NCBI GenBank assembly: GCA_020431915.1
Contig: JAGQHJ010000004.1
Span: 18,393-82,392 of the forward strand
Source of the DNA: Cyanobacteria bacterium HKST-UBA04
GTDB taxonomy: Bacteria > Cyanobacteriota > Vampirovibrionia > Vampirovibrionales > JAGQHJ01
DNA: 64,000 nucleotides
Direction of reading: 5' to 3'
In this document: positions 1 through 64,000 of the stretch, one piece after another
How positions within the stretch are numbered: position 1 is the stretch's first letter
Layout: the number at the start of each line of letters is the position of its first letter
Made by a program: the position numbers and the translations under genes
The notes under the pieces: generated by a model
Databases searched by the model: none
Seen by the model: only the letters and a program-made list of their open reading frames with translations
What the model was told of the DNA's origin: nothing

Positions 1-80
1 ACGACACCCAAAGCTTTACCCTCAACGATCCGCAGTTTGACGTCTAGATTGGAGAGGTTAGACCCCAACCCCAGACGTGC

Positions 81-108
81 TTGACGAGGCGTTACTGAAG
101 CGTATAAT
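81..108 (+). promoter_or_regulatory. candidate sigma70-type promoter of rnpB
   Basis: TTGACG at 81-86, a 16-nt spacer, then TATAAT at 103-108. It sits about 19 nt upstream of the RNase P RNA P1 stem. Confidence 0.5.
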
Positions 109-126
109 AGACGAGACAAGTAAAAC

Positions 127-509
127 GGCAGAGTTGGACAGGCGATCGCGGCCGATGGGACAGTGGCTGTTTATGGCCAAACGACCCCAGCGTGCTGAGG
201 AAAGTCCGGGCACCGCAGGGCAGGTTGCCGGGTAAAGGCCCGGTGGACGTGAGTCCGAGGAGAGTGCCACAGAAATGCCAAACCACAGCGTGGCCGTGAG
301 CCAATGCTGTAAGGGTGCAACGGTGGTGTAAGAGACCACCGGCAGGGCTGGAAGGCCCTGGCCAGGTAAACCCCGACCGGTGCAAGACTGGAGATACATC
401 AAGGGCTGCCCGTCCGTGTCTCCGTGAGCGTCGCAAGAGCCTTGGGAGCAATCCCGGGCCCAGATAGATGATCGCCCTCGACAGAACCCGGCTTATGGCC
501 AACTCTGCC
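127..509 (+). ncRNA. rnpB: RNase P RNA, bacterial type A
   Basis: Contains the universally conserved GAGGAAAGTCCGGGC block (about 198-212). The 3' block ACAGAACCCGGCTTATGGCC closely matches E. coli M1 RNA. The P1 helix pairs ggcagagttgg (127-) with ccaactctgcc (-509). The antisense track ORFs 58..402 and 92..502 are therefore spurious. Confidence 0.92.
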
Positions 510-549
510 CTTTTACTGGTCCGCCGCCTTCTTAGGGCTGTCTCGCCTT

Positions 550-1308
550 ATGCCGCCCACCCTGCCGATACCCCTACACAACAGCCCCATGGTCATTCTG
601 ACGGGGGCCGGTATCAGCGCCGAATCGGGCATCAAAACCTTTCGCGAGGCCGGTGGGCTGTGGGAAAACCACCCTATTGAGGCCGTGGCCACGCCGCAGG
701 GGTTTGCCAACAACCCGCGCCTGGTCTGGCAGTTTTACCATGCCCGGCGCGAGCAACTGAAGACCGTCTCGCCCAACCCGGCCCACCACGCCCTGGCCCA
801 GTTGCAGCAGACCTTGGGCCCCGACGACGTGTTTCTGGTCACCCAGAACGTGGATGATTTGCATCAGCGGGGCGGATCGGCGCCCCAGGCCGTGCTGCAC
901 ATGCACGGCGAACTGAGGAAGGTACGGTGCCGTCGCTGCGGCACGGTAACCGAAACCGATGCCCCCATGCTGCCCGACCCTGAAGGGCCACTGCCCACCT
1001 GTTTTGATACAGCCTGTGGCGGAGCACTCCGGCCCCATATTGTGTGGTTTGGCGAAGTGCCTTTTGGCATGGACGACATCGCAGCCAAACTAGCCACCTG
1101 CAGCATGTTTGTGGCCATCGGCACCAGTGGCGTCGTTTATCCGGCGGCCGGTTTTCTGGCCGCTGCCAAACACCAGGGGGCCACCACCCTGGGCTTTAAC
1201 CTCGAACCACCCGAAAATGCCGAGTTGTTCGATTACTTTGTGCAGGGCCCCGCCGGGCAAACCCTGCCCGATTGGGTCGACACCGTGTTGGAAACCCTCG
1301 CCTGCTAG
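550..1308 (+). CDS. cobB: NAD-dependent protein deacylase, Sir2 family (CobB type)
   Basis: Sirtuin motifs GAGISAESGIKTFR, TQNVDDLHQRGG, HG, a Cys4 zinc ribbon (CRRCG...CFDTAC) and RPHIVWFGE. Confidence 0.9.
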   Translation: MPPTLPIPLHNSPMVILTGAGISAESGIKTFREAGGLWENHPIEAVATPQGFANNPRLVWQFYHARREQLKTVSPNPAHHALAQLQQTLGPDDVFLVTQNVDDLHQRGGSAPQAVLHMHGELRKVRCRRCGTVTETDAPMLPDPEGPLPTCFDTACGGALRPHIVWFGEVPFGMDDIAAKLATCSMFVAIGTSGVVYPAAGFLAAAKHQGATTLGFNLEPPENAELFDYFVQGPAGQTLPDWVDTVLETLAC

Positions 1309-2129
1309 TATTCCACCAGCACCAAATGTAGCGGTGCCTTGATGGGCACCACCAACGCGTCACCAGCACAGCCCAGGCTAAACTGGCCCTGGAAGCGGTA
1401 ATCGCCTGTTACCCATTCGGCATCGCTAATATCGATTGCCTTGCGCAGGTTCACCTTAAAGGTCATCATTTCGCCCGGTTGCAGATCGGTGGGGTGCTGT
1501 TGGGCCGAGGCCGATACCTGAAACGGGCGACTGCTGGCCGAGGCCAACTGCCCATAGCCCTGGCGCCAAACATCCAGAGCCAGGTTCTGTTCGGGGGCCT
1601 CCTGGTCCAGGCACACCGTAATCGGTTGCAGGGCGCGAAGCTGGGCTTCAACCGTCAGGGGCTGATCAAGGTTTCGGATCCCCTCGTAGGCATGCAGCTC
1701 GAACAGTGCCGGGATACTGGGCTGCACCGGCTTGACCCGTGCCACGGATGCCGAAGGATCGGGCTCGGTGGCTTGGGGTTGAGGCGTCCCCTCCAACTTG
1801 GTGGGTGGCGCAGTAACTGCAGCCGGTTTGGTTTCGGATTTGGTTTCTGGCTTGGTTCCAGGTTTTACGTCGGGTTTTGCTGCAGCGGCTGTATTACCGG
1901 ACGCCCCCTTTGCAACCGGCTTGGCCTGCGATGGGGTGGCTACAGCCGGCTTGGTCGGCGAAGTGGTTGGCGGATCGGCCGCCAGAACCTTGGGGCCCAG
2001 CAGCAACAGCAGCACCAGCGTCAACACGCCCAGCGCAAACCACACGGCATTAAACACCACGGCGGTAAACCGGGCCAAACTCAAAGCCATTTGCTCGACT
2101 GTCAACACGTGCCGGAAAGGGTGCTCCAA
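1305..2129 (-). CDS. hypothetical membrane-anchored protein with a Pro/Thr/Ala/Lys-rich linker and a C-terminal beta-rich domain
   Basis: One N-terminal TM helix (FALGVLTLVLLLLLG) is followed by a low-complexity PTKPAVATPSQAKP... stretch and then a globular C-terminus. I recognise no family. Confidence 0.55.
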   Translation of the reverse strand: MEHPFRHVLTVEQMALSLARFTAVVFNAVWFALGVLTLVLLLLLGPKVLAADPPTTSPTKPAVATPSQAKPVAKGASGNTAAAAKPDVKPGTKPETKSETKPAAVTAPPTKLEGTPQPQATEPDPSASVARVKPVQPSIPALFELHAYEGIRNLDQPLTVEAQLRALQPITVCLDQEAPEQNLALDVWRQGYGQLASASSRPFQVSASAQQHPTDLQPGEMMTFKVNLRKAIDISDAEWVTGDYRFQGQFSLGCAGDALVVPIKAPLHLVLVEY

Positions 2130-2160
2130 ATTGAATTACTAAATGACCGCCACCACGCCA

Positions 2161-2194
2161 CCGGGCAAAACCGGGCAAAATCGGGCAAAACCGG
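2161..2194. repeat. tandem 10-bp repeat CCGGGCAAAA x3 (phased A-tracts)
   Basis: ccgggcaaaa ccgggcaaaa tcgggcaaaa ccgg is read directly. It lies between two co-directional minus-strand genes, upstream of the 1305..2129 gene. Confidence 0.8.
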
Positions 2195-2354
2195 GGTGTG
2201 CGCACAGGGGCAACACAACGAACATCCGCTCACAGCACTGCTTGAAAATGCAGTGCCAACCTGAACACACTACGGATTATAAAACCGAATGGCCAAAAGG
2301 ACCATAGGCCAAAGGGTCAATCGTTTCGGCAAATAACGAGCTGCCGCTCCGGGT

Positions 2355-3083
2355 TTAATGGCCCGACTTCAGGCGATCCAACCCCACCTGGGCCTGTTTG
2401 GCATAGGGGGCATAGTCCGAGGTATTGGGCGCCTTCTCAATAACCTTTTGGTAATAGCGCGTGGCCTGGCTGTAGTCCACGGCATTTTCATAGAGCCGGC
2501 CCAACCCGTAATAAGCGGGTGCATAGTTATGATCAAGAGCAATGGCCCGCTCATACGCCAAGCGCGAGGCGTCGATTTGGCGGTTTTGCCGGTAGGCATC
2601 GGCCATGGCACTCACCAAAGCGGCGTCGTCGGGCCATTTTTTGACCGCTTGCTGGTAATGGGTCACAGCCTGTTCGGGCTGCCCCAGGGCCAACCAAACC
2701 TTGCCCGTTTGCATCCACACGCTGACTTTTTCAGCGTCGTAGCGCAAGGCGTCTTGATAGTACAACAGGGCCTGGCCGTAATCTTGAAGTTGCTGGTGCG
2801 TATACCCCAGCCATGCTTTTACCTCGGCATTTTCAGGGTACTCGGCCTCCAGCGCCCGCAGTTCCTCAAAGGCTTTGAGGTAGTCGCGCTTGATCAAGTC
2901 CGCTTCGATGACGTCGAGGGTTTGGCTGTCCACGACAGCCGAAAGCGTTTTGGGCGTCTGCTTGGCCGGATGCAGCCCGTTGACGCGCGCCTGGCCCATA
3001 TTAAGGTGATCAACGCTCAACCAGCCAGCCACAAACAAGGCCGCAGCAAACAAGGTGGTCATGCCAATAACGGAATGTCGCAT
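2355..3083 (-). CDS. TPR repeat protein with an N-terminal signal/anchor
   Basis: Repeated TPR-like units (AWLGYTHQQLQDYGQALLYYQDALRYD, ALGQPEQAVTHYQQAVKKWPDD, YYGLGRLYENAVDYSQATRYYQKVIEKAP). The start is set at the internal ATG (3083) because a GGAGG Shine-Dalgarno precedes it. The track ORF extends to 3140. Confidence 0.75.
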   Translation of the reverse strand: MRHSVIGMTTLFAAALFVAGWLSVDHLNMGQARVNGLHPAKQTPKTLSAVVDSQTLDVIEADLIKRDYLKAFEELRALEAEYPENAEVKAWLGYTHQQLQDYGQALLYYQDALRYDAEKVSVWMQTGKVWLALGQPEQAVTHYQQAVKKWPDDAALVSAMADAYRQNRQIDASRLAYERAIALDHNYAPAYYGLGRLYENAVDYSQATRYYQKVIEKAPNTSDYAPYAKQAQVGLDRLKSGH

Positions 3084-3224
3084 GGTGGTCAGAGTCCCTC
3101 CTACACGCAGTGCCTCGGTCTCGTAACAAACCCAGGGCACCCTAAGGTGCTTGTTATTATTTTATACCCGATTGTATAGAGAATAAACGCGGCAAAACGC
3201 TATTTTTTGCCCCCCGTTTTTTAC

Positions 3225-3878
3225 TTAGGTTTTGGGCAGGGGATTTAAAGCCAGGGCCCGGATAATATCCTGATGCACGGATTCCGGCGGCTGGACAGCG
3301 TTGACCACGATAAACCGCGCCGGGGATTCTTTAGCTAAATTTAAATATTGCGCCCGTACCCGTTCATAAAATGCAACATCGAGGGTTTCAAAGCGATCCG
3401 TCTGGTCTGGAACCGTGGCTTTGGCCGTGGCCGTAGCCGTGGCTCTTGAGCGGGCCCGGCCCAGTAGGGTTTCAACCGATCCGTCGAGCAGAATGGTTTT
3501 ATCCGGCACCAGCCCCTCGGTGGCCTGCTGGTTCAGGCGATCAATCATCCCGCCGTCCATGCCCCGGCCACCCCCTTGATAGGCCACGGTGGAATCAACA
3601 AAGCGATCACAGAGCACCACCTTCCCCTCGGCCAAGGCCGGCCGAATCAAGGTAACCACATGCTGGGCCCGATCGGCCAGATACAAAAACAACTCGCACC
3701 CCGGCGCCACCTCGCCCTTGTGGTGCAACAAAATCTGACGCAGCTCGCGCCCCAGCGGCGTGCCACCCGGATCACGGGTAACAACCACCGACCGACCCTC
3801 GGCTTCCAGAACAGCCTGAAGCAAGCCAATCTGCGTCGATTTACCCGATCCGTCAATGCCTTCAAAGCTAATGAACAT
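3225..3878 (-). CDS. tmk: thymidylate kinase
   Basis: N-terminal MFISFEGIDGSGKSTQ P-loop and the DRFVDSTVAYQGGGRG motif typical of dTMP kinase. Confidence 0.9.
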   Translation of the reverse strand: MFISFEGIDGSGKSTQIGLLQAVLEAEGRSVVVTRDPGGTPLGRELRQILLHHKGEVAPGCELFLYLADRAQHVVTLIRPALAEGKVVLCDRFVDSTVAYQGGGRGMDGGMIDRLNQQATEGLVPDKTILLDGSVETLLGRARSRATATATAKATVPDQTDRFETLDVAFYERVRAQYLNLAKESPARFIVVNAVQPPESVHQDIIRALALNPLPKT

Positions 3879-3956
3879 AACTGGCGGACAACCTCGCCCA
3901 TGCGCACGGTAATACCCCTACTGTATCGCAAACGCGACAGGCAGGGATCCCAGCGC

Positions 3957-5678
3957 CTAGCTGGCTTGGGTTCGGTCTTCGGGCGGCAGTATCTTCAAGC
4001 GGCGCTTGGGCTCGTCGCCCACCGAAAAACTGACCAGCCCATGCTTTTCGACCAGTTCATGCTGCAACCGGCGAATGTAGGACCGCCTGGGCGACAGCTC
4101 CAGCGGCTCGGTCGCATCGACCATGGCATCGACGGCCTGACGGGCCTCTTGCAGCGCCTGCTCTGTCTCGTCACCGGTAGACATATCGGTCAGGTGATCC
4201 AGCATCTCGTCGGCATCCACATCCAGGGCTTCTCGTAACGCCCGCTGGATTTGAGGCATGGTATTGGTCTTGGTATAGAAAATCGGGAGCTCGTAGTCTT
4301 CAACCACCCGCATCATCTTGGAACCGGGCCGACAGCTGCTTTTAAGGGCAATAATGGCATCAGCCTCGTGCACGTGCTTGGTAATGCCCACGTACTGCAG
4401 TTCCAGCCGCTCCAGAATGCGATCCACATAGGTCTTGCTGATGCCGTAGATGAATATCTTGAAGCGTTTCCCCATCACGGCCTTGTCCGGTGCGTTCAGG
4501 TCGAAGGGGTGGGAGGGCAGTTCACCTTCCGTCAACGCCATCGGATCAATGTCGGGCTGCAAGACCTTGACCGACCCCGTTTCGGCATCCACCTTCCGCA
4601 ACTCGGGGAAGATGGTCCATCCGCGCAGGATGTGATCGACCGCCTCGGCCACATCGGGATAAACGGCCAGGGTTTTGTGATCCCGAATTTCGACGCAGAT
4701 ATCAAAACTGGGTTGCTTGGCCCGTTCAAGCACCGTTTTTTGCGTGGCCCGACGTTTGGCTTCATCGTCGCCAAGGGTAACCGTTTCAATACCGCCCACC
4801 AAATCGCTGAGGGTCGGGTTTCGAATAATATTCTCCAGTGACTCGCCGTGGGCTGTAGCTATCAGGCAAACCCCCCGCTCGGCGATGGTTCGGGCTGCAG
4901 CGGCTTCGTCTTCCGTACCAATTTCGTCAATGATGATCACTTCCGGCGTGTGGTTCTGCACGGCTTCAATCATCACCTGGCCCTGCTCGTCGCGGTCAAC
5001 AACCTGCATGCGCCGGGCCCGTCCCACGGCCGGATGCGGAATATCGCCATCGCCGGCTATTTCGTTGGACGTATCGACAATGACCACCCGCTTGCCCGAT
5101 TCCTCGCTGAGCAGCCGGGCGACCTCGCGCAGCTTGGTGGTTTTGCCGCTACCGGGCCGACCCAGCAGCAACACGCTTTTACCCGATTCAATCAGGTCCT
5201 TGATGGGTGTAATGGTGCCGGTAATGGCCTTGCCCACCCGACAGGTCAGGCCAATGATATCGCCCTGGCGATTGCGAATGGCGCTGATGCGGTGCAGCGT
5301 CCGGGCAATACCGCCCCGGTTGTCGGAACTGAAAAACCCAATATGGGCCACCACGGCATCAATATGGTCACGGGTCACGGGGGCCTGGCCCAGCTCGACC
5401 ATGGCGCCGCCCTTAAAACGGGCTTCGGGCAGCCGGCCCAGATCCAGGACCACCTCAATCAGGGTATCGGCGTCATACGCTGCCAAAGCCGTCTGTACAC
5501 CATGGGGCAGAACGTTAATGAGCAGCTGGACATCGTTATTTGGGTGTTCTGGTCTTGAAATAGGTAGAGTCTCCGAAATGGACGTGACCTGGTGGATGGG
5601 AGCGGCAGCCTCGCGCCGTCGGCTCCCCATGGCACCGCCCGATGACTCGGGTGACACCGAAATCGGTTCTGAACTCAA
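3957..5678 (-). CDS. AAA/P-loop ATPase with a C-terminal R3H-like nucleic-acid-binding domain (Ycf45 / SpoIIIAA-like)
   Basis: Walker A LLLGRPGSGKTT, Walker B VIIIDEIGT, the conserved SNEIAGDGDIPHPAVGRARRMQV block, and a C-terminal RRLQHELVEKHGLVSFSVGDEPKRRLKI (R3H-like). Confidence 0.75.
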   Translation of the reverse strand: MSSEPISVSPESSGGAMGSRRREAAAPIHQVTSISETLPISRPEHPNNDVQLLINVLPHGVQTALAAYDADTLIEVVLDLGRLPEARFKGGAMVELGQAPVTRDHIDAVVAHIGFFSSDNRGGIARTLHRISAIRNRQGDIIGLTCRVGKAITGTITPIKDLIESGKSVLLLGRPGSGKTTKLREVARLLSEESGKRVVIVDTSNEIAGDGDIPHPAVGRARRMQVVDRDEQGQVMIEAVQNHTPEVIIIDEIGTEDEAAAARTIAERGVCLIATAHGESLENIIRNPTLSDLVGGIETVTLGDDEAKRRATQKTVLERAKQPSFDICVEIRDHKTLAVYPDVAEAVDHILRGWTIFPELRKVDAETGSVKVLQPDIDPMALTEGELPSHPFDLNAPDKAVMGKRFKIFIYGISKTYVDRILERLELQYVGITKHVHEADAIIALKSSCRPGSKMMRVVEDYELPIFYTKTNTMPQIQRALREALDVDADEMLDHLTDMSTGDETEQALQEARQAVDAMVDATEPLELSPRRSYIRRLQHELVEKHGLVSFSVGDEPKRRLKILPPEDRTQAS

Positions 5679-5805
5679 GACTCGTGCCCCTTATACCTGT
5701 TTCGTGCCGTGATAGTGCACGCCAACCCTCTGACGATCTGGGGGAAATGTCAGCACATCCCTCGTTGCTAGCCATAGTATAGCGTATTTTACAGAACGCG
5801 GCAGC

Positions 5806-6981
5806 CTAGCACGGGGAGTGGCGGGAAGGGAAGCAAAAGGGTGCCAACAAGGCCCGGGCCTGCTCAACGGCATCATCGGGGTGGGCCGACGCGTCGAGCG
5901 CGTCCCATACCCAATGGCGGGCAAAGGTGCCCATGCCAAGGCCTTGTATAACCTGTATCGGCTGAATTTTGCCTGTACTTGAATCCATGGTCTGCCGCAG
6001 CCAGTGGGCTGTATGTGCATTAATACCACCGGAAACCGTCAAATCAACCTGCGGGTAGTCCCTCAGCAGCGGCGACAACGCTAGCGCCGCCTCAATAGCG
6101 GGCCGCGAGCTCTGTGCATCGCTGGTGGCCGACATCGGGTTACCATCCACCTGGATCATAAACCGCCCCGGAATCAACCGGCTCAGGGTCTCGATGACGG
6201 CCCGGTTATGGGTCGTTTCAAGCCCGGCCGGCCGGTAGCAAAAAGAAATGTACTTGCCCGCCAGCAAGGGGCCAAGGTCATCGAAGCAGCGTTCAATCAG
6301 GTAGCAATCGGCCTGGGCCGAATGGATTTCGACCGATTCGACCCGATCGTCAGCCAAAACCTGCACCAGCCCGTCGCGCAACACAAAGGCGTCGAGGTCC
6401 AGCGCCGTGGTGGGACACACCGGCAGGCATCGGCCACAGCCATAGCACAGGGGCTCGTCTACGTGCAGGTGCCCCGACACGGCGTCGAGGTCGAACACCC
6501 GGGTGGGACACACCGGCAGACAGGCCCCACAGTCAATGCAATCGGGCCGGTTCAGCTGGATCTTGCGAAAGTGCGGGTCATCGTCCAGCGGAAAACTGGC
6601 CATTACCATCGGCCGGGCCACGTCGGCAGGCAACGTGTCGAGCGCTGTCAGGGTCGCCTGAACCACGGCCGGGTGGGCCGACACATCCAGGGCATGGGCC
6701 CCGGCCATGGCAAACACCCTGGCCAGTTGCGCCACACGGCCAAGCTCGTTAAAACTGCCCCCCACAATGACCTTGAAATAGGTATGGGTATCAAGGGCCT
6801 GGGCCACATGCACCGGAAGCCGGCAAGCCGAATCGGCAGGCGGATGGGGCGATTTGGTTTTAGGGGGTGCGGCAACCACAGCATAACCCTCGATTAAACT
6901 AATGCCGGCCTCTAGTGGTTCTCTGTCGATTCTCTTCAGGTCCCGGGCTGTACCATACCCCAAGCAGCCCAGCCAAGCCAT
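5806..6981 (-). CDS. Fe-S protein with two 4Fe-4S ferredoxin motifs, LdpA-like
   Basis: CIDCGACLPVCPT and CYGCGRCLPVCPT motifs. The N-terminal YFKVIVGGSFN...AGAHALDVSAHPAVV resembles cyanobacterial LdpA as I remember it. The family call is not verified by a search. Confidence 0.6.
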   Translation of the reverse strand: MAWLGCLGYGTARDLKRIDREPLEAGISLIEGYAVVAAPPKTKSPHPPADSACRLPVHVAQALDTHTYFKVIVGGSFNELGRVAQLARVFAMAGAHALDVSAHPAVVQATLTALDTLPADVARPMVMASFPLDDDPHFRKIQLNRPDCIDCGACLPVCPTRVFDLDAVSGHLHVDEPLCYGCGRCLPVCPTTALDLDAFVLRDGLVQVLADDRVESVEIHSAQADCYLIERCFDDLGPLLAGKYISFCYRPAGLETTHNRAVIETLSRLIPGRFMIQVDGNPMSATSDAQSSRPAIEAALALSPLLRDYPQVDLTVSGGINAHTAHWLRQTMDSSTGKIQPIQVIQGLGMGTFARHWVWDALDASAHPDDAVEQARALLAPFCFPSRHSPC

Positions 6982-6992
6982 GTTTGAAAGAC

Positions 6993-7571
6993 TCAGGACA
7001 CCTGCGTCAGTCGCAAAGGGGTGTTATTCGGCAAGGCTCCGGCCGGGGCTGTAGTTTGAAGCCGAAATGGCGCAATGGCCTCGTGGCTCTGGCGAGAAAA
7101 CGCCTGGCCCAAGCCGGATTCAACCACCAGTTCGGGTTGGCTCTGCTCGGCTATGGCAGCCTTTAGCGCGGTTGTACCATACGCCCCAGGCGCATCGCGC
7201 TGATCGTCGGTAACCAGCACCAGCATGGCATCGCCTTTCTGGAACAACTGCTCCACAAGGGCATGGGCCTTCAGGTGAGTGCCCAGGTTATGGAAGGCAT
7301 AGACCCCTGGAATGCGGTCAATCAGGTAGTCGGCAAACGTCCAGGCCGGTGCCACAAACGGCTGGGCAGCCGTGGCTTGTGGCGTATGGCTTAGGTAAAG
7401 GTCGGCAATTTGAGGGCCCAGATTGTTCAGGGTCGTGGCATCCACGACGGGCTGACAGGAATCAGCCGCTTGCGACGGTTCGGATCGAGACAATTGAACC
7501 GGAACAATACGGCCAAACGACAGGGAGGGTAGAGAGGGTAGGGCAGGCAGGGGCATCACAGGGGCTCGCAA
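6993..7571 (-). CDS. hypothetical protein
   Basis: A 192-aa ORF, 12 nt downstream of the LdpA-like gene on the same strand. No recognisable motifs. Confidence 0.45.
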   Translation of the reverse strand: MRAPVMPLPALPSLPSLSFGRIVPVQLSRSEPSQAADSCQPVVDATTLNNLGPQIADLYLSHTPQATAAQPFVAPAWTFADYLIDRIPGVYAFHNLGTHLKAHALVEQLFQKGDAMLVLVTDDQRDAPGAYGTTALKAAIAEQSQPELVVESGLGQAFSRQSHEAIAPFRLQTTAPAGALPNNTPLRLTQVS

Positions 7572-7708
7572 TCGTCATGACAGTTGCTGATTATTGTAGT
7601 AAAAACCGGCCGGTTTGGGCGATTGCGCCTGAAACCAGCCCCCCAGGCTTTGGTGTATGATGAGGGGGTGGATGCCTGTATTGTTGACCCATAAGGTGGA
7701 TTGAGGTT

Positions 7709-8617
7709 ATGACCGACATCATCGACACCGTCGACGCCGTCGATATCGTGCAAACGGAGAGCGACGTGTTTGCCAAACCGGCCCAGCCGACTTCGAGACG
7801 GCAGTTTTTAAAGCAAGGAGCCCTGTTGGCCGGTACCGCGCTGGTTGCCAGCAGTGGTTTGAGCAAGGCCTTTGCCAGCTCCTCCTCTGGTCAAACGGCC
7901 CAGGCCAACCTGCCAACGAATCACCCCCAAATCAAGATGCATGACACCGTGGCCGGCGGCCTGGATTTGCTTGAGCAGGAAACCATCGACAGCCTGAAAG
8001 CCAAGGACTTCAGCCACCTGCTTGGTGGTGGCGTCAAAGGCCTGAGCGACGATCAGTTGTCCCAGCATTTCAAGCTGTATGAAGGCTATGTCGCCAAAAC
8101 CAACCAACTCAATACCCAGCTGGCCAACATCAGCCAACAGGCGCTCGACAGCGCCAACACCAGCATGGGCGAATACCGCGATGCCCTGGTGGCGCGCAGC
8201 TATACCCACAACGGGGCGGTGCTGCACGAACTGTACTTTGGCAACCTCGGCTGGACCACTGATCCCAGCACCTCGCTAAGGGCCTTGGTTGACCGTGATT
8301 TTGGCAACTGGGACCGCTTCCAGGCGCAACTGGTAGCGGCCGGCAAGGCTGCCCGAGGCTGGGCCGTGCTGGTGCTCGACATGCGCGACGGGCACCTGAA
8401 GATATTCGGCATGGACGAACACAACGCCTTTATGCCCGCCATGGCCTACCCGCTGCTGAGCCTGGATGTTTACGAGCATGCCTACATGGTCGACTACGGC
8501 ATTGCCCGGGCCAAGTACCTCGACACCTTCATCCAGAACATCAACTGGGAGGCCGTGCACAAGCGGCTGATGTTTGCCGTGCACCACCTGCAAACCGGTC
8601 CCAAGGTCACGGTGTAA
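7709..8617 (+). CDS. Fe/Mn superoxide dismutase family protein with a twin-arginine (Tat) signal
   Basis: Tat motif SRRQFLKQGALLAGTALVASSG. The C-terminal SOD domain has GWAVLVLD and DVYEHAYMVDYG (compare DVWEHAYY). The N-terminal domain is divergent. Confidence 0.75.
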   Translation: MTDIIDTVDAVDIVQTESDVFAKPAQPTSRRQFLKQGALLAGTALVASSGLSKAFASSSSGQTAQANLPTNHPQIKMHDTVAGGLDLLEQETIDSLKAKDFSHLLGGGVKGLSDDQLSQHFKLYEGYVAKTNQLNTQLANISQQALDSANTSMGEYRDALVARSYTHNGAVLHELYFGNLGWTTDPSTSLRALVDRDFGNWDRFQAQLVAAGKAARGWAVLVLDMRDGHLKIFGMDEHNAFMPAMAYPLLSLDVYEHAYMVDYGIARAKYLDTFIQNINWEAVHKRLMFAVHHLQTGPKVTV

Positions 8618-8934
8618 TGCCCCACGTCCTGGTACAAGTCCACCTGGTCCCCATTGGCACGGGCTCGACCAGTGTCAGCCGGTACGTGGCCGCCGCCGAA
8701 AAGGTGCTGCGCGCGCAAGCCGAACGCTATGGTATTAAACACCAGTTGCACCCGATGTCGAGCACCTTAGAAGGTGATCTCGACGCCATTTACGCCGTGG
8801 TTCGCCAGATGCAGGAAGCCATGTTCGTCGAGGGCGCGCTGCGCGTCAGCACGTCCTTGCGTATTGACGACCGGCGCGACAAACCGCCACGGGCCATGGG
8901 CAGCAAGGTCGATTCGGTCAACGCCAAGCTTTAA
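8617..8934 (+). CDS. MTH1187/YkoF-like (UPF0045) small protein
   Basis: About 100 aa, with the beginning VQVHLVPIGTGSTSVSRYVAAAEKVL typical of the MTH1187 family. Its ATG overlaps the SOD stop (TAATG), which suggests translational coupling. Confidence 0.6.
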   Translation: MPHVLVQVHLVPIGTGSTSVSRYVAAAEKVLRAQAERYGIKHQLHPMSSTLEGDLDAIYAVVRQMQEAMFVEGALRVSTSLRIDDRRDKPPRAMGSKVDSVNAKL

Positions 8935-8968
8935 GCGGAACGCCACGTTTTAAGTGCAACGCCCAGCG

Positions 8969-10984
8969 CTAGTGCAACGCGTCGCGGTTTTCGGTACCCA
9001 CAATCTCGACGTCCACCACCTCACCGTCACGGATGTCCTCCGGGAGCGGGGCTGAAATCAACGGATCGTCCGGGAGCTTATCCACAATGGCTTCGGGACT
9101 TTTGATGCGCACGGCATTGACCCGGTGTCCGTCCATGGCCAGCACCGTCAACGTCAGGTCTTCAAATTCCACGGCATCTTCCACCCGGGGCTCCTGGCCC
9201 AGCAGGCCAAACACCACACCGCCCAGGGTCTTGAAGTCGGTGGCCGGAATATTAAAGCCAAAGTGCTGGTTGAGCTTCTCCACCTCAAAACGGCCGCTAA
9301 CGACCAGCTCGTCGGCATTGGGTTGCTCAATCCAATCCTCTTCCTCGTCGTCGGGGTCGTAAATTTCGCCCACGATTTCCTCAATCAGGTCCTCAAGGGT
9401 GGCAATACCGGCAAAGCCGCCATGCTCGTCGACCACCAGGGCCAGTTTGGTTTTGCGGCGCTTAAATTCCTCAAGCAAGTCGCTGATGGGCTTGTTTTCC
9501 GGGTAGACCCCTACCTTTTTAACCAGGGCCTCGATGCTTTGGTTGGCCGGGTATTCGCTCAAAGCCCCCATCACGGTCTTGAGCGTAATAATACCGACAA
9601 TATCGTCCAGGTCGTTTCGGTACACCGGCAGGCGCGAAAAACCGGTTTCCTTGAGCTTGCCCAGGGCTTCCTGCAGGTTGGCCGTCACCTCAATGCAATC
9701 CACATCGGTACGGGGCACCATAATGTCGCTGACGCGGCGCTGGGTAAACTCGTACACGTTAACCAGCATCTGCTCTTCGGTGGGTTTAATCACCTCGTTG
9801 CGCACCCCAAGATGCACCACCCGGGCAAACTGGTTGCGCCACTCCTGATCACTTTCGTGGGCCACCACCTCAATCAGCACTTCCTTGACGGTCTTAAATT
9901 TGGTATGCACGCGGTCACGCACATGTTCGGTCAGGTCATCCACGTCCTTAACGGCGATATCGGGGTCTACTTCAACTCGAAGGTGCACCACCACACCGCT
10001 CATGCCGTAGTCTGCCGTTTTCAGGTCCAGAACAGCGGTAATACCGTGGATGTTATGCACATACTCGCGGATGTGCCGCTCAACGACCGGCCCGGCACTC
10101 GACCCGGTCAGACCCCGGCTGTTGTGCAGAAACAGGTAGACCCCCAAGCCCACAATCATCAACCCAATGACCACCGAGGCGAATGCATCCGGGAAATGGC
10201 TGTATTCCTTTGGAATCAGGCCAACATGAGGACCGAATTTGCTCATGGTAATGGCAATAAGGGCCAGCAAGGCACCTAAAAAGGCCAGCGAGTCTTCATA
10301 AAACACAAACCGGGTGGTGGGGCTCACCACGTACCGAACCTGCTTGAGGGCACGCAAAATGGTTCGCCAGGGCCGGTCATCCTCCAGCCCCTGCTCGGCC
10401 AGCACGGCACTGGCCGCCATATAGACCGCCCCGATTTCAAGCACAATGCTCATCAGCAGCACCAGGGCCGAAACCGCAAATATCTCGTGGGCTTCCGGGT
10501 GCATCAGCCGGTCAATCCCCAACGAGATGGACCATCCCCCCAACAACAACATAAACAAGCTGGCCAGCATGGCCCACAGGGTGGTTTCCAGCCCATAGCC
10601 AAAGGGATGGGTCTTGTCGGCTGCCCGCGACCCCTTTTGCAAGCCAATTAGCAGGAAGCCGCTGTTGATGGCGTCGGCATACGAGTGGATGGCTTCCGAC
10701 ATCATCGAACTGTGCCGGCCAATAAGCCCGGCAAACAGCTTAATAGAACCAATGACCACGTTGGCCAGCAAGGCCACGATAACGGCCCGGCGTCCATGGA
10801 GCTTGGAAAACGTATAAACCGGGGACGATCGGGTAGGGTCAGGATCCGCATCTTCATCGGTGTAATCCACCACGTTGGTGGCCGGATAAATCACAACCGG
10901 AGAAGCCGATGAGTTGATTTGCTGGGCCTCGCGGCCCCGTCTACTGTGAGGGTCGTTCATAGTGTGGTGGGGGTTACCAAACAA
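8969..10984 (-). CDS. cation diffusion facilitator transporter fused to a CBS-pair and CorC_HlyC domain
   Basis: The N-terminal part carries CDF signatures (HSYADAINSGFLL, DKTHPFGYG, a six-TM pattern and a cytoplasmic domain). The C-terminal part carries RVSDIMVPRTDV, VVDEHGGFAGIATLEDLIEEIVGEI and a CorC_HlyC-like tail. Confidence 0.8.
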   Translation of the reverse strand: MFGNPHHTMNDPHSRRGREAQQINSSASPVVIYPATNVVDYTDEDADPDPTRSSPVYTFSKLHGRRAVIVALLANVVIGSIKLFAGLIGRHSSMMSEAIHSYADAINSGFLLIGLQKGSRAADKTHPFGYGLETTLWAMLASLFMLLLGGWSISLGIDRLMHPEAHEIFAVSALVLLMSIVLEIGAVYMAASAVLAEQGLEDDRPWRTILRALKQVRYVVSPTTRFVFYEDSLAFLGALLALIAITMSKFGPHVGLIPKEYSHFPDAFASVVIGLMIVGLGVYLFLHNSRGLTGSSAGPVVERHIREYVHNIHGITAVLDLKTADYGMSGVVVHLRVEVDPDIAVKDVDDLTEHVRDRVHTKFKTVKEVLIEVVAHESDQEWRNQFARVVHLGVRNEVIKPTEEQMLVNVYEFTQRRVSDIMVPRTDVDCIEVTANLQEALGKLKETGFSRLPVYRNDLDDIVGIITLKTVMGALSEYPANQSIEALVKKVGVYPENKPISDLLEEFKRRKTKLALVVDEHGGFAGIATLEDLIEEIVGEIYDPDDEEEDWIEQPNADELVVSGRFEVEKLNQHFGFNIPATDFKTLGGVVFGLLGQEPRVEDAVEFEDLTLTVLAMDGHRVNAVRIKSPEAIVDKLPDDPLISAPLPEDIRDGEVVDVEIVGTENRDALH

Positions 10985-11205
10985 TGGGGCCCTGCAGCGG
11001 GGATGATCGGCACAGGAAGACTATGGCGGAAATCACGCCTGGAGGCACCCAGGTGGGATATCGCGTTGTGGCGTATGGGGTTGTTTAAACACCTACACAT
11101 AGTTACGGGTTATTATACGCCTTTTTATACCGTCTTTCAATCCAACACCGGGTGGAGTTTGAGAAACCAAAGCCCTGACAGGGACTAGCCCCTGTTTTGC
11201 CCTGT

Positions 11206-11523
11206 TTACTTACCCAGGTCCTCAAGGAAAATCTCATCACCAAGCCGATGGCCCTGCTCCAGAACAAACGGCTCGTCCTCTTCCTCCAGCTTAGCGGGCT
11301 TTTTAAACAGCTCGTCCACCCAGCCTGGGTTCTTAATCCGGTGCCCCAAGGGCTGATCCACAATTCGGCCAATCTCTCGGCCCAGCACACCAAGTACAAC
11401 CGCCGCCAGCACAGCAAATATTGTGGCGTGGAAGGCGTTCTGCGTATTTAACCAGCTGGAAACCAGCACCAGCAAAAAGCCGGCGGAGGCAAACAGGTAC
11501 ATTAATCGCGTTTTTTGGTACAT
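11206..11523 (-). CDS. hypothetical small membrane protein (2 TM, acidic tail)
   Basis: Two hydrophobic helices followed by KLEEEDEPFVLEQG. It lies immediately downstream of flhA on the same strand. Confidence 0.5.
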   Translation of the reverse strand: MYQKTRLMYLFASAGFLLVLVSSWLNTQNAFHATIFAVLAAVVLGVLGREIGRIVDQPLGHRIKNPGWVDELFKKPAKLEEEDEPFVLEQGHRLGDEIFLEDLGK

Positions 11524-11598
11524 CGGGGTTGGGGGGTCTGTTCTGGTTTCTGGTTTGGTTATAAACCACTACGTAACATCAGGAGGGGAGAAAAGGGG

Positions 11599-13692
11599 TT
11601 AAACGGCGGCATTGGCGGTTTCCACCTGCACGGCCCCCAGGGAGCGTACCCTGACGGTGGGGCCTATTTCGTTGTACGACATCACGGCTATCTGCGGCAA
11701 CATCCGTTCAATCAACCGGCGAATGGGCAGGCGGATAACGCCGTTGCAAAGCAGCACGGGCTGAATACCCTCCTGCATCAGCACGGCTTCTACCTGCTGG
11801 TTTATGCCGTTGAGCAGGCCCTGGGTAAAGGAGGGGCTTAGCGACAGAAGCTGCTTGTCATCACTCAGGCCCTGGGCAATCTCGTCCTCGACGGCCGGGG
11901 CCATGGTAATAACCGGCAGTTCGCCACTGGACGGGTCTTCATACTGCTTGCAAATGCTTCGGCTCAGGGCCATGCGGCACTGTTCGGTCAGGTAGTCCAG
12001 TTCCTTGCTGACACGGGCATGGTAGCCCAAGGCATCGAGCACAGCCGTCAGGTCGCGAATACACACGCGCTCACGCAGCAGGTTCTGCAAAATGGCGTGC
12101 AGCTCGGGCAGGGAAATCAGGTCGGGCACGACGTCGTCCACCAGGCTTTCGGCGGTCGTGCGCAGGTTGTCCAGCAGCTGCTGCACGTCGCCACGGGTCA
12201 GGATGTCGGCAGCATACCGTTTGACCGTCTCGCTGAGATGGGTGGCCACCACCGCCGAAGCCGTTACCACGGTATACCCTTTTGCCTCGGCCTCCTCCTG
12301 CTTGGCCTTGCCAATCCACAAGGCCGGCAGGCCAAAGGCGGGTTCCTTGGTCTCCAGGCCCTGAATCGCCTCTTCGGTGCCATCGGTATTCATGGCCATA
12401 ATCATATCGGGCCGAACGTCACCGGTTTCAATAACCACCCCGCGAAGCTTTATCTGGTAGTTGTTCGGGGGCAGTTGCAAATTGTCGCGCACCCGGATAC
12501 TGGGCAATACCATCCCCAGATCCGTGGCCACCTGTCGGCGAATCTGGGCAATACGGTCCAGCAGATCGCCATCCCTGTCGCCTTCAAGCAGGGGCACCAA
12601 CCGGTACCCAATTTCCAGTTCCATGGCTTCGACGTTAAGCAGCTCCAACACCGCCTCGCGACTACCAGGCTTCTTGCGCTTCTCGGTCGCCTCTTCCTGG
12701 GTGGCCTGCACCGCCGCCATTTCCTGGCGCTTTTTGTCTTTTTTAACCAAACTGAACGCGCCCACACCGGCAATAACGGCAATAACCATAAACGGTGCAG
12801 TCGGTAACCCCGGCACCAGCGCCAAAGCACCCAGCAACCCGGAGACCGTACCCAGAACCTTGGGATTGGCAAACATTTGCAGTTGAATATCATCGCCCAG
12901 GCTGGATTTTTCATCCTCGGCCACGCGGGTAATCAGGATACCGGTTGCCGTTGAAATAACCAGCGCCGGCAGTTGCGACACAAGGCCGTCACCGATGGTT
13001 AACACGGTAAACGTTTGTACGGCCTGGTCTATGGGCATGCCCAGCTGGAAAACCCCAACCACCAAACCACCAATAAGGTTAACCAGCACGATAATAATAC
13101 CGGCAATGGCGTCGCCCTTCACAAATTTCGACGCACCGTCCATGGTCCCGTAGAAGTCGGCTTCGGTCTGGATTTTCTTGCGGCGTTTCTTGGCATCCTC
13201 TTCGGTAATCAACCCCGCATTCAGATCGGCATCAATACTCAACTGTTTACCGGGCATGGCATCCAAGGTAAACCGGGCGGCCACCTCGGCCACACGGCCC
13301 GCACCGTTGGTAATAACGATAAAGTTGATGACCACCAGGATAATGAAGATCAACACACCCACCAGATAGTTGCCGCCCACCACAAAGTTGCCGAAGGCTT
13401 CAATCACCTCGCCGCCCTGGGCTGTGGTCAGGATGAGCCGGGTCGTGCTGACGTTCATCCCCAGCCTGAACAGGGTAGCCACCAGCAGGATGGTGGGGAA
13501 GGTGGAATACTGTAGCGGCTCGTTGGTATAGATGGTGACCATCATCATCGTCACGCTCAGAGCCAGGTTGACCGTCAGCAAGATGTCAACGAGCATCGGT
13601 GGAATCGGCAGCACCAGCATGCCAATCATCAGCGCAATGGCCACGCTGAGCATGATGTCTTTATGCTTCAGGATGCGTTGCAACTGTTCCAT
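11599..13692 (-). CDS. flhA: flagellar biosynthesis protein FlhA (export gate)
   Basis: 697 aa. N-terminal TM region with FPTILLVATLFRLGMNVSTTRLIL and RVAEVAARFTLDAMPGKQLSIDADLNAG (FHIPEP motifs), plus a large cytoplasmic domain. Confidence 0.92.
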   Translation of the reverse strand: MEQLQRILKHKDIMLSVAIALMIGMLVLPIPPMLVDILLTVNLALSVTMMMVTIYTNEPLQYSTFPTILLVATLFRLGMNVSTTRLILTTAQGGEVIEAFGNFVVGGNYLVGVLIFIILVVINFIVITNGAGRVAEVAARFTLDAMPGKQLSIDADLNAGLITEEDAKKRRKKIQTEADFYGTMDGASKFVKGDAIAGIIIVLVNLIGGLVVGVFQLGMPIDQAVQTFTVLTIGDGLVSQLPALVISTATGILITRVAEDEKSSLGDDIQLQMFANPKVLGTVSGLLGALALVPGLPTAPFMVIAVIAGVGAFSLVKKDKKRQEMAAVQATQEEATEKRKKPGSREAVLELLNVEAMELEIGYRLVPLLEGDRDGDLLDRIAQIRRQVATDLGMVLPSIRVRDNLQLPPNNYQIKLRGVVIETGDVRPDMIMAMNTDGTEEAIQGLETKEPAFGLPALWIGKAKQEEAEAKGYTVVTASAVVATHLSETVKRYAADILTRGDVQQLLDNLRTTAESLVDDVVPDLISLPELHAILQNLLRERVCIRDLTAVLDALGYHARVSKELDYLTEQCRMALSRSICKQYEDPSSGELPVITMAPAVEDEIAQGLSDDKQLLSLSPSFTQGLLNGINQQVEAVLMQEGIQPVLLCNGVIRLPIRRLIERMLPQIAVMSYNEIGPTVRVRSLGAVQVETANAAV

Positions 13693-14840
13693 CAGGCATG
13701 GCCTCCGTCAGGTTGCAAACCGGGATCGGGCATGGGGCCCACCAGCTTGCGCCAGCGGTCGCGTTGCTGACGCCGCCCCTTGTTCTGGGTAAAGATAAAC
13801 GCCAGCACCTGGGCCACCGCCACAAACAGGTGCGGCGGAATCATATGGTCCACTTCCACCTGGGCATACAAGGCACGGGCCAGGGGTTTGTTTTCCATCA
13901 TCGGTACCCCATGGGCCTTGGCCACTTCCCGGATTTTGAACGCCAGCACATCGGCCCCCTTGGCAATAACACGCGGTGCGGCACATTCATCCGGATCATA
14001 CTGGATGGCCACGGAGAAGTGGGTCGGGTTGGTCAGTACCACATCGGCCTGGGGAACGGCTGCCAGCATGCGTTTTCTAACCAGGGACTGCCCCACGCTT
14101 TTCATCTTGCGCTTCATTTCGGGGCTACCTTCCGAATTACGCATCTCGTCCTTGATTTCCTGGCGGCTCATGCGCAACTGCTTCATCAACTGGAAAATCT
14201 GGTAGCGCCAGTCGGCAGCCCCCAACACAAACAAGGCCAGCCCAACACCAAGGGTCATGTTCAGAATCGTCTGGAACAGTCCGCTGCTGGCATGGATGAG
14301 GGTCATCTGCCCGGTGCTCAACAAAAACCCAAGCTGGGCCTGTACCACAAAAAAGCAAACAGCAGAGACCAGGGCAATTTTAAGAATCCCCTTAACCAGC
14401 TCGACAAGAGCGCGCTGGCTAAACATGCGCTTGAAGCCTTCGACCGGGTTAAGCTTGTTGAACTTGGGATGGATGGCCTCGAAGGCCACCAGTGGCTTGA
14501 CCTGGAACAGGTTGATGCTGGCGCCCACAATCATGGCACCCACCAGGAACGGGGCCATCAACAGGGTCATATGCATTACGCCGCTGCTGAAGAGGTGCAG
14601 AAAGGCATCGAGGGACATGGGCGCCTTGCCGCTGACCGCCATCTGATGCACAAAAAACTGGCGAAACAGCCGGATCAGGTAGGCCAGCATGGTGGGGCCA
14701 TACAGGCTTAACACCAGCATAATGCCGCCAATAACCATAGCGGCCGTCAGATCCTGGCTTTTGGCCACCTGGCCTTTTTTCCGGGCATCGGCTATTCGCC
14801 TTGGCGTGGGTTTTTCGGTTTTTTGTCCGGCGTTGGACAT
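13692..14840 (-). CDS. flhB: flagellar biosynthesis protein FlhB
   Basis: N-terminal QKTEKPTPRRIADARKKGQVAKSQD and the autocleavage site LTNPTHFSVAIQY. Its end abuts the flhA start by 1 nt. Confidence 0.92.
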   Translation of the reverse strand: MSNAGQKTEKPTPRRIADARKKGQVAKSQDLTAAMVIGGIMLVLSLYGPTMLAYLIRLFRQFFVHQMAVSGKAPMSLDAFLHLFSSGVMHMTLLMAPFLVGAMIVGASINLFQVKPLVAFEAIHPKFNKLNPVEGFKRMFSQRALVELVKGILKIALVSAVCFFVVQAQLGFLLSTGQMTLIHASSGLFQTILNMTLGVGLALFVLGAADWRYQIFQLMKQLRMSRQEIKDEMRNSEGSPEMKRKMKSVGQSLVRKRMLAAVPQADVVLTNPTHFSVAIQYDPDECAAPRVIAKGADVLAFKIREVAKAHGVPMMENKPLARALYAQVEVDHMIPPHLFVAVAQVLAFIFTQNKGRRQQRDRWRKLVGPMPDPGLQPDGGHA

Positions 14841-14911
14841 CGGCGGTTACCTTGGACTCCTTAGTGTGGGGGTGTTGGGTGTTGAGAAAGAAAAATCGGG
14901 GAAAGCGAGGG

Positions 14912-15697
14912 TTAACGGAACTGGTACAGCTTGGGCAGCACGGTGGCCAGGTCGCCAAACTGGTGACCCACCAGTTCCATGACAAACGGCATGGTAATCA
15001 GCATCAGCACAAGACCAATCCAGATTTTGAAGGGCAAGCTGACAATGAACATGTTCATCTGGGGCATCACCTTGGCCGTATAGGCCAGGGCCACCTCAAG
15101 GGTAATCAGGATGCCAAAAACCGGAAATGCCACAAGCAGGGCCGTGATAAACATCGTTGAGCCCATCACCAGCAAGCGCTCAATCAGGATGTTGGTTTGG
15201 ATAAGGGCGGCGCCGTCAACCAGGGGCACCAGCTCGAAACTTTTGGCCAGGGCAACAATAACCGTGTGGTGGACATTGAGGGTCAGAAACAGGGTGGCCG
15301 CCAGGATAAAATACAGCTGGCCCATGCCGGCCGACTGGTTTTGCGAAAACGGGTTGAAGCTCTGGGCCATGGCCAGGCCCATCTGCTGGCTGACCAGTGT
15401 TCCGGCCATTTCAACGGCATTGAAGACCAGCCGCACCAGGAACCCGATAATGAGCCCAATGACCAGCTCCTGTATCCCCAACAGCGCAACCTGCCACAAA
15501 TCGGTGGCCACCACGGCCTGGGCCGGCTTGTAAATCGGGTACAAAATCAGGGTCAGCGTCGCCATAAAACCAACCTTAACCTGCATCGGGATCTGCGTCT
15601 GGCTAAACAGCGGCGTGGCCAGAATCAGACCGGAGATGCGAATCAGCATCAGCAGGAACACAAGAATGGTTGAGGGGGTCAGGGCGGATAAATCCAC
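14912..15697 (-). CDS. fliR: flagellar biosynthesis protein FliR
   Basis: A 261-aa polytopic membrane protein between fliQ and flhB, with an FliR-like LLMLIRISGLILATPLF N-terminus. Confidence 0.85.
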   Translation of the reverse strand: MDLSALTPSTILVFLLMLIRISGLILATPLFSQTQIPMQVKVGFMATLTLILYPIYKPAQAVVATDLWQVALLGIQELVIGLIIGFLVRLVFNAVEMAGTLVSQQMGLAMAQSFNPFSQNQSAGMGQLYFILAATLFLTLNVHHTVIVALAKSFELVPLVDGAALIQTNILIERLLVMGSTMFITALLVAFPVFGILITLEVALAYTAKVMPQMNMFIVSLPFKIWIGLVLMLITMPFVMELVGHQFGDLATVLPKLYQFR

Positions 15698-15781
15698 AAA
15701 CAGTGGCGCTCCAAGGTTGGTTATCAGGTGGTGGGGGTTATGGGATTAAATAAATGCGTTGAAGAAAGGAAGGGGAAAAAC

Positions 15782-16054
15782 TTACATGTGGGCAATGGTG
15801 GCCAACGAGCGAAGCATGTTCTGCGAATGGCTGAGAAAGACCGACAGCATCCAGGGACTAATCATCACCAGAGTCAGCAGGCAGGCCAAAATTTTGGGCA
15901 CAAAGGTCAGGGTGGCTTCCTGAATTTGCGTCACCGCCTGGAAAAGACTGACCAATAACCCCACAGCCAGTGCCACCAACAAAACCGGGGTGGCCAGCAG
16001 CAGGGTCAGCCAGATGGCTTCCTTAACCAGATCGAGAAATACCATTTCCGTCAT
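15782..16054 (-). CDS. fliQ: flagellar biosynthesis protein FliQ
   Basis: 90 aa and 2 TM. Carries the conserved SLFQAVTQIQEATLTFVPKI block. Confidence 0.9.
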   Translation of the reverse strand: MTEMVFLDLVKEAIWLTLLLATPVLLVALAVGLLVSLFQAVTQIQEATLTFVPKILACLLTLVMISPWMLSVFLSHSQNMLRSLATIAHM

Positions 16055-16072
16055 GCCGGACTCAAACTCCTA

Positions 16073-16897
16073 TTAACCGAAGCCCAGAACCAGGGCTTCC
16101 GACAGCAGGTGCCACCCGTCGACCAGTACAAACAACACAATCTTAAAAGGCAGTGAGATGGTAATGGGCGGCAAAAACAACATCCCCATCGACACCAGGA
16201 TGCTGCTGACCACCATGTCGATAATGAGGAAGGGCAAAAAGATGACAAAGCCCAACTGGAACGCCGTTTTCAATTCGCTGATAACAAAGGCCGGCAACAG
16301 CACATAGGTGGGTACGTCTGCCTGGGTCTTGGGCTTCTCAAGCTTGGCCAGGTTCACAAACAGGGCCAGGTCCTTGTCATCGGTTTGCTTGAACATAAAC
16401 TGCCGAATGGGGGCCAAGCTGCGATCCAGGGCCACCTGCTGCGAGATTTTCTTGTCCAGGTAGGGCTTCAGTGCCGTTTCGTTAATGGTGGAAAAGGTCG
16501 GGGTCATCACGAAAAAGGTCAGGATAAGCGAGAAACCAATCACCACCTGGTTGGGTGGCAGCTGGGGCGATCCGATGGCCTGCCGGGCCAGGGACAATAC
16601 AATAACGATGCGGGTAAAGGCGGTGGTCATCACCATAAAAGCCGGGGCCAGCGTCAGCACCGTCAACAAAATCAAAATCTGCAGGCCCTGGCTCAAATCC
16701 TCGGGGCTATTGGCCTGACCCACCCGAATGTCGAGCGTCGGCAGTCCCAGTGCCTGGGCCGAAGACGGGACATTCCAGCCCAGCAGTACCAGCCCAATAA
16801 CCAAGGCCGCCAACAGGAACAGCCCCTTAACGGCATGGGACGGCAGGCTGGGGACAGTGGCCAGTACACGGTTGTGGCGCGTAATAACGACGCTCAT
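16073..16897 (-). CDS. fliP: flagellar biosynthesis protein FliP
   Basis: Conserved MTTAFTRIVIVLSLARQAIG, PPNQVVIGFSLILTFFVM and AFVISELKTAFQLGF blocks. The start is set at the ATG at 16897, preceded by AAGGTGAG. The track ORF extends to 16948. Confidence 0.88.
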   Translation of the reverse strand: MSVVITRHNRVLATVPSLPSHAVKGLFLLAALVIGLVLLGWNVPSSAQALGLPTLDIRVGQANSPEDLSQGLQILILLTVLTLAPAFMVMTTAFTRIVIVLSLARQAIGSPQLPPNQVVIGFSLILTFFVMTPTFSTINETALKPYLDKKISQQVALDRSLAPIRQFMFKQTDDKDLALFVNLAKLEKPKTQADVPTYVLLPAFVISELKTAFQLGFVIFLPFLIIDMVVSSILVSMGMLFLPPITISLPFKIVLFVLVDGWHLLSEALVLGFG

Positions 16898-17174
16898 ACG
16901 CTCACCTTTACTCTTGGCTCGATCGGCTAAGGCACGCCCCCAATACAACTGGGGTAGCCTCAGGGCACGGAGGGTGTCACACGTTTATTTCCAGAAAAGA
17001 CCGGTCGGTTCAGGCATCAGGCCTGCTTCCAGTCCTATCAGCATAATGACGTATGACCCGATCAGCGTCACCATCTGAATGGGGGAGAGCAGCGGGTGAT
17101 GGGGCGATTTCTACACCGAACGGAGGAGGGGGACAAACCCACCCGAAGCAGATCGGTACGGCCAAGGGGGCCGT

Positions 17175-17936
17175 TTACGGAGTGGCTGGTTGCCGGGCAA
17201 AAAAGTGGCTGGCCAACGCCTCGGCATGCGGCAAGTCGTCCTGGGTCGTCAGCTTGATGTTGAAGGGATCATCGGGCACCATCCGCACGGTCTGGCTTTC
17301 ATCGCAAAACGTCTCGACGAGCGCCGCATCATCCGTGAGAAACGGCTCGCCGCTGACGGCTTCGTGGGCCGCCTTTAAAATACCGTAGCGGAAGGCCTGC
17401 GGGGTATGAACCTGCCACAGCCCGGCCCGGGAAATGGTTTTTTTGACGGGGCTGCCTTCGCTTACATCGCAAACTTCCTTGAGGGTGTTGGTCATCGGCG
17501 CCCCCAGCGAGGCCCCCACGGTCGGGCTGTTGTCAAACACCGCCAGCAAATCGTCGATACGGTTAGGGCGCACAAACGGCCGGGCCCCATCGTGAATCAT
17601 CACCAGACGATCGGCATCGGCCACCTTGTCCAGGCCCAGGGCATTAAGGCCATTCTCAACCGACGCCCGGCGTGTCGGACCGCCTTCGACCCATTGAACG
17701 GGCTTGCCACCAAGGGCAATCACCTGCTCAAGGTATTGCCGGTACACCCCCATGTACTCCGGGTTGGCCACCACCACCACCCGACCCACCCGCGGGTGGT
17801 TCAGCAGTACCCCGGCACTCCAGTGCAACACCGGCTGGCCCGCCAGCAGGTGCAACAGCTTAGGCGTGCTTTTGCTAAACCGAAGCCCCGCCCCACCGGC
17901 AACCAGAATACCTATAACATCGGCTTCAGGTGACAT
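17175..17936 (-). CDS. ispD: 2-C-methyl-D-erythritol 4-phosphate cytidylyltransferase
   Basis: The N-terminal ILVAGGAGLRF, IHDGARPF and a typical length of about 230-250 aa. Confidence 0.85.
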   Translation of the reverse strand: MSPEADVIGILVAGGAGLRFSKSTPKLLHLLAGQPVLHWSAGVLLNHPRVGRVVVVANPEYMGVYRQYLEQVIALGGKPVQWVEGGPTRRASVENGLNALGLDKVADADRLVMIHDGARPFVRPNRIDDLLAVFDNSPTVGASLGAPMTNTLKEVCDVSEGSPVKKTISRAGLWQVHTPQAFRYGILKAAHEAVSGEPFLTDDAALVETFCDESQTVRMVPDDPFNIKLTTQDDLPHAEALASHFFARQPATP

Positions 17937-17954
17937 CGGGGATTAAACGCCTCC

Positions 17955-18953
17955 TCATTGGGCAACGGGTGGACAACTGGAAAAATGATCATAACACCGT
18001 TTGGCCTCCAAACAAACGCGTCCGCCCTGCCCGTCCAGCCACACCTGCCCCCCTTGCCCGGTAGAGGGCTTGAGACGACCCACAACGGTTAAAGCCGGGT
18101 AACGTCGCACATCGGCCTCGGGCAGACAAAGCACCAGTTCGAAATCCTCTCCCCCGTAAAGCACCCAATCGAGCGGATCCACCCCCAATCGGTCGGCCAG
18201 CGCCAACAGGTCGGGCTGTAGCGGCAATTGGTCTGCCGCCAGCACCATGTCCACTTGGCTAGCAGCAGCCAGCCGAAGCAGCGCATCAGCCAGCCCGTCG
18301 CTGCTGTCCATCACGGCCCGGTGCTGAACAGTGCCAGCCAACTGCATACCCAGTGACAACGGTGGATTGGGCCGACGATGGGCCAGAACCAACGCCTCAA
18401 ACTCGGTGCCTAACCCGGCACGAATGGCAGCCAGTCCCGCAGCACTGCGTCCGTGGGGACCGCTAATAGCAACCACGTCACCGGCCTGTGCCCCATCACG
18501 CCGACCCACCTTGGCCCCTGCTTCCATCTGCCCCCCCATCGACACGGTCACCATCCACTGCGATCCCCCTACGGTGTCGCCGCCCACCAACGGGCAAGCA
18601 AAGTGACGGCTGGCAGCCTCCACCCCGTCATACAACGCGCCCAGTGCCTCAAGGCCGTCATGGGCAGGGGCAGGCACAACCACCCCCACCATCATCCAGG
18701 CCGGGCAGGCGCCGGCCGAGGCCAAGTCGCTGATGCTGGCTGCCACACTACGCCAGCCCACATCGGCCAGTGCCATGGTAGACTGGCTGCCGCTGAGGGC
18801 AAAATGCTGCCCCTCCACCAGAACATCCGTCGTCAACACCTGGCGCGACGACGGATCGTAGTGGGTGTCATGGCCAAAATCGCTGCCCGAAAACCGGTGT
18901 TGCAGGCAGGCAATCCATTGCTGTTCCGTATTGAGGGCGGTGGGTTGTTTCAT
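17955..18953 (-). CDS. thiL: thiamine-monophosphate kinase
   Basis: AIR-synthase-like fold motifs TTDVLVEGQHF, SISDLASAGACP and DSSDGLADAL. Confidence 0.8.
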   Translation of the reverse strand: MKQPTALNTEQQWIACLQHRFSGSDFGHDTHYDPSSRQVLTTDVLVEGQHFALSGSQSTMALADVGWRSVAASISDLASAGACPAWMMVGVVVPAPAHDGLEALGALYDGVEAASRHFACPLVGGDTVGGSQWMVTVSMGGQMEAGAKVGRRDGAQAGDVVAISGPHGRSAAGLAAIRAGLGTEFEALVLAHRRPNPPLSLGMQLAGTVQHRAVMDSSDGLADALLRLAAASQVDMVLAADQLPLQPDLLALADRLGVDPLDWVLYGGEDFELVLCLPEADVRRYPALTVVGRLKPSTGQGGQVWLDGQGGRVCLEAKRCYDHFSSCPPVAQ

Positions 18954-19094
18954 ATAGGGCCCATGCTACCGGGCGCCCCGCCGGTTTGTCTATTTATACC
19001 CCTCAATAGCCAACGTCCCGACCCGCATGGAACAGGTCGAGACGTGGTTCAGTCAAACTTGTTTACGATAGAGAGAACAGGGGTCGCGTTGGCC

Positions 19095-19304
19095 CTAGGC
19101 CATCACGTTCAGACGGCTGCCCTGCATGGCGTTGCCCACTTTGGGCTGGTTTAGGTTACCGCCCACAAAGGCATTGCTGCTGACGGACTTACCAAACTCA
19201 ATATCGGGCAGTTGCATTTGTTGTTGTCTCGGGCCACCGGCAGACAAAGCCTGCGGGCTTTGCATCTGGTTACGGAAGGCAATCCCTTGCATCGCATTTA
19301 CCAT
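19095..19304 (-). CDS. small Gly/Gln/Asn-rich protein, paralog A of a 3-member family
   Basis: It shares MQGIA, SAGGP and a C-terminal AFVGG...LNVMA with the ORFs at 20366..20680 and 20829..21134. No TM segment, signal peptide or Cys. Confidence 0.6.
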   Translation of the reverse strand: MVNAMQGIAFRNQMQSPQALSAGGPRQQQMQLPDIEFGKSVSSNAFVGGNLNQPKVGNAMQGSRLNVMA

Positions 19305-19733
19305 AATGACGAGCTAACTCCTACAGTACAGTCTTTACCTAAAGTCCCACACGATTCGCTACGGGGTCTCGATTCGCACACATAAACGGGGAACGGGAAT
19401 AAAGTGGTGTTTCGCTGGCCGGTCAAGCGGGGTCTGTTTCATGGCCGCATCAAGCCAAACGCCACGTTTTTCACCCTCTATTATACCAGTTTTATAGCAA
19501 ACTGGCAAATAGGCCCTTAGAAACCACTGCAATTAGTACGTCTTGGCAGTTGTTAATCGCTGCATTCCCTGCCCAGTCTTTCAAAACCACCCCCGGCATA
19601 CGATAACCCCTTGAGCCGGGCCAGACTTGAAATCTTGCCCTTTTCAGCCTATGCTGCACCTAAGTTACCCCAGTAGACCGCTACTGTCGTGTCTTTTCAG
19701 TAAACAACCTTTGTTCAGGAAGGAGCCCTCCCC

Positions 19734-20255
19734 ATGATCCAAGTCGGCAAAGCCGCACCCGAATTTACCGCCCAAGCCGTCGTCGACGGCCAAATCAAGG
19801 AAGTAACCTTGAACCAGTACAAGGGCAAGTGGGTCGTACTGTTCTTTTACCCCCTCGATTTCACGTTTGTCTGCCCCACGGAGATCCAAGGCTTCGATGC
19901 CCAGTTTGCCGAGTTTGAAAAAGCCAACGCCCAAATTCTGGGTATCAGCGTGGACAGCGTCTACTCGCACCTCGACTGGATGAAAGACCTTGGTCAACTG
20001 AAGTTCCCGCTGCTGAGCGACATCACCAAACGCATCAGCCGCGAATACGGCGTACTGAAAGAAGATGCCGGCATCAGCTTCCGGGGCACCTTCCTCATCG
20101 ATCCCGATGGCGTGTTGCGCAGCTACGTGGTCAACGACCTGAACGTGGGCCGCAACGTGGAAGAAACCCTGCGTCTGGTCCAAGCCTTCCAAACCGGCGA
20201 ACTGTGCCAGGTGGGCTGGAAACCCGGCCAACAAACGCTGGGTGCTGCAGGCTAA
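19734..20255 (+). CDS. 2-Cys peroxiredoxin (AhpC/Prx1 family)
   Basis: [14 protein letters not shown] peroxidatic-Cys motif. The resolving Cys lies in [17 protein letters not shown] Shine-Dalgarno upstream. Confidence 0.92.
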
Positions 20256-20308
20256 AACCTTACAGGCACACAGCGCCGGTTTACCCAAACCACCCCCCCA
20301 TCTTTAAC

Positions 20309-20345
20309 AAAAACCCCCGGTCTGGTTGCAGACCGGGGGTTTTTC
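20309..20345. terminator. bidirectional rho-independent terminator
   Basis: aaaaACCCCCGGTCtggttgcaGACCGGGGGTtttt. This is a 10-bp GC-rich stem flanked by an A-run and a T-run, between the convergent peroxiredoxin gene and the 104-aa gene. Confidence 0.9.
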
Positions 20346-20365
20346 AAATCTGGAAATGGCAGAGG

Positions 20366-20680
20366 TTAGGCGAAAATGTTGAGGCCTTGCGGACCATCAC
20401 TGGCCACACGGCTAAAGCCGCCAAAGGTTTTGGCAACCCCGTTCGTTACGTTGGGCGCCAGGTAGTTGATACCGACATCCGGGCCACCGGCTCTGGGGGG
20501 TTGTTGGGCCCCACGGGCCACGGCGGTAATGGCTTCAACCCCGTCCACCCCTTGGGTGAGGAAGGGATTGGACATAAACGGCGTGGTTTGCTGCTCGGCG
20601 GCACGCTGGCGACCCGCTTCCATTTGACGAAGCGCGTTGGTACCGGCGGTGATGTTTCTCAGTTGAGCGATGCCTTGCAT
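20366..20680 (-). CDS. small Gly/Gln/Pro-rich protein, paralog B of a 3-member family
   Basis: Shares MQGIA with A, SNPFL with C, RAGGP with both, and a C-terminal TFGGFSRVA...LNIFA. Bracketed by terminators. Confidence 0.65.
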   Translation of the reverse strand: MQGIAQLRNITAGTNALRQMEAGRQRAAEQQTTPFMSNPFLTQGVDGVEAITAVARGAQQPPRAGGPDVGINYLAPNVTNGVAKTFGGFSRVASDGPQGLNIFA

Positions 20681-20718
20681 AGCAAATCCAATACATTAAG
20701 TAACTCGTTATATGAATA

Positions 20719-20787
20719 AACAATCAAACGGGGCCAAAATTGCCTGTTTCATTTAATGTGTTTACTTATTTTAACAATCAAACGGGG
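20719..20787. repeat. two exact copies of the 15-mer AACAATCAAACGGGG, 54 bp apart, in the promoter region of paralog B
   Basis: Copies at 20719-20733 and 20773-20787, read directly. A CTGTTTCAT element (20744-20752) lies between them. Confidence 0.85.
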
Positions 20788-20789
20788 TC

Positions 20790-20815
20790 TAAAAATGGCC
20801 GACGGCTGGGTCGGC
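20790..20815 (-). terminator. rho-independent terminator after paralog C
   Basis: On the minus strand, GCCGAC-ccagcc-GTCGGC is followed by CATTTTTAG. It begins 14 nt after the stop codon of the 20829..21134 gene. Confidence 0.55.
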
Positions 20816-20828
20816 TTAACAAGCGGGG

Positions 20829-21134
20829 CTAGGCGAGGGTGTCCATCCGGTTGGCCACTTTGCTCAGGCCACCGCCAAACGTGGGCATCATGCCGCCATT
20901 TTGTCGGCTGGGATGCAGCAGACCGTTTTGCTGGCCCCCGATACCGGCCACCTTGGTTTGCAGGGGCGATTGCTGCCCAAAACCAACCTGCCGGCCTCCG
21001 GCAACACCGGCACCTGCACCCATCTGAGCAGGCTCGCGAACCGGGGGCTTCGGGCCGCCAGCACTTTGCGCCCGATCCAGGAACGGGTTGCTGGCTTGTG
21101 GCTTAATGGCTTGTGTTTGCCCAATTGGCGCCAT
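20829..21134 (-). CDS. small Gly/Gln/Pro-rich protein, paralog C of a 3-member family
   Basis: SNPFL, SAGGP and a C-terminal PTFGGGLSKVANRMDTLA are shared with A and B. It lies 114 nt downstream of the MerR gene on the same strand. Confidence 0.65.
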   Translation of the reverse strand: MAPIGQTQAIKPQASNPFLDRAQSAGGPKPPVREPAQMGAGAGVAGGRQVGFGQQSPLQTKVAGIGGQQNGLLHPSRQNGGMMPTFGGGLSKVANRMDTLA

Positions 21135-21248
21135 GGTGAATCGCGGTGTCCTAAAAAACGTCCCTACAAAATAGTCGCTGTTAGGATAAAACCATGAACA
21201 TAAGGGGCTTTGCTAAGCCAGGTACGGATTTTAAGATAAACTTAAGCT

Positions 21249-21731
21249 TTAGGGCTGCAGGTGGTTGGCCTTGTGCTGGCACCCAGGATCGCAGGGGGCG
21301 TTGTGGTGCTCGACCTGGCAGGTGGTACAGGCCTCAAGAATCGCCAGGGTACGGTCCACGTCCTGCTTCATTTCCTCCAGCTCAATAAGCTTTTCCATAA
21401 TCTTGTCGCGCTTAACCTTAAGCGCCGCGCGGGTATTGCGCACAATATCGGCATCGTCCTGCCAGTTGCTGCTGGTACCCATCAAGGCCCGGATATCGTC
21501 GAGAGAGAAGTCCAGCTTCTTGAGAGACGCAATAAACCCCAAGCGATGGATAACCGTGGGCGAATACAAGCGGAAGTTACCTTTTGTCCGGTTATCCGGT
21601 TCAATAAGGCCTAATTCCTCGTAATAGCGCAAGGTACGCAACGTTAACCCGGTTTGAGCCGCCACATCGCCTATTTTAAGCAAGCCCACTGGCATAGAAC
21701 AGCTTTTTATAGGTTGTTCCAGTACGATCAC
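21249..21731 (-). CDS. MerR family transcriptional regulator with a Cys/His-rich C-terminus
   Basis: HTH LKIGDVAAQTGLTLRTLRYYEELGLIEPDNRTKGNFRLYS, then a coiled-coil dimerisation helix. The tail CTTCQVEHHNAPCDPGCQHKANH has 4 Cys and 4 His. GTG start with GGAG 8 nt upstream. Confidence 0.88.
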   Translation of the reverse strand: MIVLEQPIKSCSMPVGLLKIGDVAAQTGLTLRTLRYYEELGLIEPDNRTKGNFRLYSPTVIHRLGFIASLKKLDFSLDDIRALMGTSSNWQDDADIVRNTRAALKVKRDKIMEKLIELEEMKQDVDRTLAILEACTTCQVEHHNAPCDPGCQHKANHLQP

Positions 21732-22140
21732 AGACGGATCTCCGTTTCCTGGGGCTGGGTTCGGGGAACCTCCTCCCTTACATGCAGGAGGGGGGCGCGT
21801 AAAAAATAGGGCGCCAAAACGCCTTTACTATAGCATACTCATGGTTTGCTCGCCCTAAAAGGGTTTAATAACGGGGACTTTAGGGAAAATTTTTTATAGA
21901 AACCCTGTCGTAAGGGCACCTTTAAGCATGCAGCAGGGTGCTGCACAAAGAAATGTTAACCCATGGGTTTAGCAACTCGGAGGGGGGGGAATAAGACATT
22001 CAGGACAGCACATTTGTTGTGGTGTTTACTGCATCCAAAAACACGGATCATTACCCATACCAAGTGTTGTTGGGGCAACTCCAGTTCTAACTTTGGTTCA
22101 GATAGGAAAGCAAGACAACGACGACTAGAGGAGTCAATAC

Positions 22141-22362
22141 ATGAACAATCTGATGAATGCGTGGTTTACTGCAAAAATGATGATTGCTACCAAGAAGCGC
22201 GGTCAAGGCGTTGTAGAATACGCCGGTGCTCTGGTAATTGCAGCCCTGATCGTAGGTGCTGTACTGACTGTAGGTCAAACCGGTATGCAAACTGCCTTCC
22301 AGGCCGTTATTACCGCTATCCAAACCTACCTGACCACCCAAGCCGGCAACATCGGTGGTTAA
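22141..22362 (+). CDS. flp: Flp family type IVb pilin
   Basis: 73 aa. Leader plus processing motif KKRGQG/VVEYAGALVIAALIVGAV (the G-xxxxEY Flp motif). AGAGGAG Shine-Dalgarno upstream. Confidence 0.85.
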   Translation: MNNLMNAWFTAKMMIATKKRGQGVVEYAGALVIAALIVGAVLTVGQTGMQTAFQAVITAIQTYLTTQAGNIGG

Positions 22363-22376
22363 TTAAACCAAGTTTT

Positions 22377-22414
22377 AGCGGTAGGGCCTTATGTTTCGGT
22401 AGGGCTCTACCGCT
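22377..22414 (+). terminator. hairpin after the pilin gene (terminator/attenuator candidate)
   Basis: AGCGGTAGGGCC (22377-88) pairs with GGCTCTACCGCT (22403-14), giving 12 bp with 1 mismatch, followed by T-rich tactcatttatt. It starts 15 nt after the flp stop. Confidence 0.5.
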
Positions 22415-22533
22415 TACTCATTTATTGGCAAAGTTTTTCTCTTAACTACTCAACACGTTACTGCGTTTTCCAGTCCCCACCCTGCACCAGGGTTATCCAT
22501 AGGGCAAGCACCAATCATACGGGGGTCTTAGCG

Positions 22534-22995
22534 ATGAAACTCATTTTCAACAAACAACGCGGACAAGCGTCTGTCGATTTAGTCGGCTCGCTCATTATGT
22601 TCACGGTAATGATGGGCTTTTTAGCCTCGATGTCTGTTTTTCTGTATATCAACAACGTCTTTACGACGGCTGCTTCGATGGGCGCCCGTACTGCCGCTGT
22701 TGAAGGCGCACTGGCTGATGCTGGAACCTTTTCACAAGGGGAATCTGCTGTAAAACAAGTCGTCAAGGACTTTGTGGGTAATTCTACCGGCATTACGCTT
22801 GAGGACAGTGACATCTCTGTCAGCATGCCGACCGGAACATTTGGCGAACGGACCGTGACGGTTCAAATCGTCGAGGTAATGGAGAGCCCGGTTAAAGTCA
22901 TGACCCTGCTCAACAACATGCGAGAAGAGGGGTCGTCAGGACACGAAGATGAGTTTACAATTAGTGCATCAGCTACTATGCACTATGAGGAGTAA
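22534..22995 (+). CDS. TadE-like pseudopilin
   Basis: N-terminal KQRGQASVDLVGSLIMFTVMMGFL, which is TadE/TadG-like N-terminal hydrophobic segment. Size and position inside a tad cluster fit. Confidence 0.65.
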   Translation: MKLIFNKQRGQASVDLVGSLIMFTVMMGFLASMSVFLYINNVFTTAASMGARTAAVEGALADAGTFSQGESAVKQVVKDFVGNSTGITLEDSDISVSMPTGTFGERTVTVQIVEVMESPVKVMTLLNNMREEGSSGHEDEFTISASATMHYEE

Positions 22996-23006
22996 ACACA
23001 GCTTCA

Positions 23007-24005
23007 ATGTCAGCTAAACCCAGTCCGGGTAAGAAAAAATTCCCAAAACTTAATATGGGCCAGGTTTTCATTATCCTGGGTCTGCTCAGTGCCGTGCTGA
23101 CGGTCATCCTGTTCCGCGGCATGAACCAGCAACCTGCCCAGGTAGAAGCCCCCACGAAAACCAAGGAGCTGGTCGTCGCGGTCCGCTCCATCCCCAAAGG
23201 CGAAGCCATTGGCCGGGGAGACGTCAAAAAAGTGGATTGGCCTGAAGAACTGTACCCGAAGCCTGAGTCGTACAAGAACCCCAAGGACATTATTGGTCGG
23301 GTTACCAGTACCGACATTTTGGCTGGCCAACCGGTGTTTAAGCTTAACCTGGCCGAAAAAGGGGCTCGAAGCGGCATCACCAACCTTATTCCTAACGGGT
23401 TCAGGGCCATTACGATTAGTGTCAGCGAAAGCAAGGCTGTGGCAGGCTTCATCAAGCCAGGCGACCACATTGATGTGCTGGCCACCTTTGAGATCCGCGT
23501 GGCCAAGGAGGCCAAAGAGAGCCTGCCGGTCGTACCCTGGGAAAACAATGTGCCCCTGACTGATACCGTAGTTCAGGATATTACCGTCTTGGCCATCGCC
23601 CAGGAGCTAGACGAGAAACAGCTTCCCTATGAAGACGATGAAGACGAGGATGAAGGCGATAAGGACAAGAAGAAGTCTGATAGTGCCAAGGTGGTTAGCA
23701 CCCTAACCTTGGCCGTGACGCCTGAACAGGCTGAGAAAATCGCGTTCTCGGAAGAACGGGGTAAGCTGAAGGTGGTGTTGCGCAACCACAACGACCAGCA
23801 AAAGCCTGTCTTGATTGGCACCGTCACCGACAGCATTGTGGATTTACAAGATGCCTTGGCCAAAGCCTTGGCTGACAAAGGTCAAACACGCGCCCCCAGA
23901 CCCAAGGTGGTACCCATGGGCCCCCCTCAGGAACCGGCACCTATATCTACCGTTGGTACGGTTGAAGTGATTAAGGGTACCGAAAGTACTGTCGTTTCTT
24001 TTTAA
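23007..24005 (+). CDS. cpaB: Flp pilus assembly protein CpaB/RcpC
   Basis: N-terminal anchor, SAF-like VAVRSIPKGEAIGRGDV, RcpC-like PNGFRAITISV...IKPGDHIDVL. It contains an acidic insertion YEDDEDEDEGDKDKKKSD. Confidence 0.8.
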   Translation: MSAKPSPGKKKFPKLNMGQVFIILGLLSAVLTVILFRGMNQQPAQVEAPTKTKELVVAVRSIPKGEAIGRGDVKKVDWPEELYPKPESYKNPKDIIGRVTSTDILAGQPVFKLNLAEKGARSGITNLIPNGFRAITISVSESKAVAGFIKPGDHIDVLATFEIRVAKEAKESLPVVPWENNVPLTDTVVQDITVLAIAQELDEKQLPYEDDEDEDEGDKDKKKSDSAKVVSTLTLAVTPEQAEKIAFSEERGKLKVVLRNHNDQQKPVLIGTVTDSIVDLQDALAKALADKGQTRAPRPKVVPMGPPQEPAPISTVGTVEVIKGTESTVVSF

Positions 24006-24136
24006 GCGTCTGTAAATTGCCTTCTATTGCCCTGCCTGACCGTGTTTTAGGCAGTGTTTATCGATGATCTACAAGTTAATGACAGGATTTATACAACTTG
24101 CGTGGCTGAAGGGCTTTTGATTTGATCGTAATCGGC

Positions 24137-24165
24137 TTCCTGTAATTCTGAAATTCACTTATAAT
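24137..24165 (+). promoter_or_regulatory. candidate internal promoter upstream of cpaC
   Basis: TTCCTG (24137-42), a 17-nt spacer, then TATAAT (24160-65), inside the AT-rich 268-bp cpaB-cpaC gap. Confidence 0.35.
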
Positions 24166-24273
24166 GTGTGTGTGCGAATACAGTGGCTTGATTTTACAGA
24201 ACTTCAGGGCCCTTAAACCCTCTGCTAACCTAATTTTATCCGTTTAGGCCCCGAGAGAGATTGTGACTGCGTT

Positions 24274-26358
24274 GTGATCCAACCCCCTCCTACTATTGGA
24301 AAACGCTTTGGCGCCCTGGCCATAGCTGTCCTGATGGCTTTAGCTCCACTAGGTGGGGTTGCCCCAGAGGCGCAGGCTCAAAGCGGGTATGATGTTCAGG
24401 CTGCCAACTATACCTCGGTGGGTGTGCCGCAGTTATCTGCCGGACTCATCAATTCCACCACGCAAATCGACCTGACCCTGGGCAAGGCCAAGGTCATTAA
24501 CCTTGACGTGCCGGCCAACCGCGTGGCCATCTCGAATCCCAACGTGGTGGGTATCGTGGTGATTACCCCCACCCAGGTCCAGCTCGTGGGCAAGGCCGTG
24601 GGTGTAGCCAACCTGCTGGTCTGGAGCGAAACCACCGGCGAAAGCACGCTAAGTATTGATATCTCCGTCAACCGCGACGTAGCTACCTTGGCTAAACAAC
24701 TCAAATTCATCGATCCTGACTTGACCGTACAACCGATGGCCGCCGAGGATACCATTATCCTGACAGGTATGGTCGACAGCCCTGAAGAAGCCCAAATTGC
24801 TTATGACTTGGCTGCCGCGTTTATGGCTACCCCAGTCACTACCCCGAGCGGGACTGCCGCTGCCGCTGCACCGCCTGCAACGGCTGTCAATCCGCAGTCC
24901 ATTCGCAGCACCTCCTCTGGCTCGGCTACCTTCGGCCCCAGTTCTAACAAAATCATCAACCTCATCAAGATAAAAGGCCAGGAATCGACCCGCAGCGGTC
25001 TCATACAAGCCAAACTCAAGGAAATCGATCCCAACATCAGCCTCCGCATTTTCCCCGGCTTTAACGGTGCAGAACGGGCCGTTTTGACCGGCCGGGTCAA
25101 GGACACAACCGTGGTAGCCAAAGCCGTCAACTTTACGGCCATGTTTTATGGTGAGCCGGGCCTCAAAATCATTGCCGGCCAGGGCGGGAATATTTTACAG
25201 GAGGGCCAGCAACAACAGGAGGCCCAGACAGATACCGGTAACTTTGCCCCGGATGAGGTGGAAGCAGGACTAGTGGGCAATTTTGGCAGTAACTTGCTTT
25301 ATGGTTCTATCGTGACCGATCAGACCGGTAATGTCGTTAGCTTGCTGGAAGTGGAAAAACGCCCGGTCGTTCGCACTAAGATTATGTTCCTTGAGGTGCG
25401 AAAGAACCGTCAATTTACCAGTAATAATTACGCACAAATCCTTGGTCGCGAGCTTAACCTCGTCACTCCCGGCGGCGCACTGGCCGTTGCAACCCCTACC
25501 CCCGCCATTATTCAGGCTCTGCCGAATGGGGTAAATGCAGCCCAAGCAGCGTTTGGAGGCCAGGAGTTTGGGGCCCTGCTCAGCGCCGTAGTTAATAGCG
25601 GTGACGCCCGTATTCTTGCCGAACCCACCATTACCACCCTCAGTGGCGAGCCCGCCTCCTTCCTGGCCGGTGGTGAATTTCCCATCCCGGTCTTGGGTAC
25701 CAATGGCCAGATTATTGTGACATTCAAACAGTTTGGGATTCGGCTGCAAATGCTGCCCACCATTACCGACCGCGGCACGGTACACATGCAGATTACACCT
25801 GAGGTCAGCAACATTGACCCCACCGCCGGCATTACCCTTCAGGGCATTACCGTCCCCGGCCTGGCCACACGCCGCTCGCAGGCCGTCGTGGAACTCAAGG
25901 ACGGCGACTACTTCGTGTTAGGCGGCCTGTACGATGATCGGCAGACCGACACCTACAACAAATTCCCAATTCTTGGCCAAATCCCGATACTTGGATCACT
26001 TTTCCGCAGCCAGGACTTCCAGCGCCAAAAGACCGAACTGGTGGTGGTCATTCACCCCGAAATTAAGCACGATATGGATTTAAGTGAATTGGAGGCCACG
26101 GCCCACCAGCCCGCCGACGATATTCAGGTACGGGCCTACACCGACGAACAAGTGCGCGACTGGGTGAATGCTGCCAATGAGACCAAGACCCAATCTACCG
26201 TCTTCGGGCTGCGTCACCCCAAGCGCGAGCGTGAGCTGGAATACACCACCACCCAGCTTAATTCGGGTATGAAACCCAAGGCATTCCCGCGCAACTTGTC
26301 GCCAAGCATGACCCCCGATCCGGGCCGGCAAACGCGCCTGATCATTGACGAAGAATAA
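24274..26358 (+). CDS. cpaC: Tad/type II family secretin CpaC/RcpA
   Basis: Signal peptide, BON-like N-domains, and a secretin core (ARILAEPTITTLSGEPASFLAGGEFPIP, LATRRSQAVVELKDGDYFVLGGL, PILGQIPILGSLFRS). There is a C-terminal extension of about 110 aa. Confidence 0.88.
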   Translation: MIQPPPTIGKRFGALAIAVLMALAPLGGVAPEAQAQSGYDVQAANYTSVGVPQLSAGLINSTTQIDLTLGKAKVINLDVPANRVAISNPNVVGIVVITPTQVQLVGKAVGVANLLVWSETTGESTLSIDISVNRDVATLAKQLKFIDPDLTVQPMAAEDTIILTGMVDSPEEAQIAYDLAAAFMATPVTTPSGTAAAAAPPATAVNPQSIRSTSSGSATFGPSSNKIINLIKIKGQESTRSGLIQAKLKEIDPNISLRIFPGFNGAERAVLTGRVKDTTVVAKAVNFTAMFYGEPGLKIIAGQGGNILQEGQQQQEAQTDTGNFAPDEVEAGLVGNFGSNLLYGSIVTDQTGNVVSLLEVEKRPVVRTKIMFLEVRKNRQFTSNNYAQILGRELNLVTPGGALAVATPTPAIIQALPNGVNAAQAAFGGQEFGALLSAVVNSGDARILAEPTITTLSGEPASFLAGGEFPIPVLGTNGQIIVTFKQFGIRLQMLPTITDRGTVHMQITPEVSNIDPTAGITLQGITVPGLATRRSQAVVELKDGDYFVLGGLYDDRQTDTYNKFPILGQIPILGSLFRSQDFQRQKTELVVVIHPEIKHDMDLSELEATAHQPADDIQVRAYTDEQVRDWVNAANETKTQSTVFGLRHPKRERELEYTTTQLNSGMKPKAFPRNLSPSMTPDPGRQTRLIIDEE

Positions 26359-26392
26359 CCCGTACGCTTAACATTCGTTCATATTTAATAAC

Positions 26393-26428
26393 GCCCGATA
26401 GTCCTATATAGACTGACTATTGGGCTTT
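26393..26428 (+). terminator. hairpin after cpaC (weak terminator candidate)
   Basis: GCCCGATAGTC (26393-403) pairs with GACTATTGGGC (26415-25), giving 11 bp including one G-U. Only TTT follows. Confidence 0.35.
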
Positions 26429-26518
26429 ACTGTTAAGCGTGAGTAACGCGGCCGGTTTAGACCACTGGCTAAAGTGGGAATGATACATAGGATGCATTGT
26501 GTTAATGAGGATTCTGCT

Positions 26519-26728
26519 ATGGGTTACATTGCGCGTTTATTCTTTTCTGCCTGCATGGTGGCCATCATGGCTGCAGGGTTTGGTACTTCAACCACCGTTC
26601 TGGCCGAGGAAATGCCGCCTCCCGGTGCCGAGGTTATCGAATGTAGCGATTACGATGACGACGGTATGTGTGAAGACATCGACATGGAAACCGGTGAACA
26701 AGAGGAAGAAACCGAGCTGGAAGGCTAA
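26519..26728 (+). CDS. small secreted hyper-acidic peptide (hypothetical)
   Basis: Start at the ATG at 26519 with GAGGA 8 nt upstream. Signal peptide MGYIARLFFSACMVAIMAAGFGTSTTVLA. The 40-aa mature part has 18 D/E, 2 Cys and no K/R. Confidence 0.55.
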   Translation: MGYIARLFFSACMVAIMAAGFGTSTTVLAEEMPPPGAEVIECSDYDDDGMCEDIDMETGEQEEETELEG

Positions 26729-26827
26729 AACGGTTTCTCTCTTTTGATGTCAAACAGCACGTGGCCGTATGGGTGCTTTGGCAATGCATCACCAAGATTT
26801 ACAACAACCAGTTGAGGAGATAGGGTA

Positions 26828-28150
26828 GTGAAATTATTCAAGCGTGGACATTTCAAGCTCCCAGAGCCCATCGCCACACATCTACGCGGTCGGCATAAAG
26901 GGCAAAACAACTTGCTGGCCATTGCCACCATTATGTTTGGTATGATGACCGGCACCCTGTTCATTGACCTTCCGGTTTACTTTAACACGTATCGGCAGCT
27001 TCAAACCGTTGTGGATTCGGCGGCCCTGGCTGGGGCAGCCCAGCTACCGCATGGGATTGACGAAGCACAAGCCGAGGCGTTGCGCGTAGCCAAACTTAAC
27101 CCGCTGCAAGGTCTTGAGGATGGCATCGAGGCCGATGACCTGACCTTCACTGCCGACAGCCAGTCTTTAACCGTTCATGCTTCGGTGGATGTCCCCACCA
27201 TTTTCGGCAAATTCCTGTGTCAGGGCGATTGCCTGTTCTTTCCCGTCGCCGCCTCGGCCAAGGCCCTGCCGGCAGCCCGCGACACCATGCTTGTTCTGGA
27301 CAACTCCAGTTCGATGAACGACCTGGGCAATAACCGCCCCATGCGCGATGTTAAAGATGCCGCTGAGCTGTATGTCGATGAGGTGGAGGAATTCGATTCG
27401 CAGTCCGTGGACCGGATTGGTGTCGTCACCTTCAACCGTACCAGCGCCAAGCGCATTGGCCTGACCGGCAAGAACGATGCTGGCGGATTTGCTGCAGTCA
27501 AGGATGAAGTTCAAGACATTCAAACGTATAATGGCTCGGGCTGGAACACCAACTATTATGTTGGCCTCAAGGAAGCACTTGACGAACTTGAGCAGAATGG
27601 CCGGGAAAACGCCAACAAGCATATTATCTTCCTGACCGACGGTGCGCCCAACCTGCCTGGCCCACCAACGTATGCCGCCTACGATCAGTATAATCCGCTG
27701 GATTACTGTCTTGATCCGCTGCATGCCTCACCACCGGTCCAGAATGCGTGCTATTACCAACGCTACAGTGGCCGCTGGTACCGAATCTGTCCCTATTTGC
27801 CCAGTGAACAAATCACCGACAGCATGATTGAAAACCAGTACCACCAATGCGGTCTTGATTATGTGGGTTATATGGATTCACTGACCCAAGGCCAAGTCCA
27901 ACGGGCAAAAAATATGGGCGTTAAAATTACCACCATTACCATTGATGACCCGAACCAAGCCAGTAACTCCCACGCCATCATCCAACGCATCATCAAGGAT
28001 CGAAGCTGGGATTCAGGCTACCTCGAGTATGCCTCCTCTGAAACCGGCGGCGAATCCTTTGCCGCGGCAGCCTATGATTCCCAACAGATTGCCGCTATCT
28101 ACGAGGACATCGCCAACGACATCCACATTAAGCTGGTCAAGGTGGACTAG
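26828..28150 (+). CDS. tadG: TadG-like pilus-associated protein with a von Willebrand factor A domain
   Basis: Tad N-terminal motif LLAIATIMFGMMTGTLFIDLPVYFNTYRQLQTVVDSAALAGA. The vWA MIDAS is DTMLVLDNSSSM. GTG start with GAGGAG upstream. Confidence 0.8.
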   Translation: MKLFKRGHFKLPEPIATHLRGRHKGQNNLLAIATIMFGMMTGTLFIDLPVYFNTYRQLQTVVDSAALAGAAQLPHGIDEAQAEALRVAKLNPLQGLEDGIEADDLTFTADSQSLTVHASVDVPTIFGKFLCQGDCLFFPVAASAKALPAARDTMLVLDNSSSMNDLGNNRPMRDVKDAAELYVDEVEEFDSQSVDRIGVVTFNRTSAKRIGLTGKNDAGGFAAVKDEVQDIQTYNGSGWNTNYYVGLKEALDELEQNGRENANKHIIFLTDGAPNLPGPPTYAAYDQYNPLDYCLDPLHASPPVQNACYYQRYSGRWYRICPYLPSEQITDSMIENQYHQCGLDYVGYMDSLTQGQVQRAKNMGVKITTITIDDPNQASNSHAIIQRIIKDRSWDSGYLEYASSETGGESFAAAAYDSQQIAAIYEDIANDIHIKLVKVD

Positions 28151-28188
28151 CCCACTTATTCACAACTTCACTATCTCCCAATCGGTTT

Positions 28189-28224
28189 GCGCGTTGATTC
28201 CCTGCATAGGGGCAACGCGCTTTC
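28189..28224 (+). terminator. rho-independent terminator after tadG
   Basis: GCGCGTTG (28189-96) pairs with CAACGCGC (28213-20). An inner CCCT/AGGG pairing is present, and TTTCC follows. Confidence 0.55.
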
Positions 28225-28236
28225 CGATAGGCGGAA

Positions 28237-29244
28237 TTATGCGCTTTCCAGGGTCAGGTTCACGTCAAACGCAGGCGCCGACAAGGTAATTTCGCTTGTG
28301 GAGATGTAATCCACTCCGCTTTGGGCAATGGGTAATACCGTGTTGAGCGTCACCCCACCGCTGGCTTCGGTAATGGCCCGACCATGCACCGCTTTAACCG
28401 CTGTTCTGAGCTGATCCGGGGTCATGTTGTCGAGCAGAACGATATCCACCCCGGCACGAACCGCTTCTTCCACCTGGGCCAGGGTATCGCATTCCACCTC
28501 GATTTTGGTGGTATGGCCCAGGCGGGCCTTGAGGCGGGCCACCGCCTCGGTAATGCTGCCCACGGCGGCGATGTGGTTGTCCTTAACCATCACGGCATGG
28601 CTGAGGGAATACCGGTGGGGCACCCCACCCCCATGCACGACGGCCTGGCTCTCGAGGCGCCGCAACCCCGGCAAGGTCTTTCGGGTGTGGGTCAGCTTGG
28701 CCTTCGTCTGGCTAATGGTGGCCATATACTGGTAGGTCAACGTGGCCACCCCGCTCAGGTGACCCAGGAAGTTCAGGGCCACACGTTCCGCCTTTAAAAT
28801 GGAGGCCATAGGGCCGAAAACCCGCATCAGCGGTTCGCCTTTGCCCACACAGTCCCCGTCGGCCTGTAGCAGCTCAACGGCTAAGGACGAGTCTACCCGC
28901 TTAAAGACGGCCTGGGCGACCGTCAGGCCGGACAGCACACCGGGTTGCTGCGAGGCAATCACGCCTGTACCTTCGAGCTGGGCTTGGCGGTTGCCCTGGG
29001 CCGGACCTTCCAACACCGAGGGAGCCAGCAAAATATCGGTGGTCATGTCGCCAAAAGACAGATCCTCGGCCAAAGCCAGTTCAATCAGACCCTCAAGGGT
29101 CACCATGGCGCTACCGCGTGCCGTGTCAGCGCAGGCCGTCGCTGAAATTTCTGAATTTGGTTCTTGCACGGGGCTTTTCGTTGTCATAAGACGTGGTTTC
29201 CCTTCGTTGTTGGGGTTATGCCGTTTGAATGGGCAGTGAGGCAA
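28237..29244 (-). CDS. nadC: nicotinate-nucleotide pyrophosphorylase (quinolinate phosphoribosyltransferase)
   Basis: The ALAEDLSFGDMTT, KDNHIAAVGSI and VECDTLAQVEEA...DIVLLDNM motifs. The true start may be an internal Met (29187 or 29106), because the longest ORF overlaps nadB by 29 nt. Confidence 0.88.
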   Translation of the reverse strand: MPHCPFKRHNPNNEGKPRLMTTKSPVQEPNSEISATACADTARGSAMVTLEGLIELALAEDLSFGDMTTDILLAPSVLEGPAQGNRQAQLEGTGVIASQQPGVLSGLTVAQAVFKRVDSSLAVELLQADGDCVGKGEPLMRVFGPMASILKAERVALNFLGHLSGVATLTYQYMATISQTKAKLTHTRKTLPGLRRLESQAVVHGGGVPHRYSLSHAVMVKDNHIAAVGSITEAVARLKARLGHTTKIEVECDTLAQVEEAVRAGVDIVLLDNMTPDQLRTAVKAVHGRAITEASGGVTLNTVLPIAQSGVDYISTSEITLSAPAFDVNLTLESA

Positions 29245-31000
29245 GCTTTCGGGTACGCTGGTCTATCAGCTGGTGCTGATAGCCTCGTTGGGCCTGTCGT
29301 TGGGCCTTATTCAGCACGGCCAGTTCCTGATGATAGGTTAGATCAGACAAACGCAGTTGGCTATGGGTAGGGCGGGTGTGCTTGGCCGGAAAATCGGTTC
29401 GGTAATGGGCCCCCACACTTTCGGTACGCTGCAAGGCCGCCTGAACAATCAACTGCCCGCCAATGAGCATGTTACGAAAGGCCAAGCCATCGGGCACCAT
29501 GGCAAACCAGCCGTTGTCGGTGGCCAGTTGCCACAAGTCATCAAGCGCCTTGAGGGCAAAGCGCAACTGGGCGGCCTCCCGGCAAATACCGGCGTGGTGC
29601 CACATCAGGCTGCCAAAGGCATGAATCGCCCAGCCCAGGCCGGTGGCATGGGTCGACGTTTCAAAACTGGCCATCAGGCTCAGGTACTGGGTCCAGTCAC
29701 CGTAAGTGCTTTGGCTGGGCGGCAATTGGCCCGAAGCAATATCCAGGGCCACCCGCCGGGCCAAGACCACACATTCCAGCAGGGAATTACTGGCCAAGCG
29801 ATTGGCCCCATGCAGACCGCTGCTGACCACCTCACCGACGGCCAGCAGGTTAGCCACCTCGCTTTTGCCCCGGTCATCCACTTTGACCCCACCCATTGCG
29901 TAATGGGCCGCTGGCGCCACGGGAATCGGGTGGCGGCGGATATCGATGCCAAAACGCTGGCAGTTGGCCAGGATATTGGGAAAACGGGTTTCAATCTGGG
30001 CAGCCGGCAAATGGCTGATGTCCAGATGAACATACGGCAGGCCATCGGCTTCGATTTGCTGGGCAATGGCCCGGGTCACCACGTCACGCGGCGCCAGTTC
30101 GCCCGAGGCGTGATGGGCCAGCACAAAACGTTGCCCCGCCTTGTTGAGCAACACGCCCCCCTCCCCACGCAAGGCTTCGGAGATCAGGAAATGCACCCGG
30201 CCATCGGCCCAGAAGGCTGTGGGGTGGAACTGCACAAACTCGATATCCTGGATGGTGGCCCCCGCCTGACAAGCCAGGGCAATGCCGTCGGCCGTGGCAA
30301 TGGGCGGATTGGTGGTGTGCTCGTACAGCTGCCCCAAACCACCCGTGGCCAGTACAGTATGCGACGCCAGCACCATACGCGGCTTGGGATGCCGCTGGCC
30401 CGGCCCCACCACAATGGCCCCGTAGCACGTGCCGTCGCGCACCAGCAGCTTGGCCACCATGGTATGTTCCAGCACGTCAATTTTTTCGTGGGCCGTCACT
30501 GCCTCGATAAGGGTTTGTTGGATGCTTTTACCGGTGGCATCGCCCCCCGCATGCAGAATTCGGTGCTGGGTGTGGGCTGCTTCCCTTGTAAACGCCAGCG
30601 ATCCGTCGGCCTGCACGTCAAACGGCACCCCCAAAGCAATCAAATCGGCAATTGCTTCGGCCCCTTCGCTGACAATGGAGCGCACCACGGCCTCATCGCT
30701 CAGGCCAGCCCCGGCAAACAGGGTATCCTTGACGTGATCGTCAATGGAATCAACCGGATTCTGCGGCAGCACGGCGGCAATACCACCCTGGGCCAGCCAA
30801 CTGCTGTTATGGTGCAGCTGGCTTTTGGTTACCACGGTACACGCCACACCCAGCTGCGCCAACTTCAGCGCGGTGAGCAGCCCGGCAATGCCGGACCCAA
30901 TAATCAGCACGGTCGCGTTGTTTTCTGGCACCAGTACACGGCTCGCAGTGTGTGGGGGGAGGGGAACGGTCCCCCATTGTAGCACCCCCACAAAACACAC
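29216..31000 (-). CDS. nadB: L-aspartate oxidase
   Basis: FAD motif VLIIGSGIAGL, plus AQGGIAA and HPTAF...SEALRGEGGVL. The start is uncertain: GTG at 31000 or GTG at 30931. Confidence 0.9.
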   Translation of the reverse strand: MCFVGVLQWGTVPLPPHTASRVLVPENNATVLIIGSGIAGLLTALKLAQLGVACTVVTKSQLHHNSSWLAQGGIAAVLPQNPVDSIDDHVKDTLFAGAGLSDEAVVRSIVSEGAEAIADLIALGVPFDVQADGSLAFTREAAHTQHRILHAGGDATGKSIQQTLIEAVTAHEKIDVLEHTMVAKLLVRDGTCYGAIVVGPGQRHPKPRMVLASHTVLATGGLGQLYEHTTNPPIATADGIALACQAGATIQDIEFVQFHPTAFWADGRVHFLISEALRGEGGVLLNKAGQRFVLAHHASGELAPRDVVTRAIAQQIEADGLPYVHLDISHLPAAQIETRFPNILANCQRFGIDIRRHPIPVAPAAHYAMGGVKVDDRGKSEVANLLAVGEVVSSGLHGANRLASNSLLECVVLARRVALDIASGQLPPSQSTYGDWTQYLSLMASFETSTHATGLGWAIHAFGSLMWHHAGICREAAQLRFALKALDDLWQLATDNGWFAMVPDGLAFRNMLIGGQLIVQAALQRTESVGAHYRTDFPAKHTRPTHSQLRLSDLTYHQELAVLNKAQRQAQRGYQHQLIDQRTRKLASLPIQTA

Positions 31001-31479
31001 TAAATTTCGTCCACCTGGACAGGTTTAACCCAACTCGGTCACGCAGTTGATGACGATTGTAGCAAGTAGAGGTATGCTGACACTAAGTTTACCCTCATCC
31101 CCTTATCCCGATGTTGTCTTTCTGCTGACTGACTTTTTCCGCTGACCGTCACCAAGGGGGCATCGCCAATAATGCCCCCACAAACCAGATAGATAGAGAT
31201 AGAGAGAGAGCGCGAGCCCTTGTTCAAACCCATGTTTATTGGGGCATTATTTGTGGTGCCCCACCCCCGCGTCATGCTTAAAACGGCTTTCAGTGCCGTG
31301 CTGTTCTGCCTGATGGTGCAGGCTTCCCTTGACGTAGTCGGGATGGATTTTCCCGACATCAAGGACCTGCCGGACGTGATTGCCGCCCAGATGCAACACC
31401 CCTAACCCCAAGCGACACCCTTAAAAACACGCCCACAAACGCCCCCTACGGGGTTATTTATAGCTTACGAGACGCTTTG

Positions 31480-32376
31480 CTATTTTATCTTGCGATAAAA
31501 GCCAAAGGCCGTCGGCTTGTATTTGGCGCTTTCAGCGTGGGCGGTTTCCACCGAGTGCTCGAGCTTCTTGATTTCGTCTTTCAGCGCGTCGTTTTCGGTT
31601 TTGCTGCGGATCAGCTCCACCACCAGCTCGTCCAGGCCGGCCAGCTTGTCGTCAAGGATCCGGCTTAAGTCAGCCAGAATGCTTTCCTTGGCGCTGGTCA
31701 CCGTCTCGACAATCATCGACACGTCCCCGCTGCCAATGGCCGACAGGCTGGTTGACGGGCTGCGCGACGGCATCATCGATGTGGACCGAATGGCCGTGGT
31801 CGGGGCCTTTAGGACTGCCTGTTCTATGGGTAGCGGTAATTCTGCTGGGATTGGTGTTTCCAGGGTAGTAGCCGGAATTTGTGTCGGCAGGGGCGGCGGC
31901 ACGGGAATCTGACCCCCTTGCGCCAGAATCGACTGGGCGGTCGGCTCGATAATGGGCAGTTCAACCGCTTCTTCCGGGCCAATTGCCTGTAGGGGCATAC
32001 GCTCGTCAGCCGGGACTTCAATGGGCGAGGCCGTAACGGGGATATGGTTTTCCAGCAAGGCTTGTTCGGCCGAAAAAGGCTGGGACACCGAAGATTGGAC
32101 CAAGGGCGGCTCGGAATAGGCCGGTTGGGCATACGAGCCGTAGGCTTTCCGGCGTGACGCCGTTTCGGTTTGCACCAGGCGCCGGAGCAACTCCACATCG
32201 TCTGAGGACAGGGTCACACGGCCCGTGCGAATGTCGTGATGGGTCTGGATGCCCAGGCGATCGCAGAGCTGAATGATATACGCCTCACTTTCGCCCAACA
32301 TTTGGCTGACGTAGGCCATGGTATAAGGGTTAGAGGTCGTCGAAATCGGGGATGAGTCGAGTCGCGTGGAAGCCAT
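31480..32376 (-). CDS. hypothetical protein with an N-terminal MerR/excisionase-like HTH, a Pro-rich linker and a C-terminal coiled coil
   Basis: YTMAYVSQMLGESEAYIIQLCDRLGI...GRVTLSSDDVELLRRL resembles an HTH_17/MerR-type helix-turn-helix. The C-terminal ENDALKDEIKKLEHSVETAHAE is coiled-coil-like. Confidence 0.5.
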   Translation of the reverse strand: MASTRLDSSPISTTSNPYTMAYVSQMLGESEAYIIQLCDRLGIQTHHDIRTGRVTLSSDDVELLRRLVQTETASRRKAYGSYAQPAYSEPPLVQSSVSQPFSAEQALLENHIPVTASPIEVPADERMPLQAIGPEEAVELPIIEPTAQSILAQGGQIPVPPPLPTQIPATTLETPIPAELPLPIEQAVLKAPTTAIRSTSMMPSRSPSTSLSAIGSGDVSMIVETVTSAKESILADLSRILDDKLAGLDELVVELIRSKTENDALKDEIKKLEHSVETAHAESAKYKPTAFGFYRKIK

Positions 32377-32564
32377 AAGATGCCATCTACCTTATTTTTG
32401 CGCCTGTATACAAACGATGCATCAACCATTATACAGTAAGCGCGCCAGAGGGGGAGGGGGTGGGACTGGTTGAAAACAACTTCCTCCGGGCAAGGACTCG
32501 TGTATGTAGGTGATGCCTTCCTGCCCTAAAGCACGCTAAAGTTGGTTTTGCTGCCAAACAGGGT

Positions 32565-32570
32565 TATAAT
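32565..32570 (+). promoter_or_regulatory. candidate -10 box (TATAAT) of ftsH inside a 9-bp inverted repeat
   Basis: TTGGTT (32542-47), a 17-nt spacer, then TATAAT (32565-70). AACAGGGTT (32557-65) and AACCCTGTT (32583-91) form a perfect inverted repeat spanning the -10 box. Confidence 0.35.
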
Positions 32571-32715
32571 AAATCCAATCGGAACCCTGTTGTGTCTGCC
32601 CTTTTGCTTCGTTACAATCCGTTGCCTGGTTTGCCCCCAGCGGCCTGACGGCCTCGCCGGCATCCTTCAGAGTTTACACCTTGCGTTATTTGGCTGTTTT
32701 GAGACCCTTCCCCGT

Positions 32716-34662
32716 ATGAAAAAGCATCAAACGTCCGGCTTCGTTATCCTCGGCTTTATCCTGCTCCTCATTCTTTTTGCCTCCACCCTGATTTTCAAGA
32801 ACGAAGGCAGCCTGCCCCAGGAAATCAACCAAACCGAACTGGTGCAACTGGCCAAAGAAGGCAAGCTCAAGGAAGTCAGCGTCAAGGATCGCGAACTGAG
32901 TGCGTTGGGAACCAACAAAACCCAATACCACATTATTCTGCCGTCCAACGAGATTACCTCGGACCGCATCATCCAGCAGCTTAGCGAAAACAACGTCAAC
33001 ATCACCCAGCTTCGGCCCGAGCAGTCGGGCAAGTGGCTCAGTATTTTAACTACCCTCATACTGCCGCTGGGCATTATCGGGTTGTTTATCGTGTTGTTCC
33101 GCAGTGCGCAAGCCGGCGGCAGCCAGGCCATGAGCTTCGGCAAGAGCCGGGCCAAGCTGATGCCGGAAAACAAGGTCAAGATAACCTTCAAGGATGTGGC
33201 CGGTATCCAGGAGCCCAAGGAAGAACTTGAAGAGGTCGTCGACTTCCTCAAGAACTCCGAGCGCTATTTGAAACTGGGTGCCCGTATCCCCAAAGGCGTA
33301 CTGTTGGTAGGTGCCCCTGGTACCGGTAAAACTTTGCTGGCCAAGGCGGTTGCAGGCGAAGCCGGTGTGGCGTTCTTCAGCATCAGCGGCTCGGACTTCG
33401 TCGAGATGTTTGTCGGGGTTGGGGCCAGCCGGGTACGCGACTTGTTTGAACAAGCCAAAAAGCATTCACCCTGCATTATCTTCATCGACGAAATTGACGC
33501 CGTAGGCCGCCAGCGTGGCGCCGGTCTGGGCGGCGGGCACGACGAGCGCGAACAAACCCTGAACCAACTGCTGGTTGAAATGGATGGCTTCGATTCGACC
33601 ACCGGCATTATTGTCATTGCGGCCACCAACCGCCCCGACATCCTCGACAACGCCCTGTTGCGCCCCGGCCGCTTCGACCGGCAAGTGGTTATTGACCGCC
33701 CCGACATCAAGGGCCGTGAGCAAATTCTGAACGTTCACGTCAAAGGCAAACCGTTGGCCAAAGGCGTGGAACTGAAACGCCTGGCCAAGGCCACCCCCGG
33801 CTTTACCGGGGCCGACCTGGAAAACATGGTCAACGAGGCGGCGCTGGCTGCGGCCCGCCACCGCAAAGAAACCATTGAAATGGACGACCTGGAAGATGCC
33901 ATCGACAAGGTGGTTGTGGGCCCGGAAAAACGCAGCAAGGTGATTAAGGAAAAAGACAAGGAAATCACCGCCTACCACGAAATCGGCCATGCCCTGATGC
34001 AGATTATGCACCCCGGCCAGTACAAGTTCCGCAAGGTCACCATCATCCCGCGTGGCATGGCATTGGGTATCAGCTGGGCCATGCCCGAAGACGACAACAC
34101 CCACGTCAGTCGCCAGCAATTGTTTAATGAAATCGCCTCGCTGCTCGGTGGTCGGGTGGCCGAGAAACTGATTTTCGATCAAATCTGGACAGGGGCCTCG
34201 TCCGACATTGACAAGGCCACGGAGCTGGCCCGCAAGATTGTCACCGTCTGGGGCATGAGCGATGAGCTGGGCCCTATTAAATACGGCCAGCAAAACGAGC
34301 ATGTGTTTCTGGGCCGCGACTTCGGCACGGACCGCGACTATTCGGAAGCCATTGCCGCCAAGATCGACGACGAGATCAAGAAAATCATCGACACGCAATA
34401 CGACCTGGCCTACAAGACCCTGGGCGAGAACCGCGACATCATGGACGCCCTGGTCAAGGATCTGCTGGAACGCGAAACCCTGGAAGACAAGGACGTGTTC
34501 AAGATTATGGACCGCATTCTTGAGGAACGGGGCGAAGCACCCAAGTACGCCATTAACCTCAGTGATGACGAGGACGACGAGGAAAGCAGCAGCGGCAGCC
34601 CGGAAACCGTGGCCGCCGGCTCGGAAGCCGCCAGCAGCGACAACGCTTCGACCGCCGATTAA
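32716..34662 (+). CDS. ftsH: ATP-dependent zinc metalloprotease FtsH
   Basis: Walker A GAPGTGKT, Walker B IIFIDEID, the SRH, and the M41 HEIGHAL zinc motif. The start is set at MKKHQ (32716), followed by a TM helix. The track ORF starts at 32542. Confidence 0.93.
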
Positions 34663-34786
34663 AGAGACGCAACCAGGAGCGACACAAGAGGGGGTAATCC
34701 TCTATTTGTGGGACCCCGCTAACTTGTCAAACCGCTAGGATTAAGGCAGACTGGAATCAAAGCCGCTATTACACTATTAGCAGCTT

Positions 34787-36394
34787 TTGATCCCCGTCAC
34801 ACCCGTACCCCAAGCGTCTGTTCCTCAAAGCAAGAGTCCTGTCGTGTCCCAATCCGCTTCCTTGATACACCGTACCGTTGCCCGCCTCAAGCAAGGGTAT
34901 GCCTTATTACTCGGCCCCACCCGGCATTTGCTGGGCGTAACGGCTTGTAGCCTTGGACTGGGCATGGTCCTATTGCTGGCCAGCCAGTTGCCTGTGCACA
35001 GTATCGACGGGGTGAACCTGGGACCGGAAAAGAAACTGGCGGCCCTCGAAACCCAGTTGTTGGGCGCCACTTATCCCAATCAAAGCCTCGAGGATCGGCT
35101 CACCCGGCTCGAAGACATGGTGTTTGGCCAGGCCCATCAGGGCACGGTCGTCGAGCGGCTCAAGGCATTGTCGACCATGCTGGAAGTGGCCCCTACCGGC
35201 TCGACGCTGGACGACCCCTACGGCTTGAAACAGGAACCCATTATCAGCGATCGCAGCCAGAATCAAGGGCAAGACCAAGGCCAGGGCCAACCCTCCCAGC
35301 CCCCCCCACCCGCCTTTGACACAACCCAACGGCCACCGGATGCCACCAACTACCCCACCGTCACCGAGCTGGAAAAAAAGCTGTTCACGAAAAGCTACGA
35401 ATCCGAAGACATCACCCGCCGCCTGGCCCGCCTGGAACAAGCCGCCTTTAACCGTACCTACCCGGATCTCCCCATGGTGGATCGGGTGGATCAGCTGACC
35501 CTGAAAATCGATCCGAACAACCCGTTGTCCATCGAAGAGCAGGTAAATCCCACTGCCGGCCTGCCACGATCCACCACCAGCCTGCCGAGCCAAGGCCGCG
35601 ATTTTACGGGCAACAGCATGGCCATCTATGCCCAATTAAAATCCCTTGAAGAACGCGTTGTGGGAAAAAGTTTCGGCGGGGAGCTGATCATCAACCGCCT
35701 CGATCGCCTGGAACGGATTTTGTATGGGGCCCCGCAGCACGGCAGCGTCAACGAACGCATTAGCCGGCTGACCCACACCAACCCCAACAATACCGCCCAC
35801 CTGTACGGCCCTTCCGGTTATCAAACCGGACCAACCGGCCAGCCCCAGGTGGGGGCTCCCCAGTATGTGCAACCACCCTCTTCTGCCCAAGCCCCGCCTT
35901 ACCACCAACCCAATCTGCAACCACAAAGCCGCATGCCCAGTTGGGGATCGTACAACCCAGGCTATGGCTCCACCCAGGAGGGCCAACAGTTCAGCTCCGA
36001 CATGCAACAGATGCTGCCGCCCCATGTGCGCCAACAGCTCGGTGGCCAGGACGGGTTACAGTCGGCCACCGGCAGACAGTTTCCCATTACCGGCATGGGC
36101 CAAGCCTCCGTAGCCGGTGTGACAGGAGATGCCGCCGCCGCTGCTACCCCCCCGTCCCACACGGTCCCCAGTACGCCCACCCGGCCCCTCACCCAGCCTG
36201 ACAAACGCATTGAATACGTCCAACGCATTGCCATGCTCGAAGTCAAGGTGTTTGGCCACCGCTACGACAACCTGACGATGCAGGACCGCCTGAGCCAACT
36301 GGAACAACAGGTTTACGGCCGGACGTACCCGTACTTTACCATTGATCGCCGCATTGACCGTATTTTGAATAAGCTGCCGATGACGCGCGGTTAG
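34787..36394 (+). CDS. secreted or membrane-anchored repeat protein (8 x 21-aa LE..vfG motif, Q/P-rich linkers)
   Basis: N-terminal hydrophobic segment LGLGMVLLLASQL. There are four pairs of 21-residue repeats (e.g. LETQLLGATYPNQSLEDRLTR / LEDMVFGQAHQGTVVERLKAL). No family recognised. Confidence 0.6.
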   Translation: MIPVTPVPQASVPQSKSPVVSQSASLIHRTVARLKQGYALLLGPTRHLLGVTACSLGLGMVLLLASQLPVHSIDGVNLGPEKKLAALETQLLGATYPNQSLEDRLTRLEDMVFGQAHQGTVVERLKALSTMLEVAPTGSTLDDPYGLKQEPIISDRSQNQGQDQGQGQPSQPPPPAFDTTQRPPDATNYPTVTELEKKLFTKSYESEDITRRLARLEQAAFNRTYPDLPMVDRVDQLTLKIDPNNPLSIEEQVNPTAGLPRSTTSLPSQGRDFTGNSMAIYAQLKSLEERVVGKSFGGELIINRLDRLERILYGAPQHGSVNERISRLTHTNPNNTAHLYGPSGYQTGPTGQPQVGAPQYVQPPSSAQAPPYHQPNLQPQSRMPSWGSYNPGYGSTQEGQQFSSDMQQMLPPHVRQQLGGQDGLQSATGRQFPITGMGQASVAGVTGDAAAAATPPSHTVPSTPTRPLTQPDKRIEYVQRIAMLEVKVFGHRYDNLTMQDRLSQLEQQVYGRTYPYFTIDRRIDRILNKLPMTRG

Positions 36395-36458
36395 AAACCG
36401 CCTACAATAGAACCACCGTGGCAATAAGACGTGTTGATTCGGGAGCCTTCTTTTAACG

Positions 36459-38561
36459 GTGCGGTTTTTGCTGGCAGGGTGGTTTGTGATTCTGGCATTC
36501 GGCTGGGGGATGGCCTGTTGCCATACCCTGACCCGAAGCCTGGATCAAAAACAGGCCTTGTCGCTTCACTGGCGCTGGGTACTGCCGGTCAGCTGGTTTT
36601 TTGGTGCCCTGATTCTCAGCTGGCTCGGCTACGGGGGATGCCTGATGGCCCAAATCCTCTGGCCATCCACCACTGCCATGACCAACGCTATGACCACCCC
36701 CATGACCAACGGCCTAACCATGGCCTGGGGGGGCAGTACCGTACTGCTAACAGCCTATGCCGCCGTTAACCGCACCCGGTTGGGCCCATGGCTGCGGCAG
36801 GTTTTTTCAACCGGCACCCGGCTCGAAGCCGGCCTAGCCGTGGGGCTACTGGCAATCGCCTCGGTGTGCATGCACCTGAGCTGTTTCCAATCCGGCCATA
36901 CCCTTTACGTCAGTCACGCCGTATACAGCGATTTTGGCCTTCACCTGCCCATGGTGCGATCGGTCTCGGTGGCCGCCAACATCCCCACCCAGTTGGTCCA
37001 TGCCGCTGGCACCCCCATTGGCGTGCATTTTTTGTTTGATGCGCTGTGCGGCTTCCTCGAGCGTTTGGGACTGCCCTTGGCCGTTGCCGTGGCCCTGCCC
37101 TCCAGCCTTAGCCTGGCCGGGGCCGGACTGCTGCTGTTTCATTTGACGTCATGCTGGTTTGGCAGCCGGACGGTAGGAGCGGTGTCGTTGCTGCTGGCCT
37201 GCTGGCGCAGTTCGGGCAGCCTGTGGGCGTGCCTGTTTGAAAGCGGCTGGCAAAACGTGGATCGGCAGTGGGCCGGATTAATGGGCAGCAGCACGTTTTT
37301 GGGACGAACCCCCCTGGAGGACTGGGGGCTGTGGACGGCCCATGTGTGGCTAAACCAGCGACACCTGGTGTTTGGGTTTGGCCTGTTGTGCGGGGTGCTG
37401 TGGGTAGCCTGGCGGGTTTGGGCAAACGGCTGCCTAACCCAACCAACAACCACCCAACAGACGGCCACCCGCCGAATGGATTGGAAATGCCTGACCCGTA
37501 TGGGATTCTTGGGCACGCTGGTGGGACTGGGCGGTTATGTCAACGGCGCCACCACCCTGGCGACCATCGGCATGGTGGGGCTGGTCGGGCTGGTGGAACT
37601 GGTCACCCAGGTTATCCAGGTTACCCGGTGGCAGCGCCCAAGCGCCAAGCGCCAAACGCTTTTGCCAGCGCTTTTTTTAATACTGGTCGTCAGTGCTTGC
37701 ATGGTGCTGGGCATCAGCAAACTGGTCGTCAGCGGCCTGCCCATGCCCGCTGGCTTTTCGCCCCACCTCCACCTGGGCTTCCTGGCTCAAAACACCACGT
37801 CTTTGGGTATTACGCCTTGGGCCTTGGCCCGTTATGCGTGGCTGGCTTTTGGCCCGTTGCCCCTGGCTGCCGTGGTTGGCTGGTGGTGCCACAAACGACA
37901 GAACCCCACCACCCCCCTGACCCCATGGTTCTGGGCTGCGGCCATGCCCGCTCTCGTGGCCTTTGTGGTGCAGCTTAACCCCCAGGTAGCCAGCAACCAC
38001 AAGCTGGTAACCCTCAGCATCCTGCTGCTCAACGGGTGGGCGGCCTGGCTGGTAGTATACCTGTGCCGACAACCGGCATGGCCGAGGCAGGTGGCTGGCC
38101 TACTGCTGGCCATCGCCCTAACAATAACCGGCTGGTTCGACACGGCCGTGCTGTGGCGACAACTAACGCGGCACGTGGCCATTGATTTGCACGATCCGGC
38201 CTTGTGCTGGGCCATGGCCCACACACCGGCCAAAAGCCGCTGGCTGGCCCCCTATGGTGTCCTGCATCCGCTTCATCTAAGCGGCCGCCCGTTGTACCTG
38301 GGCTACCCGTATTTCGTCGAATCAGCCGGCCTGGACTGGCAAAGCCGGTATCAGTGGCTGGCCCAACTCAGCCAGGACACCCGGTCTTTTTCCGACCGGT
38401 GGGCCCTGCTTGAATCGGCCGGGATAGACTTTATACTGTTGGAAGGCGCCACACGAAACCGTCCCTGGGCAAAGGCGCTGCGAGAGCACCTGCCCGAAGC
38501 CTGGCGCCATGGCGACCAGATTATCCTGACCACCCAACAAAAGCCTCCCTCTGCCTTATGA
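36459..38561 (+). CDS. large polytopic membrane protein, putative GT-C type glycosyltransferase (ArnT/PMT-like)
   Basis: 700 aa with more than 12 hydrophobic segments and a C-terminal soluble domain. Its stop overlaps the start of a GT2 polyprenyl-phosphate glycosyltransferase (ATGA). The family call comes from architecture and context only. Confidence 0.45.
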   Translation: MRFLLAGWFVILAFGWGMACCHTLTRSLDQKQALSLHWRWVLPVSWFFGALILSWLGYGGCLMAQILWPSTTAMTNAMTTPMTNGLTMAWGGSTVLLTAYAAVNRTRLGPWLRQVFSTGTRLEAGLAVGLLAIASVCMHLSCFQSGHTLYVSHAVYSDFGLHLPMVRSVSVAANIPTQLVHAAGTPIGVHFLFDALCGFLERLGLPLAVAVALPSSLSLAGAGLLLFHLTSCWFGSRTVGAVSLLLACWRSSGSLWACLFESGWQNVDRQWAGLMGSSTFLGRTPLEDWGLWTAHVWLNQRHLVFGFGLLCGVLWVAWRVWANGCLTQPTTTQQTATRRMDWKCLTRMGFLGTLVGLGGYVNGATTLATIGMVGLVGLVELVTQVIQVTRWQRPSAKRQTLLPALFLILVVSACMVLGISKLVVSGLPMPAGFSPHLHLGFLAQNTTSLGITPWALARYAWLAFGPLPLAAVVGWWCHKRQNPTTPLTPWFWAAAMPALVAFVVQLNPQVASNHKLVTLSILLLNGWAAWLVVYLCRQPAWPRQVAGLLLAIALTITGWFDTAVLWRQLTRHVAIDLHDPALCWAMAHTPAKSRWLAPYGVLHPLHLSGRPLYLGYPYFVESAGLDWQSRYQWLAQLSQDTRSFSDRWALLESAGIDFILLEGATRNRPWAKALREHLPEAWRHGDQIILTTQQKPPSAL

Positions 38562-39283
38562 CCCCAGACACCTGCAGCATCATCATACCCGCCTATAATG
38601 AAAGCCGCCGTCTACCCGGCACCTTGCGCCAGCTAGCCGCCACCATGGATAACCAGCCGGGACTGGAGCTGGTACTGGTGGACGACGGCAGTCGCGACAA
38701 TACCTTTGCCCTGATGCATGCCTTCAAGGCCCAGCATCCGCACCTGGCCATACACATCGACACCTTGCCCCGGCGCCGGGGCAAGGGAGCCGCCCTTAAG
38801 CATGGGTTACTGCTGGCCAGTCGGCCCAACAGTCTGCTCTATGACGCTGATGGGGCCGTGCCCATCGATCAGTTGGCCCCGTTTCTGGCAGCCCAGCGTA
38901 CCCACGGGGCCGATTTGGTGATTGCCACCCGACCGGTTTGCACCGGTTGGCAAGGGCTTAGCCCCAGAGCACTGCTCCGGCAAGGGTTTCATGGGCTGAC
39001 CCGGCTGGGGTTGCCCGACATTGCCGACACCCAATGCGGGTTCAAGCTGCTGCGACGCGACCGGCTGCTACCCCTGCTTGAGGTGATTGACACCGACGGC
39101 TTCTGTTTTGACGTGGCCATGCTCGTGGCCGCCCGGCACAACGGCCTGACGATTTTGCAGCACCCCGTACAATGGTGCCACCAACCCGGCTCGTCGGTAC
39201 GGCTTTGGCGCGACCCATGGCTAATGGGGGCCGAGCTGGCCCGTATCTACTGGCAAGCTGCTGCAGGCCACTACCGGCGCTAG
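38558..39283 (+). CDS. family 2 glycosyltransferase (polyprenyl-phosphate hexosyltransferase-like)
   Basis: The IIIPAYNESRRL, LVLVDDGSRDNT, YDADGAVP and DTQCGFKLLRRD motifs. Confidence 0.82.
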   Translation: MTPDTCSIIIPAYNESRRLPGTLRQLAATMDNQPGLELVLVDDGSRDNTFALMHAFKAQHPHLAIHIDTLPRRRGKGAALKHGLLLASRPNSLLYDADGAVPIDQLAPFLAAQRTHGADLVIATRPVCTGWQGLSPRALLRQGFHGLTRLGLPDIADTQCGFKLLRRDRLLPLLEVIDTDGFCFDVAMLVAARHNGLTILQHPVQWCHQPGSSVRLWRDPWLMGAELARIYWQAAAGHYRR

Positions 39284-39337
39284 GGCAGCAAACGCGTTTT
39301 TTTCTCTCTACCGAAACGCGCCGCGCTTACACCAAGC

Positions 39338-40069
39338 TTACACCGACAAGGCGTCGGAGGAGCTGCTGCTGGCAGCGGCTTCGCTGAGCATATCGGGCGG
39401 CAGGGTGCTGGTACGCTTGATACCAAAGCCTGTCTTGCGCTTTTTGTCTTGCTTGAGGCCCTTGGATGGCGGGGCCTGCAACGGCGCTTCGCCACTGCGA
39501 ATGGTGCTGGCCGGATTCTGGTTCTGCATCATGGCCGCACGGATTTGCTTTAACTGCTTTTGGGCATTCTGGCCCAGATTCTGGAACTCGCCTAACTGGC
39601 CCAGCACGGTTTTAAACACCAGCTCGGCATATTGGTCGGCATTTTCCCGAATGGCACGCGCCTCGTTGTTGGCTTCCAGGCGCAAGGCATCCGTTTCTTC
39701 AATGGTTTTGTTGCGCGCAGCGCCCAACTCGGCCATTACCTGCTGCCGAACCCGTTCGGCTTCCATGTGCACGGCCTTCATCAATTCGCTTTCGCTCAAC
39801 ATCAAGTCGGCCTGGCGTTTGGCTTCCATTAAAATCTGCTGGGCTTCGCGCTGGGCGTCCTGCACAATTTCGTCACGACGATCAAGAACCTGGTCGGCTT
39901 CCTGTACGGCTTCGGGCACCGATGCCTGGATTTTATCCAGCAACAGGATCAGCTTCTCCTGATTAATCAGCGAGTAGGGCATCAGGGGAATGGGGATACC
40001 GTCCATCACAACGCTTTCAAGACGGTCGAGCAGTTTAAACAGGGTATTAATGGCTAAGGCTCCCTTCAA
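39338..40069 (-). CDS. conserved coiled-coil protein of unknown function (often annotated as ATPase or V-ATPase subunit H-like)
   Basis: The pattern LLDRLESVV...IPIPL...LINQEKLILLLDKIQASVPEAVQEADQVL is followed by a long E/R/A/Q-rich helix. As I remember it, this matches a family widespread in Firmicutes and Cyanobacteria. Confidence 0.5.
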   Translation of the reverse strand: MKGALAINTLFKLLDRLESVVMDGIPIPLMPYSLINQEKLILLLDKIQASVPEAVQEADQVLDRRDEIVQDAQREAQQILMEAKRQADLMLSESELMKAVHMEAERVRQQVMAELGAARNKTIEETDALRLEANNEARAIRENADQYAELVFKTVLGQLGEFQNLGQNAQKQLKQIRAAMMQNQNPASTIRSGEAPLQAPPSKGLKQDKKRKTGFGIKRTSTLPPDMLSEAAASSSSSDALSV

Positions 40070-40087
40070 TTGTTGCCTTTAAACTCA

Positions 40088-40573
40088 TCAGTGTGCCGTT
40101 ACAGCCGCGAGGGCTTCTTGCACGCATGCCGGAACAAGGTTGTCCACGTTTCCGCCGAGCCGGATAACTTCCTTGACCATGGACGAAGATAGAAAAGTGT
40201 AGTCCAAACTGGCCATCACGTAAACGGTCTCTATTTCCGGGTAAAGGGTTTTGTTCATCTGGGACATCTGGAATTCATATTCAAAATCAGAAATAGCCCG
40301 CAATCCACGCACAATGGTTTTGGCGTTTTTTTGTTTCGCAAAGTTAACAGTCAAGCCGTCAAAGGCATCCACTTGGACGTTGGGCAGCCCCTTGACCGAG
40401 GCTTCTATCAGCCGCAGGCGCGTGGCCACATCAAAGAGCGGGTCTTTCTGGGTATCTTTTGCTACCGATATAATAACACAATCAAAGATTTGGCAAGCCC
40501 GCTCGACGACATCGAGGTGGCCCAGGGTAAACGGATCAAAACTACCGGGATAGATTGCAGTATGGTGGGCCAC
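40088..40573 (-). CDS. coaD: phosphopantetheine adenylyltransferase
   Basis: The AIYPGSFDPFTLGHLDVV (H/TxGH) and ISDFEYEFQMSQMN motifs, at 161 aa. Confidence 0.93.
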   Translation of the reverse strand: MAHHTAIYPGSFDPFTLGHLDVVERACQIFDCVIISVAKDTQKDPLFDVATRLRLIEASVKGLPNVQVDAFDGLTVNFAKQKNAKTIVRGLRAISDFEYEFQMSQMNKTLYPEIETVYVMASLDYTFLSSSMVKEVIRLGGNVDNLVPACVQEALAAVTAH

Positions 40574-40770
40574 ATCGGGCTCCTTTCAACGGACGCTTAA
40601 ACCAGGCGGCGACTGGGCAATAACCGCCACCAAGCACGCTACTAAGCCCAGTTTACCAGTGCGCCTGCCCATAACAAAGTCCGCCCCCCGCCAGGGCACC
40701 CGGTTCCGTAGCATTTTGTTACACGGTCCACGATGCCCTTAAGTCAGGCATCGAGCCTGTGCCAACGTGG

Positions 40771-40799
40771 TTGACATTGACGGGCCTTGCCGCTACAGT
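40771..40799 (+). promoter_or_regulatory. candidate sigma70 promoter of the rpmG-secE-nusG-rplKA cluster
   Basis: TTGACA (40771-76), a 17-nt spacer, then TACAGT (40794-99). A leader of about 115 nt with the hairpin CTGAAGG-gggcc-CCTTCAG follows. Confidence 0.5.
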
Positions 40800-40922
40800 G
40801 GACGTCTGCTGAAGGGGGCCTCCTTCAGTGTGTCCAAGTTTCTGGATAGGCCCAGCCCCGTCAAACGGACCGCTGAGCCTGTGGTAGCAAGGCTTAACCC
40901 CCTTACGAGACCGGTTACTGTT

Positions 40923-41096
40923 ATGGTACGTTCGCAAAAAAGCGCTTCCGACAACAAGATTCGACTGGCTTGCGAAGTTTGCCAAACCGGTAACTACTCA
41001 ACCACCAAGTCTGCGGCCATCACCGCCTCGCGGCTGGTTCGCAAGAAGTATTGCCCCCACTGCAACCAACATACTCTTCACCGGCAAACCCTGTAA
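40923..41096 (+). CDS. rpmG: 50S ribosomal protein L33
   Basis: MVRSQKSASDNKIRLACEVCQTGNYSTTKS...KKYCPHCNQHTLHRQ, with the Cys4 L33 signature. It uses an internal ATG of track ORF 40767..41096. Confidence 0.9.
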   Translation: MVRSQKSASDNKIRLACEVCQTGNYSTTKSAAITASRLVRKKYCPHCNQHTLHRQTL

Positions 41097-41154
41097 GTAG
41101 GCCGGTTCCCAAAAACCCTACCCCACTACACGTTAATCCCCCCCCTCTCTCTCT

Positions 41155-41227
41155 GCGTCCTTAGTTCAGTTGGTAGAACGTCGGTCTCCAAAACCGAATG
41201 TCGGGGGTTCGAGTCCTCCAGGGCGCG
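41155..41227 (+). tRNA. trnW: tRNA-Trp (anticodon CCA)
   Basis: Folded by hand. Acceptor GCGTCCT/AGGGCGC, D-arm GTTC-AGTTGGTA-GAAC, anticodon stem TCGGT/ACCGA with loop CTCCAAA, T-arm GGGGG-TTCGAGT-CCTCC. It sits in the canonical position between rpmG and secE. Confidence 0.93.
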
Positions 41228-41291
41228 CGCTTTTTGTTTTCTGCCACGGTTCCAGTTAAAATTGGACTCACCATTAGGATAATTCCCCCTG

Positions 41292-41603
41292 ATGCCAAAA
41301 TCCAAGGCCAGACGACCTTCCTCCCAAATCACCCCCGGTAACACGAAGAAGCCTATGAAGTCCGGTGCATCCACCAAACCCAATTCCCCAACCAAGGCCC
41401 AGGCTGCTTCGTCGGTTGACGAAAAGTTTGACCTGAACGGGTACTTAAAGGGCCTTAAACAGGAATGGGACCGGATTGCCTGGCCCGGCCGCCAGCAGGT
41501 GTTTAGCGAAACCCTCGTTGTTATCGCGGTCGTCACGTTTTTTACCGTCTTTATCTTTGTGGTAGATAAGATTTTCCAGATTATCGTCTCGATCATTAGT
41601 TAA
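41292..41603 (+). CDS. secE: preprotein translocase subunit SecE
   Basis: C-terminal YLKGLKQEWDRIAWPGRQQVFSETLVVIAVVTFFTVFIFVVD (SecE TM plus hinge). There is a basic, disordered N-terminal extension of about 45 aa. Confidence 0.85.
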   Translation: MPKSKARRPSSQITPGNTKKPMKSGASTKPNSPTKAQAASSVDEKFDLNGYLKGLKQEWDRIAWPGRQQVFSETLVVIAVVTFFTVFIFVVDKIFQIIVSIIS

Positions 41604-41632
41604 CCCTTTAGTTTTTAGGATGACCTGTTGTC

Positions 41633-42520
41633 ATGACGGACGCCACCCCCCAGGATCAACAACACAACCTAGCCACCGGCGACACCCAGACCGACGTACT
41701 TACTGACGTGCTTACCGACGTACTGGAGCCTCAAGAAACGCAAGCCCCGCAAGCCGAAGTGGCCGTAGAAACCCTGCCGCCGGAACAGCCCGTCGAAGCC
41801 GTCGATCAACAGGAAGAAACCTTCCCGCAAGATTCGGACGACCCGGAGGAAGACGGCGACTTGCCTGTTGGCCACGAAGCCTCGCCCCCAGCCGTTGGCA
41901 CGGACGACGACCTGTTGGCCACCCACCTCGAAAACCTCGACACAACCGGTGTACGGGGTGCCGACCCGCCACCGACCACCACCAAGGTCAAGGCCAAGCG
42001 TAAGCGCTGGTATATCATCCACACCTACTCCGGCCACGAAAACAAGGTGAAGGTGAACCTGGAACGCCGCATCGAATCGATGAACATGCAGGACAAGATT
42101 TTCCGCGTCGAGGTGCCGCAAAAAAGCGTGACGAAAATGAAAGACGGCAAGCGCGTGGAACGTGACGAGAACCTCTTCCCCGGCTACGTGCTTGTAGAAA
42201 TGCTGATGGACGACGACTCCTGGTACGTGGTTCGCCACACTCCCGGTGTCACCAAATTCGTCGGGGCCGAGAAAAAACCCATTCCGGCCAAGGATTCCGA
42301 AATTCGCCGTATCCTGATGCGCAGTGCCCCGGTCGAAAGCAAGGTCCAGATCGACCTGAAGAATGGCGACAACGTCAAAATCATCAGCGGGCCGTTTGCC
42401 GACTTCGAAGGCACCGTCACGGAAGTCAACGCCGAGAAAGAAAAACTCAAGGCCACCGTTTCCATCTTTGGCCGCGAAACGCCGGTCGAACTGGCCTTCA
42501 ACCAAGTGGTCAAAGTTTAA
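41633..42520 (+). CDS. nusG: transcription termination/antitermination factor NusG with a long acidic N-terminal extension
   Basis: NGN domain RWYIIHTYSGHENKVKVNLERRI and KOW GDNVKIISGPFADFEGTV. It is preceded by about 115 aa of D/E/T/Q-rich sequence that includes DVLTDVLTDVL. Confidence 0.9.
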   Translation: MTDATPQDQQHNLATGDTQTDVLTDVLTDVLEPQETQAPQAEVAVETLPPEQPVEAVDQQEETFPQDSDDPEEDGDLPVGHEASPPAVGTDDDLLATHLENLDTTGVRGADPPPTTTKVKAKRKRWYIIHTYSGHENKVKVNLERRIESMNMQDKIFRVEVPQKSVTKMKDGKRVERDENLFPGYVLVEMLMDDDSWYVVRHTPGVTKFVGAEKKPIPAKDSEIRRILMRSAPVESKVQIDLKNGDNVKIISGPFADFEGTVTEVNAEKEKLKATVSIFGRETPVELAFNQVVKV

Positions 42521-42582
42521 CCTTGCGGTTTGCTTAAGGTATAGTCTTTTACACCCTTTAATTCAGTGGAGAATTCAGTCCC

Positions 42583-43011
42583 GTGGCTAAGAAAGTAATT
42601 GGTCTCATCAAACTCCAGCTCGAAGCTGGTAAAGCCAACCCAGCGCCGCCTGTTGGCCCGGCTTTGGGTCAGCATGGCGTCAACATCATGGACTTCTGCA
42701 AGGCGTACAACGCCGATACGGCCGATAGAGCCGGGATGATCATCCCGGTTGAGATCACCGTCTACGAAGATCGCTCCTTCACCTACGTTACAAAAACCCC
42801 GCCCGTCTCCTTCCTGATTAAGAAGGCGGCCGGTATCCCGAAAGGCGCAGCCAATTCGGTTGCCCAAACCGTAGGAACCCTCACCCAAGCCCAGATTCGC
42901 GAGATTGCAGAAACCAAAATGGTCGATCTCAATGCCCACACCGTCGAGGCTGCTGCCGAGATGGTCAAAGGCGCATGCCGGAGCATGGGCGTGAAGGTCG
43001 AAGCCTCCTAG
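42583..43011 (+). CDS. rplK: 50S ribosomal protein L11
   Basis: [34 protein letters not shown] is the classic L11 N-terminus. Confidence 0.95.
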
Positions 43012-43116
43012 GCAGAAGCTTTTTCTACAAAATTCAATTTCTATTTTCCCGTGTCCCCGTGGGAGGCTTGCTTGAGGCCAGCCGCTTGCACCACTACCAT
43101 AAGGAAGCACCCCGTC

Positions 43117-43881
43117 ATGGCTACCGAAGCCCCCGAGAAAAAAACCGGCAAGAAACTGACCCGTCGCCAACAGAAGGCCCAGGAGGTTCTTTCCGCTTAC
43201 CAACTGCCCGTGTCTGCCCCCAACGCCGTTAAGGCCTTGAAGGCCGTGCTGGACCAGACCGCCAAGTTCAACGAAACCATCGAAGTGCATATGAAGCTGG
43301 GTATCGACACCAAGCAGGCCGACCAGCAGGTTCGCAGCACCGTGGTACTGCCCGAAGGCACCGGTAAAACCATTCGCGTTTGCGTCGTGGCCAAGGGTGA
43401 AAAAATCAAGGAAGCCGAACAGGCCGGGGCCGACTTTGTCGGGGCCGAAGACATCATCGAGAAAATCGAGAAAGAAAACTGGATGGACTTCGATGTGTTG
43501 ATTGCCACGCCCGATGCCATGGCCATGGTCGGTAAGCTGGGCCGGGTCTTGGGGCCGCGCAACCTGATGCCCAACCCGAAAACCGGCACCGTAACCTTCG
43601 ACGTGGAAGCCGCCGTCAAGGCCAGCAAGGCTGGTAAGGTGGAATACCGGGCCGACAAGCAAAGCAACGTGCACGTGGGTATCGGCAAAAAAGAGTTCAG
43701 CGAGCAGCAAATCCTGAAAAACTTTGCCGCCCTGACCGATGCCGTGTTCCGCAGCAAGCCCTCGTCGGCTAAAGGCACCTATATGAAAAGCTGCACCATC
43801 ACCAGCACGATGGGCCCCGCCATTGCCGTCGACACGAACAAGCTGCACACCGAATGCAAGGACATCCTAGCCGCCGGCTAG
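43117..43881 (+). CDS. rplA: 50S ribosomal protein L1
   Basis: [32 protein letters not shown] and [25 protein letters not shown] at 43117 with AAGGAAG upstream. The track ORF starts at 43051. Confidence 0.93.
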
Positions 43882-44826
43882 AGCCGCCCCGTTCTGTGAC
43901 CCCTCGGCACTAGAGACGCCCTCGGCCACTGGCAAGGGCGCTTCAGTAAATGCCTTGGCCTGCTCTTGCAACCGGCAGATTAACGTGTTGGGCACGTACC
44001 GGGCCAGCAGGCTATCGAGCGCCGGGCCGTCAAGCACCAACTGCTTCGTCAGCGCGTCGGTGAGGGCCTGCCACGACCGGGCCGGAATGCGGGCCAGCAG
44101 CTCATCGGCCATGGCCATGGCCTGTTTCACGTAGGGGTATTGCATGGTGTCGTTGTATTGCGCCACCAGGGCCTCGCGTTGTTCAGCCAAGGGCTCGACC
44201 AAACACCGGCCTTTAAGCTCCAGCAACTGCCACGCATCAATCAGGTCCAAATCCAGCCCCGCCAGGCCCGGCAACGCCCCGTTGTCTCGCACCGTCTGCA
44301 ACAAATCACGCACCTTACTAATATCCGAGTGGTAATGCCAAGCCTGGTGCTGATCCAGACGCCATTGATCCGTGGGTACCTGCGGTTGCTCGGCCCGAAG
44401 TTCGGCAACCATCCCCCCCACGTGCCGTAACAACCCTTTTCGGGCCAACACCGGATCCTGCCCGACATGCGCCTCGTTTTGAATCTCTGCCCAGCAGGTC
44501 GGCCAAATACGGACTTCCTGGATAGCATGCCCGTTAATCCGGGCCATCAGGACATGACCGAGCTCATGCCGGGCATCGGACCGCCGCGATTGATCATACG
44601 AAGGGCTCAGGGTTCGACCGGTCGCCTGTAGGCATTGATGAACCCTAGTGATGATCCAATCCCGTTTGGGAGACCGCGACGCGGGTTTGGGACAGGGCGT
44701 TGCGCCAAATACCACGGCCGCCGGTATCCGACGCGTGCCTACAGCCGATTGGGCATGCTTCTGCATCCCTATCCGGCCGCCGGGTTGTTTCACCCGCATC
44801 CTGTCAAACGCCACCGGGGCAATCAT
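43867..44826 (-). CDS. hypothetical zinc metallopeptidase-like protein (stand-alone FtsH/M41-like protease domain)
   Basis: The pattern [11 protein letters not shown] (HExxH) followed downstream by GGMVAE parallels the FtsH HEAGHA...GGRAAE pattern. No ATPase domain and no TM segment. Convergent with rplA and overlapping it by 15 nt. Confidence 0.5.
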
Positions 44827-45012
44827 GGTTATTCGTTCCTAATAATAGTGGGGCACCCTAATTCCGCTACGATTGTCTCACAAAAACCCGCCGTCGCCGA
44901 CACCAAACCGGCGCAACGCACCCCATTGAGCCACCGCAGCGTCCTTGCTATGCTGGGTTTTATTGTGTAGGTGACGTGTGTAGATACCCTGTCTTGATAA
45001 GGTGCTTCCCCA

Positions 45013-46506
45013 ATGACGGCTTCCCCTGCCCCCTCAACCGCCCTGGATCTGCACAAGCAGATACAATCCGGCCAACTGTCGGCCCAGGCGCTGCTTGAAC
45101 AGACGTTTAACGCCATTAAAGCCGTAGATGGCGATATTGACGGCTTTTTGCACCTGGCCGAAAACCAGGCCCAGCAAACGGCCGAGCAGGTCGACCAGGC
45201 CGTGGCAACCGGCCAACCCCTGCCCCTACTGGCCGGCGTCCCCATTGCCCTGAAAGACAACATCCACGTGCAAGGCGTGCGGTCCACTTGCGCCAGCCGC
45301 ATTCTGGAAAACTTTGTTGCCCCTTTTGACGCCACCGTTACCACCAAGCTAAACGCCCACATGCTGCCCATTGTGGGTAAAACCAACCTTGATGAATTCG
45401 CCATGGGCTCGAGCTGTGAAAACAGTGCCTACAAGCTCAGCAAAAACCCCTGGGATACAAGCCGGGTGCCGGGCGGCAGTTCCGGCGGATCGGCAGCCGT
45501 GGTGGCCAGCAACCAGGTGCCCCTGGCCTTGGGATCGGACACCGGCGGCAGTGTCCGCCTGCCAGCCGCCTTTTGTGCGTTGTACGGCATAAAGCCCACC
45601 TATGGCCGGGTGTCTCGGTACGGGCTGGTGGCCTATGGCAGCAGCCTGGATCAAATCTCGCCATTTGCCCGCACCACCAAAGACCTGGCGGCCTTGCTCA
45701 AGGTCATTGCCGGTTTCGACCCCATGGACTCGACGGCCCTGAGCGACGAGGTGCCCGATTACCTGGCCCTGTGCGACCAGCCGCCCAAGCAACTGAAGGT
45801 CGGGCTGGTTAAGGAATTGATGGACTCCGACGGTCTGCAGCCGGATATCAAGGCTGCCATCGACCAAAGCATCCAACACCTGGAAGGGTTGGGCGCCACC
45901 TTCCAGACCGTGTCCCTGCCGCACATCAACTATGCCGTGGCCTCGTACTACATTGTGGCCACCGCCGAAGCCAGCAGCAACCTGGCCCGCTACGACGGCG
46001 TTCGGTACGGGCTGCGTGCCGAAGAAGCCCAGGACATTTACCACCTCTTCACCCAAACCCGCGAACAAGGCTTTGGCACGGAAGTTAAGCGCCGCATTAT
46101 GCTGGGCACCTTTGCCCTCAGTTCCGGCTACTACGATGCCTACTACGGCAAGGCCCAGAAGGTTCGCCAGCTTATTCGCCAGGACTTCGAGACCGCTTTC
46201 GAGCAGGTCGATATCCTGCTTTGCCCGGCCGCCCCGTTTACCGCTTTCAAACTGGGCGAAAAGGTGGCCGACCCGGTACAAATGTACCTCACCGACATTG
46301 CCACGATCCCCGTTAACCTGGCTGGCATTCCGGGCCTCAGCTTCCCGGCCGGCTTTGATTCGAGCGGCCTGCCCATCGGCTTGCAATTGCTCGGGCCCCA
46401 TGGGGCGGAAGGCACCTTGTTTTCTGTTTCTCAAGCCCTGGAAACTGCCTCGGGCCTAAGCAACTGCCTACCAGACGTCTATAAACAGCAGGGCGTTGCG
46501 GTTTAG
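45013..46506 (+). CDS. gatA: Asp-tRNA(Asn)/Glu-tRNA(Gln) amidotransferase subunit A
   Basis: Amidase signature GGSSGGSAAVVA...GSDTGGSVRLPAAFC, at about 490 aa. Confidence 0.93.
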   Translation: MTASPAPSTALDLHKQIQSGQLSAQALLEQTFNAIKAVDGDIDGFLHLAENQAQQTAEQVDQAVATGQPLPLLAGVPIALKDNIHVQGVRSTCASRILENFVAPFDATVTTKLNAHMLPIVGKTNLDEFAMGSSCENSAYKLSKNPWDTSRVPGGSSGGSAAVVASNQVPLALGSDTGGSVRLPAAFCALYGIKPTYGRVSRYGLVAYGSSLDQISPFARTTKDLAALLKVIAGFDPMDSTALSDEVPDYLALCDQPPKQLKVGLVKELMDSDGLQPDIKAAIDQSIQHLEGLGATFQTVSLPHINYAVASYYIVATAEASSNLARYDGVRYGLRAEEAQDIYHLFTQTREQGFGTEVKRRIMLGTFALSSGYYDAYYGKAQKVRQLIRQDFETAFEQVDILLCPAAPFTAFKLGEKVADPVQMYLTDIATIPVNLAGIPGLSFPAGFDSSGLPIGLQLLGPHGAEGTLFSVSQALETASGLSNCLPDVYKQQGVAV

Positions 46507-46533
46507 CTTTAAGTAAGGCCCAGGGTTTCCGGC

Positions 46534-48801
46534 TTATCCGTGTAAATTTACCCGATGGCCCCCGCGCCGGGCATTGGCTTGGGCCGTGTTGTGCCGCACG
46601 CGCTCGTTGTTTTGCCGCATCTTTCTTTTTTGCTCCCGCCCGCTGCGCTTAAGGGCCTTGCCTCGTTGGATCCGCTCAAGGTCATTGGGTTGCGGGGCCG
46701 TCGGAGAATCGCTCAAGGTGTGGCGGCGATGACGGCTTCCTCTTAACGCCGCTTGCAGCTCGTCTGCCGTGGCACCGGGCACCATCGTCGAAAGCACAGC
46801 CATCATCGCCGGCATAAAGTTCGTAACCGGCCGGGCCGATGGCCGGGCAGGAACAGGGGTAGCGGTAGCAGCAGGGGGCGGCGCCTCGGTTTGAATCACG
46901 GGCACCGGGGGCACCGGCGGCGGATCCGTCACGGGATCGACAGCCCTATCGGGTTCGGAAACACCCCCGCCATCCGGCTGTAGTGGTTCGGTCTGATCGG
47001 TCGGCTCGGTCGTTTCGACGGCTTGTCTGGGCTGTTCGACAAGCCGTCGTTCGGTAAGCTGCCGAGCGGTTCTATCGGAGAACTCGGCCAGTTGCCGCTC
47101 CAGTGGGCTCACCAGTGCCGACGCCACGCCATCTCCACGGGTATAACCCTGGACCACCGCCTCAGGAATTTGATGCACCTCAGGAATCTCAAGCGCAACA
47201 GGCTCCAGAGACCGTGGCGGGCGGGGCGGGCCCGCCAATTCGGTAGTGGACGTGTCTTCTGGTGGTGGCAATGACGCCGGTTCTGGAGACAGCCCGGTAG
47301 GCGGCTCGGTGGGCAATTCTGGGGCAGGCGGTTCAGCCGCCGGGAACGATCCCGTCAAGGGCTCGTTCAGGCCGGTTTCGTATACCAGAACACCGGGGCC
47401 TTGGGTCAGGCGCAGCAACAGCCCCTGGGTACCGGACAAATCGTGATCATCGAGGGCCTGCCAGGTTGGGTTGCTTTGGCCGCTGTCGTCCATCCAGACA
47501 CGCCCGTCGCGATAGACCAACCCAATAAGCTGGGCCGGTTGGTCCGTGCTGGCAATAATATAGCGTCTGCCGGCTTGAAGCCCTTCGCGTATCGTCCGGC
47601 TCACGTCCGTGCGGGTGTTGGTGTCAAGCACCAGTTCACGAGCCGACGAATCCAGGCTGCTGAGAGCCAACCATAAGCCGCTGGGGGTAAAGCCGTCCGG
47701 CTCGGTCAGTGCCAACCGACCACGCCATCTGGCCCCCAGCGCTGTCTGGTAGGCCGTTTGTAACTCGTCTGCCCCCATGGCGGCCCGGGTGTTTCGTCCG
47801 ATGGCCTGCTGGTAGCGCAATGCAGCCCCCGCGCTACTGCTTAAAGTACGGGCCGAGTATTGGGCCGTTGCCCCGGCGGATCGGTTCGTTGAGACCTCGA
47901 ACGTCGACGTGGGTTGGGCCACCATGCCGTCAAACAAGGGCCCCATGGCCTCTATCAGGTTACGGGCTTCGGTCGTATAAGTCCCATGGCGCTGGGTATT
48001 GGCCGAAGCCAGCAGGGTTTGGAACGGGGAAGCCATGGCCGGCAGGGTTAGCGGGGTGGCAATCGGGGCCGTCGGGACCGTTTCGGCAGGTGCTTCGCTT
48101 CGGCTTGCCGTACTTGTCGCAGGAGATCCCGTGTCTGGACCACCCAGCCCCACAAGACGGCGGGCACCAGCCACCAGCCCATGCCAGCGATCCCGAAGGC
48201 TGCGACGCGGTGAAACTGGGGTTGGGGTCGGTGTGGGCGCAGCTCGGCGACTGGTTCCACCGCCACTACCACCGCTGCCATACAGCTTGGCCGTGGCCTT
48301 ACGCGCCTCGGCCCGCTGTTTCTTACGGGCCGCCTGTTGGGGGGTTTGCCCATGCGGCCGCGCCGACGAGGTATCCGCCGATCGGGCAGCGACCGGCTTG
48401 TCCAGGCTAACCGGAACCGGGCCGGAAGGTTTGGCCGGGGCCGACTTCTTGGCGTCCCGGCGGGTAAACAGCCCCGACAAGGAAGCCCACAATTGGCCGA
48501 ACCAATGCATCAGGCGCTGCCAAAACGATTGAGGCGCACCGCCCCGTCGTGGTTTGGTGCCGGGCCGACGGGTAGACGGGGTAGACGGGGCCGTTTGGCG
48601 GCCAAACGTCACCTGGTCCGTACGCGGGTGGGCCCATGGCGAAACACCCCCCGGCGAAACACCCCCAGGCGATCCAGCCTGTGGATCCGGGGACGGCTGA
48701 CAGGCCGACGGCGTATGGCGCGGTTGTATCCGAAAGTCAGACATAGACTGTAAATGCTTGGCTAGTGCAAGCTTCCCCCTATTAATGTCAACGATTGGCA
48801 T
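46534..48801 (-). CDS. large hypothetical protein with Pro/Arg/Ala-rich disordered flanks and a central globular domain
   Basis: 755 aa. Low-complexity N- and C-terminal thirds (GGVSPGGVSP, PPPVPPVPV, a basic tail). The central segment of about 230 aa (SPFQTLLASANTQRHG...LVYETGLNEP) shows normal composition. No family recognised. Confidence 0.5.
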   Translation of the reverse strand: MPIVDINRGKLALAKHLQSMSDFRIQPRHTPSACQPSPDPQAGSPGGVSPGGVSPWAHPRTDQVTFGRQTAPSTPSTRRPGTKPRRGGAPQSFWQRLMHWFGQLWASLSGLFTRRDAKKSAPAKPSGPVPVSLDKPVAARSADTSSARPHGQTPQQAARKKQRAEARKATAKLYGSGGSGGGTSRRAAPTPTPTPVSPRRSLRDRWHGLVAGARRLVGLGGPDTGSPATSTASRSEAPAETVPTAPIATPLTLPAMASPFQTLLASANTQRHGTYTTEARNLIEAMGPLFDGMVAQPTSTFEVSTNRSAGATAQYSARTLSSSAGAALRYQQAIGRNTRAAMGADELQTAYQTALGARWRGRLALTEPDGFTPSGLWLALSSLDSSARELVLDTNTRTDVSRTIREGLQAGRRYIIASTDQPAQLIGLVYRDGRVWMDDSGQSNPTWQALDDHDLSGTQGLLLRLTQGPGVLVYETGLNEPLTGSFPAAEPPAPELPTEPPTGLSPEPASLPPPEDTSTTELAGPPRPPRSLEPVALEIPEVHQIPEAVVQGYTRGDGVASALVSPLERQLAEFSDRTARQLTERRLVEQPRQAVETTEPTDQTEPLQPDGGGVSEPDRAVDPVTDPPPVPPVPVIQTEAPPPAATATPVPARPSARPVTNFMPAMMAVLSTMVPGATADELQAALRGSRHRRHTLSDSPTAPQPNDLERIQRGKALKRSGREQKRKMRQNNERVRHNTAQANARRGGHRVNLHG

Positions 48802-48899
48802 GGCTTTTCTGGGCAGGGCTTTTCTCTGGGTAGCGAATAAATACCCCTAAAGGACAATCGTTGCCGCCAACCGGCCTGTTTGTAACACACTGCTTAACA

Positions 48900-48951
48900 C
48901 CTGCAAAAGGCCCCTGCAAAAGGCCCCTGCAAAAGATCCATGCAAAAGACC
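48900..48951. repeat. tandem 13-bp repeat CCTGCAAAAGGCC x4
   Basis: cctgcaaaaggcc / cctgcaaaaggcc / cctgcaaaagatc / catgcaaaagacc, read directly. It lies in the divergent intergenic region between the 755-aa gene and truB. Confidence 0.9.
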
Positions 48952-49039
48952 AGAGAGACCCCTTTTTGCTAAGATGGGGGTCTTGCGCCATGGCCCAAGC
49001 AACCGGCAAGCGCCCGTTTCATTAAGTAGAAGTCCACGT

Positions 49040-49957
49040 ATGTCTTTATCTGACCAGCCTTTTGGCATTGTTAATGTCCACAAACCCTTGCATTGTACGT
49101 CGCATGACGTGGTCGCCCGCCTGCGAAAATGCTACAACCTAAAGAAGGTCGGCCATGCCGGTACCCTCGATCCGCTGGCCGAAGGGGTGCTTCCGGTCTG
49201 CGTGGGGCAGGCCACCCGCTTGATTGAGTATTTGCCTTCCGACAAGCGCTACCGGGCCCATATTACCTTTGGGGCCGTTACCACCACCTGGGACGCCGAG
49301 GCCGACCCCTTGCACCCTGTTGACGCAAGCCACCTGACCCGTGAAGCGGTTGAAACCCTTCTCAAGGCCTTTGTCGGAACCATCGAGCAAACGGTCCCCC
49401 CGCATGCCGCCGTCCATGTGAACGGTAAAAAGCTGTATGAGCTGACCCGGCAGGGTAAAACCGTCGATTTACCTGTCCGGCAGGCGACCCTGTATGCCGT
49501 GACGCTGATTGACTGGCTCGATGGCACAACACCGACGCCCACGGCAGTGGTGGAGGTCCATTGTGCCAGCGGCACGTATATTCGAAGCCTGGCCTGGGCA
49601 CTGGGCCAGCAAGCCGGCACCGGGGCCTATTTAAGTGGCCTGGTTCGAACCGCCCATGGAGCCTTTTGCCTTGAAGAAGCCGTCAAGCTGGACGAATTAA
49701 CCCAGCACCCCAACCCAACACAGTTTTTATGCGATCCGACCACCTATCTGCCCTTTGAAACGCTGGTTTTAACCCCTCAACAGGCCCAAAAATTACGTCA
49801 CGGCCAAAAATTGCTTGAACAGGAGCTGGCCAACCAGCCCTTAAAGCGAAAACAGCACTACGTACTTCAATCCGGCACGGAACACCCCGAACTGGTGGGT
49901 ATTGGGGTGGCCGAGGCCAATGCGCGCCTTAAACCCCTAAAAATCCTGGCCTACTAA
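49040..49957 (+). CDS. truB: tRNA pseudouridine(55) synthase
   Basis: GIVNVHKPLHCTSHDVV...KVGHAGTLDPLAEGVLPVCVGQATRL (catalytic Asp motif). The start is at the internal ATG at 49040. Confidence 0.9.
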   Translation: MSLSDQPFGIVNVHKPLHCTSHDVVARLRKCYNLKKVGHAGTLDPLAEGVLPVCVGQATRLIEYLPSDKRYRAHITFGAVTTTWDAEADPLHPVDASHLTREAVETLLKAFVGTIEQTVPPHAAVHVNGKKLYELTRQGKTVDLPVRQATLYAVTLIDWLDGTTPTPTAVVEVHCASGTYIRSLAWALGQQAGTGAYLSGLVRTAHGAFCLEEAVKLDELTQHPNPTQFLCDPTTYLPFETLVLTPQQAQKLRHGQKLLEQELANQPLKRKQHYVLQSGTEHPELVGIGVAEANARLKPLKILAY

Positions 49958-50128
49958 TATATTAAAGATATAATACTAACTTTTGTAAAAATCCGGGGGG
50001 CTGACCCGCTCAAGCGGCAATTTTTGGCCTCTTTTCGTTTTTATACCCATGAGGGGACCTATATCCTTTTCAACCTCAACCGCCATGTAGTAAAGAAGAC
50101 GACTAGAGTTTTAGGGTAACACCGGCTT

Positions 50129-50401
50129 ATGATCACGTACGCAGCAGACGAAAAACGGCCTTCGAAGCCTGTGCTGTTTCTTCAAATGGTGATGCAGGCC
50201 TTTGAACGGAACAACCCAGGACTTGAGTTTGTCGGCCGGATCATGGAACTGGTACAGTTTTACACAAACTATACAAGCAACCAGAAACTCCACCGTTTTC
50301 GCCATATGATGTACCGGCAACAGATGAACCGTATGGAAGAATTCGTCTCGGAACGGACTATCTATCACTATCGCGGTAACAAAATGGACCGTAAATTCTA
50401 A
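50129..50401 (+). CDS. hypothetical small protein
   Basis: A 90-aa ORF in an AT-rich patch. The plus frame is preferred over the fully overlapping minus ORF (50111..50413) on residue composition only. Confidence 0.3.
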   Translation: MITYAADEKRPSKPVLFLQMVMQAFERNNPGLEFVGRIMELVQFYTNYTSNQKLHRFRHMMYRQQMNRMEEFVSERTIYHYRGNKMDRKF

Positions 50402-50511
50402 TCCCGCTGTCAAAAAAAGTGTTGAGCGGGTTTTATAACCTTATAGAAGACCATAACTGTAGTATTTTTACGCCTTTTTAGACTTTTTCGGGGGAAATCA
50501 ACAGAAAGCCT

Positions 50512-50841
50512 ATGACCTACGGGGGCTCACTTGCAACTGCACTCTTCTACCAGCGGGAATCTGCCCTGCTGGAGAATCAGGCTAATGTGCTGCAAGACCG
50601 CATTTATCGCAACCATACCCAGATTTCCAACATGGAAACGACGGCGATTAACTACAACGCCGGTTCGCCCCAGCTCAGGCAATTGCACGCCCAAATTACC
50701 CAACTACGGCACGTCGAAGCCTATTTCCAACGGCAACTGTCCATTGTCAGCAAAAAGATGGAAATGGCCGAGAAAAACGAAGAGCAATGGATGCAGCGTG
50801 CCAGCAAGTACCTCGAGCGTATGTCAAAACTCATCACGTAG
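50512..50841 (+). CDS. hypothetical coiled-coil protein
   Basis: 109 aa with heptad-like Q/L/E/R-rich sequence (LLENQANVLQDRIYRNHTQISNMETT...). No family recognised. Confidence 0.4.
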   Translation: MTYGGSLATALFYQRESALLENQANVLQDRIYRNHTQISNMETTAINYNAGSPQLRQLHAQITQLRHVEAYFQRQLSIVSKKMEMAEKNEEQWMQRASKYLERMSKLIT

Positions 50842-51029
50842 TCGGCGGCGGCTTATTTAAGCCCCAAATGATTGTTATTACAGGCGAACAAATTTATTTA
50901 GGACTCCCGGCAAGCTGGGCTCGGCAGGCCGATTGGGGTATGATACGGGCACGCCCCTTGCCTTGTTGAAAGCGGGGGATCGCGGTTGCAAACCACCCCC
51001 TGCTGGGCACTAAGGACACCCCACCCCCG

Positions 51030-51701
51030 ATGTTTCACGGCCTGTACCAAAAAAAACAGCAGCACCAGGACGCCGAAATCTGCGATACCTTCGGCTGGCC
51101 ACCGATGTATCGGTTCCGGCTGCCCGACGAGCATGTCAGTGCCCCCCAGAACTTCGACTTTGAAATCGGCCTGGAGAGCCAGCCTTCGCGATCCCTGACC
51201 ATGGCCCAGATTAAGGCCATGCCCACGTCAACGGAAATGCGACTGATTGCCAGCCGTTTTGGCTGGGCCTACCGGGCAAACTGGAGCTGTATCACCTTCC
51301 AGACCCTCTTCAGCCTGTTCAGCAACCCCAACATGTACGAATGGGTCCAGATGACCTCGCTTAACCACCAGCGCATGATCATCCGGCGCGATCAGTTAAG
51401 CCAATGGCGTTTGATATACGCATGCAACAACCAACCCCTCACCCCCCTGTACGGCGGCCCGTTGTGGATGCATAACTTCGACCATTACGTCGAGTACGGC
51501 TTCAACCATATCCAAAGCCTCAAACTGCTGCAAACCACCCCGGACATTCCCAGCAACGCGTCGTGCAAACACTCCTGGTTCCACGCCGAAACCCTGGGCT
51601 ACAAGTTATCCGATGACGACTGCCGAATCGCAGCCGGCACGTACTACGCCATCCATGAAGAAAAGCTGGTGGAACTGGGGCACCTGGGCAAAAAACTTTA
51701 A
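51030..51701 (+). CDS. hypothetical protein with a degenerate molybdopterin-oxidoreductase (sulfite oxidase/YedY-like) domain pattern
   Basis: The pattern FDFEIGLESQPSRSLTMAQIKAMP ... FGWAYRANWSCITFQTLF ... NNQPLTPLYGGPLWMHNFDHYVEYGFNHIQSLKLL parallels the W.l.v.G...lt..dL..lp / hCV.gWs..a.W.G / G.pL....GgP.RlvvP..yg.ks.KWl. template as I remember it. The Mo-ligand Cys position appears substituted. Confidence 0.4.
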   Translation: MFHGLYQKKQQHQDAEICDTFGWPPMYRFRLPDEHVSAPQNFDFEIGLESQPSRSLTMAQIKAMPTSTEMRLIASRFGWAYRANWSCITFQTLFSLFSNPNMYEWVQMTSLNHQRMIIRRDQLSQWRLIYACNNQPLTPLYGGPLWMHNFDHYVEYGFNHIQSLKLLQTTPDIPSNASCKHSWFHAETLGYKLSDDDCRIAAGTYYAIHEEKLVELGHLGKKL

Positions 51702-51789
51702 GACCGCCTTAAAACCTTTCCTGCCCAAGTGCGTCTTCTCTTCTACTGTGTCACGCCCCCTCCTCATTTCCCATGATTCTGGTTTTGTT

Positions 51790-52800
51790 ATGACTTTCTG
51801 CAGCCCCTTTATGATGACCCCCCGGCCTTCAGCCACCACCGCCCGGCAACGACCAGGACTGCTGGTCGTGTCGGTAGTCGCAGGACTGCTGGTTGTTTTG
51901 GCGGCGGTTTACGATTGCCCCGAGGCAGCCGCCTTTACCAAGGTCGATGACGTCATTGAACTGGACAAACCCGAGGCAGACAAACAGAACGTGAAGCTGA
52001 ACAAACCCCTCGAGCAGCTTGCCAACCCCCTGCAGTCCAACTACGCCCAAACCCAAACCATTACGGTACAAGACAAACTGAACCTGGACATGCTCTGGAG
52101 TGGTATTGTCGATGGCAACCCGATCCTGCAGTTTGGCATCAAGCGGCTGGCCACCCCGCCCGAACTGCGCGATGCCCACAACAGCGTAATGAGCCGGGCT
52201 TTGGGCAGCATGATTAGCGGGGTGGGCATGTTGCCCTACGCCTTTGGGGCCGGGCCGGGTTCGGCCAGCGGGGCTGTGGTGGGATCAAGCCTGTTGAACC
52301 GTGCCTTGTTTAAGGTGGACGAAGCCGAACTGCGCGAACTACCCACTGACCGCGAACTGGTGGAACTAAGCAGCCTGATCCAGGAACTGCAACAGAACCT
52401 GGTCCTGAATTATTTTGCCTACAAGGGGGCCCTGTGGCAGGTTGAAGCCCTGAAAATCCAGTCGCGCCAAACCTTCGACAATGCCGGCTCCGATGACCAG
52501 ATCCCCTCGCTGGCCGGTTATGTGGCCGCCAACAACGAGGTCGACTACCAAATGGCCCTGGTGACCGCCCGACATCGGCTGGTGATGCTGGAGCGCCTGG
52601 TCAGCCCGGAGGTCATCAGTAAATTGCGCTTTACCGATGACCCCACCGATGCCTATACCCCCGAAGCCGCCACCCAACCTGCTGCAAGCAGCCACCCGGC
52701 CACCATGGCAGACGGGCCCGCCTCAGGTCTTGCCCATCCCTTTGGCCCGTCAGGCCCGACTATAGAAACAGGCGCTTCCCAGGAGCATGGCGATGAGTAA
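51790..52800 (+). CDS. hypothetical membrane-anchored helical protein, tandem paralog 1 (TolC-like N-terminal motif)
   Basis: Start set at the ATG at 51790, after the upstream gene ends. TM anchor LLVVSVVAGLLVVLAAV. LNLDMLWSGIVDGNPILQ and TDRELVELSSLIQELQQNLVLNYFAYKG align with the next gene. Confidence 0.5.
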   Translation: MTFCSPFMMTPRPSATTARQRPGLLVVSVVAGLLVVLAAVYDCPEAAAFTKVDDVIELDKPEADKQNVKLNKPLEQLANPLQSNYAQTQTITVQDKLNLDMLWSGIVDGNPILQFGIKRLATPPELRDAHNSVMSRALGSMISGVGMLPYAFGAGPGSASGAVVGSSLLNRALFKVDEAELRELPTDRELVELSSLIQELQQNLVLNYFAYKGALWQVEALKIQSRQTFDNAGSDDQIPSLAGYVAANNEVDYQMALVTARHRLVMLERLVSPEVISKLRFTDDPTDAYTPEAATQPAASSHPATMADGPASGLAHPFGPSGPTIETGASQEHGDE

Positions 52801-53656
52801 CCGTAATCGAATCCATCACGGCATTCTATTGGCCGCGTTGGTCGGCAGTTTCTGGATGATGATGGCCACACCGGCCCGGTGCTTGGCCAGCGAGCTGCAA
52901 ACCATCCATGAGGCATTGGCCGTGCAGGATGCCGAACAAACCCAGCGACAAATGACCCATTTGGATTTGCTGTGGCGCCATGCCCTGCAACATAACCCGT
53001 CCGTTATTTTAGCCTTGGAAAAACTTTCGGAAAAAGCCGAGGAAGGGTCGAGCGGCACGCGAAAAAAACAATTCGCCTCCAACATGGTCAAGCAAATGGT
53101 CAGCCTTGGCGGGCTGGGCAGCTCCATTGCCCTTGGCTCGCCCGTACCGATGATCGGGTCGAGTATTTTCGGTAACTTTGCGGGGCTAACCGACGCACAA
53201 AAAAACCTGAACCACATTACCCCGACCGACATGGTGCTGCTGGCCCGCGAGATCAGCCACATTCAGTCGGAAATTGTCGAGCAGTACCTGGCTTATCGGC
53301 AAAGCATGCAGGAGGTCGGCTATTATGAGCAGCTGGCCAACCAACTCCACAAGAAAATGGCCGTGGCCAAAATATCAGGCCTCCGACCGGACGGCACCCA
53401 GGCCGATCCGTATTACGATCAACTGCACGCCTGGTGGCTCGACAGCCAGTTTAAGCAGGTACAGGCCCAAACCCGACTGAAGTCGGCCCGGCAGGTGCTG
53501 ATGTGGACCTGCGGCGTCGACGCCCTGCACGAGCTGGACAAACACCTGGCCAAGGATCCGACGATGGCCCCCCGCACAACGGACACCGATGGCCAAGCCA
53601 CACGCCATGCGCCCGTTGACCCCCCCACAGTGGGTATGGTTGAATCACAACTATGA
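52787..53656 (+). CDS. hypothetical membrane-anchored helical protein, tandem paralog 2
   Basis: Signal/anchor ILLAALVGSFWMMMA. THLDLLWRHALQHNPSVI and TDMVLLAREISHIQSEIVEQYLAYRQ align with paralog 1. It overlaps its neighbours by 14 nt and 4 nt. Confidence 0.5.
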   Translation: MAMSNRNRIHHGILLAALVGSFWMMMATPARCLASELQTIHEALAVQDAEQTQRQMTHLDLLWRHALQHNPSVILALEKLSEKAEEGSSGTRKKQFASNMVKQMVSLGGLGSSIALGSPVPMIGSSIFGNFAGLTDAQKNLNHITPTDMVLLAREISHIQSEIVEQYLAYRQSMQEVGYYEQLANQLHKKMAVAKISGLRPDGTQADPYYDQLHAWWLDSQFKQVQAQTRLKSARQVLMWTCGVDALHELDKHLAKDPTMAPRTTDTDGQATRHAPVDPPTVGMVESQL

Positions 53657-54717
53657 AGCAAGCGTCTTGTACACCCGCCTCGGCATGCCCGCTCGACATT
53701 GTTTGTATCGGCAGTGCGCTGGAAGATATTTTTATAAACGTGCCCGTGCACGATGATGCCACGGCGTTCATTCGATCCAACCACCTGAGCATCAGTCTGG
53801 GCGCTAAAATTAACGTGGACTACCCCCTCATTGAAGTCGGGGGCGGGGGCACCAACACGGCCATGAACTTCAGCATCCAGGGCTTGAAGGTGGGGCTGCT
53901 CTCCAAAATTGCCAACGACGACGGGGGCCACCTGATTCGCAACCGCCTCGAAGACGCTCGCATTGACCTGCGTTATCTGCAGGTGGACACGGACTCGGCA
54001 GCCCACACCGGCATGTCGATTATCCTCAACGTCCCCCAGCATGATCGTTCCGTCCTGGTTAACCGGGGCGTGAGCCACGGCATTGACTTTGACACCGTGG
54101 ACTGGGACCAGTTTAAAACCGTCCCCTGGCTGTATGTGGCGTCCTACGGCAGCCCCAACGAAGACGATTTTGAGCGTCTGGCCGCCTTGGCCAGGGATCA
54201 TGACGTCAAGATAGCCTTTAACCCCAGCATTAACCAGATTAAACGGGGCCTCAAGGTCATCGGCCCGCTTATCGAAGCCTCGGTCATTGTCTCAATGAAC
54301 CGCACCGAGGCCACGCTGCTGACCAAGTCCAAGAAGAACGAACGGGTCACCGTACTGCTCGACAAGATGCGCGACCTTTGCCCCGGTCTGACCCTGATTA
54401 CCTGCGGGGCAAGCGGCGTGTTTGCCGCCGACGCCAATAACCGCCGCTATTACATTCCGCCCATGAAAGTGAATGCCACCTCCACCCTGGGTGCTGGAGA
54501 TGCCTTCTGCAGCACGTTCACGGCATCCATTATCAAGGACGGCTGGGATGTACCGCTGGCTCTGAAGCGGGCCAACGTCAGCGCCGCCCACGTTATCCAG
54601 GAACCGGGTGCCCAACGGGGTCTGCTGCCTATCGACGACCTCGACGCCGAGCTGAAGACCCTTAACCTAAGCGTGGATGTGCTCGACAAGGAAATGACCC
54701 CACAACCCACCCCTTAA
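53653..54717 (+). CDS. PfkB-family carbohydrate kinase
   Basis: The GGGGTNTAMNF and C-terminal TLGAGDAFCSTF (DTxGAGD-like) motifs. Its start overlaps the upstream stop (ATGA). Confidence 0.8.
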   Translation: MKQASCTPASACPLDIVCIGSALEDIFINVPVHDDATAFIRSNHLSISLGAKINVDYPLIEVGGGGTNTAMNFSIQGLKVGLLSKIANDDGGHLIRNRLEDARIDLRYLQVDTDSAAHTGMSIILNVPQHDRSVLVNRGVSHGIDFDTVDWDQFKTVPWLYVASYGSPNEDDFERLAALARDHDVKIAFNPSINQIKRGLKVIGPLIEASVIVSMNRTEATLLTKSKKNERVTVLLDKMRDLCPGLTLITCGASGVFAADANNRRYYIPPMKVNATSTLGAGDAFCSTFTASIIKDGWDVPLALKRANVSAAHVIQEPGAQRGLLPIDDLDAELKTLNLSVDVLDKEMTPQPTP

Positions 54718-54870
54718 AGGGACTTTGGCCAATACCCGTTTTGGCAGACCCCCAAACCATTGCTTAAATTTTGTTAAGATATGATGAAGACCCTTCATTT
54801 TAGCGGGTCTTGTTCGATACCTTCATTATAGTGGCAGATAACGCAAGAGGACTTGAGACTGGAGCCACCA

Positions 54871-56130
54871 ATGAAGGGCGAATCCCAATCTTCCGCCAGG
54901 CAAGCCTGGTTAAACCAAGCTTCCAATACAGCCGATTTCAACCAACCATCTACCTCGCTGGCGCCGAAACAAGGCAAAGCCGGTAATACGGACACATCAA
55001 AATGGGCTCCCGGCCCGGAATCGGCTAAAACAGCCGGCCTGTTTGATGGTGTTTTAGGCTTTGTCAGCCAAATGACCTCCCATAAGTCCCACACCAAAGG
55101 GACCTTCAAGGGCCACAAAAAGCCAATCGCGTTCCTGCGCCTGGGCCAAGACAACAAGTACGTATTGTCGGCCAGCGACGATCGCACCATTCGGTACTGG
55201 CACCGAGAAACCGGTGAATGCGTCGTAAAGTTTGACACGGAAACGACGGCCCCCATTCAGGATCTCGAGTTCATCCCGAACAACATGGGCCATGCCTACA
55301 GTTTTTCGAGCAAAACCCCCATGTCCGAACCCGGCAAAGGGGTCTTGTGTGTGTGGAACCTGGTGGGTGAATACCCCATTGGCCGTCTCGACATTACCAA
55401 CCGGTTTGCCTTCTCGAGACAGGGCAAGAAAATTGCCTTTGCCAGCGACGATTTTATGGCCGTGCACGTCAAGCTATACCAGGGCCAGTGGAACACCACC
55501 ACCCTGATGGGCCATGAAACACCGATCAGCTGCATCACCTTTTCCTCCGATTGCCAGTTTATTATGGCCGGCGCCGAAGACGGCAGCATCCGCTTCTGGG
55601 ACATCGAGTCGCGCCAGGAGCTGTGCCAGTTCATTGGCCACACAGACCGGGTACAGGAACTGGTTATTTCTCCCGATGGCCGCTGGATGGCTTCCTCCAG
55701 CAACGACGGAACGGTTCGGATATGGGACGCCTATACCGGCACAGCCATGCTGGTGCTCGACGAATTCCATCCGCATGTGCCCGTCAAGCCCATTTGGAGC
55801 AAAGAACATAACCAACTGCTGACCGTCGAACGCAAGACCATTCGGCTTTGGGATTTAGGCGAGCAAAAAACCATTGCCCGCTTCACGCCCAGAAACAACC
55901 GCGACATCACGGCCTATTCGTTTATCGAAGATACCAACCACCTGCTTGTGGCTTGCCAGGGCGAAGCCCTGATTAGCTGGGTCGACATGGTCAGCGGCGA
56001 TTTAATCGACGAATTTGATTTCTGCAAGACCGAGTTGCGCGACTTGCTGTACGTACCCGACAGTGACGAGTTTCTGTCGGCAGGCAATGAAAACCATTTC
56101 TGCAAATGGAGCCTGGAACGGCAGCAGTAA
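54871..56130 (+). CDS. WD40 repeat protein
   Basis: Repeats GHKKPIAFL...SASDDRTIRYW, GHETPISCITF...GAEDGSIRFWD and GHTDRVQELVISPDG...SSNDGTVRIWD. ATG at 54871 with GGAG upstream. Confidence 0.85.
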   Translation: MKGESQSSARQAWLNQASNTADFNQPSTSLAPKQGKAGNTDTSKWAPGPESAKTAGLFDGVLGFVSQMTSHKSHTKGTFKGHKKPIAFLRLGQDNKYVLSASDDRTIRYWHRETGECVVKFDTETTAPIQDLEFIPNNMGHAYSFSSKTPMSEPGKGVLCVWNLVGEYPIGRLDITNRFAFSRQGKKIAFASDDFMAVHVKLYQGQWNTTTLMGHETPISCITFSSDCQFIMAGAEDGSIRFWDIESRQELCQFIGHTDRVQELVISPDGRWMASSSNDGTVRIWDAYTGTAMLVLDEFHPHVPVKPIWSKEHNQLLTVERKTIRLWDLGEQKTIARFTPRNNRDITAYSFIEDTNHLLVACQGEALISWVDMVSGDLIDEFDFCKTELRDLLYVPDSDEFLSAGNENHFCKWSLERQQ

Positions 56131-56146
56131 ATACCTCCTTGCCGAA

Positions 56147-56177
56147 ACACGTATACACACACGCGCACACGCACGCG
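56147..56177. repeat. 31-nt perfect alternating purine-pyrimidine tract
   Basis: acacgtatacacacacgcgcacacgcacgcg, checked base by base. It starts 17 nt after the WD40 stop codon. Confidence 0.85.
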
Positions 56178-56302
56178 GGTGTATCAGCGATAGACAGCCC
56201 TTTTTGTAACAGGGCCGTAACAGCCCATACCGTTGACCGTTTAGCAGTCCCCCAAGATGGGAACTAAACTGTTGCTGCGAAATTGAGGAGTCTGTTAACA
56301 CC

Positions 56303-56707
56303 ATGGGATGCTGTGACCATAAACCCCATGGCGGCGGAAAGCCGACCATGCTTCGTTTACTGGTAGGCTTGATTGGGGGCCCGCTGGTTGTGGCCCTGTT
56401 CATTCTGCACGCCATGGCAGCACATGCTGCCGGACTCGCCATGCCTACCACCCAACCCCTCGTCGAGATTGAACCAAACCAACACGCATTCATTCAACCC
56501 CTCACGTTTTCTCACCCGACACCGTTTCTGTCTTGTGACAAAGACGGTGACAACCCCCTCAATGACGCCTATGTCGTCGACAACGCGGACGGCCGGCACC
56601 GTCAACCCATGTTGATGGACCCTGCAACGACTCCGGCCTCTGAGGAATCGGGCGACCCGTTATGGCACAGCATCCCTTTCCAAGGACAAGGTCTGCACCT
56701 GTTTTAA
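56303..56707 (+). CDS. hypothetical small secreted or membrane protein
   Basis: A hydrophobic signal-like segment MLRLLVGLIGGPLVVALFILHAMAAHA begins at an internal Met (56348). The true start is uncertain. Confidence 0.45.
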   Translation: MGCCDHKPHGGGKPTMLRLLVGLIGGPLVVALFILHAMAAHAAGLAMPTTQPLVEIEPNQHAFIQPLTFSHPTPFLSCDKDGDNPLNDAYVVDNADGRHRQPMLMDPATTPASEESGDPLWHSIPFQGQGLHLF

Positions 56708-57609
56708 TCGGCCAAGAGCAGGCCGGTCAGTTGATAAAGCATTTGGGCCAACTGAGACAAATCGGCGGTGTTGTTTACCACAACATCGGCCTGGGCCCGA
56801 CTCGGTAACACATAACGCCCCATACACTGGACCGTGGTCTGCCACATGTGGCAAGTAGCACCACGGTTTTCCTTTTGGTTGCGCAACAGCCACCGGTCTC
56901 GGCGGACCGCCTCATCCACATCCACATAGATGCTCAGGTCGTAACAACGCCGCAACGCCGGGGTACCCAACGCATGGATACCCTCGGTAATGACGAAGGG
57001 TTCGGCGCTAATCAACTGGCCGGTCGGCGCCAGAGAGGGCAGGGTCGTGGGGGTGCCGTACACCAGCCGGGGCATGGTCATGGCCGCCCCAAGGGGCATC
57101 GCCCGCAGCGTGCGCAAGTCGGCAATCAGTTTCGCCGTAAGCACCTGTTCGGGGTCGTCGAGGTCCACCGTGTCGTAGAAAGCCTGCGGGGTTAACCCGG
57201 CATAGCGCTGCGAGAAGTCGCAATAGTAGTTGTCCTGGGTAAAGGTACTTACCGGTGCAAACTGACTGAGGGCGTCAGCCAGCACATCACGAACCTGCGT
57301 CTTGCCCGACCCGGAACCACCGGCCAAGCCAATAATAAAGGGCCGAGAAGGTCTCAGAGAGCCACTTGGCGCCTTGGCCAACCCCGTTTTAATGCGGGCC
57401 CAGGCCGACAGCGACACCGACGTGATGACCGGCGTCGGTTCAAGGTTGTCTTCGGCCAACAGCCGACGCAAGGCTTCGACCCGACGAGTTGGGTCGAGGG
57501 GTTGGGGCTGAAGGCCGCTTTTGGCCGGGGGGGGCTGTCTGAAAACCATCAAAGAAGACCGATTACCTGTTGCGTTGTACCAAAACGGTTGTTTGCAGGC
57601 GGTCTGCAA
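56704..57609 (-). CDS. uridine kinase / phosphoribulokinase family protein
   Basis: P-loop IIGLAGGSGSGKTQV, QDNYYCD, FVITEGIHAL and IYVDVDEAVRRDRWLLRN. There is an N-terminal extension of about 90 aa. Confidence 0.75.
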   Translation of the reverse strand: MQTACKQPFWYNATGNRSSLMVFRQPPPAKSGLQPQPLDPTRRVEALRRLLAEDNLEPTPVITSVSLSAWARIKTGLAKAPSGSLRPSRPFIIGLAGGSGSGKTQVRDVLADALSQFAPVSTFTQDNYYCDFSQRYAGLTPQAFYDTVDLDDPEQVLTAKLIADLRTLRAMPLGAAMTMPRLVYGTPTTLPSLAPTGQLISAEPFVITEGIHALGTPALRRCYDLSIYVDVDEAVRRDRWLLRNQKENRGATCHMWQTTVQCMGRYVLPSRAQADVVVNNTADLSQLAQMLYQLTGLLLAD

Positions 57610-57708
57610 ACAACCGCTGCAAACACCCCTTCAGTGTACGGCATGGGACCAGGCCTCGACAAGCATCGGGGCAACGGGGACTGCCAGAGAAGCGGGGGCC
57701 CCGTAAGC

Positions 57709-57744
57709 AAAAAAAAAGCCCCTTTAGGAAAGGGGCTGATTTTT
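57709..57744 (-). terminator. strong rho-independent terminator (minus strand; also hairpin-competent on plus)
   Basis: GCCCCTTT-agg-AAAGGGGC (57718-57736). On the minus strand a run of 9 T follows. It lies 165 nt downstream of the 57909..58139 ORF. Confidence 0.8.
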
Positions 57745-57908
57745 GGTTAATGTGCGATTAAGTGTGATAACGTTTAAAACTTGGAACTGGGGGCGGTTGG
57801 TTAAACCGTTGGTTCAGAAATGCGTGGTCTGGGGTTGAAAATAAGAATCACGGGGAAAAACGAAGTCGTGTCTGTAACGGGGAAAGGGAGTCGTCGTGTC
57901 TTCGTTGG

Positions 57909-58139
57909 TTAGCTTGCCTTCGTCTGTGCTTCCACCAGCCCAACCCGGTGTTCAGTGCGAATGCTGTTGGGGTTGGGTACAAAATGCAGGCCCTTCATCA
58001 GGGCTTTCAAATCACTGCGGTTGGCGTAATGATGGCTCCAGTTGACCATGGCCAGGTTGTTCAAATCCGTATGCACGCTGCTGGGCGGTTGTGCTTGGTA
58101 ACCGGACGAATAGCCCGACATCTCTGGTTGTGTTGTCAT
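57909..58139 (-). CDS. hypothetical small protein
   Basis: A 76-aa ORF with no recognised motifs. It has its own downstream terminator. Confidence 0.4.
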   Translation of the reverse strand: MTTQPEMSGYSSGYQAQPPSSVHTDLNNLAMVNWSHHYANRSDLKALMKGLHFVPNPNSIRTEHRVGLVEAQTKAS

Positions 58140-58346
58140 GGGTCAATACCACATCTTTCGGGTTGCCGCTTGAAGCGCGAGAAGAAACGGCCCAATGACG
58201 GCTAAGAAGCCCCATCATTGCTGCTTTTCTATCTGTCTCTCTCTTCAATGTGTCTCTTGATACGTAAATAAAACCCAACAGGATATACAAATTGCCTTTT
58301 TAGATATACTATGTAAATAATCCTTAACAAAGGTCCAGATCCCCCC

Positions 58347-58910
58347 ATGCAAACCCCCCGCCTAATTCAGGCTCATGAAGCCCTGCTGCTGGTTATTGAT
58401 ATGCAGGATCGGTTTATTCCCGTCCTGCACGACGTTGAACGGGTTTTAACACGGCAAAAGCAGCTTATTAAGGGCTGTAACCTGCTTAATGTGCCTGTTC
58501 TTGTCTCCGAGCACTACCCAAAAGGCCTGGGAAGCACCGACCAAGGGCTTATGGGCGTTTTAGAACGCCAAAACCCCCCGGCGATAGTGGAAAAAACCCA
58601 CTTTGGATGCTGCGGCGAACCGGGGTTTATGGACACGTTAAAGGGCTTTGACCGCACACAAGTGCTGGTTTGTGGCATTGAGGCCCACGTATGCGTGAAT
58701 CAGACCGTCATTGGCCTGCTGGCGGCCGGATATGAGGTCTTTTTGGTAGAGGATGCCATCACGGCGAGGAACCCGGCCCATACTGAGCTGGCCATGCGCA
58801 AACTGACGGCCCTTGGTGCGGTGCCGTGCAACGTGGAAATGGCGCTGTTTGAGCTGATGGTCGAAGCCAAACACCCGCAGTTCAAGGCGGTTCAGGCCCT
58901 GATTAAGTAG
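58347..58910 (+). CDS. isochorismatase-family cysteine hydrolase
   Basis: ALLLVIDMQDRF (catalytic Asp), a Lys, and VCGIEAHVCVNQT (catalytic Cys). Confidence 0.85.
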   Translation: MQTPRLIQAHEALLLVIDMQDRFIPVLHDVERVLTRQKQLIKGCNLLNVPVLVSEHYPKGLGSTDQGLMGVLERQNPPAIVEKTHFGCCGEPGFMDTLKGFDRTQVLVCGIEAHVCVNQTVIGLLAAGYEVFLVEDAITARNPAHTELAMRKLTALGAVPCNVEMALFELMVEAKHPQFKAVQALIK

Positions 58911-58935
58911 GCAGGCCCTAGTTAATTAGGCAGGC

Positions 58936-59607
58936 CTAGGCGTTGGCGTGGCCGTCGGCCACCTGTTTGCCATTGTTGGTGGGAATAATGACCTCGTGGG
59001 CCAGCCGCTCGATAAACTGCAGGGCCTCGCGATCGCGCCGGATAGCCAGTTTAAGCTGGTACAGCTCGTTATAGTCCAGGCGGCTAACAAAAGCCGGGTC
59101 TATCTCGCACTTGTATCGTTGCGAAAATATCTTGTAGAGCTGGTTTGCCTGGTGACTATAGCCTTCAAGGCCCTTGTGATAACACTCCCAGTGGTAACAC
59201 TGGTAGGCAATATAGCCAAAGTCATCAAAGGCGTCATTCAGGATAATCAGCACCCCCTTGCTGAAGTTCATCTGGGCGGCCTCGGGGTAGTGCTCCTTGA
59301 TGGTCTTGACCAGGTCCTTGTAGCGTTTCAGGCTGGGCAATACCAGGCCTTCCGAGGCCCCGACAATCTTCAGGCACAGCTTCATCTGAAAAACGTTGCC
59401 ACCTTGGATAATAGGCAGACCCTTCTCCTGATAGGCCGCTTTTATACGGTCCTTGTCCGGGTAATGGGCTTGCATGTGCTTGATCATAGCTGTTTGTAGC
59501 TGGGTAACCTTCTGGTTATCCTTGCCGTGGAAGACCACCAGGTCGATACCGGGATCCTCGTCACCACGGGACCCGCGAAGCGGTTTATATGTAAAACGGT
59601 TGGTCAT
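58936..59607 (-). CDS. hypothetical protein
   Basis: A 223-aa ORF with normal composition. No motif recognised. Confidence 0.5.
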   Translation of the reverse strand: MTNRFTYKPLRGSRGDEDPGIDLVVFHGKDNQKVTQLQTAMIKHMQAHYPDKDRIKAAYQEKGLPIIQGGNVFQMKLCLKIVGASEGLVLPSLKRYKDLVKTIKEHYPEAAQMNFSKGVLIILNDAFDDFGYIAYQCYHWECYHKGLEGYSHQANQLYKIFSQRYKCEIDPAFVSRLDYNELYQLKLAIRRDREALQFIERLAHEVIIPTNNGKQVADGHANA

Positions 59608-59972
59608 ACGTCCGTCCTGTTTATCCCCTGTTTTCCGTTCCCTGTGTACCGGTGCCGATATCGGTGTTAGTACACCTTATCGTCGCAGAGGGTTTGCCCC
59701 CGTTACAGCGCCGAAATAGGTGGTGCAACCGTCTCTAAACCGGTTTTCAGGCCTAAGCTCACTAGTAGCATAAAAACGGCTTAACGCCGGTTTTTTCACA
59801 CTTTCTGCCGCCTTGCAGCGCAAATTGTTACAGTGCCCATGCCCAGAACCCCTTAACCGGATTGCCACGCCAAGGGAACCTCTGGCCCAATTGACGTCAT
59901 ATAACTAGAATGAGGTTAAAGGCACCCGCCGCGCTTTAACGCCTCATTTTTTGCGCCTTTTTATGCCTTTTT

Positions 59973-60028
59973 CTACACTTTTGTACTATGGTATACACGG
60001 GTGTACACGGACGTACAGCGCTGTACAC
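59973..60028. repeat. six GTACAC-like hexamers at an exact 10-bp period
   Basis: ctacac (59973), gtacta (59983), atacac (59993), gtacac (60003), gtacag (60013) and gtacac (60023). They are preceded by T-tracts phased at 10-11 bp (59947-59982). The array lies 57-112 bp upstream of the lptA-like start. Confidence 0.85.
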
Positions 60029-60084
60029 CACTGCCCCTTGTTTAACCTGGCTACCCAAACGGGTTTCCGCCCCCTCTTTTCTGG

Positions 60085-61410
60085 ATGATTGATGTGATGC
60101 TTGTCGCTGCCCTGCGTTTCCCTACCAAAACCGGCTTTGCCTATAGCCTCGGCTTGCTGCTGGCTGCGCTCTTCCTTTTGGGGTGCCCCGGCTGGGCCTT
60201 GGCCAATAACGTGTACATTGCCGCCGGTCATCAGCACCTTGAGCCCCTTAACGGCATGACCACCCTGGATGGCGGGGTGGTGATTAAAACCGACACTGCC
60301 ACGATGAGCGCCGGGTCGGCCCAGATGGTGTTGTCCGGCAGTGCCCCGCAATCGCTTGTAATGAACGGTGGGGCCTCGATGACGCGACTGGAGAACAACG
60401 TCGAGCAAACCATCCATGCAAACCAGGTGGCCGTGGATTTTGCCACCAACGACGTCAATGCCCAGGGCAGTGTCTCAACGCAGATGGCCGACAAAGGCAA
60501 GCCTGCCGACAACGTCACCATCCAGTCCGATGATCAGGTGTTTGACCAAACCAACCACGTCATGCGCGCCATTGGCCACGTCAAGGTCACCAAGGGTGAC
60601 ATGGTGGCCACCAGCCCGGAAGCCGTTATTACCATGGGCGACGACGGTCAGGCCAAAAAAGCCCTGTTCAAGAACGGGGCCAAGCTGGTCAGCTCCGACC
60701 AGATTTTGACGGCCGAGCTGATTACCATTGATTTGGCCACCGGCGACATCTACGCCGAGAAAAACACCCGCAGCCAAATCAAGTCCAAACCGGACGACGC
60801 CAAGCAAACCGGCAAGAAACCACAACCCGCCCCTGCCGCCAAGGCCGGCGACACGAAGGACGATGTGGAAGTCACGGCCGATTTTCAGGAGCTGAACCAG
60901 GATACCGGGACCCTGATTGCCAATGGCAACGCGGTGGTCAACTACGGCGATTTCATAGCCAAGGGGCCAAAAGCCACGTTCTACTCGGAAAACAATACCC
61001 TGGACCACATTACCCTGACCAACCGGGCCGAGATTGTGGACAACGACCGCCGGGTCATTGGCGACACGGTTATAATCACCATTGATCCGCGTCAGTTCAC
61101 GGCCAAGGGCAATGTTCAAAGCTTTATGCAAACCAAGCAAAAAGCCGAACCCGAAAAGAAACCCGACGCGCGACCGGAACCCGACGCCAGCCAGCCTGCA
61201 GCCAAAACCAAACCCGTCAGCGCAAAACCGGCGGCCGCAAAAACCGGTAGCAACAAAACCAGCAATAACAAAACCAGTGCCCATCAGTCGGCCCAAGCGG
61301 TCAGCGCCACCGTGCAGTCGGCCAAGGCTACCAAGCAGGCCCCGCCCAAACCGGCCATTAACCAGGCAGCCTTGAACGAGGCCCTCATGCTTGAGGAAGC
61401 GTCCCGCTAA
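60085..61410 (+). CDS. LptA/OstA-like LPS transport periplasmic protein with a Lys/Pro/Ala-rich C-terminal tail
   Basis: N-terminal signal/anchor, OstA-like beta-jellyroll pattern (repeated short beta-strand segments such as GNAVVNYGDFIAKGPKATF), and a position directly upstream of lptB. Confidence 0.65.
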   Translation: MIDVMLVAALRFPTKTGFAYSLGLLLAALFLLGCPGWALANNVYIAAGHQHLEPLNGMTTLDGGVVIKTDTATMSAGSAQMVLSGSAPQSLVMNGGASMTRLENNVEQTIHANQVAVDFATNDVNAQGSVSTQMADKGKPADNVTIQSDDQVFDQTNHVMRAIGHVKVTKGDMVATSPEAVITMGDDGQAKKALFKNGAKLVSSDQILTAELITIDLATGDIYAEKNTRSQIKSKPDDAKQTGKKPQPAPAAKAGDTKDDVEVTADFQELNQDTGTLIANGNAVVNYGDFIAKGPKATFYSENNTLDHITLTNRAEIVDNDRRVIGDTVIITIDPRQFTAKGNVQSFMQTKQKAEPEKKPDARPEPDASQPAAKTKPVSAKPAAAKTGSNKTSNNKTSAHQSAQAVSATVQSAKATKQAPPKPAINQAALNEALMLEEASR

Positions 61411-61514
61411 CCTTGGCAGGCATGCTCAAAAACACGATACACGCCTGGGGCGCGGCACCCTCCTTATTCCGTTGTTAAAGGCTTTTTCCCTGATCTAGAG
61501 AGAGTACATCCCCT

Positions 61515-62234
61515 ATGGCCCTGGTGGTTGAAGGACTCCACAAACGATACGGCGGCCGCCCCGTCGTCAACGGCGTCTCGTTCGACGTCAATCCCGGCGA
61601 AATTGTGGGATTGCTGGGCCCCAACGGGGCCGGTAAGACCACCTCCTTTTATTCGGTACTTGGTATTATCCGGCCCGATGCCGGGGCCGTGTTCGTCGAC
61701 GAACGCGACATTTCCAACCTGCCCATCCACGAGCGCGCCCAGGCCGGTGTGGGTTACCTGCCACAAGAAACCTCCGTCTTTCGCAGGCTAACGGTTGAAG
61801 AAAATCTCCGGCTGGTTCAGGAGTTTCAGCCCGACAGCAAGGAAGACAAGGAAGAGCAGCTCGAGGGGCTGCTCACCGAGTTTGGCCTGCAAAAACACCG
61901 CAAAAGCCTGGCCATTCAATTGTCCGGTGGCGAACGGCGACGAACGGAAATTGCACGGGCCATTGCAGCCAAACCGGATTTTTTGCTACTGGATGAACCC
62001 TTTACCGGCATCGACCCTTTGGCCATTCAGGACATCCAGCGACTGGTACTCCAACTCAAGGATCGCGGCCTGGGCATTCTGCTGACGGACCACAACCCCA
62101 AAGCCACCTTGAGCATTGTGGATCGGGCCTACATTATTTACGACGGCCAAATTATTTTTAGCGGCCCTTCCTGGGAAGTGGCCTCCAACGAGCTGGTAAA
62201 ACAGTACTACCTGGGTTCGGATTTCTCACTATGA
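61515..62234 (+). CDS. lptB: LPS export ABC transporter ATP-binding protein LptB
   Basis: GLLGPNGAGKTTSFY, signature LSGGERRRTEIARA, Walker B FLLLDEPFTGIDP. 239 aa. Confidence 0.9.
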   Translation: MALVVEGLHKRYGGRPVVNGVSFDVNPGEIVGLLGPNGAGKTTSFYSVLGIIRPDAGAVFVDERDISNLPIHERAQAGVGYLPQETSVFRRLTVEENLRLVQEFQPDSKEDKEEQLEGLLTEFGLQKHRKSLAIQLSGGERRRTEIARAIAAKPDFLLLDEPFTGIDPLAIQDIQRLVLQLKDRGLGILLTDHNPKATLSIVDRAYIIYDGQIIFSGPSWEVASNELVKQYYLGSDFSL

Positions 62235-63397
62235 TCCGCCGGGTCAACACCATTCTTGACCGGTACCTGGCCCAGCGCATGGGGCTTATCAGCTTGTTTG
62301 CCCTGGTACTGTTTACCGTGGCCTGGCTCGCGCCTGAAATTTTGTTTAGGGCCGTGCGCGGTATTGCAGACAAGGAGCTGACCGTGGCCCAAGGACTGCT
62401 TTACCTGGCGCTGCAGGTACCCGGTGTGCTGGCCTATTGTATTCCCATTGCCGCCTTGTTCAGCAGCGTATTCCTGTTCCGGCAGCTCAGCCTTTCCTCG
62501 GAACTGGTCGCCATCCAGGCTGCCGGCATTTCCTTTAAGCGGCTCCTGCTACCCATCGGCATGGTGGGGCTGGCACTGACCGGCCTGTTTGTATTGAACC
62601 AGGAAGTGCTGCAGCCCCAGGCCCTCAAGAGCTTGAAACACCTGAGCAACACTACCGGTTTTCAAAAACAGGAGCAGGTGCCGCCTTTTGTCACCTTTGT
62701 GGAACGCTCCGACAACGGGCAGATGAGCAAGTTCCTCATCATTCTGCCCGAAGCCGCCCCGGAACAAAGCCAGTTTATCTGCCTGTTCTTCAATACCGTA
62801 TCCAAGGAAATGAAAACCCAGATAGAAGGCCTGGAAAACGCGTCGCAATACATCACCCGTATCGTCACGGCCCAGTCCAGCCAGTGGGACGCCTCGAACA
62901 GCGTTTGGCTGCTGAACCAGGGCTGGCTGTACACCCTGGGCAACGACGGTATTTACAAGACCAGCCAGGCCTTCCAGAAGGCCAGCGTAAAAACCACCCC
63001 GCTGGCTGCCAAGATTATTGCCTTCCCGTACATCAAGGCCCCCGAAATGAACGTACTGGAACTGGGTCATTATGTTGACCTGCTGACCCGCGCCGGGCAA
63101 ACCAATGACGGCCGATTTTTCAGCGTGAAGTGGGTCCAGCGGTTTACGCTACCGTGGGTGGTTTTTATTTTTTCCGTCCTCGGCTGTGCCATTGGCATTG
63201 AACGCAGCCGGTCGCGCAAGAACCTGGGGTTAACCTACACGGCCCTGCTGCTGCTGCTGTATAACGTGATGGTCTCAATTACCACGACCATGGGCAATGT
63301 CGGGGTACTGCCGGTCTGGCTCAGCGGGCTGCTCCCCATGGCTTTTGCCACGGCCAGCGGCCTGGCTGTGGGGCAGCTCCGGCGCCTTGAACTTTAA
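62231..63397 (+). CDS. LPS export ABC transporter permease (LptF/LptG, YjgP/YjgQ family)
   Basis: The N-terminal ILDRYLAQRM..., six-TM architecture with a large periplasmic loop, and a 4-nt overlap with lptB. Confidence 0.8.
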   Translation: MIRRVNTILDRYLAQRMGLISLFALVLFTVAWLAPEILFRAVRGIADKELTVAQGLLYLALQVPGVLAYCIPIAALFSSVFLFRQLSLSSELVAIQAAGISFKRLLLPIGMVGLALTGLFVLNQEVLQPQALKSLKHLSNTTGFQKQEQVPPFVTFVERSDNGQMSKFLIILPEAAPEQSQFICLFFNTVSKEMKTQIEGLENASQYITRIVTAQSSQWDASNSVWLLNQGWLYTLGNDGIYKTSQAFQKASVKTTPLAAKIIAFPYIKAPEMNVLELGHYVDLLTRAGQTNDGRFFSVKWVQRFTLPWVVFIFSVLGCAIGIERSRSRKNLGLTYTALLLLLYNVMVSITTTMGNVGVLPVWLSGLLPMAFATASGLAVGQLRRLEL

Positions 63398-63629
63398 ATA
63401 CGTTAAATACCTGAAGCCAGGCAGAACCAGCTTACAGTTAACATAGCCCTTCCTCCTCTACGTCATCTGGAGGATTTCAGGTGCCGAAGCAAGCGTCTGG
63501 CGTGCTGGATCGCGTAAACTGAGAGTAGGGTTGCCCTAACCCTGCCTGCCCGTTTTCCAATTGATGCGCTTTTCTGTACCTCCTTGCCCAATAGTGCCCG
63601 CCCTAGCCCTAGCCACGAGGGGTGAGACC

Positions 63630-64000
63630 GTGCCGCCGGAACCCAACTACTACCAGCTTCTTGAAATTCCCACCCACGCCAGCCAAGAGCAAATCAAGCT
63701 GGCGTTTCGCAAGCTTGCCCGTGAACACCACCCGGACGTCAACAACCAGCACGAGGCAGCAGAACGGCTATTCAAGCAGATTTCCCAGGCCTACGCTATT
63801 TTGTCCGACCCCGAAAAACGCGAACTCTACGATTTAAAACAAGGCTTCGGGTCGGCCCCCTCGCGCGCCGCCACGCAAACCGCCAAGCCTCGGCCACAGA
63901 ATACCCAGAACACTCCTAACACAAAGAAAAACCCGGCCAAACCCCCTCAAAAGAAAACACAACCCTCCCCCCAAAGTAAAAGCAACCCAAAGCCTAAGCC
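63630..64000 (+). CDS. J-domain (DnaJ-like) protein, 3'-truncated by the window edge
   Basis: My own translation from GTG at 63630 gives VPPEPNYYQLLEIPTHASQEQIKLAFRKLAREHHPDVNNQHEAAERLFKQISQAYAILSDPEKRELYD, followed by a P/K/Q/N-rich tail. The frame stays open to position 64000. The HPD motif is present. It is absent from the ORF track, presumably because it has no stop in the window. Confidence 0.8.
   Translation, partial: MPPEPNYYQLLEIPTHASQEQIKLAFRKLAREHHPDVNNQHEAAERLFKQISQAYAILSDPEKRELYDLKQGFGSAPSRAATQTAKPRPQNTQNTPNTKKNPAKPPQKKTQPSPQSKSNPKPK

Follow-up and report, generated by a model that had tools for sequence, protein, structure and literature searches.

Small, predicted-disordered orphan proteins encoded beside a peroxiredoxin gene in Vampirovibrionales

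What are three small, glycine-rich proteins doing beside a peroxiredoxin gene, and do they belong together? Within the window (the whole stretch of 64,000 nucleotides analysed), a first-pass annotation made from the sequence picked out three minus-strand open reading frames of 69, 104 and 101 codons, and described their products as clearly related proteins of no recognizable family. The reading frames are indeed present: gene A (19095..19304), predicted to encode a disordered protein and here termed A-type; and genes B (20366..20680) and C (20829..21134), both BC-type. The length of A counts from its first ATG; a second ATG at 19292, opening with MQGIA, is probably the true start, giving 65 residues: it is in register with B, and brings A to the length of its orthologues. 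All of the sequence blocks on which the annotation relied can be found: MQGIA; SNPFL, in B and C; AGGP, which C carries as SAGGP; an F-G-G...V-A block; and a hydrophobic-x-Ala end. The tails read GSRLNVMA in A, QGLNIFA in B, and NRMDTLA in C.

Three more distant Vampirovibrionales (L005, L006, and L007) contain positional orthologues of the small genes, along with a MerR regulator about 60% identical to that of the window. A-type genes (63–68 residues) are well conserved, and always lie immediately upstream of thiL and back-to-back with prx, the gene for a 2-Cys peroxiredoxin of the AhpC/TSA family. BC-type genes (81–124 residues) evolve fast, and are convergent with prx in every lineage. Protein A scores z values of 3.2–6.4 against the syntenic A-types of the three relatives, which reach 13 among themselves; B scores 4.4 against the syntenic L005 BC-type protein. 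A profile built without L005 recovers the A-type protein of that genome at E = 7.6e-6 among 7920 reading frames. The BC-type gene is single at this position in the three relatives, and the window lineage has two; C probably arose from B by tandem duplication within that lineage.

The annotation had placed a 2-Cys peroxiredoxin next to the small genes, correctly: prx occupies 19734..20255 on the plus strand (Pfam PF00578, 1.5e-43), and alone among the neighbours it accompanies both gene types in each of the four lineages. In all four, too, the A-type gene is followed directly by thiL (17955–18953; Pfam AIRS and AIRS_C) and ispD (17175–17936; Pfam IspD), both on the minus strand and both assigned from domain content together with synteny. 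The truly conserved neighbours are prx and the thiL–ispD pair, and not the MerR regulator or the flagellar genes. Synteny among four related genomes may reflect shared descent rather than function.

No characterized family claims these proteins. When 1.84 billion representative proteins were searched exhaustively with HMMER, nothing beyond the family itself was returned, and a word-indexed search of 5.8 billion clusters returned family members only. Against Pfam, NCBIfam, PHROGs, and the PDB nothing fell below E = 0.07, and each weak match involved a single family member. The claim that no known family would be recognized thus holds in profile, sequence, and structure databases alike. As judged from these searches, the family is restricted to the Vampirovibrionales lineage.

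The proteins themselves are small, basic (pI 9.8–11.5 in eight of nine), Cys-poor, and rich in Gly, Ala, Gln, Asn, and Pro. Glycine ranges from 7 to 24%, charged residues are few, and GRAVY values of −0.01 to −0.63 make them only mildly hydrophilic. A, B, and C have no Cys and no membrane-spanning stretch (maximum Kyte-Doolittle 15-residue mean below 1.0), as the annotation had said. Its suggestion of intrinsic disorder agrees with AlphaFold, which predicts no secondary structure in A (pLDDT 58) and one short helix, residues 15–24, in B (pLDDT 49); no helix appears in the C-terminal halves of the models. Conservation is concentrated at the two ends: a short N-terminal motif, and a tail of consensus G-x-[RQ]-[LIM]-[NDQ]-hydrophobic-x-[AG] at the very end. 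The middle that joins them is low in complexity, fast-evolving, and prone to indels.

This anatomy suggests a tentative model in which the proteins remain cytoplasmic and work as disordered binders, their conserved ends docking on a partner, possibly in connection with peroxide stress or proteolysis. The two ends would be short linear motifs recognized by a conserved cellular partner, and the middle would serve only as a flexible spacer. Machines that recognize C-termini, such as AAA+ proteases and PDZ-type domains, read ends of this sort, non-polar and finishing in Ala or Gly, so the tail could set the stability of the proteins or bring them to one of these machines. The constant presence of the 2-Cys peroxiredoxin gene beside the small genes suggests a function connected with peroxide stress or proteostasis. 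Drawn from anatomy and neighbourhood, the mechanism is put forward with low confidence.

Transcription signals bear on how such proteins would be made. The putative A promoter (19480..19508, minus strand) is a near-consensus sigma-70 element, TTGCCA and TATAAT separated by 17 nt, with TG before the −10 hexamer; its counterparts in the three relatives read TTGCxA or TAGGCA, a spacer of 16–18, and TATAAT. Back-to-back with it stands the prx promoter (19627..19655, plus strand; TTGAAA, 17 nt, TATGCT), a block that by inspection is kept in the prx/A-type intergenic regions of all three relatives. These near-consensus elements point to strong, activator-independent expression of A-type genes and prx rather than to specific induction by stress, and argue against a strictly stress-induced unit. 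With such a promoter in every lineage, the A-type protein is probably abundant. The A leader is about 187 nt long in the window, versus 54–60 nt in the relatives; it shows no unusual degree of structure (z +1.87), and Rfam gives no match for it.

B and prx share the strong bidirectional intrinsic terminator that the annotation had placed between them: a stem at 20309..20344 with 16-nt arms, 100% complementary, a 4-nt loop, and runs of A and T on its flanks. Equivalent hairpins are visible in the three relatives. A second hairpin, terminator-like, lies 3' of C on the minus strand (20798..20815), with a 6-bp stem containing five G-C pairs and, after it, CATTTTTAGA. This hairpin divides B and C into separate transcription units, as had been proposed. 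The region upstream of B (20719..20793, minus strand) contains two 21-nt direct repeats, 20719–20739 and 20773–20793, placed 54 bp apart. Their core is CCCCGTTTGATTGTT; the 15-mer is present exactly twice in the 64 kb. By inspection, the B and C upstream regions can be aligned, and the promoter-proximal block upstream of B, GCAAT..TGTTT(TT)AT..TATA(A/G), is common to the C upstream region and to the three relatives.

Are A, B, and C one family? To call them clearly related was an overstatement: they share short N- and C-terminal motifs, but none of the whole-sequence comparisons is significant. BLASTP among the three gives E values of 0.077 to 2.5, and Smith-Waterman scores set against 1000 shuffles reach p = 0.025 for B and C, 0.061 for A and C, and only 0.22 for A and B. 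The A-type profile finds no significant BC-type protein (best E = 0.44), and in the reverse direction no A-type protein is recovered at all. Profile-profile alignment with hhalign matches the two types over the last 18 columns only (P = 0.008), at a probability of 5%. These figures favour the view that A-type and BC-type are two unrelated orphan families, with composition in common and a tail that is convergent or coincidental. Several observations count against that view. When the four A-type tails were the sole source of a score matrix (G-x-R-[LI]-[ND]-hydrophobic-x-[AG]-end), the five BC-type tails ranked 1, 4, 8, 53, and 242 among 7595 reading-frame ends. N-terminal similarity is seen between A and B (p = 0.01), and between the L007 BC-type protein and the A-types of L005 and L007 (p = 0.0005, a level reached in two of 20 cross-type comparisons). 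Short in-register nucleotide identities (repeat families D2, D3, and D11) join the start codons of A and B, the KV(G/A)N block of A and C, and the AGGP blocks. Finally, one and the same prx gene stands between the two types in each of the four lineages. Two separate families seem rather unlikely, with the proviso that the link between the types rests on short motifs.

A second possibility assigns the locus to its regulator: a Cys-rich MerR protein would sense metal or oxidant, and activate the small genes and prx as a protective unit of disordered proteins. The MerR gene (21249..21695, minus strand) encodes 148 residues from the ATG at 21695, or 160 from an in-frame GTG at 21731; its Pfam and NCBIfam matches all lie below equivalog cut-offs. 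Its tail, CTTCQVEHHNAPCDPGCQHKANH, and its position 114 nt upstream of C are as the annotation described them. The tail follows the pattern CxxC-x8/9-CDPxC..K..H, and its four Cys are invariant in the four orthologues, as would befit a sensor. In the window, L006, and L007 the regulator also immediately precedes the BC-type gene on its strand, and prx is always adjacent. Adjacency to the small genes thus extends to four of four lineages for prx and to three of four for MerR; in L005 two Tad genes intervene between MerR and the small gene.

That the small genes are under MerR control is suggested by adjacency only. MerR is equally often adjacent and divergent to a Flp/Tad pilus locus (three of four lineages), and MerR regulators classically stand divergent to their targets. 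In the five BC-type upstream regions no conserved dyad or inverted repeat was found, and no promoter with a 19–20 bp spacer and at least 9 of 12 consensus matches, although a weak site is possible. The clearest BC-type promoter, that of L006, has a 17-bp spacer. The prx and A-type promoters, being near-consensus sigma-70 elements, fit such control no better. MerR is a neighbour, and none of the evidence requires that it control the small genes directly; a MerR stress unit is unlikely.

The annotation also raised the possibility that the proteins are secreted without a leader, for example through the flagellar export gate encoded nearby. The small proteins, needing no Sec signal, would leave the cell through the flagellar type III gate or some other system, with a conserved end as the export signal; they might even be predatory effectors, the lineage including an obligate predator of Chlorella. 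Much of their anatomy would suit this role: disorder; almost no Cys; no signal peptide or membrane segment; and conserved ends around a variable middle. The gate genes fliP-fliR-flhB-flhA are present at 11599–16948, 2 kb from A (fliQ is called in L001, a contig near-identical to the window). Moreover, GNRLNISA, an A-type tail, is similar to GLRINSA, a flagellin motif that reportedly lies within the mapped flagellin export signal, and four of five BC-type proteins contain an NPF motif.

Other features speak against secretion. Adjacency to the gate belongs to the window lineage only, and the genes after ispD in L006 and L007 are unrelated ones. The conserved tail is C-terminal, whereas flagellar export signals are N-terminal, and Pfam gives neither a flagellin nor an FlgM match even at E ≤ 10. 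The window reading frames scanned include no ABC or membrane-fusion transporter or other dedicated exporter; with a pI of about 10, and with no GGxGxD repeat in any member, the proteins fit type I substrates poorly, and that class was rejected. Secretion in general is doubtful. Still less probable is a specific version, in which leaderless disordered proteins pass through the flagellar gate or another envelope machine with their ends as targeting signals, the A-type tail mimicking GLRINSA and the BC-type NPF engaging EH-domain endocytic proteins of the prey. If true, however, such disordered effectors or export regulators, tagged at the tail, would form a class of their own, and a new one.

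All of these readings presuppose real genes, as the annotation had argued, and A, B, and C are protein-coding. Codon log-odds in frame are 0.39, 0.37, and 0.33 per codon for A, B, and C, inside the range of 18 known genes (0.26–0.71). The other frames, and the antisense reading frames, score near zero or negative (−0.87 and −0.80 for the other frames of A). Between close strains, seven of 9–10 substitutions in B fall at codon position 3 and its indels are multiples of 3, while C differs by a 12-nt in-frame indel. Across genera, 7–17 of the 12–27 residues identical between A-type orthologues, more than half, are encoded by differing synonymous codons, and so the similarity is one of protein, and not of a nucleotide repeat. 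GGAG-type ribosome-binding sites lie 7–13 nt 5' of the start codons in the relatives. It is thus extremely improbable that the frames arose by chance over non-coding RNA or repeat DNA in this 57% G+C genome, despite their small size and low-complexity composition, the weak Shine-Dalgarno sequences of B and C in the window, and the long antisense frames that overlie the same DNA; Rfam matches, too, are limited to terminator look-alikes below threshold.

To return to disordered proteins that dock through their ends, two short motifs and a disposable linker make for clean peptide baits and clean mutants. If the ends prove to signal degradation, docking, or export, the same signal could be sought in other proteins of these genomes. 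The hosts are non-photosynthetic relatives of cyanobacteria, in which almost no gene function has been tested. Together with the probable abundance of the A-type protein, these points place the family slightly above the average target for experiment. The small-protein family alone makes no long-standing question testable; its contribution is one more orphan family, well delimited, among the very many small proteins of narrow taxonomic range.

Several known systems offer comparisons. Class II microcins and other double-glycine-leader peptides share the size of 60–100 residues, the richness in Gly, Ala, and Asn, and the presence of several paralogues per locus. The present family instead has no double-glycine leader consensus, and its conserved context is one of housekeeping genes (prx, thiL, and ispD); neither a C39-peptidase ABC exporter nor an immunity gene occurs among the window reading frames scanned. 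FlgM, the disordered anti-sigma-28 factor of about 90–100 residues that is exported by the flagellar type III system, is similar in size, predicted disorder, lack of Cys, and, in the window, proximity to flagellar export genes. However, none of the nine members matches Pfam FlgM (PF04316) at E ≤ 10. The C-terminal half of FlgM binds sigma-28, whereas that of the family has no predicted helices; the flagellar neighbourhood is not conserved, and the A-type promoter is of the sigma-70 type.

The tails invite two further comparisons. The beta-clamp-binding motif QL[SD]LF is often C-terminal (for example, QLNLF in UmuC), and is echoed by QGLNIF-A in B, QSLQIL-A in the L005 BC-type protein, and QLNVV-G in that of L006. 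This is resemblance only: Gln is in register in just three of nine tails, Arg, Asn, or Ser standing there in most, and three A-type proteins have Ser, Cys, or Thr where the motif has its last hydrophobic residue. The other comparison is with proteins that end in a non-polar degradation tail (the ssrA tag, ...ALAA, and related substrates of ClpXP, FtsH, and Tsp): six of nine family tails end in hydrophobic-x-Ala, and the tail is the best-conserved part of an otherwise disordered protein. It is not a textbook ssrA-like LAA end, because polar Asn, Asp, or Gln is kept at positions −5/−4 and three of nine tails end in Gly.

Finally, the hydrophilins and KGG-repeat proteins, such as Escherichia coli YciG and Bacillus subtilis GsiB, are likewise small, rich in Gly, Gln, and Asn, structure-less, and cytoplasmic. 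The family is no member of that class, having no KGG Pfam match, only mild hydrophilicity (the GRAVY values given above) despite a glycine content over the 6% that marks hydrophilins, few charged residues, and conserved ends instead of internal repeats. Nevertheless, with prx as a stress-gene neighbour, the analogy suggests that these proteins may play a role comparable to that of the hydrophilin and KGG-repeat stress proteins.

The three small minus-strand genes A (19095-19304), B (20366-20680), and C (20829-21134) encode members of a real orphan family: small disordered proteins with constrained ends. Their host belongs to the Vampirovibrionales, non-photosynthetic relatives of cyanobacteria, and the G+C content of the window is about 57%. 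The first-pass annotation described the locus largely accurately. The coordinates, lengths, and sequences of the three ORFs were all reproduced; a MerR-family gene with a Cys/His tail (21249-21731 (-); ORF, Pfam, and NCBIfam) lies beside C; an AhpC/TSA peroxiredoxin gene, prx (19734-20255 (+); Pfam), is present in the cluster; a hairpin terminator separates C from B; and a strong bidirectional terminator with a perfect 16-bp stem is common to B and prx. However, paralogy was put too strongly, and both MerR control and flagellar export became weaker once relatives were compared.

A hypothetical protein of "Cyanobacteria bacterium HKST-UBA03" matches B at 97% identity, and one from a "Vampirovibrionales bacterium" does so at 93%. 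The HKST-UBA03 contig (L001) shares 99.4% DNA identity with the window, and its gene order is unchanged. Despite this identity elsewhere, the last prx codons and the 3' untranslated region (20237-20330) of the window and of L002, a contig from another close strain, differ from those of L001. Relative to L001, the window version carries a 31-nt insertion, in which 20265-20282 repeats in inverted form (83%) the prx coding bases 20191-20208 that surround the resolving Cys. In the B/prx terminator, the loop is changed and the stem retained. Within 12 kb of the prx locus lie two other redox-related genes: a 302-aa ORF with an Fe/Mn superoxide dismutase C-terminal domain and a long unmatched N-terminal part (7709-8617 (+)), and, near it, a gene for an LdpA-like Fe-S protein (5806-6981 (-)).

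A genome scan with the neighbouring MerR protein identified three contigs from more distant Vampirovibrionales (L005, L006, and L007), whose MerR proteins are about 60% identical; all three contain small ORFs in matching positions. When 5.8 billion protein clusters were searched by word index with B, C, and a family profile, near-identical strains and the syntenic L005-L007 proteins were the sole matches, and 1.84 billion cluster representatives, searched exhaustively with HMMER, held no further relatives. In a metagenome scan with a MerR alignment, full-length MerR identity did not exceed about 40% at any of the 80 loci recovered, and no family member is encoded at these loci. The first-pass annotation had recognised no family for these proteins, and indeed Pfam, NCBIfam, PHROGs, and PDB sequences held no match to A, B, C, or the full nine-member set. 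Homologue searches thus recovered only the family itself, which in the databases searched is restricted to four or five Vampirovibrionales lineages.

Gly, Ala, Gln, Asn, and Pro predominate in the family proteins; eight of the nine have a pI of about 10, and GRAVY values range from -0.01 to -0.63. The reported lack of Cys, transmembrane segments, and signal peptides in A, B, and C is borne out: the window copies contain no Cys (two relatives have one), and no 15-residue stretch in the family proteins is sufficiently hydrophobic for a membrane segment or signal-peptide core. With the family alignment as input, AlphaFold2 gave a mean pLDDT of 49 for B, with a single helix at residues 15-24, and of 58 for A, with no secondary structure. 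Low pLDDT and composition together fit the intrinsic disorder predicted at the outset, although the alignments are shallow and low confidence is therefore partly expected.

How closely the three proteins are related is a separate matter. Pairwise BLASTP E-values of 0.077-2.5, and Smith-Waterman scores against 1000 shuffles (B and C, p=0.025; A and C, p=0.061; A and B, p=0.22), make the original description "clearly related" an overstatement, but support grows with the addition of relatives. The small ORFs of the window and L005-L007 fall into two types. A-type genes are window A, L005 10749-10940, L006 7832-8038, and L007 7645-7848. Their products (63-68 aa) display significant similarity between genera (z 3.2-13) and end in the conserved block GNL(N/L)xP(K/R)xGG(Y)PGAAGNR(L/I)(N/D)xx(A/G). 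BC-type genes are window B and C, L005 9626-9916, L006 6600-6974, and L007 6575-6820; for the last, the database protein P0007 is seven residues longer, from an upstream GTG start. BC-type proteins (81-124 aa) are much more divergent, and clear significance among them is limited to B versus the L005 protein (z 4.4).

The two types might be two unrelated orphan families, a question of family structure and not of mechanism. Neither profile retrieves the other type, and the profile-profile comparison (P=0.008) involves the last 18 columns only. Linking the types are the ranks of their tails (the conserved C-terminal ends), matches between their N-termini, and in-register nucleotide identities. 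A score matrix built from the four A-type tails only was applied to 7595 ORF ends, taken from the window together with every retrieved locus, and the five BC-type tails ranked 1, 4, 8, 53, and 242. Among 20 N-terminal comparisons, the L007 BC-type protein matched the A-type proteins of L005 and L007 (p=0.0005 each), and window A matched window B (p=0.01). Of the nucleotide identities, those between A and B fall in the start regions and AGGP codons, and those between A and C in the KV(G/A)N codons. Two unrelated families are therefore unlikely; we read both types as one family, whose ends are constrained while the middle drifts freely. (The second-ranked tail, GHRVNLHG, ends a 755-aa Pro/Ala/Thr-rich protein encoded at 46534-48801 (-), without a Pfam match and apparently largely disordered; having no further resemblance to the family, it was attributed to chance.) Because the three other lineages each have a single BC-type gene and the sequences upstream of B and C are alignable, C is most simply a tandem duplicate of B, including promoter and terminator.

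Gene neighbourhoods reveal an invariant core in all four lineages: the BC-type gene, prx, the A-type gene, thiL, and ispD. The peroxiredoxin gene converges on the BC-type gene, with a common hairpin terminator, and diverges from the A-type gene, which is followed on the same strand by thiL and ispD. The link of the small genes to prx and thiL is thus stable. A-type promoters are strong: near-consensus sigma-70 sequences precede the gene in all four genomes (TTGCCA-17-TATAAT with an upstream TG for window A; 9-10 of 12 consensus matches in L005-L007), and GGAG-type ribosome-binding sites are seen in the relatives. The prx promoter (TTGAAA-17-TATGCT) is conserved, back-to-back with that of A. 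The A leader (19293-19473 (-)) is about 187 nt long versus 54-60 nt in L005-L007, implying an insertion of about 130 nt.

BC-type genes have in common a promoter-proximal AT-rich block, GCAAT..TGTTT(TT)AT..TATAGAG, which in L006 takes the form ATGACA-17-TATAGT. Upstream of B are two 21-nt direct repeats, 54 bp apart (20719-20739 and 20773-20793 (-)), with the exact 15-mer core CCCCGTTTGATTGTT; these could be candidate binding sites for some regulator. This core has only two exact copies in the window and looser matches occur at chance level, ruling it out as a dispersed repeat element there. A weaker look-alike, AGACCCCGCTTGA, occurs in the A leader (19423-19435).

The first-pass annotation suggested that MerR controls the small genes as part of a stress response. 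In three lineages the gene immediately upstream of the BC-type gene is MerR; in L005 a pair of Tad genes separates them. Genes activated by MerR typically have a promoter spacer of 19-20 bp, and neither a convincing promoter of this type nor a conserved dyad was found upstream of the BC-type genes. Moreover, MerR adjoins the Flp/Tad pilus locus divergently in the window (from 22141, on the opposite side of MerR), L005, and L006, as often as it adjoins the BC-type gene, which makes the pilus genes no less plausible as its target than the small genes; in L007, MerR is preceded by a tRNA-Arg gene. A MerR-controlled stress unit is accordingly a decidedly unlikely explanation. The four MerR orthologues (window 21249-21695 (-); L005 5968-6429; L006 5980-6426; L007 5965-6429) have an invariant C-terminal signature, CxxC-x8/9-CDPxC..K..H, and MerR scores below every NCBIfam equivalog cut-off (CueR, ZntR, CadR, MerR, and SoxR).

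It was also proposed that the small proteins are exported through the nearby flagellar gate. The gate genes fliP-fliR-flhB-flhA are present at 11599-16948, but they follow ispD in the window lineage only; the ORFs that converge on ispD in L006 and L007 are large, apparently unrelated, and lack flagellar-gate features. That the family consists of secreted substrates is very unlikely. Near the gate genes, about 90 extra N-terminal residues in the FliP ORF (16073-16948 (-)) precede the Pfam FliP domain (residues 94-286); they might reflect fusion of a FliO-like segment, or else a start called artefactually upstream. FliP in L001 is called at 274 aa. Directly 3' of flhA is a 105-aa ORF (11206-11523 (-)), also called in L001, whose N-terminal half is hydrophobic by inspection; no Pfam family is recorded for it, and it bears no relation to A/B/C.

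It is nearly certain that A, B, and C are real genes with disordered, orphan products. Trained on 18 identifiable window genes, a codon model gave 0.39, 0.37, and 0.33 bits per codon for A, B, and C in the proposed frames (known window genes, 0.26-0.71), and near-zero or negative scores for alternative frames and long antisense ORFs over them. Between B and its counterparts in close strains, seven of 9-10 substitutions affect the third codon position and none the second, and every indel in B and C is a multiple of three. More than half of the unchanged residues in A-type orthologues use different codons between genera (17 of 27 between L005 and L006), so conservation is at the protein level; the first-pass concern that the similarity might reflect a nucleotide repeat is thereby ruled out. 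An RNA explanation was set aside: the Rfam scan gave only sub-threshold terminator look-alikes, and the A leader matches nothing in Rfam and is no more stably folded than its shuffles (z +1.87). The chance that these genes are a non-coding artefact is close to negligible.

How the family works can be pictured only tentatively. The conserved ends may be short linear motifs through which the proteins bind a conserved partner, a mechanism that we consider possible if doubtful. The tail finishes in hydrophobic-x-Ala/Gly, preceded by [LIM]-[NDQ], and would resemble carboxyl ends that AAA+ proteases or PDZ-type domains recognise; the proteins' stability may depend on it, or it may recruit them to a machine of this kind. 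With prx always next door, a role in peroxide stress or proteostasis is conceivable.

FlgM, KGG-repeat hydrophilins, type I secretion substrates, microcins and other double-glycine-leader peptides, and clamp-binding peptides were each set aside because the family lacks a feature that defines them; membership in any known family compared cannot be claimed. An ssrA-like character of the tail is conceivable: six of the nine tails end in hydrophobic-x-Ala and three in Gly, around a polar residue that is conserved within the tail. A tmRNA tag to set against the tail was sought without success in the window, L001, and L005-L007. The DnaK model peptide NRLLLTG resembles the tail, as a lead only, and was set aside: the tail is polar at the position that must enter the DnaK hydrophobic pocket. 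The flagellin motif GLRINSA also resembles the tail, and likewise is a lead only. Nothing so far points to a mechanism of a new kind; as a sequence family A/B/C is new, within the well-known general class of small proteins with a restricted taxonomic range.

Follow-up and report, generated by a model that had tools for sequence, protein, structure and literature searches.

The analysed sequence, hereafter the window, is a stretch of 64,000 nt from contig JAGQHJ010000004.1 of Cyanobacteria bacterium HKST-UBA04, a metagenome-assembled genome of the order Vampirovibrionales, and all coordinates are positions in it. Its + strand carries four consecutive genes, g1 to g4, organized as follows:

51030-51701, + strand: g1, a 223-aa cytoplasmic look-alike of the SUOX fold (YedY/sulfite-oxidase Moco domain) without the Mo-ligand Cys
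51702-51789, + strand: g1-g2 spacer, 88 nt, read directly
51790-52800, + strand: g2, a 336-aa protein, predicted to be exported and paralogous to g3
52787-53656, + strand: g3, a 289-aa protein, predicted to be exported, paralog of g2; start possibly at 52793
53653-54717, + strand: g4, a 354-aa cytoplasmic kinase of the PfkB family (ribokinase-like)
60085-63397, + strand: cluster of lptA/C-like, lptB and lptF/G genes, 5.4 kb downstream in the window (context only)

Direct reading of the sequence bore out the layout given in the original prediction, i.e., four open reading frames, one gap and two overlaps. The g1 stop codon (TAA, 51699-51701) is followed by the 88-nt gap and the g2 ATG at 51790, g3 starts within g2 (ATG at 52787, g2 TAA ending at 52800), an overlap of 14 nt, and the g4 ATG at 53653 overlaps the TGA of g3 as ATGA, which would couple the translation of g4 to that of g3. 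The length of g2 is counted from the originally predicted ATG, and its open frame extends back to 51613. An AGGAG at 52781-52785 is positioned 1 nt ahead of ATG 52787 and 7 nt ahead of a second in-frame ATG at 52793; the real start of g3 may therefore be 52793, which would reduce the g2-g3 overlap to 8 nt. Intergenic terminator-like sites were no commoner than in shuffled sequence (7 found vs. 8.2 expected).

The g4 product proved to be a PfkB kinase, as had been predicted, with a full-length match to the Pfam PfkB domain (132.7 bits). None of the NCBIfam equivalogs reaches its cut-off, the best being ribokinase with 103 bits vs. the 299.65 needed, and the nearest solved structures are ribokinases and IolC-like kinases, including 5-dehydro-2-deoxygluconokinase (E ~1e-12). 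We detected g4 orthologs only in the window's family, where they occur in all five genera, always directly after g3 and with a kinase identity of 55-59%; the 36 genomes surveyed in the two sister families, which keep g2-g3, yielded no ortholog.

As for g1, the window's protein scores 21.1 bits with Pfam Oxidored_molyb, below the cut-off of 24, while one relative reaches 47.2 bits, and the best match of the family profile is YedY of Escherichia coli (1XDQ; E 4e-13). The supposed loss of the Mo-ligand Cys was confirmed: the column of the YedY Cys holds Ser or Phe throughout the family, which has no invariant Cys, and in the window it is the Ser of 'RLIAS'. The GGPLR motif is altered too in the window's family, where Trp takes the place of its Arg. 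The predicted lack of a signal peptide was likewise borne out, as the N-terminus, with its conserved start MF(H)SLY, has no hydrophobic stretch. We found g1 in 30 of 32 sampled genomes of the order Vampirovibrionales and in none of the other orders of the class. MoaC was detected in eight of 41 genomes of the order, including 0/18 in sister family f2, and g1 is kept in genomes without it; in the window's own genome, neither MoaC nor MoeA was found. Judged from these features, g1 is a predicted cytoplasmic, cofactor-less relative of the SUOX fold, i.e., a putative pseudo-enzyme or small-ligand binder.

The proposed paralogy of g2 and g3 holds at the level of both motifs and profiles. The two share LD(M/L)LW...NP, a Gly-rich middle and TD..LV.L...I..LQ...V..Y.AY, and their profiles align over 194 columns (hhalign probability 99.3%, E 4e-20). 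In g2, a signal peptide (~aa 1-47) and a low-complexity linker precede a unit resembling the repeat of Pfam OEP (~aa 96-275), composed of a short helix with LDMLW..NP, the Gly-rich segment (~aa 130-180), a 48-residue helix and a 32-residue return helix, and followed by a disordered tail. In turn, g3 consists of a signal peptide, an extra helix, an OEP-repeat-like unit (~aa 59-245) and a disordered tail. The mean pLDDT of the AlphaFold2 models is 63.7 for g2, with helices above 90 and the Gly-rich segment below 50, and 69.7 for g3. The N-termini, originally regarded as anchors, are more likely cleavable: across the family they show a basic n-region, an h-region of 10-18 residues and AxA-type sites, and no lipobox was found in them, so that g2 and g3 look like proteins with Sec-type signal peptides.

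We determined that the g2-g3 pair is present in all 41 genomes of the order. The family extends to 142 of the 151 genomes sampled from the class Vampirovibrionia (116 of the 119 of high quality), across all 11 families. It was absent from the 174 genomes sampled in the rest of the phylum, and only 293 clusters among 1.84 billion representative proteins match it. The pair is thus a signature of Vampirovibrionia (Melainabacteria), the non-photosynthetic class of the cyanobacterial phylum. In most loci, those of the GC-poor gut lineage included, the two genes share 1-4 nt; such overlapping pairs occur in three lineages, and in four distinct proteins (P0008, P0061, P0070, and P0099) g2 and g3 are naturally fused. 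Several orders of the class have a single detectable copy, so a heteromer would not be universal.

Tandem paralogs with signal peptides, in which long helices flank a hydrophobic Gly-rich segment of hairpin size, could also be envisaged as a two-component alpha-helical pore-forming toxin of the ClyA/Nhe/YaxAB type with the Gly-rich segment as its 'tongue', which might be useful to predatory Vampirovibrio; the algal predator Vampirovibrio chlorellavorus belongs to the same order. We regard this as highly improbable. Across the class, the pair is conserved almost universally and at a single locus, even in GC-poor lineages with small genomes that are 99% complete, which suits a housekeeping function better; no ClyA-family structure occurs among the 50 Foldseek matches listed for either model, and the profile evidence given below favours OEP.

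Conservation is nested, being class-wide for the pair, limited to the order for g1 and limited to the window's family for the PfkB kinase. The g1 gene is unlinked from g2-g3 in sister family f2 and in parts of sister family f3, and in most relatives the lpt cluster lies divergently, directly upstream of g1; in the window it has been relocated downstream on the same strand. The WD40 gene noted downstream of g4 is not conserved as a neighbour in relatives. The order g1-g2-g3-g4 is kept wherever the full stretch was read (genomes G001 and G003 and the Logan contig L009). Gene order is conserved across the five genera of the family, so the loss of order that would have argued against a functional unit was not seen there; the four-gene set is a family-level arrangement only. 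The original prediction had taken the four genes as one module. In such a module, a pseudo-enzyme resembling Moco proteins and a kinase for sugars or nucleosides would act with the exported pair, e.g., to produce or sense a phosphorylated precursor of the envelope. The g2-g3 and g3-g4 overlaps, the lack of terminators between the genes, the order kept in these three sequences and the g3-g4 adjacency in all genera of the family speak for such a module. Against it, the kinase is missing from the sister families and g1 from the other orders, g1 and g4 are predicted to be cytoplasmic and g2 and g3 exported, and a promoter-sized gap (84-505 nt) separates g1 from g2 in every relative where they adjoin. 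A single conserved functional unit is therefore not upheld, and we consider a joint role of the four products improbable; g1 and the PfkB kinase would rather be later, lineage-restricted neighbours of g2-g3.

Four independent lines support the supposition of a heteromer made up of half-size TolC/OEP-like proteins: recurrent Pfam OEP matches in the g3 family, alignments of g2 and g3 with an OMF profile, structural matches of the g3 model and the natural fusions. The window's own g2 and g3 gave no match to Pfam, NCBIfam or PDB sequence profiles. Among 24,736 Pfam models, OEP alone recurred for g3, matched by 12 of its 25 members vs. 4 of 25 for the family in second place, and its best score was 26 bits (E 9.6e-6), above the cut-off of 22 bits. 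All inspected matches cover profile positions ~95-187, i.e., the helical half of the repeat. None of the g2 members matches OEP directly, so the link of g2 to OEP is transitive, via g3. When aligned by hhalign with a reference profile of 17 local outer-membrane factors (OMFs), g3 reached a probability of 62-68% (P 5e-5 to 8e-5) and g2 P values of 0.002-0.004 for two profiles and 0.09 for a third (A4), whereas the controls, i.e., reversed profiles, gave P 0.14-0.55. The whole repeat was covered in register in two of three g3 runs and in all g2 runs, the remaining g3 run covering the C-terminal part. SilC and MtrE were among six weak matches in a PDB profile search.

In Foldseek searches, ranks 1-5 for the g3 model were CusC and a NodT-family OMF (probability 0.90-1.00), and TOprJ1 and OprM appeared at lower ranks, interspersed with AcrA and BAR-domain matches. 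The matches listed for the g2 and g3 models have E values of at least 0.09 and TM-scores of 0.2-0.4, and include AcrA hairpins and BAR domains. Long antiparallel helices readily give analogous structural matches. Measured from LDxLW through the last motif, L..(V)G, g3 spans ~181 residues, similar to the 187 OEP profile positions, which places the Gly-rich segment where OEP has its β-strands (the β-hairpin of TolC). In the AlphaFold2 models of both proteins this segment has a pLDDT below 50 and no β-strands, and its sequence shows no clean alternating β pattern. The long helix of g2 and g3 has 48-52 residues and appears shorter than that of TolC. Of a known family with a known set of partners, the searches recovered the first part, in that the paralogs fall near OEP, but not the second. 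Neither a membrane-fusion protein nor a matching inner-membrane pump adjoins g2-g3.

A part of these data would suit an exported periplasmic coiled-coil scaffold or tether, e.g., an envelope spacer or a membrane-peptidoglycan link, which would form no channel and whose likeness to OMF helices would reflect convergence or very distant ancestry. The restriction of direct OEP matches to the helical half, the Gly-rich segment not predicted as β-strand and the AcrA hairpins and BAR domains among the structural matches agree with such a role, as do the variable Pro/Lys/Glu-rich linkers and tails, typical of spacer proteins, and neighbours that are envelope housekeeping genes (lpt, SppA, and a TPR protein) and not pumps. 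Yet, the register over the full repeat, the motifs at its start and end and its length all point to OEP in particular, no other Pfam family recurs, and the top five structures for g3 are OMFs and not generic coiled coils; we thus view a scaffold as a tentative and rather unlikely explanation. The combined profile and model data support the view that g2 and g3 each represent one divergent repeat of the OEP/TolC type, i.e., half of a two-repeat OMF.

The explanation that we prefer, with a probability of about 0.55, is that translationally coupled g2-g3 form the functional unit, their products being OEP-repeat halves of a hetero-oligomer, and that g1 and the PfkB kinase are later additions. In TolC-type OMFs, the OEP repeat, in which a hairpin segment separates a short helix from a long one and a return helix follows, occurs twice. 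Both g2 and g3 would be exported by Sec, each supplying one divergent copy, and would probably assemble 1:1; in the simplest assembly, three g2 and three g3 would build the pseudo-sixfold helical barrel of the TolC trimer, the Gly-rich middle segments standing in for its membrane β-hairpins. This stoichiometry, insertion into the outer membrane and a channel function are what we infer for the pair. The pair occurs alongside ordinary two-repeat OMFs; therefore, it most likely would serve a dedicated envelope task, and not general efflux. The g1 gene would have joined the locus only in Vampirovibrionales and the kinase only in the window's family, where it may be co-transcribed with the pair and need not share a pathway with it.

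Among known systems, ribokinase and IolC-like kinases share the PfkB domain with g4, which stays below all equivalog cut-offs and is restricted to one family of Vampirovibrionales. Among solved structures with the SUOX fold, YedY/MsrP (1XDQ) is the nearest to g1; the match falls into two stretches that together take in most of the Moco domain, including the GGP.RL..F/P motif. MsrP is exported by Tat and has MsrQ as its partner. A Moco enzyme of the periplasm, it binds Mo through Cys102, whereas g1 has neither the Cys nor an export signal. The g1 profile also weakly matches PruR (PDB 7KOM, 7KP2, 7RKB, and 7KOU; E 0.01-0.8), a Cys-less pterin-binding regulator of the SUOX fold. PruR resides in the periplasm and bears a signal peptide, its Cys position is taken by the Trp of a PW motif, its β-hairpin is truncated, and its partner is a DcpA-type GGDEF-EAL protein (PMC11194511). 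PruR and g1 alike consist of one small SUOX-fold domain whose Mo-coordinating Cys has been lost, and enzyme activity is expected of neither; in contrast to PruR, g1 lacks a signal peptide, has Ser or Phe in the Cys column, is ~80 residues longer and adjoins lpt genes and the g2-g3 pair.

With regard to the TolC/OprM/CusC OMFs (Pfam OEP, PF02321), these have two repeats per polypeptide, whereas g2 and g3 have one each, split over two paralogous and occasionally fused genes. The OMF β-strand region is replaced by the Gly/Met/Ala-rich segment, and g2 and g3 have no evident equatorial domain, lipobox or adjoining membrane-fusion protein or pump. Their family is confined to one bacterial class, and the window's own proteins fall below every detection threshold. 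Yet, weak but specific profile and fold matches connect the two groups, Sec export, predicted for g2 and g3 from their signal peptides, is common to both, and the repeat is ordered alike in both: its first, short helix begins with L-x-L..A...NP, a hairpin segment and the long helix follow, and the return helix closes with L..L.G.

The four ORFs of the original prediction are all present, and a lipopolysaccharide-transport (lpt) cluster lies 5.4 kb downstream of them:

51030-51701, + strand: g1, an ORF for a protein resembling the sulfite-oxidase (SUOX) fold
51790-52800, + strand: g2, an ORF for an exported helical protein
52787-53656, + strand: g3, an ORF for the paralog of g2; its start may be 52793
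53653-54717, + strand: g4, an ORF for a PfkB kinase
60085-63397, + strand (the same as g1-g4): cluster of lptA/C-like, lptB and lptF/G genes

Base-by-base reading bore out the junctions, i.e., the 88-nt gap between g1 and g2, the 14-nt overlap of g2 and g3 counted from the ATG at 52787, and the ATGA overlap of g3 and g4. An AGGAG at 52781-52785 lies 1 nt from this ATG and 7 nt from a second in-frame ATG at 52793; since the latter is better spaced, the shorter start appears more likely, in which case the g2-g3 overlap would be 8 nt. Consensus scans detected no terminators above background between g1 and g4, and a promoter-like site after g4 only. The GC content over the locus is 55-60%. The closest database protein is annotated as from 'Cyanobacteria bacterium HKST-UBA06', and the relatives that the profiles retrieved are labelled Vampirovibrio or Vampirovibrionales, V. 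chlorellavorus NCIMB 11383 among them.

We found that conservation of these genes is nested. The g4 product matches PfkB (PF00294) with 132.7 bits over residues 54-323, a full-length domain, but all 22 of its NCBIfam matches fall below the cut-offs, the best being ribokinase (103 bits vs. 299.65). Its ortholog occurs in all five genera of the window's own family, invariably directly 3' of g3, and a search of 36 genomes from the two sister families did not detect it. V. chlorellavorus has no g4. In turn, g1 is limited to the order Vampirovibrionales, where 30 of 32 sampled genomes have it; in the rest of the class, the matches are all long canonical SUOX proteins. It precedes g2 in the window's family (genomes G001 and G003, Logan contig L009) and in about 21 of the 30 distinct Vampirovibrionales loci examined, with a gap of always 84-505 nt where the two are adjacent, but is located elsewhere in the genome in one sister family and in part of the other, Vampirovibrionaceae. 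Gene order is conserved in related genomes, in all five genera of the window's family, but the proposed four-gene functional module is not supported, as g4 is confined to one family and g1 to the order, where it may lie apart from g2-g3. The four-gene arrangement is a predicted family-level operon. Nor does the WD40 gene belong to the unit, as downstream genes vary even inside the family.

On the far side of g1, a divergent lptA/C-lptB-lptFG cluster is found in 19 of the 30 Vampirovibrionales loci; it lies directly upstream of g1 in most of the relatives with which the window was compared (L014, L015 and L020-L052). In the window, truB and an AT-rich patch take its place upstream of g1, and genes for WD40, uridine-kinase-like and isochorismatase proteins lie between g4 and the lpt cluster. 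The displaced cluster and the altered g1 flank point to a local rearrangement in the window. The LptA-like gene beside lptB is unusually long (380-440 aa; L014:5431-6582, L027:5405-6598, window 60085-61410). Its product, for which a match to the OstA/LptD_N fold was obtained (over two stretches in one of the relatives), may be a fused LptC-LptA bridge.

The g1 product of the window scores 21.1 bits against the Moco-binding domain (PF00174), where the cut-off is 24, a relative reaches 47.2 bits, and the family profile matches Escherichia coli YedY (1XDQ) with an E-value of 4e-13. The column of the YedY Mo-ligand Cys holds Ser in the window and its family and Phe or Ser in Vampirovibrionaceae, and no invariant Cys was found in 22 sequences, so that the suspected loss of the ligand is borne out family-wide. 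A second substitution in the window's family puts Trp in place of the GGPLR Arg. As anticipated, g1 carries no signal peptide: its conserved N-terminus, MF(H)SLY, is non-hydrophobic and has no h-region, which argues for a cytoplasmic protein. MoaC is encoded in eight of the 41 Vampirovibrionales genomes (G000-G040) and in none of 18 genomes of one sister family, a closed genome included; neither MoaC nor MoeA_N was found in the window's source genome, a 2.7-Mb MAG that is 88% complete. Judging from these gene contents, the majority of Vampirovibrionales appear to lack the capacity for Moco synthesis. The retention of g1 in genomes without detected MoaC supports a role other than Moco binding. 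A SUOX fold without the Cys has been described before, in the PruR pterin sensors, which possess a signal peptide, a PW motif at the Cys position and a DcpA-like partner (PMC11194511). The g1 protein has none of these: Ser or Phe occupies the Cys column, and no gene beside g1 encodes a GGDEF/EAL protein. With g1, the few SUOX-fold proteins that abandoned molybdenum gain a cytoplasmic branch devoid of the Cys.

The paralogy of g2 and g3 was corroborated by hhalign (probability 99.3%, E-value 4e-20, 194 columns) with an 18-sequence alignment for each family. A word-indexed homolog search retrieved just two relatives for each protein. The tandem pair is present in all 41 genomes of Vampirovibrionales, representing three families and 25 genera. 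With the g2 profile, the g2/g3 family was detected in 142 of 151 sampled Vampirovibrionia genomes, including 116 of the 119 high-quality ones from all 11 families, and had no match in the 174 genomes sampled from the remainder of the phylum. When 1.84 billion representative proteins were searched exhaustively with HMMER, only 293 clusters matched. This is a narrow, class-specific family. Its occurrence in nearly every Vampirovibrionia genome sampled, and in none sampled from the rest of the phylum, indicates an envelope function specific to this class, and makes the pair a clean molecular marker of these non-photosynthetic bacteria, whose gut, groundwater and predatory members have been little studied.

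Both genes were seen in Vampirovibrionales, in a GC-poor gut-lineage family (genomes of 1.6-2.5 Mb) and in one further family, f42; most of the remaining orders encode a single g2-like copy. Most loci with both g2 and g3 show either a 1-4-nt overlap of the two or almost no space between them. Four fusions that keep the gene order (P0008 of 642 aa, P0061, P0070 and P0099) were found among 152 search-derived proteins, chiefly top representatives, and, by Rosetta-stone reasoning, favour a 1:1 complex. Across both families, the N-termini resemble Sec-type signal peptides with AxA-type cleavage sites; the segments originally read as anchors are therefore probably cleaved. The possibility that g2 and g3 are lipoproteins was set aside, as the sampled sequences showed no lipobox. 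In Vampirovibrionaceae, the signal peptide of g2 is directly followed by a strongly conserved R-D-F-L-P-P-V-A-x-I-N and then EPVALSAV (e.g., L030:7001-8365), a motif missing from the window's family. The gut lineage possesses long g3 forms of 480-750 aa (P0100, P0123 and P0117; also L065:6739-8460 and L066:7980-9425) with Lys/Glu-rich low-complexity C-terminal extensions ending in a conserved LPPLD.IK.PDL..GGYSIHSEY. These were considered as domain fusions that might reveal function and set aside, as the extensions are of low complexity and hold no Pfam domains.

A class-wide conserved neighbour was likewise sought as a clue to function and rejected, as the gene context of g2-g3 varies by order. 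In Vampirovibrionales, the neighbours are g1 and lptA/C-B-FG, in the gut lineage a TPR protein and LipB, and in other orders SppA with a zinc-ribbon protein, or RecA. Among the single-copy loci (L080:6791-9084, L081:6483-9924, L082:5957-8237, L083:4895-7152), Peptidase_S49 (SppA) is annotated 3' of the g2-like gene in three, spanning 31-68% GC, and L082 has an ORF of SppA-like size at that position. A zinc-ribbon (DUF7577/DZR) protein is encoded 5' of the g2-like gene in two single-copy loci.

The g2 and g3 proteins of the window have no Pfam or NCBIfam match. Against PDB sequence profiles, g2 gave no match and g3 non-significant ones alone, SilC and MtrE included. The strongest single piece of sequence evidence for kinship with TolC-type outer-membrane factors (OMFs; Pfam OEP, PF02321) is the Pfam scan of 25 g3-family members, each compared with all 24,736 models. 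OEP was matched by 12 of the 25 at E-values up to 10 and is the sole recurrent family, the runner-up being matched by four. The best score, 26 bits, exceeds the gathering score of 22, making this the one member above the cut-off; the further scores inspected range from 11.6 to 20.6 bits. All inspected matches span approximately OEP positions 95-187. Counting back from them brings the LDxLW motif to OEP position 1 and the Gly-rich segment to the site of the two β-strands of TolC. None of 24 g2 members matched OEP directly, and the link of g2 to OEP is a transitive one, via g3.

Comparison by hhalign with a local profile of 17 canonical OMFs of Vampirovibrionales is consistent with this picture. 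The g3 family aligned with a probability of 62-68% (P = 5e-5 to 8e-5), and in two of three runs the whole repeat was covered, from an LD.LW..NP-like start to an L..(V)G end. For g2, P-values were 0.002-0.004 (profile A2, core) and 0.09 (profile A4), and reversed-profile controls gave 0.14-0.55. The profiles are shallow (Neff ~3.5).

AlphaFold2 models have a mean pLDDT of 63.7 (g2) and 69.7 (g3) and share a confident core (pLDDT >90) composed of a short helix, a helix of 48-52 residues and a return helix of 32-35 residues. The membrane β-hairpin of OMFs contributes two strands per repeat to a 12-strand barrel in the oligomer. In both models, the Gly-rich middle segment sits at the position of this hairpin, yet it has a pLDDT <50, contains no β-strand, and its sequence has no clean alternation. 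In Foldseek searches with g3, ranks 1-5 were CusC (4K34, 4K7K) and a NodT-family OMF (6U94), with probabilities of 0.90-1.00, E-values of 0.09-0.36 and TM-scores of 0.22-0.33. TOprJ1 (rank 7) and OprM (ranks 32 and 42) followed at E-values of 0.49-1.5, with 1.3 given for OprM, intermixed with AcrA and BAR-domain helices. With g2, a TolC model and NodT took ranks 2-3 at E-values of about 0.8, and no match was significant.

Taken together, these results argue that g2 and g3 are remotely homologous to the OMF repeat, a reading to which we assign a probability of roughly three in four. From this homology we infer insertion into the outer membrane and a channel function. The idea of a half-size TolC-like heteromer, the most interesting part of the original interpretation, receives real, if sub-threshold, support, to which the fusions add, and the pair proves to be a signature of the whole class. 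That g2-g3 is a true split TolC, with single-repeat subunits forming a hetero-hexameric channel-tunnel (homo-hexameric in the single-copy orders), and so a surviving form of the half-size stage postulated to precede the internal duplication in OMFs, we consider unlikely. In Vampirovibrionia, such a split channel could be devoted to one particular route of export through the envelope, possibly as the outer-membrane terminus of the lipopolysaccharide bridge formed by the neighbouring LptB-FG-A/C. The latter role is suggested by the failure to detect the LptD β-barrel (PF04453) in any of the 41 genomes, where lptA/C, lptB and lptF/G are present, although this search is insensitive, as the model also misses Synechococcus and Bacteroides controls. 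For the same reason the result is uninformative as to whether g2/g3 replace an absent LptD, and that proposal was set aside. The pair is also no substitute for a missing TolC: each of the 41 relatives encodes several canonical OEP proteins, and the presence of such ordinary two-repeat OMFs identifies g2-g3 as an addition rather than a replacement.

Known OMFs partner with a membrane-fusion protein and an inner-membrane pump, whereas g2-g3 has no adjacent HlyD/MFP gene. To our knowledge, all TolC-type channels described so far carry two repeats per chain, and the literature that we searched yielded nothing about half-size TolC or about OMFs of Vampirovibrio. Reviews ascribe the two-repeat architecture to internal gene duplication (PMC8277102). 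If the split-channel reading is true, a coupled single-repeat pair, sometimes fused, would mean that half-size parts suffice to build such a channel, and would offer a natural system for the study of TolC-type barrel assembly and evolution. In contrast to the two tandem repeats that OMFs hold in each chain, g2 and g3 each consist of one repeat-sized unit, and two repeats per chain occur in this family only in the rare fusions.
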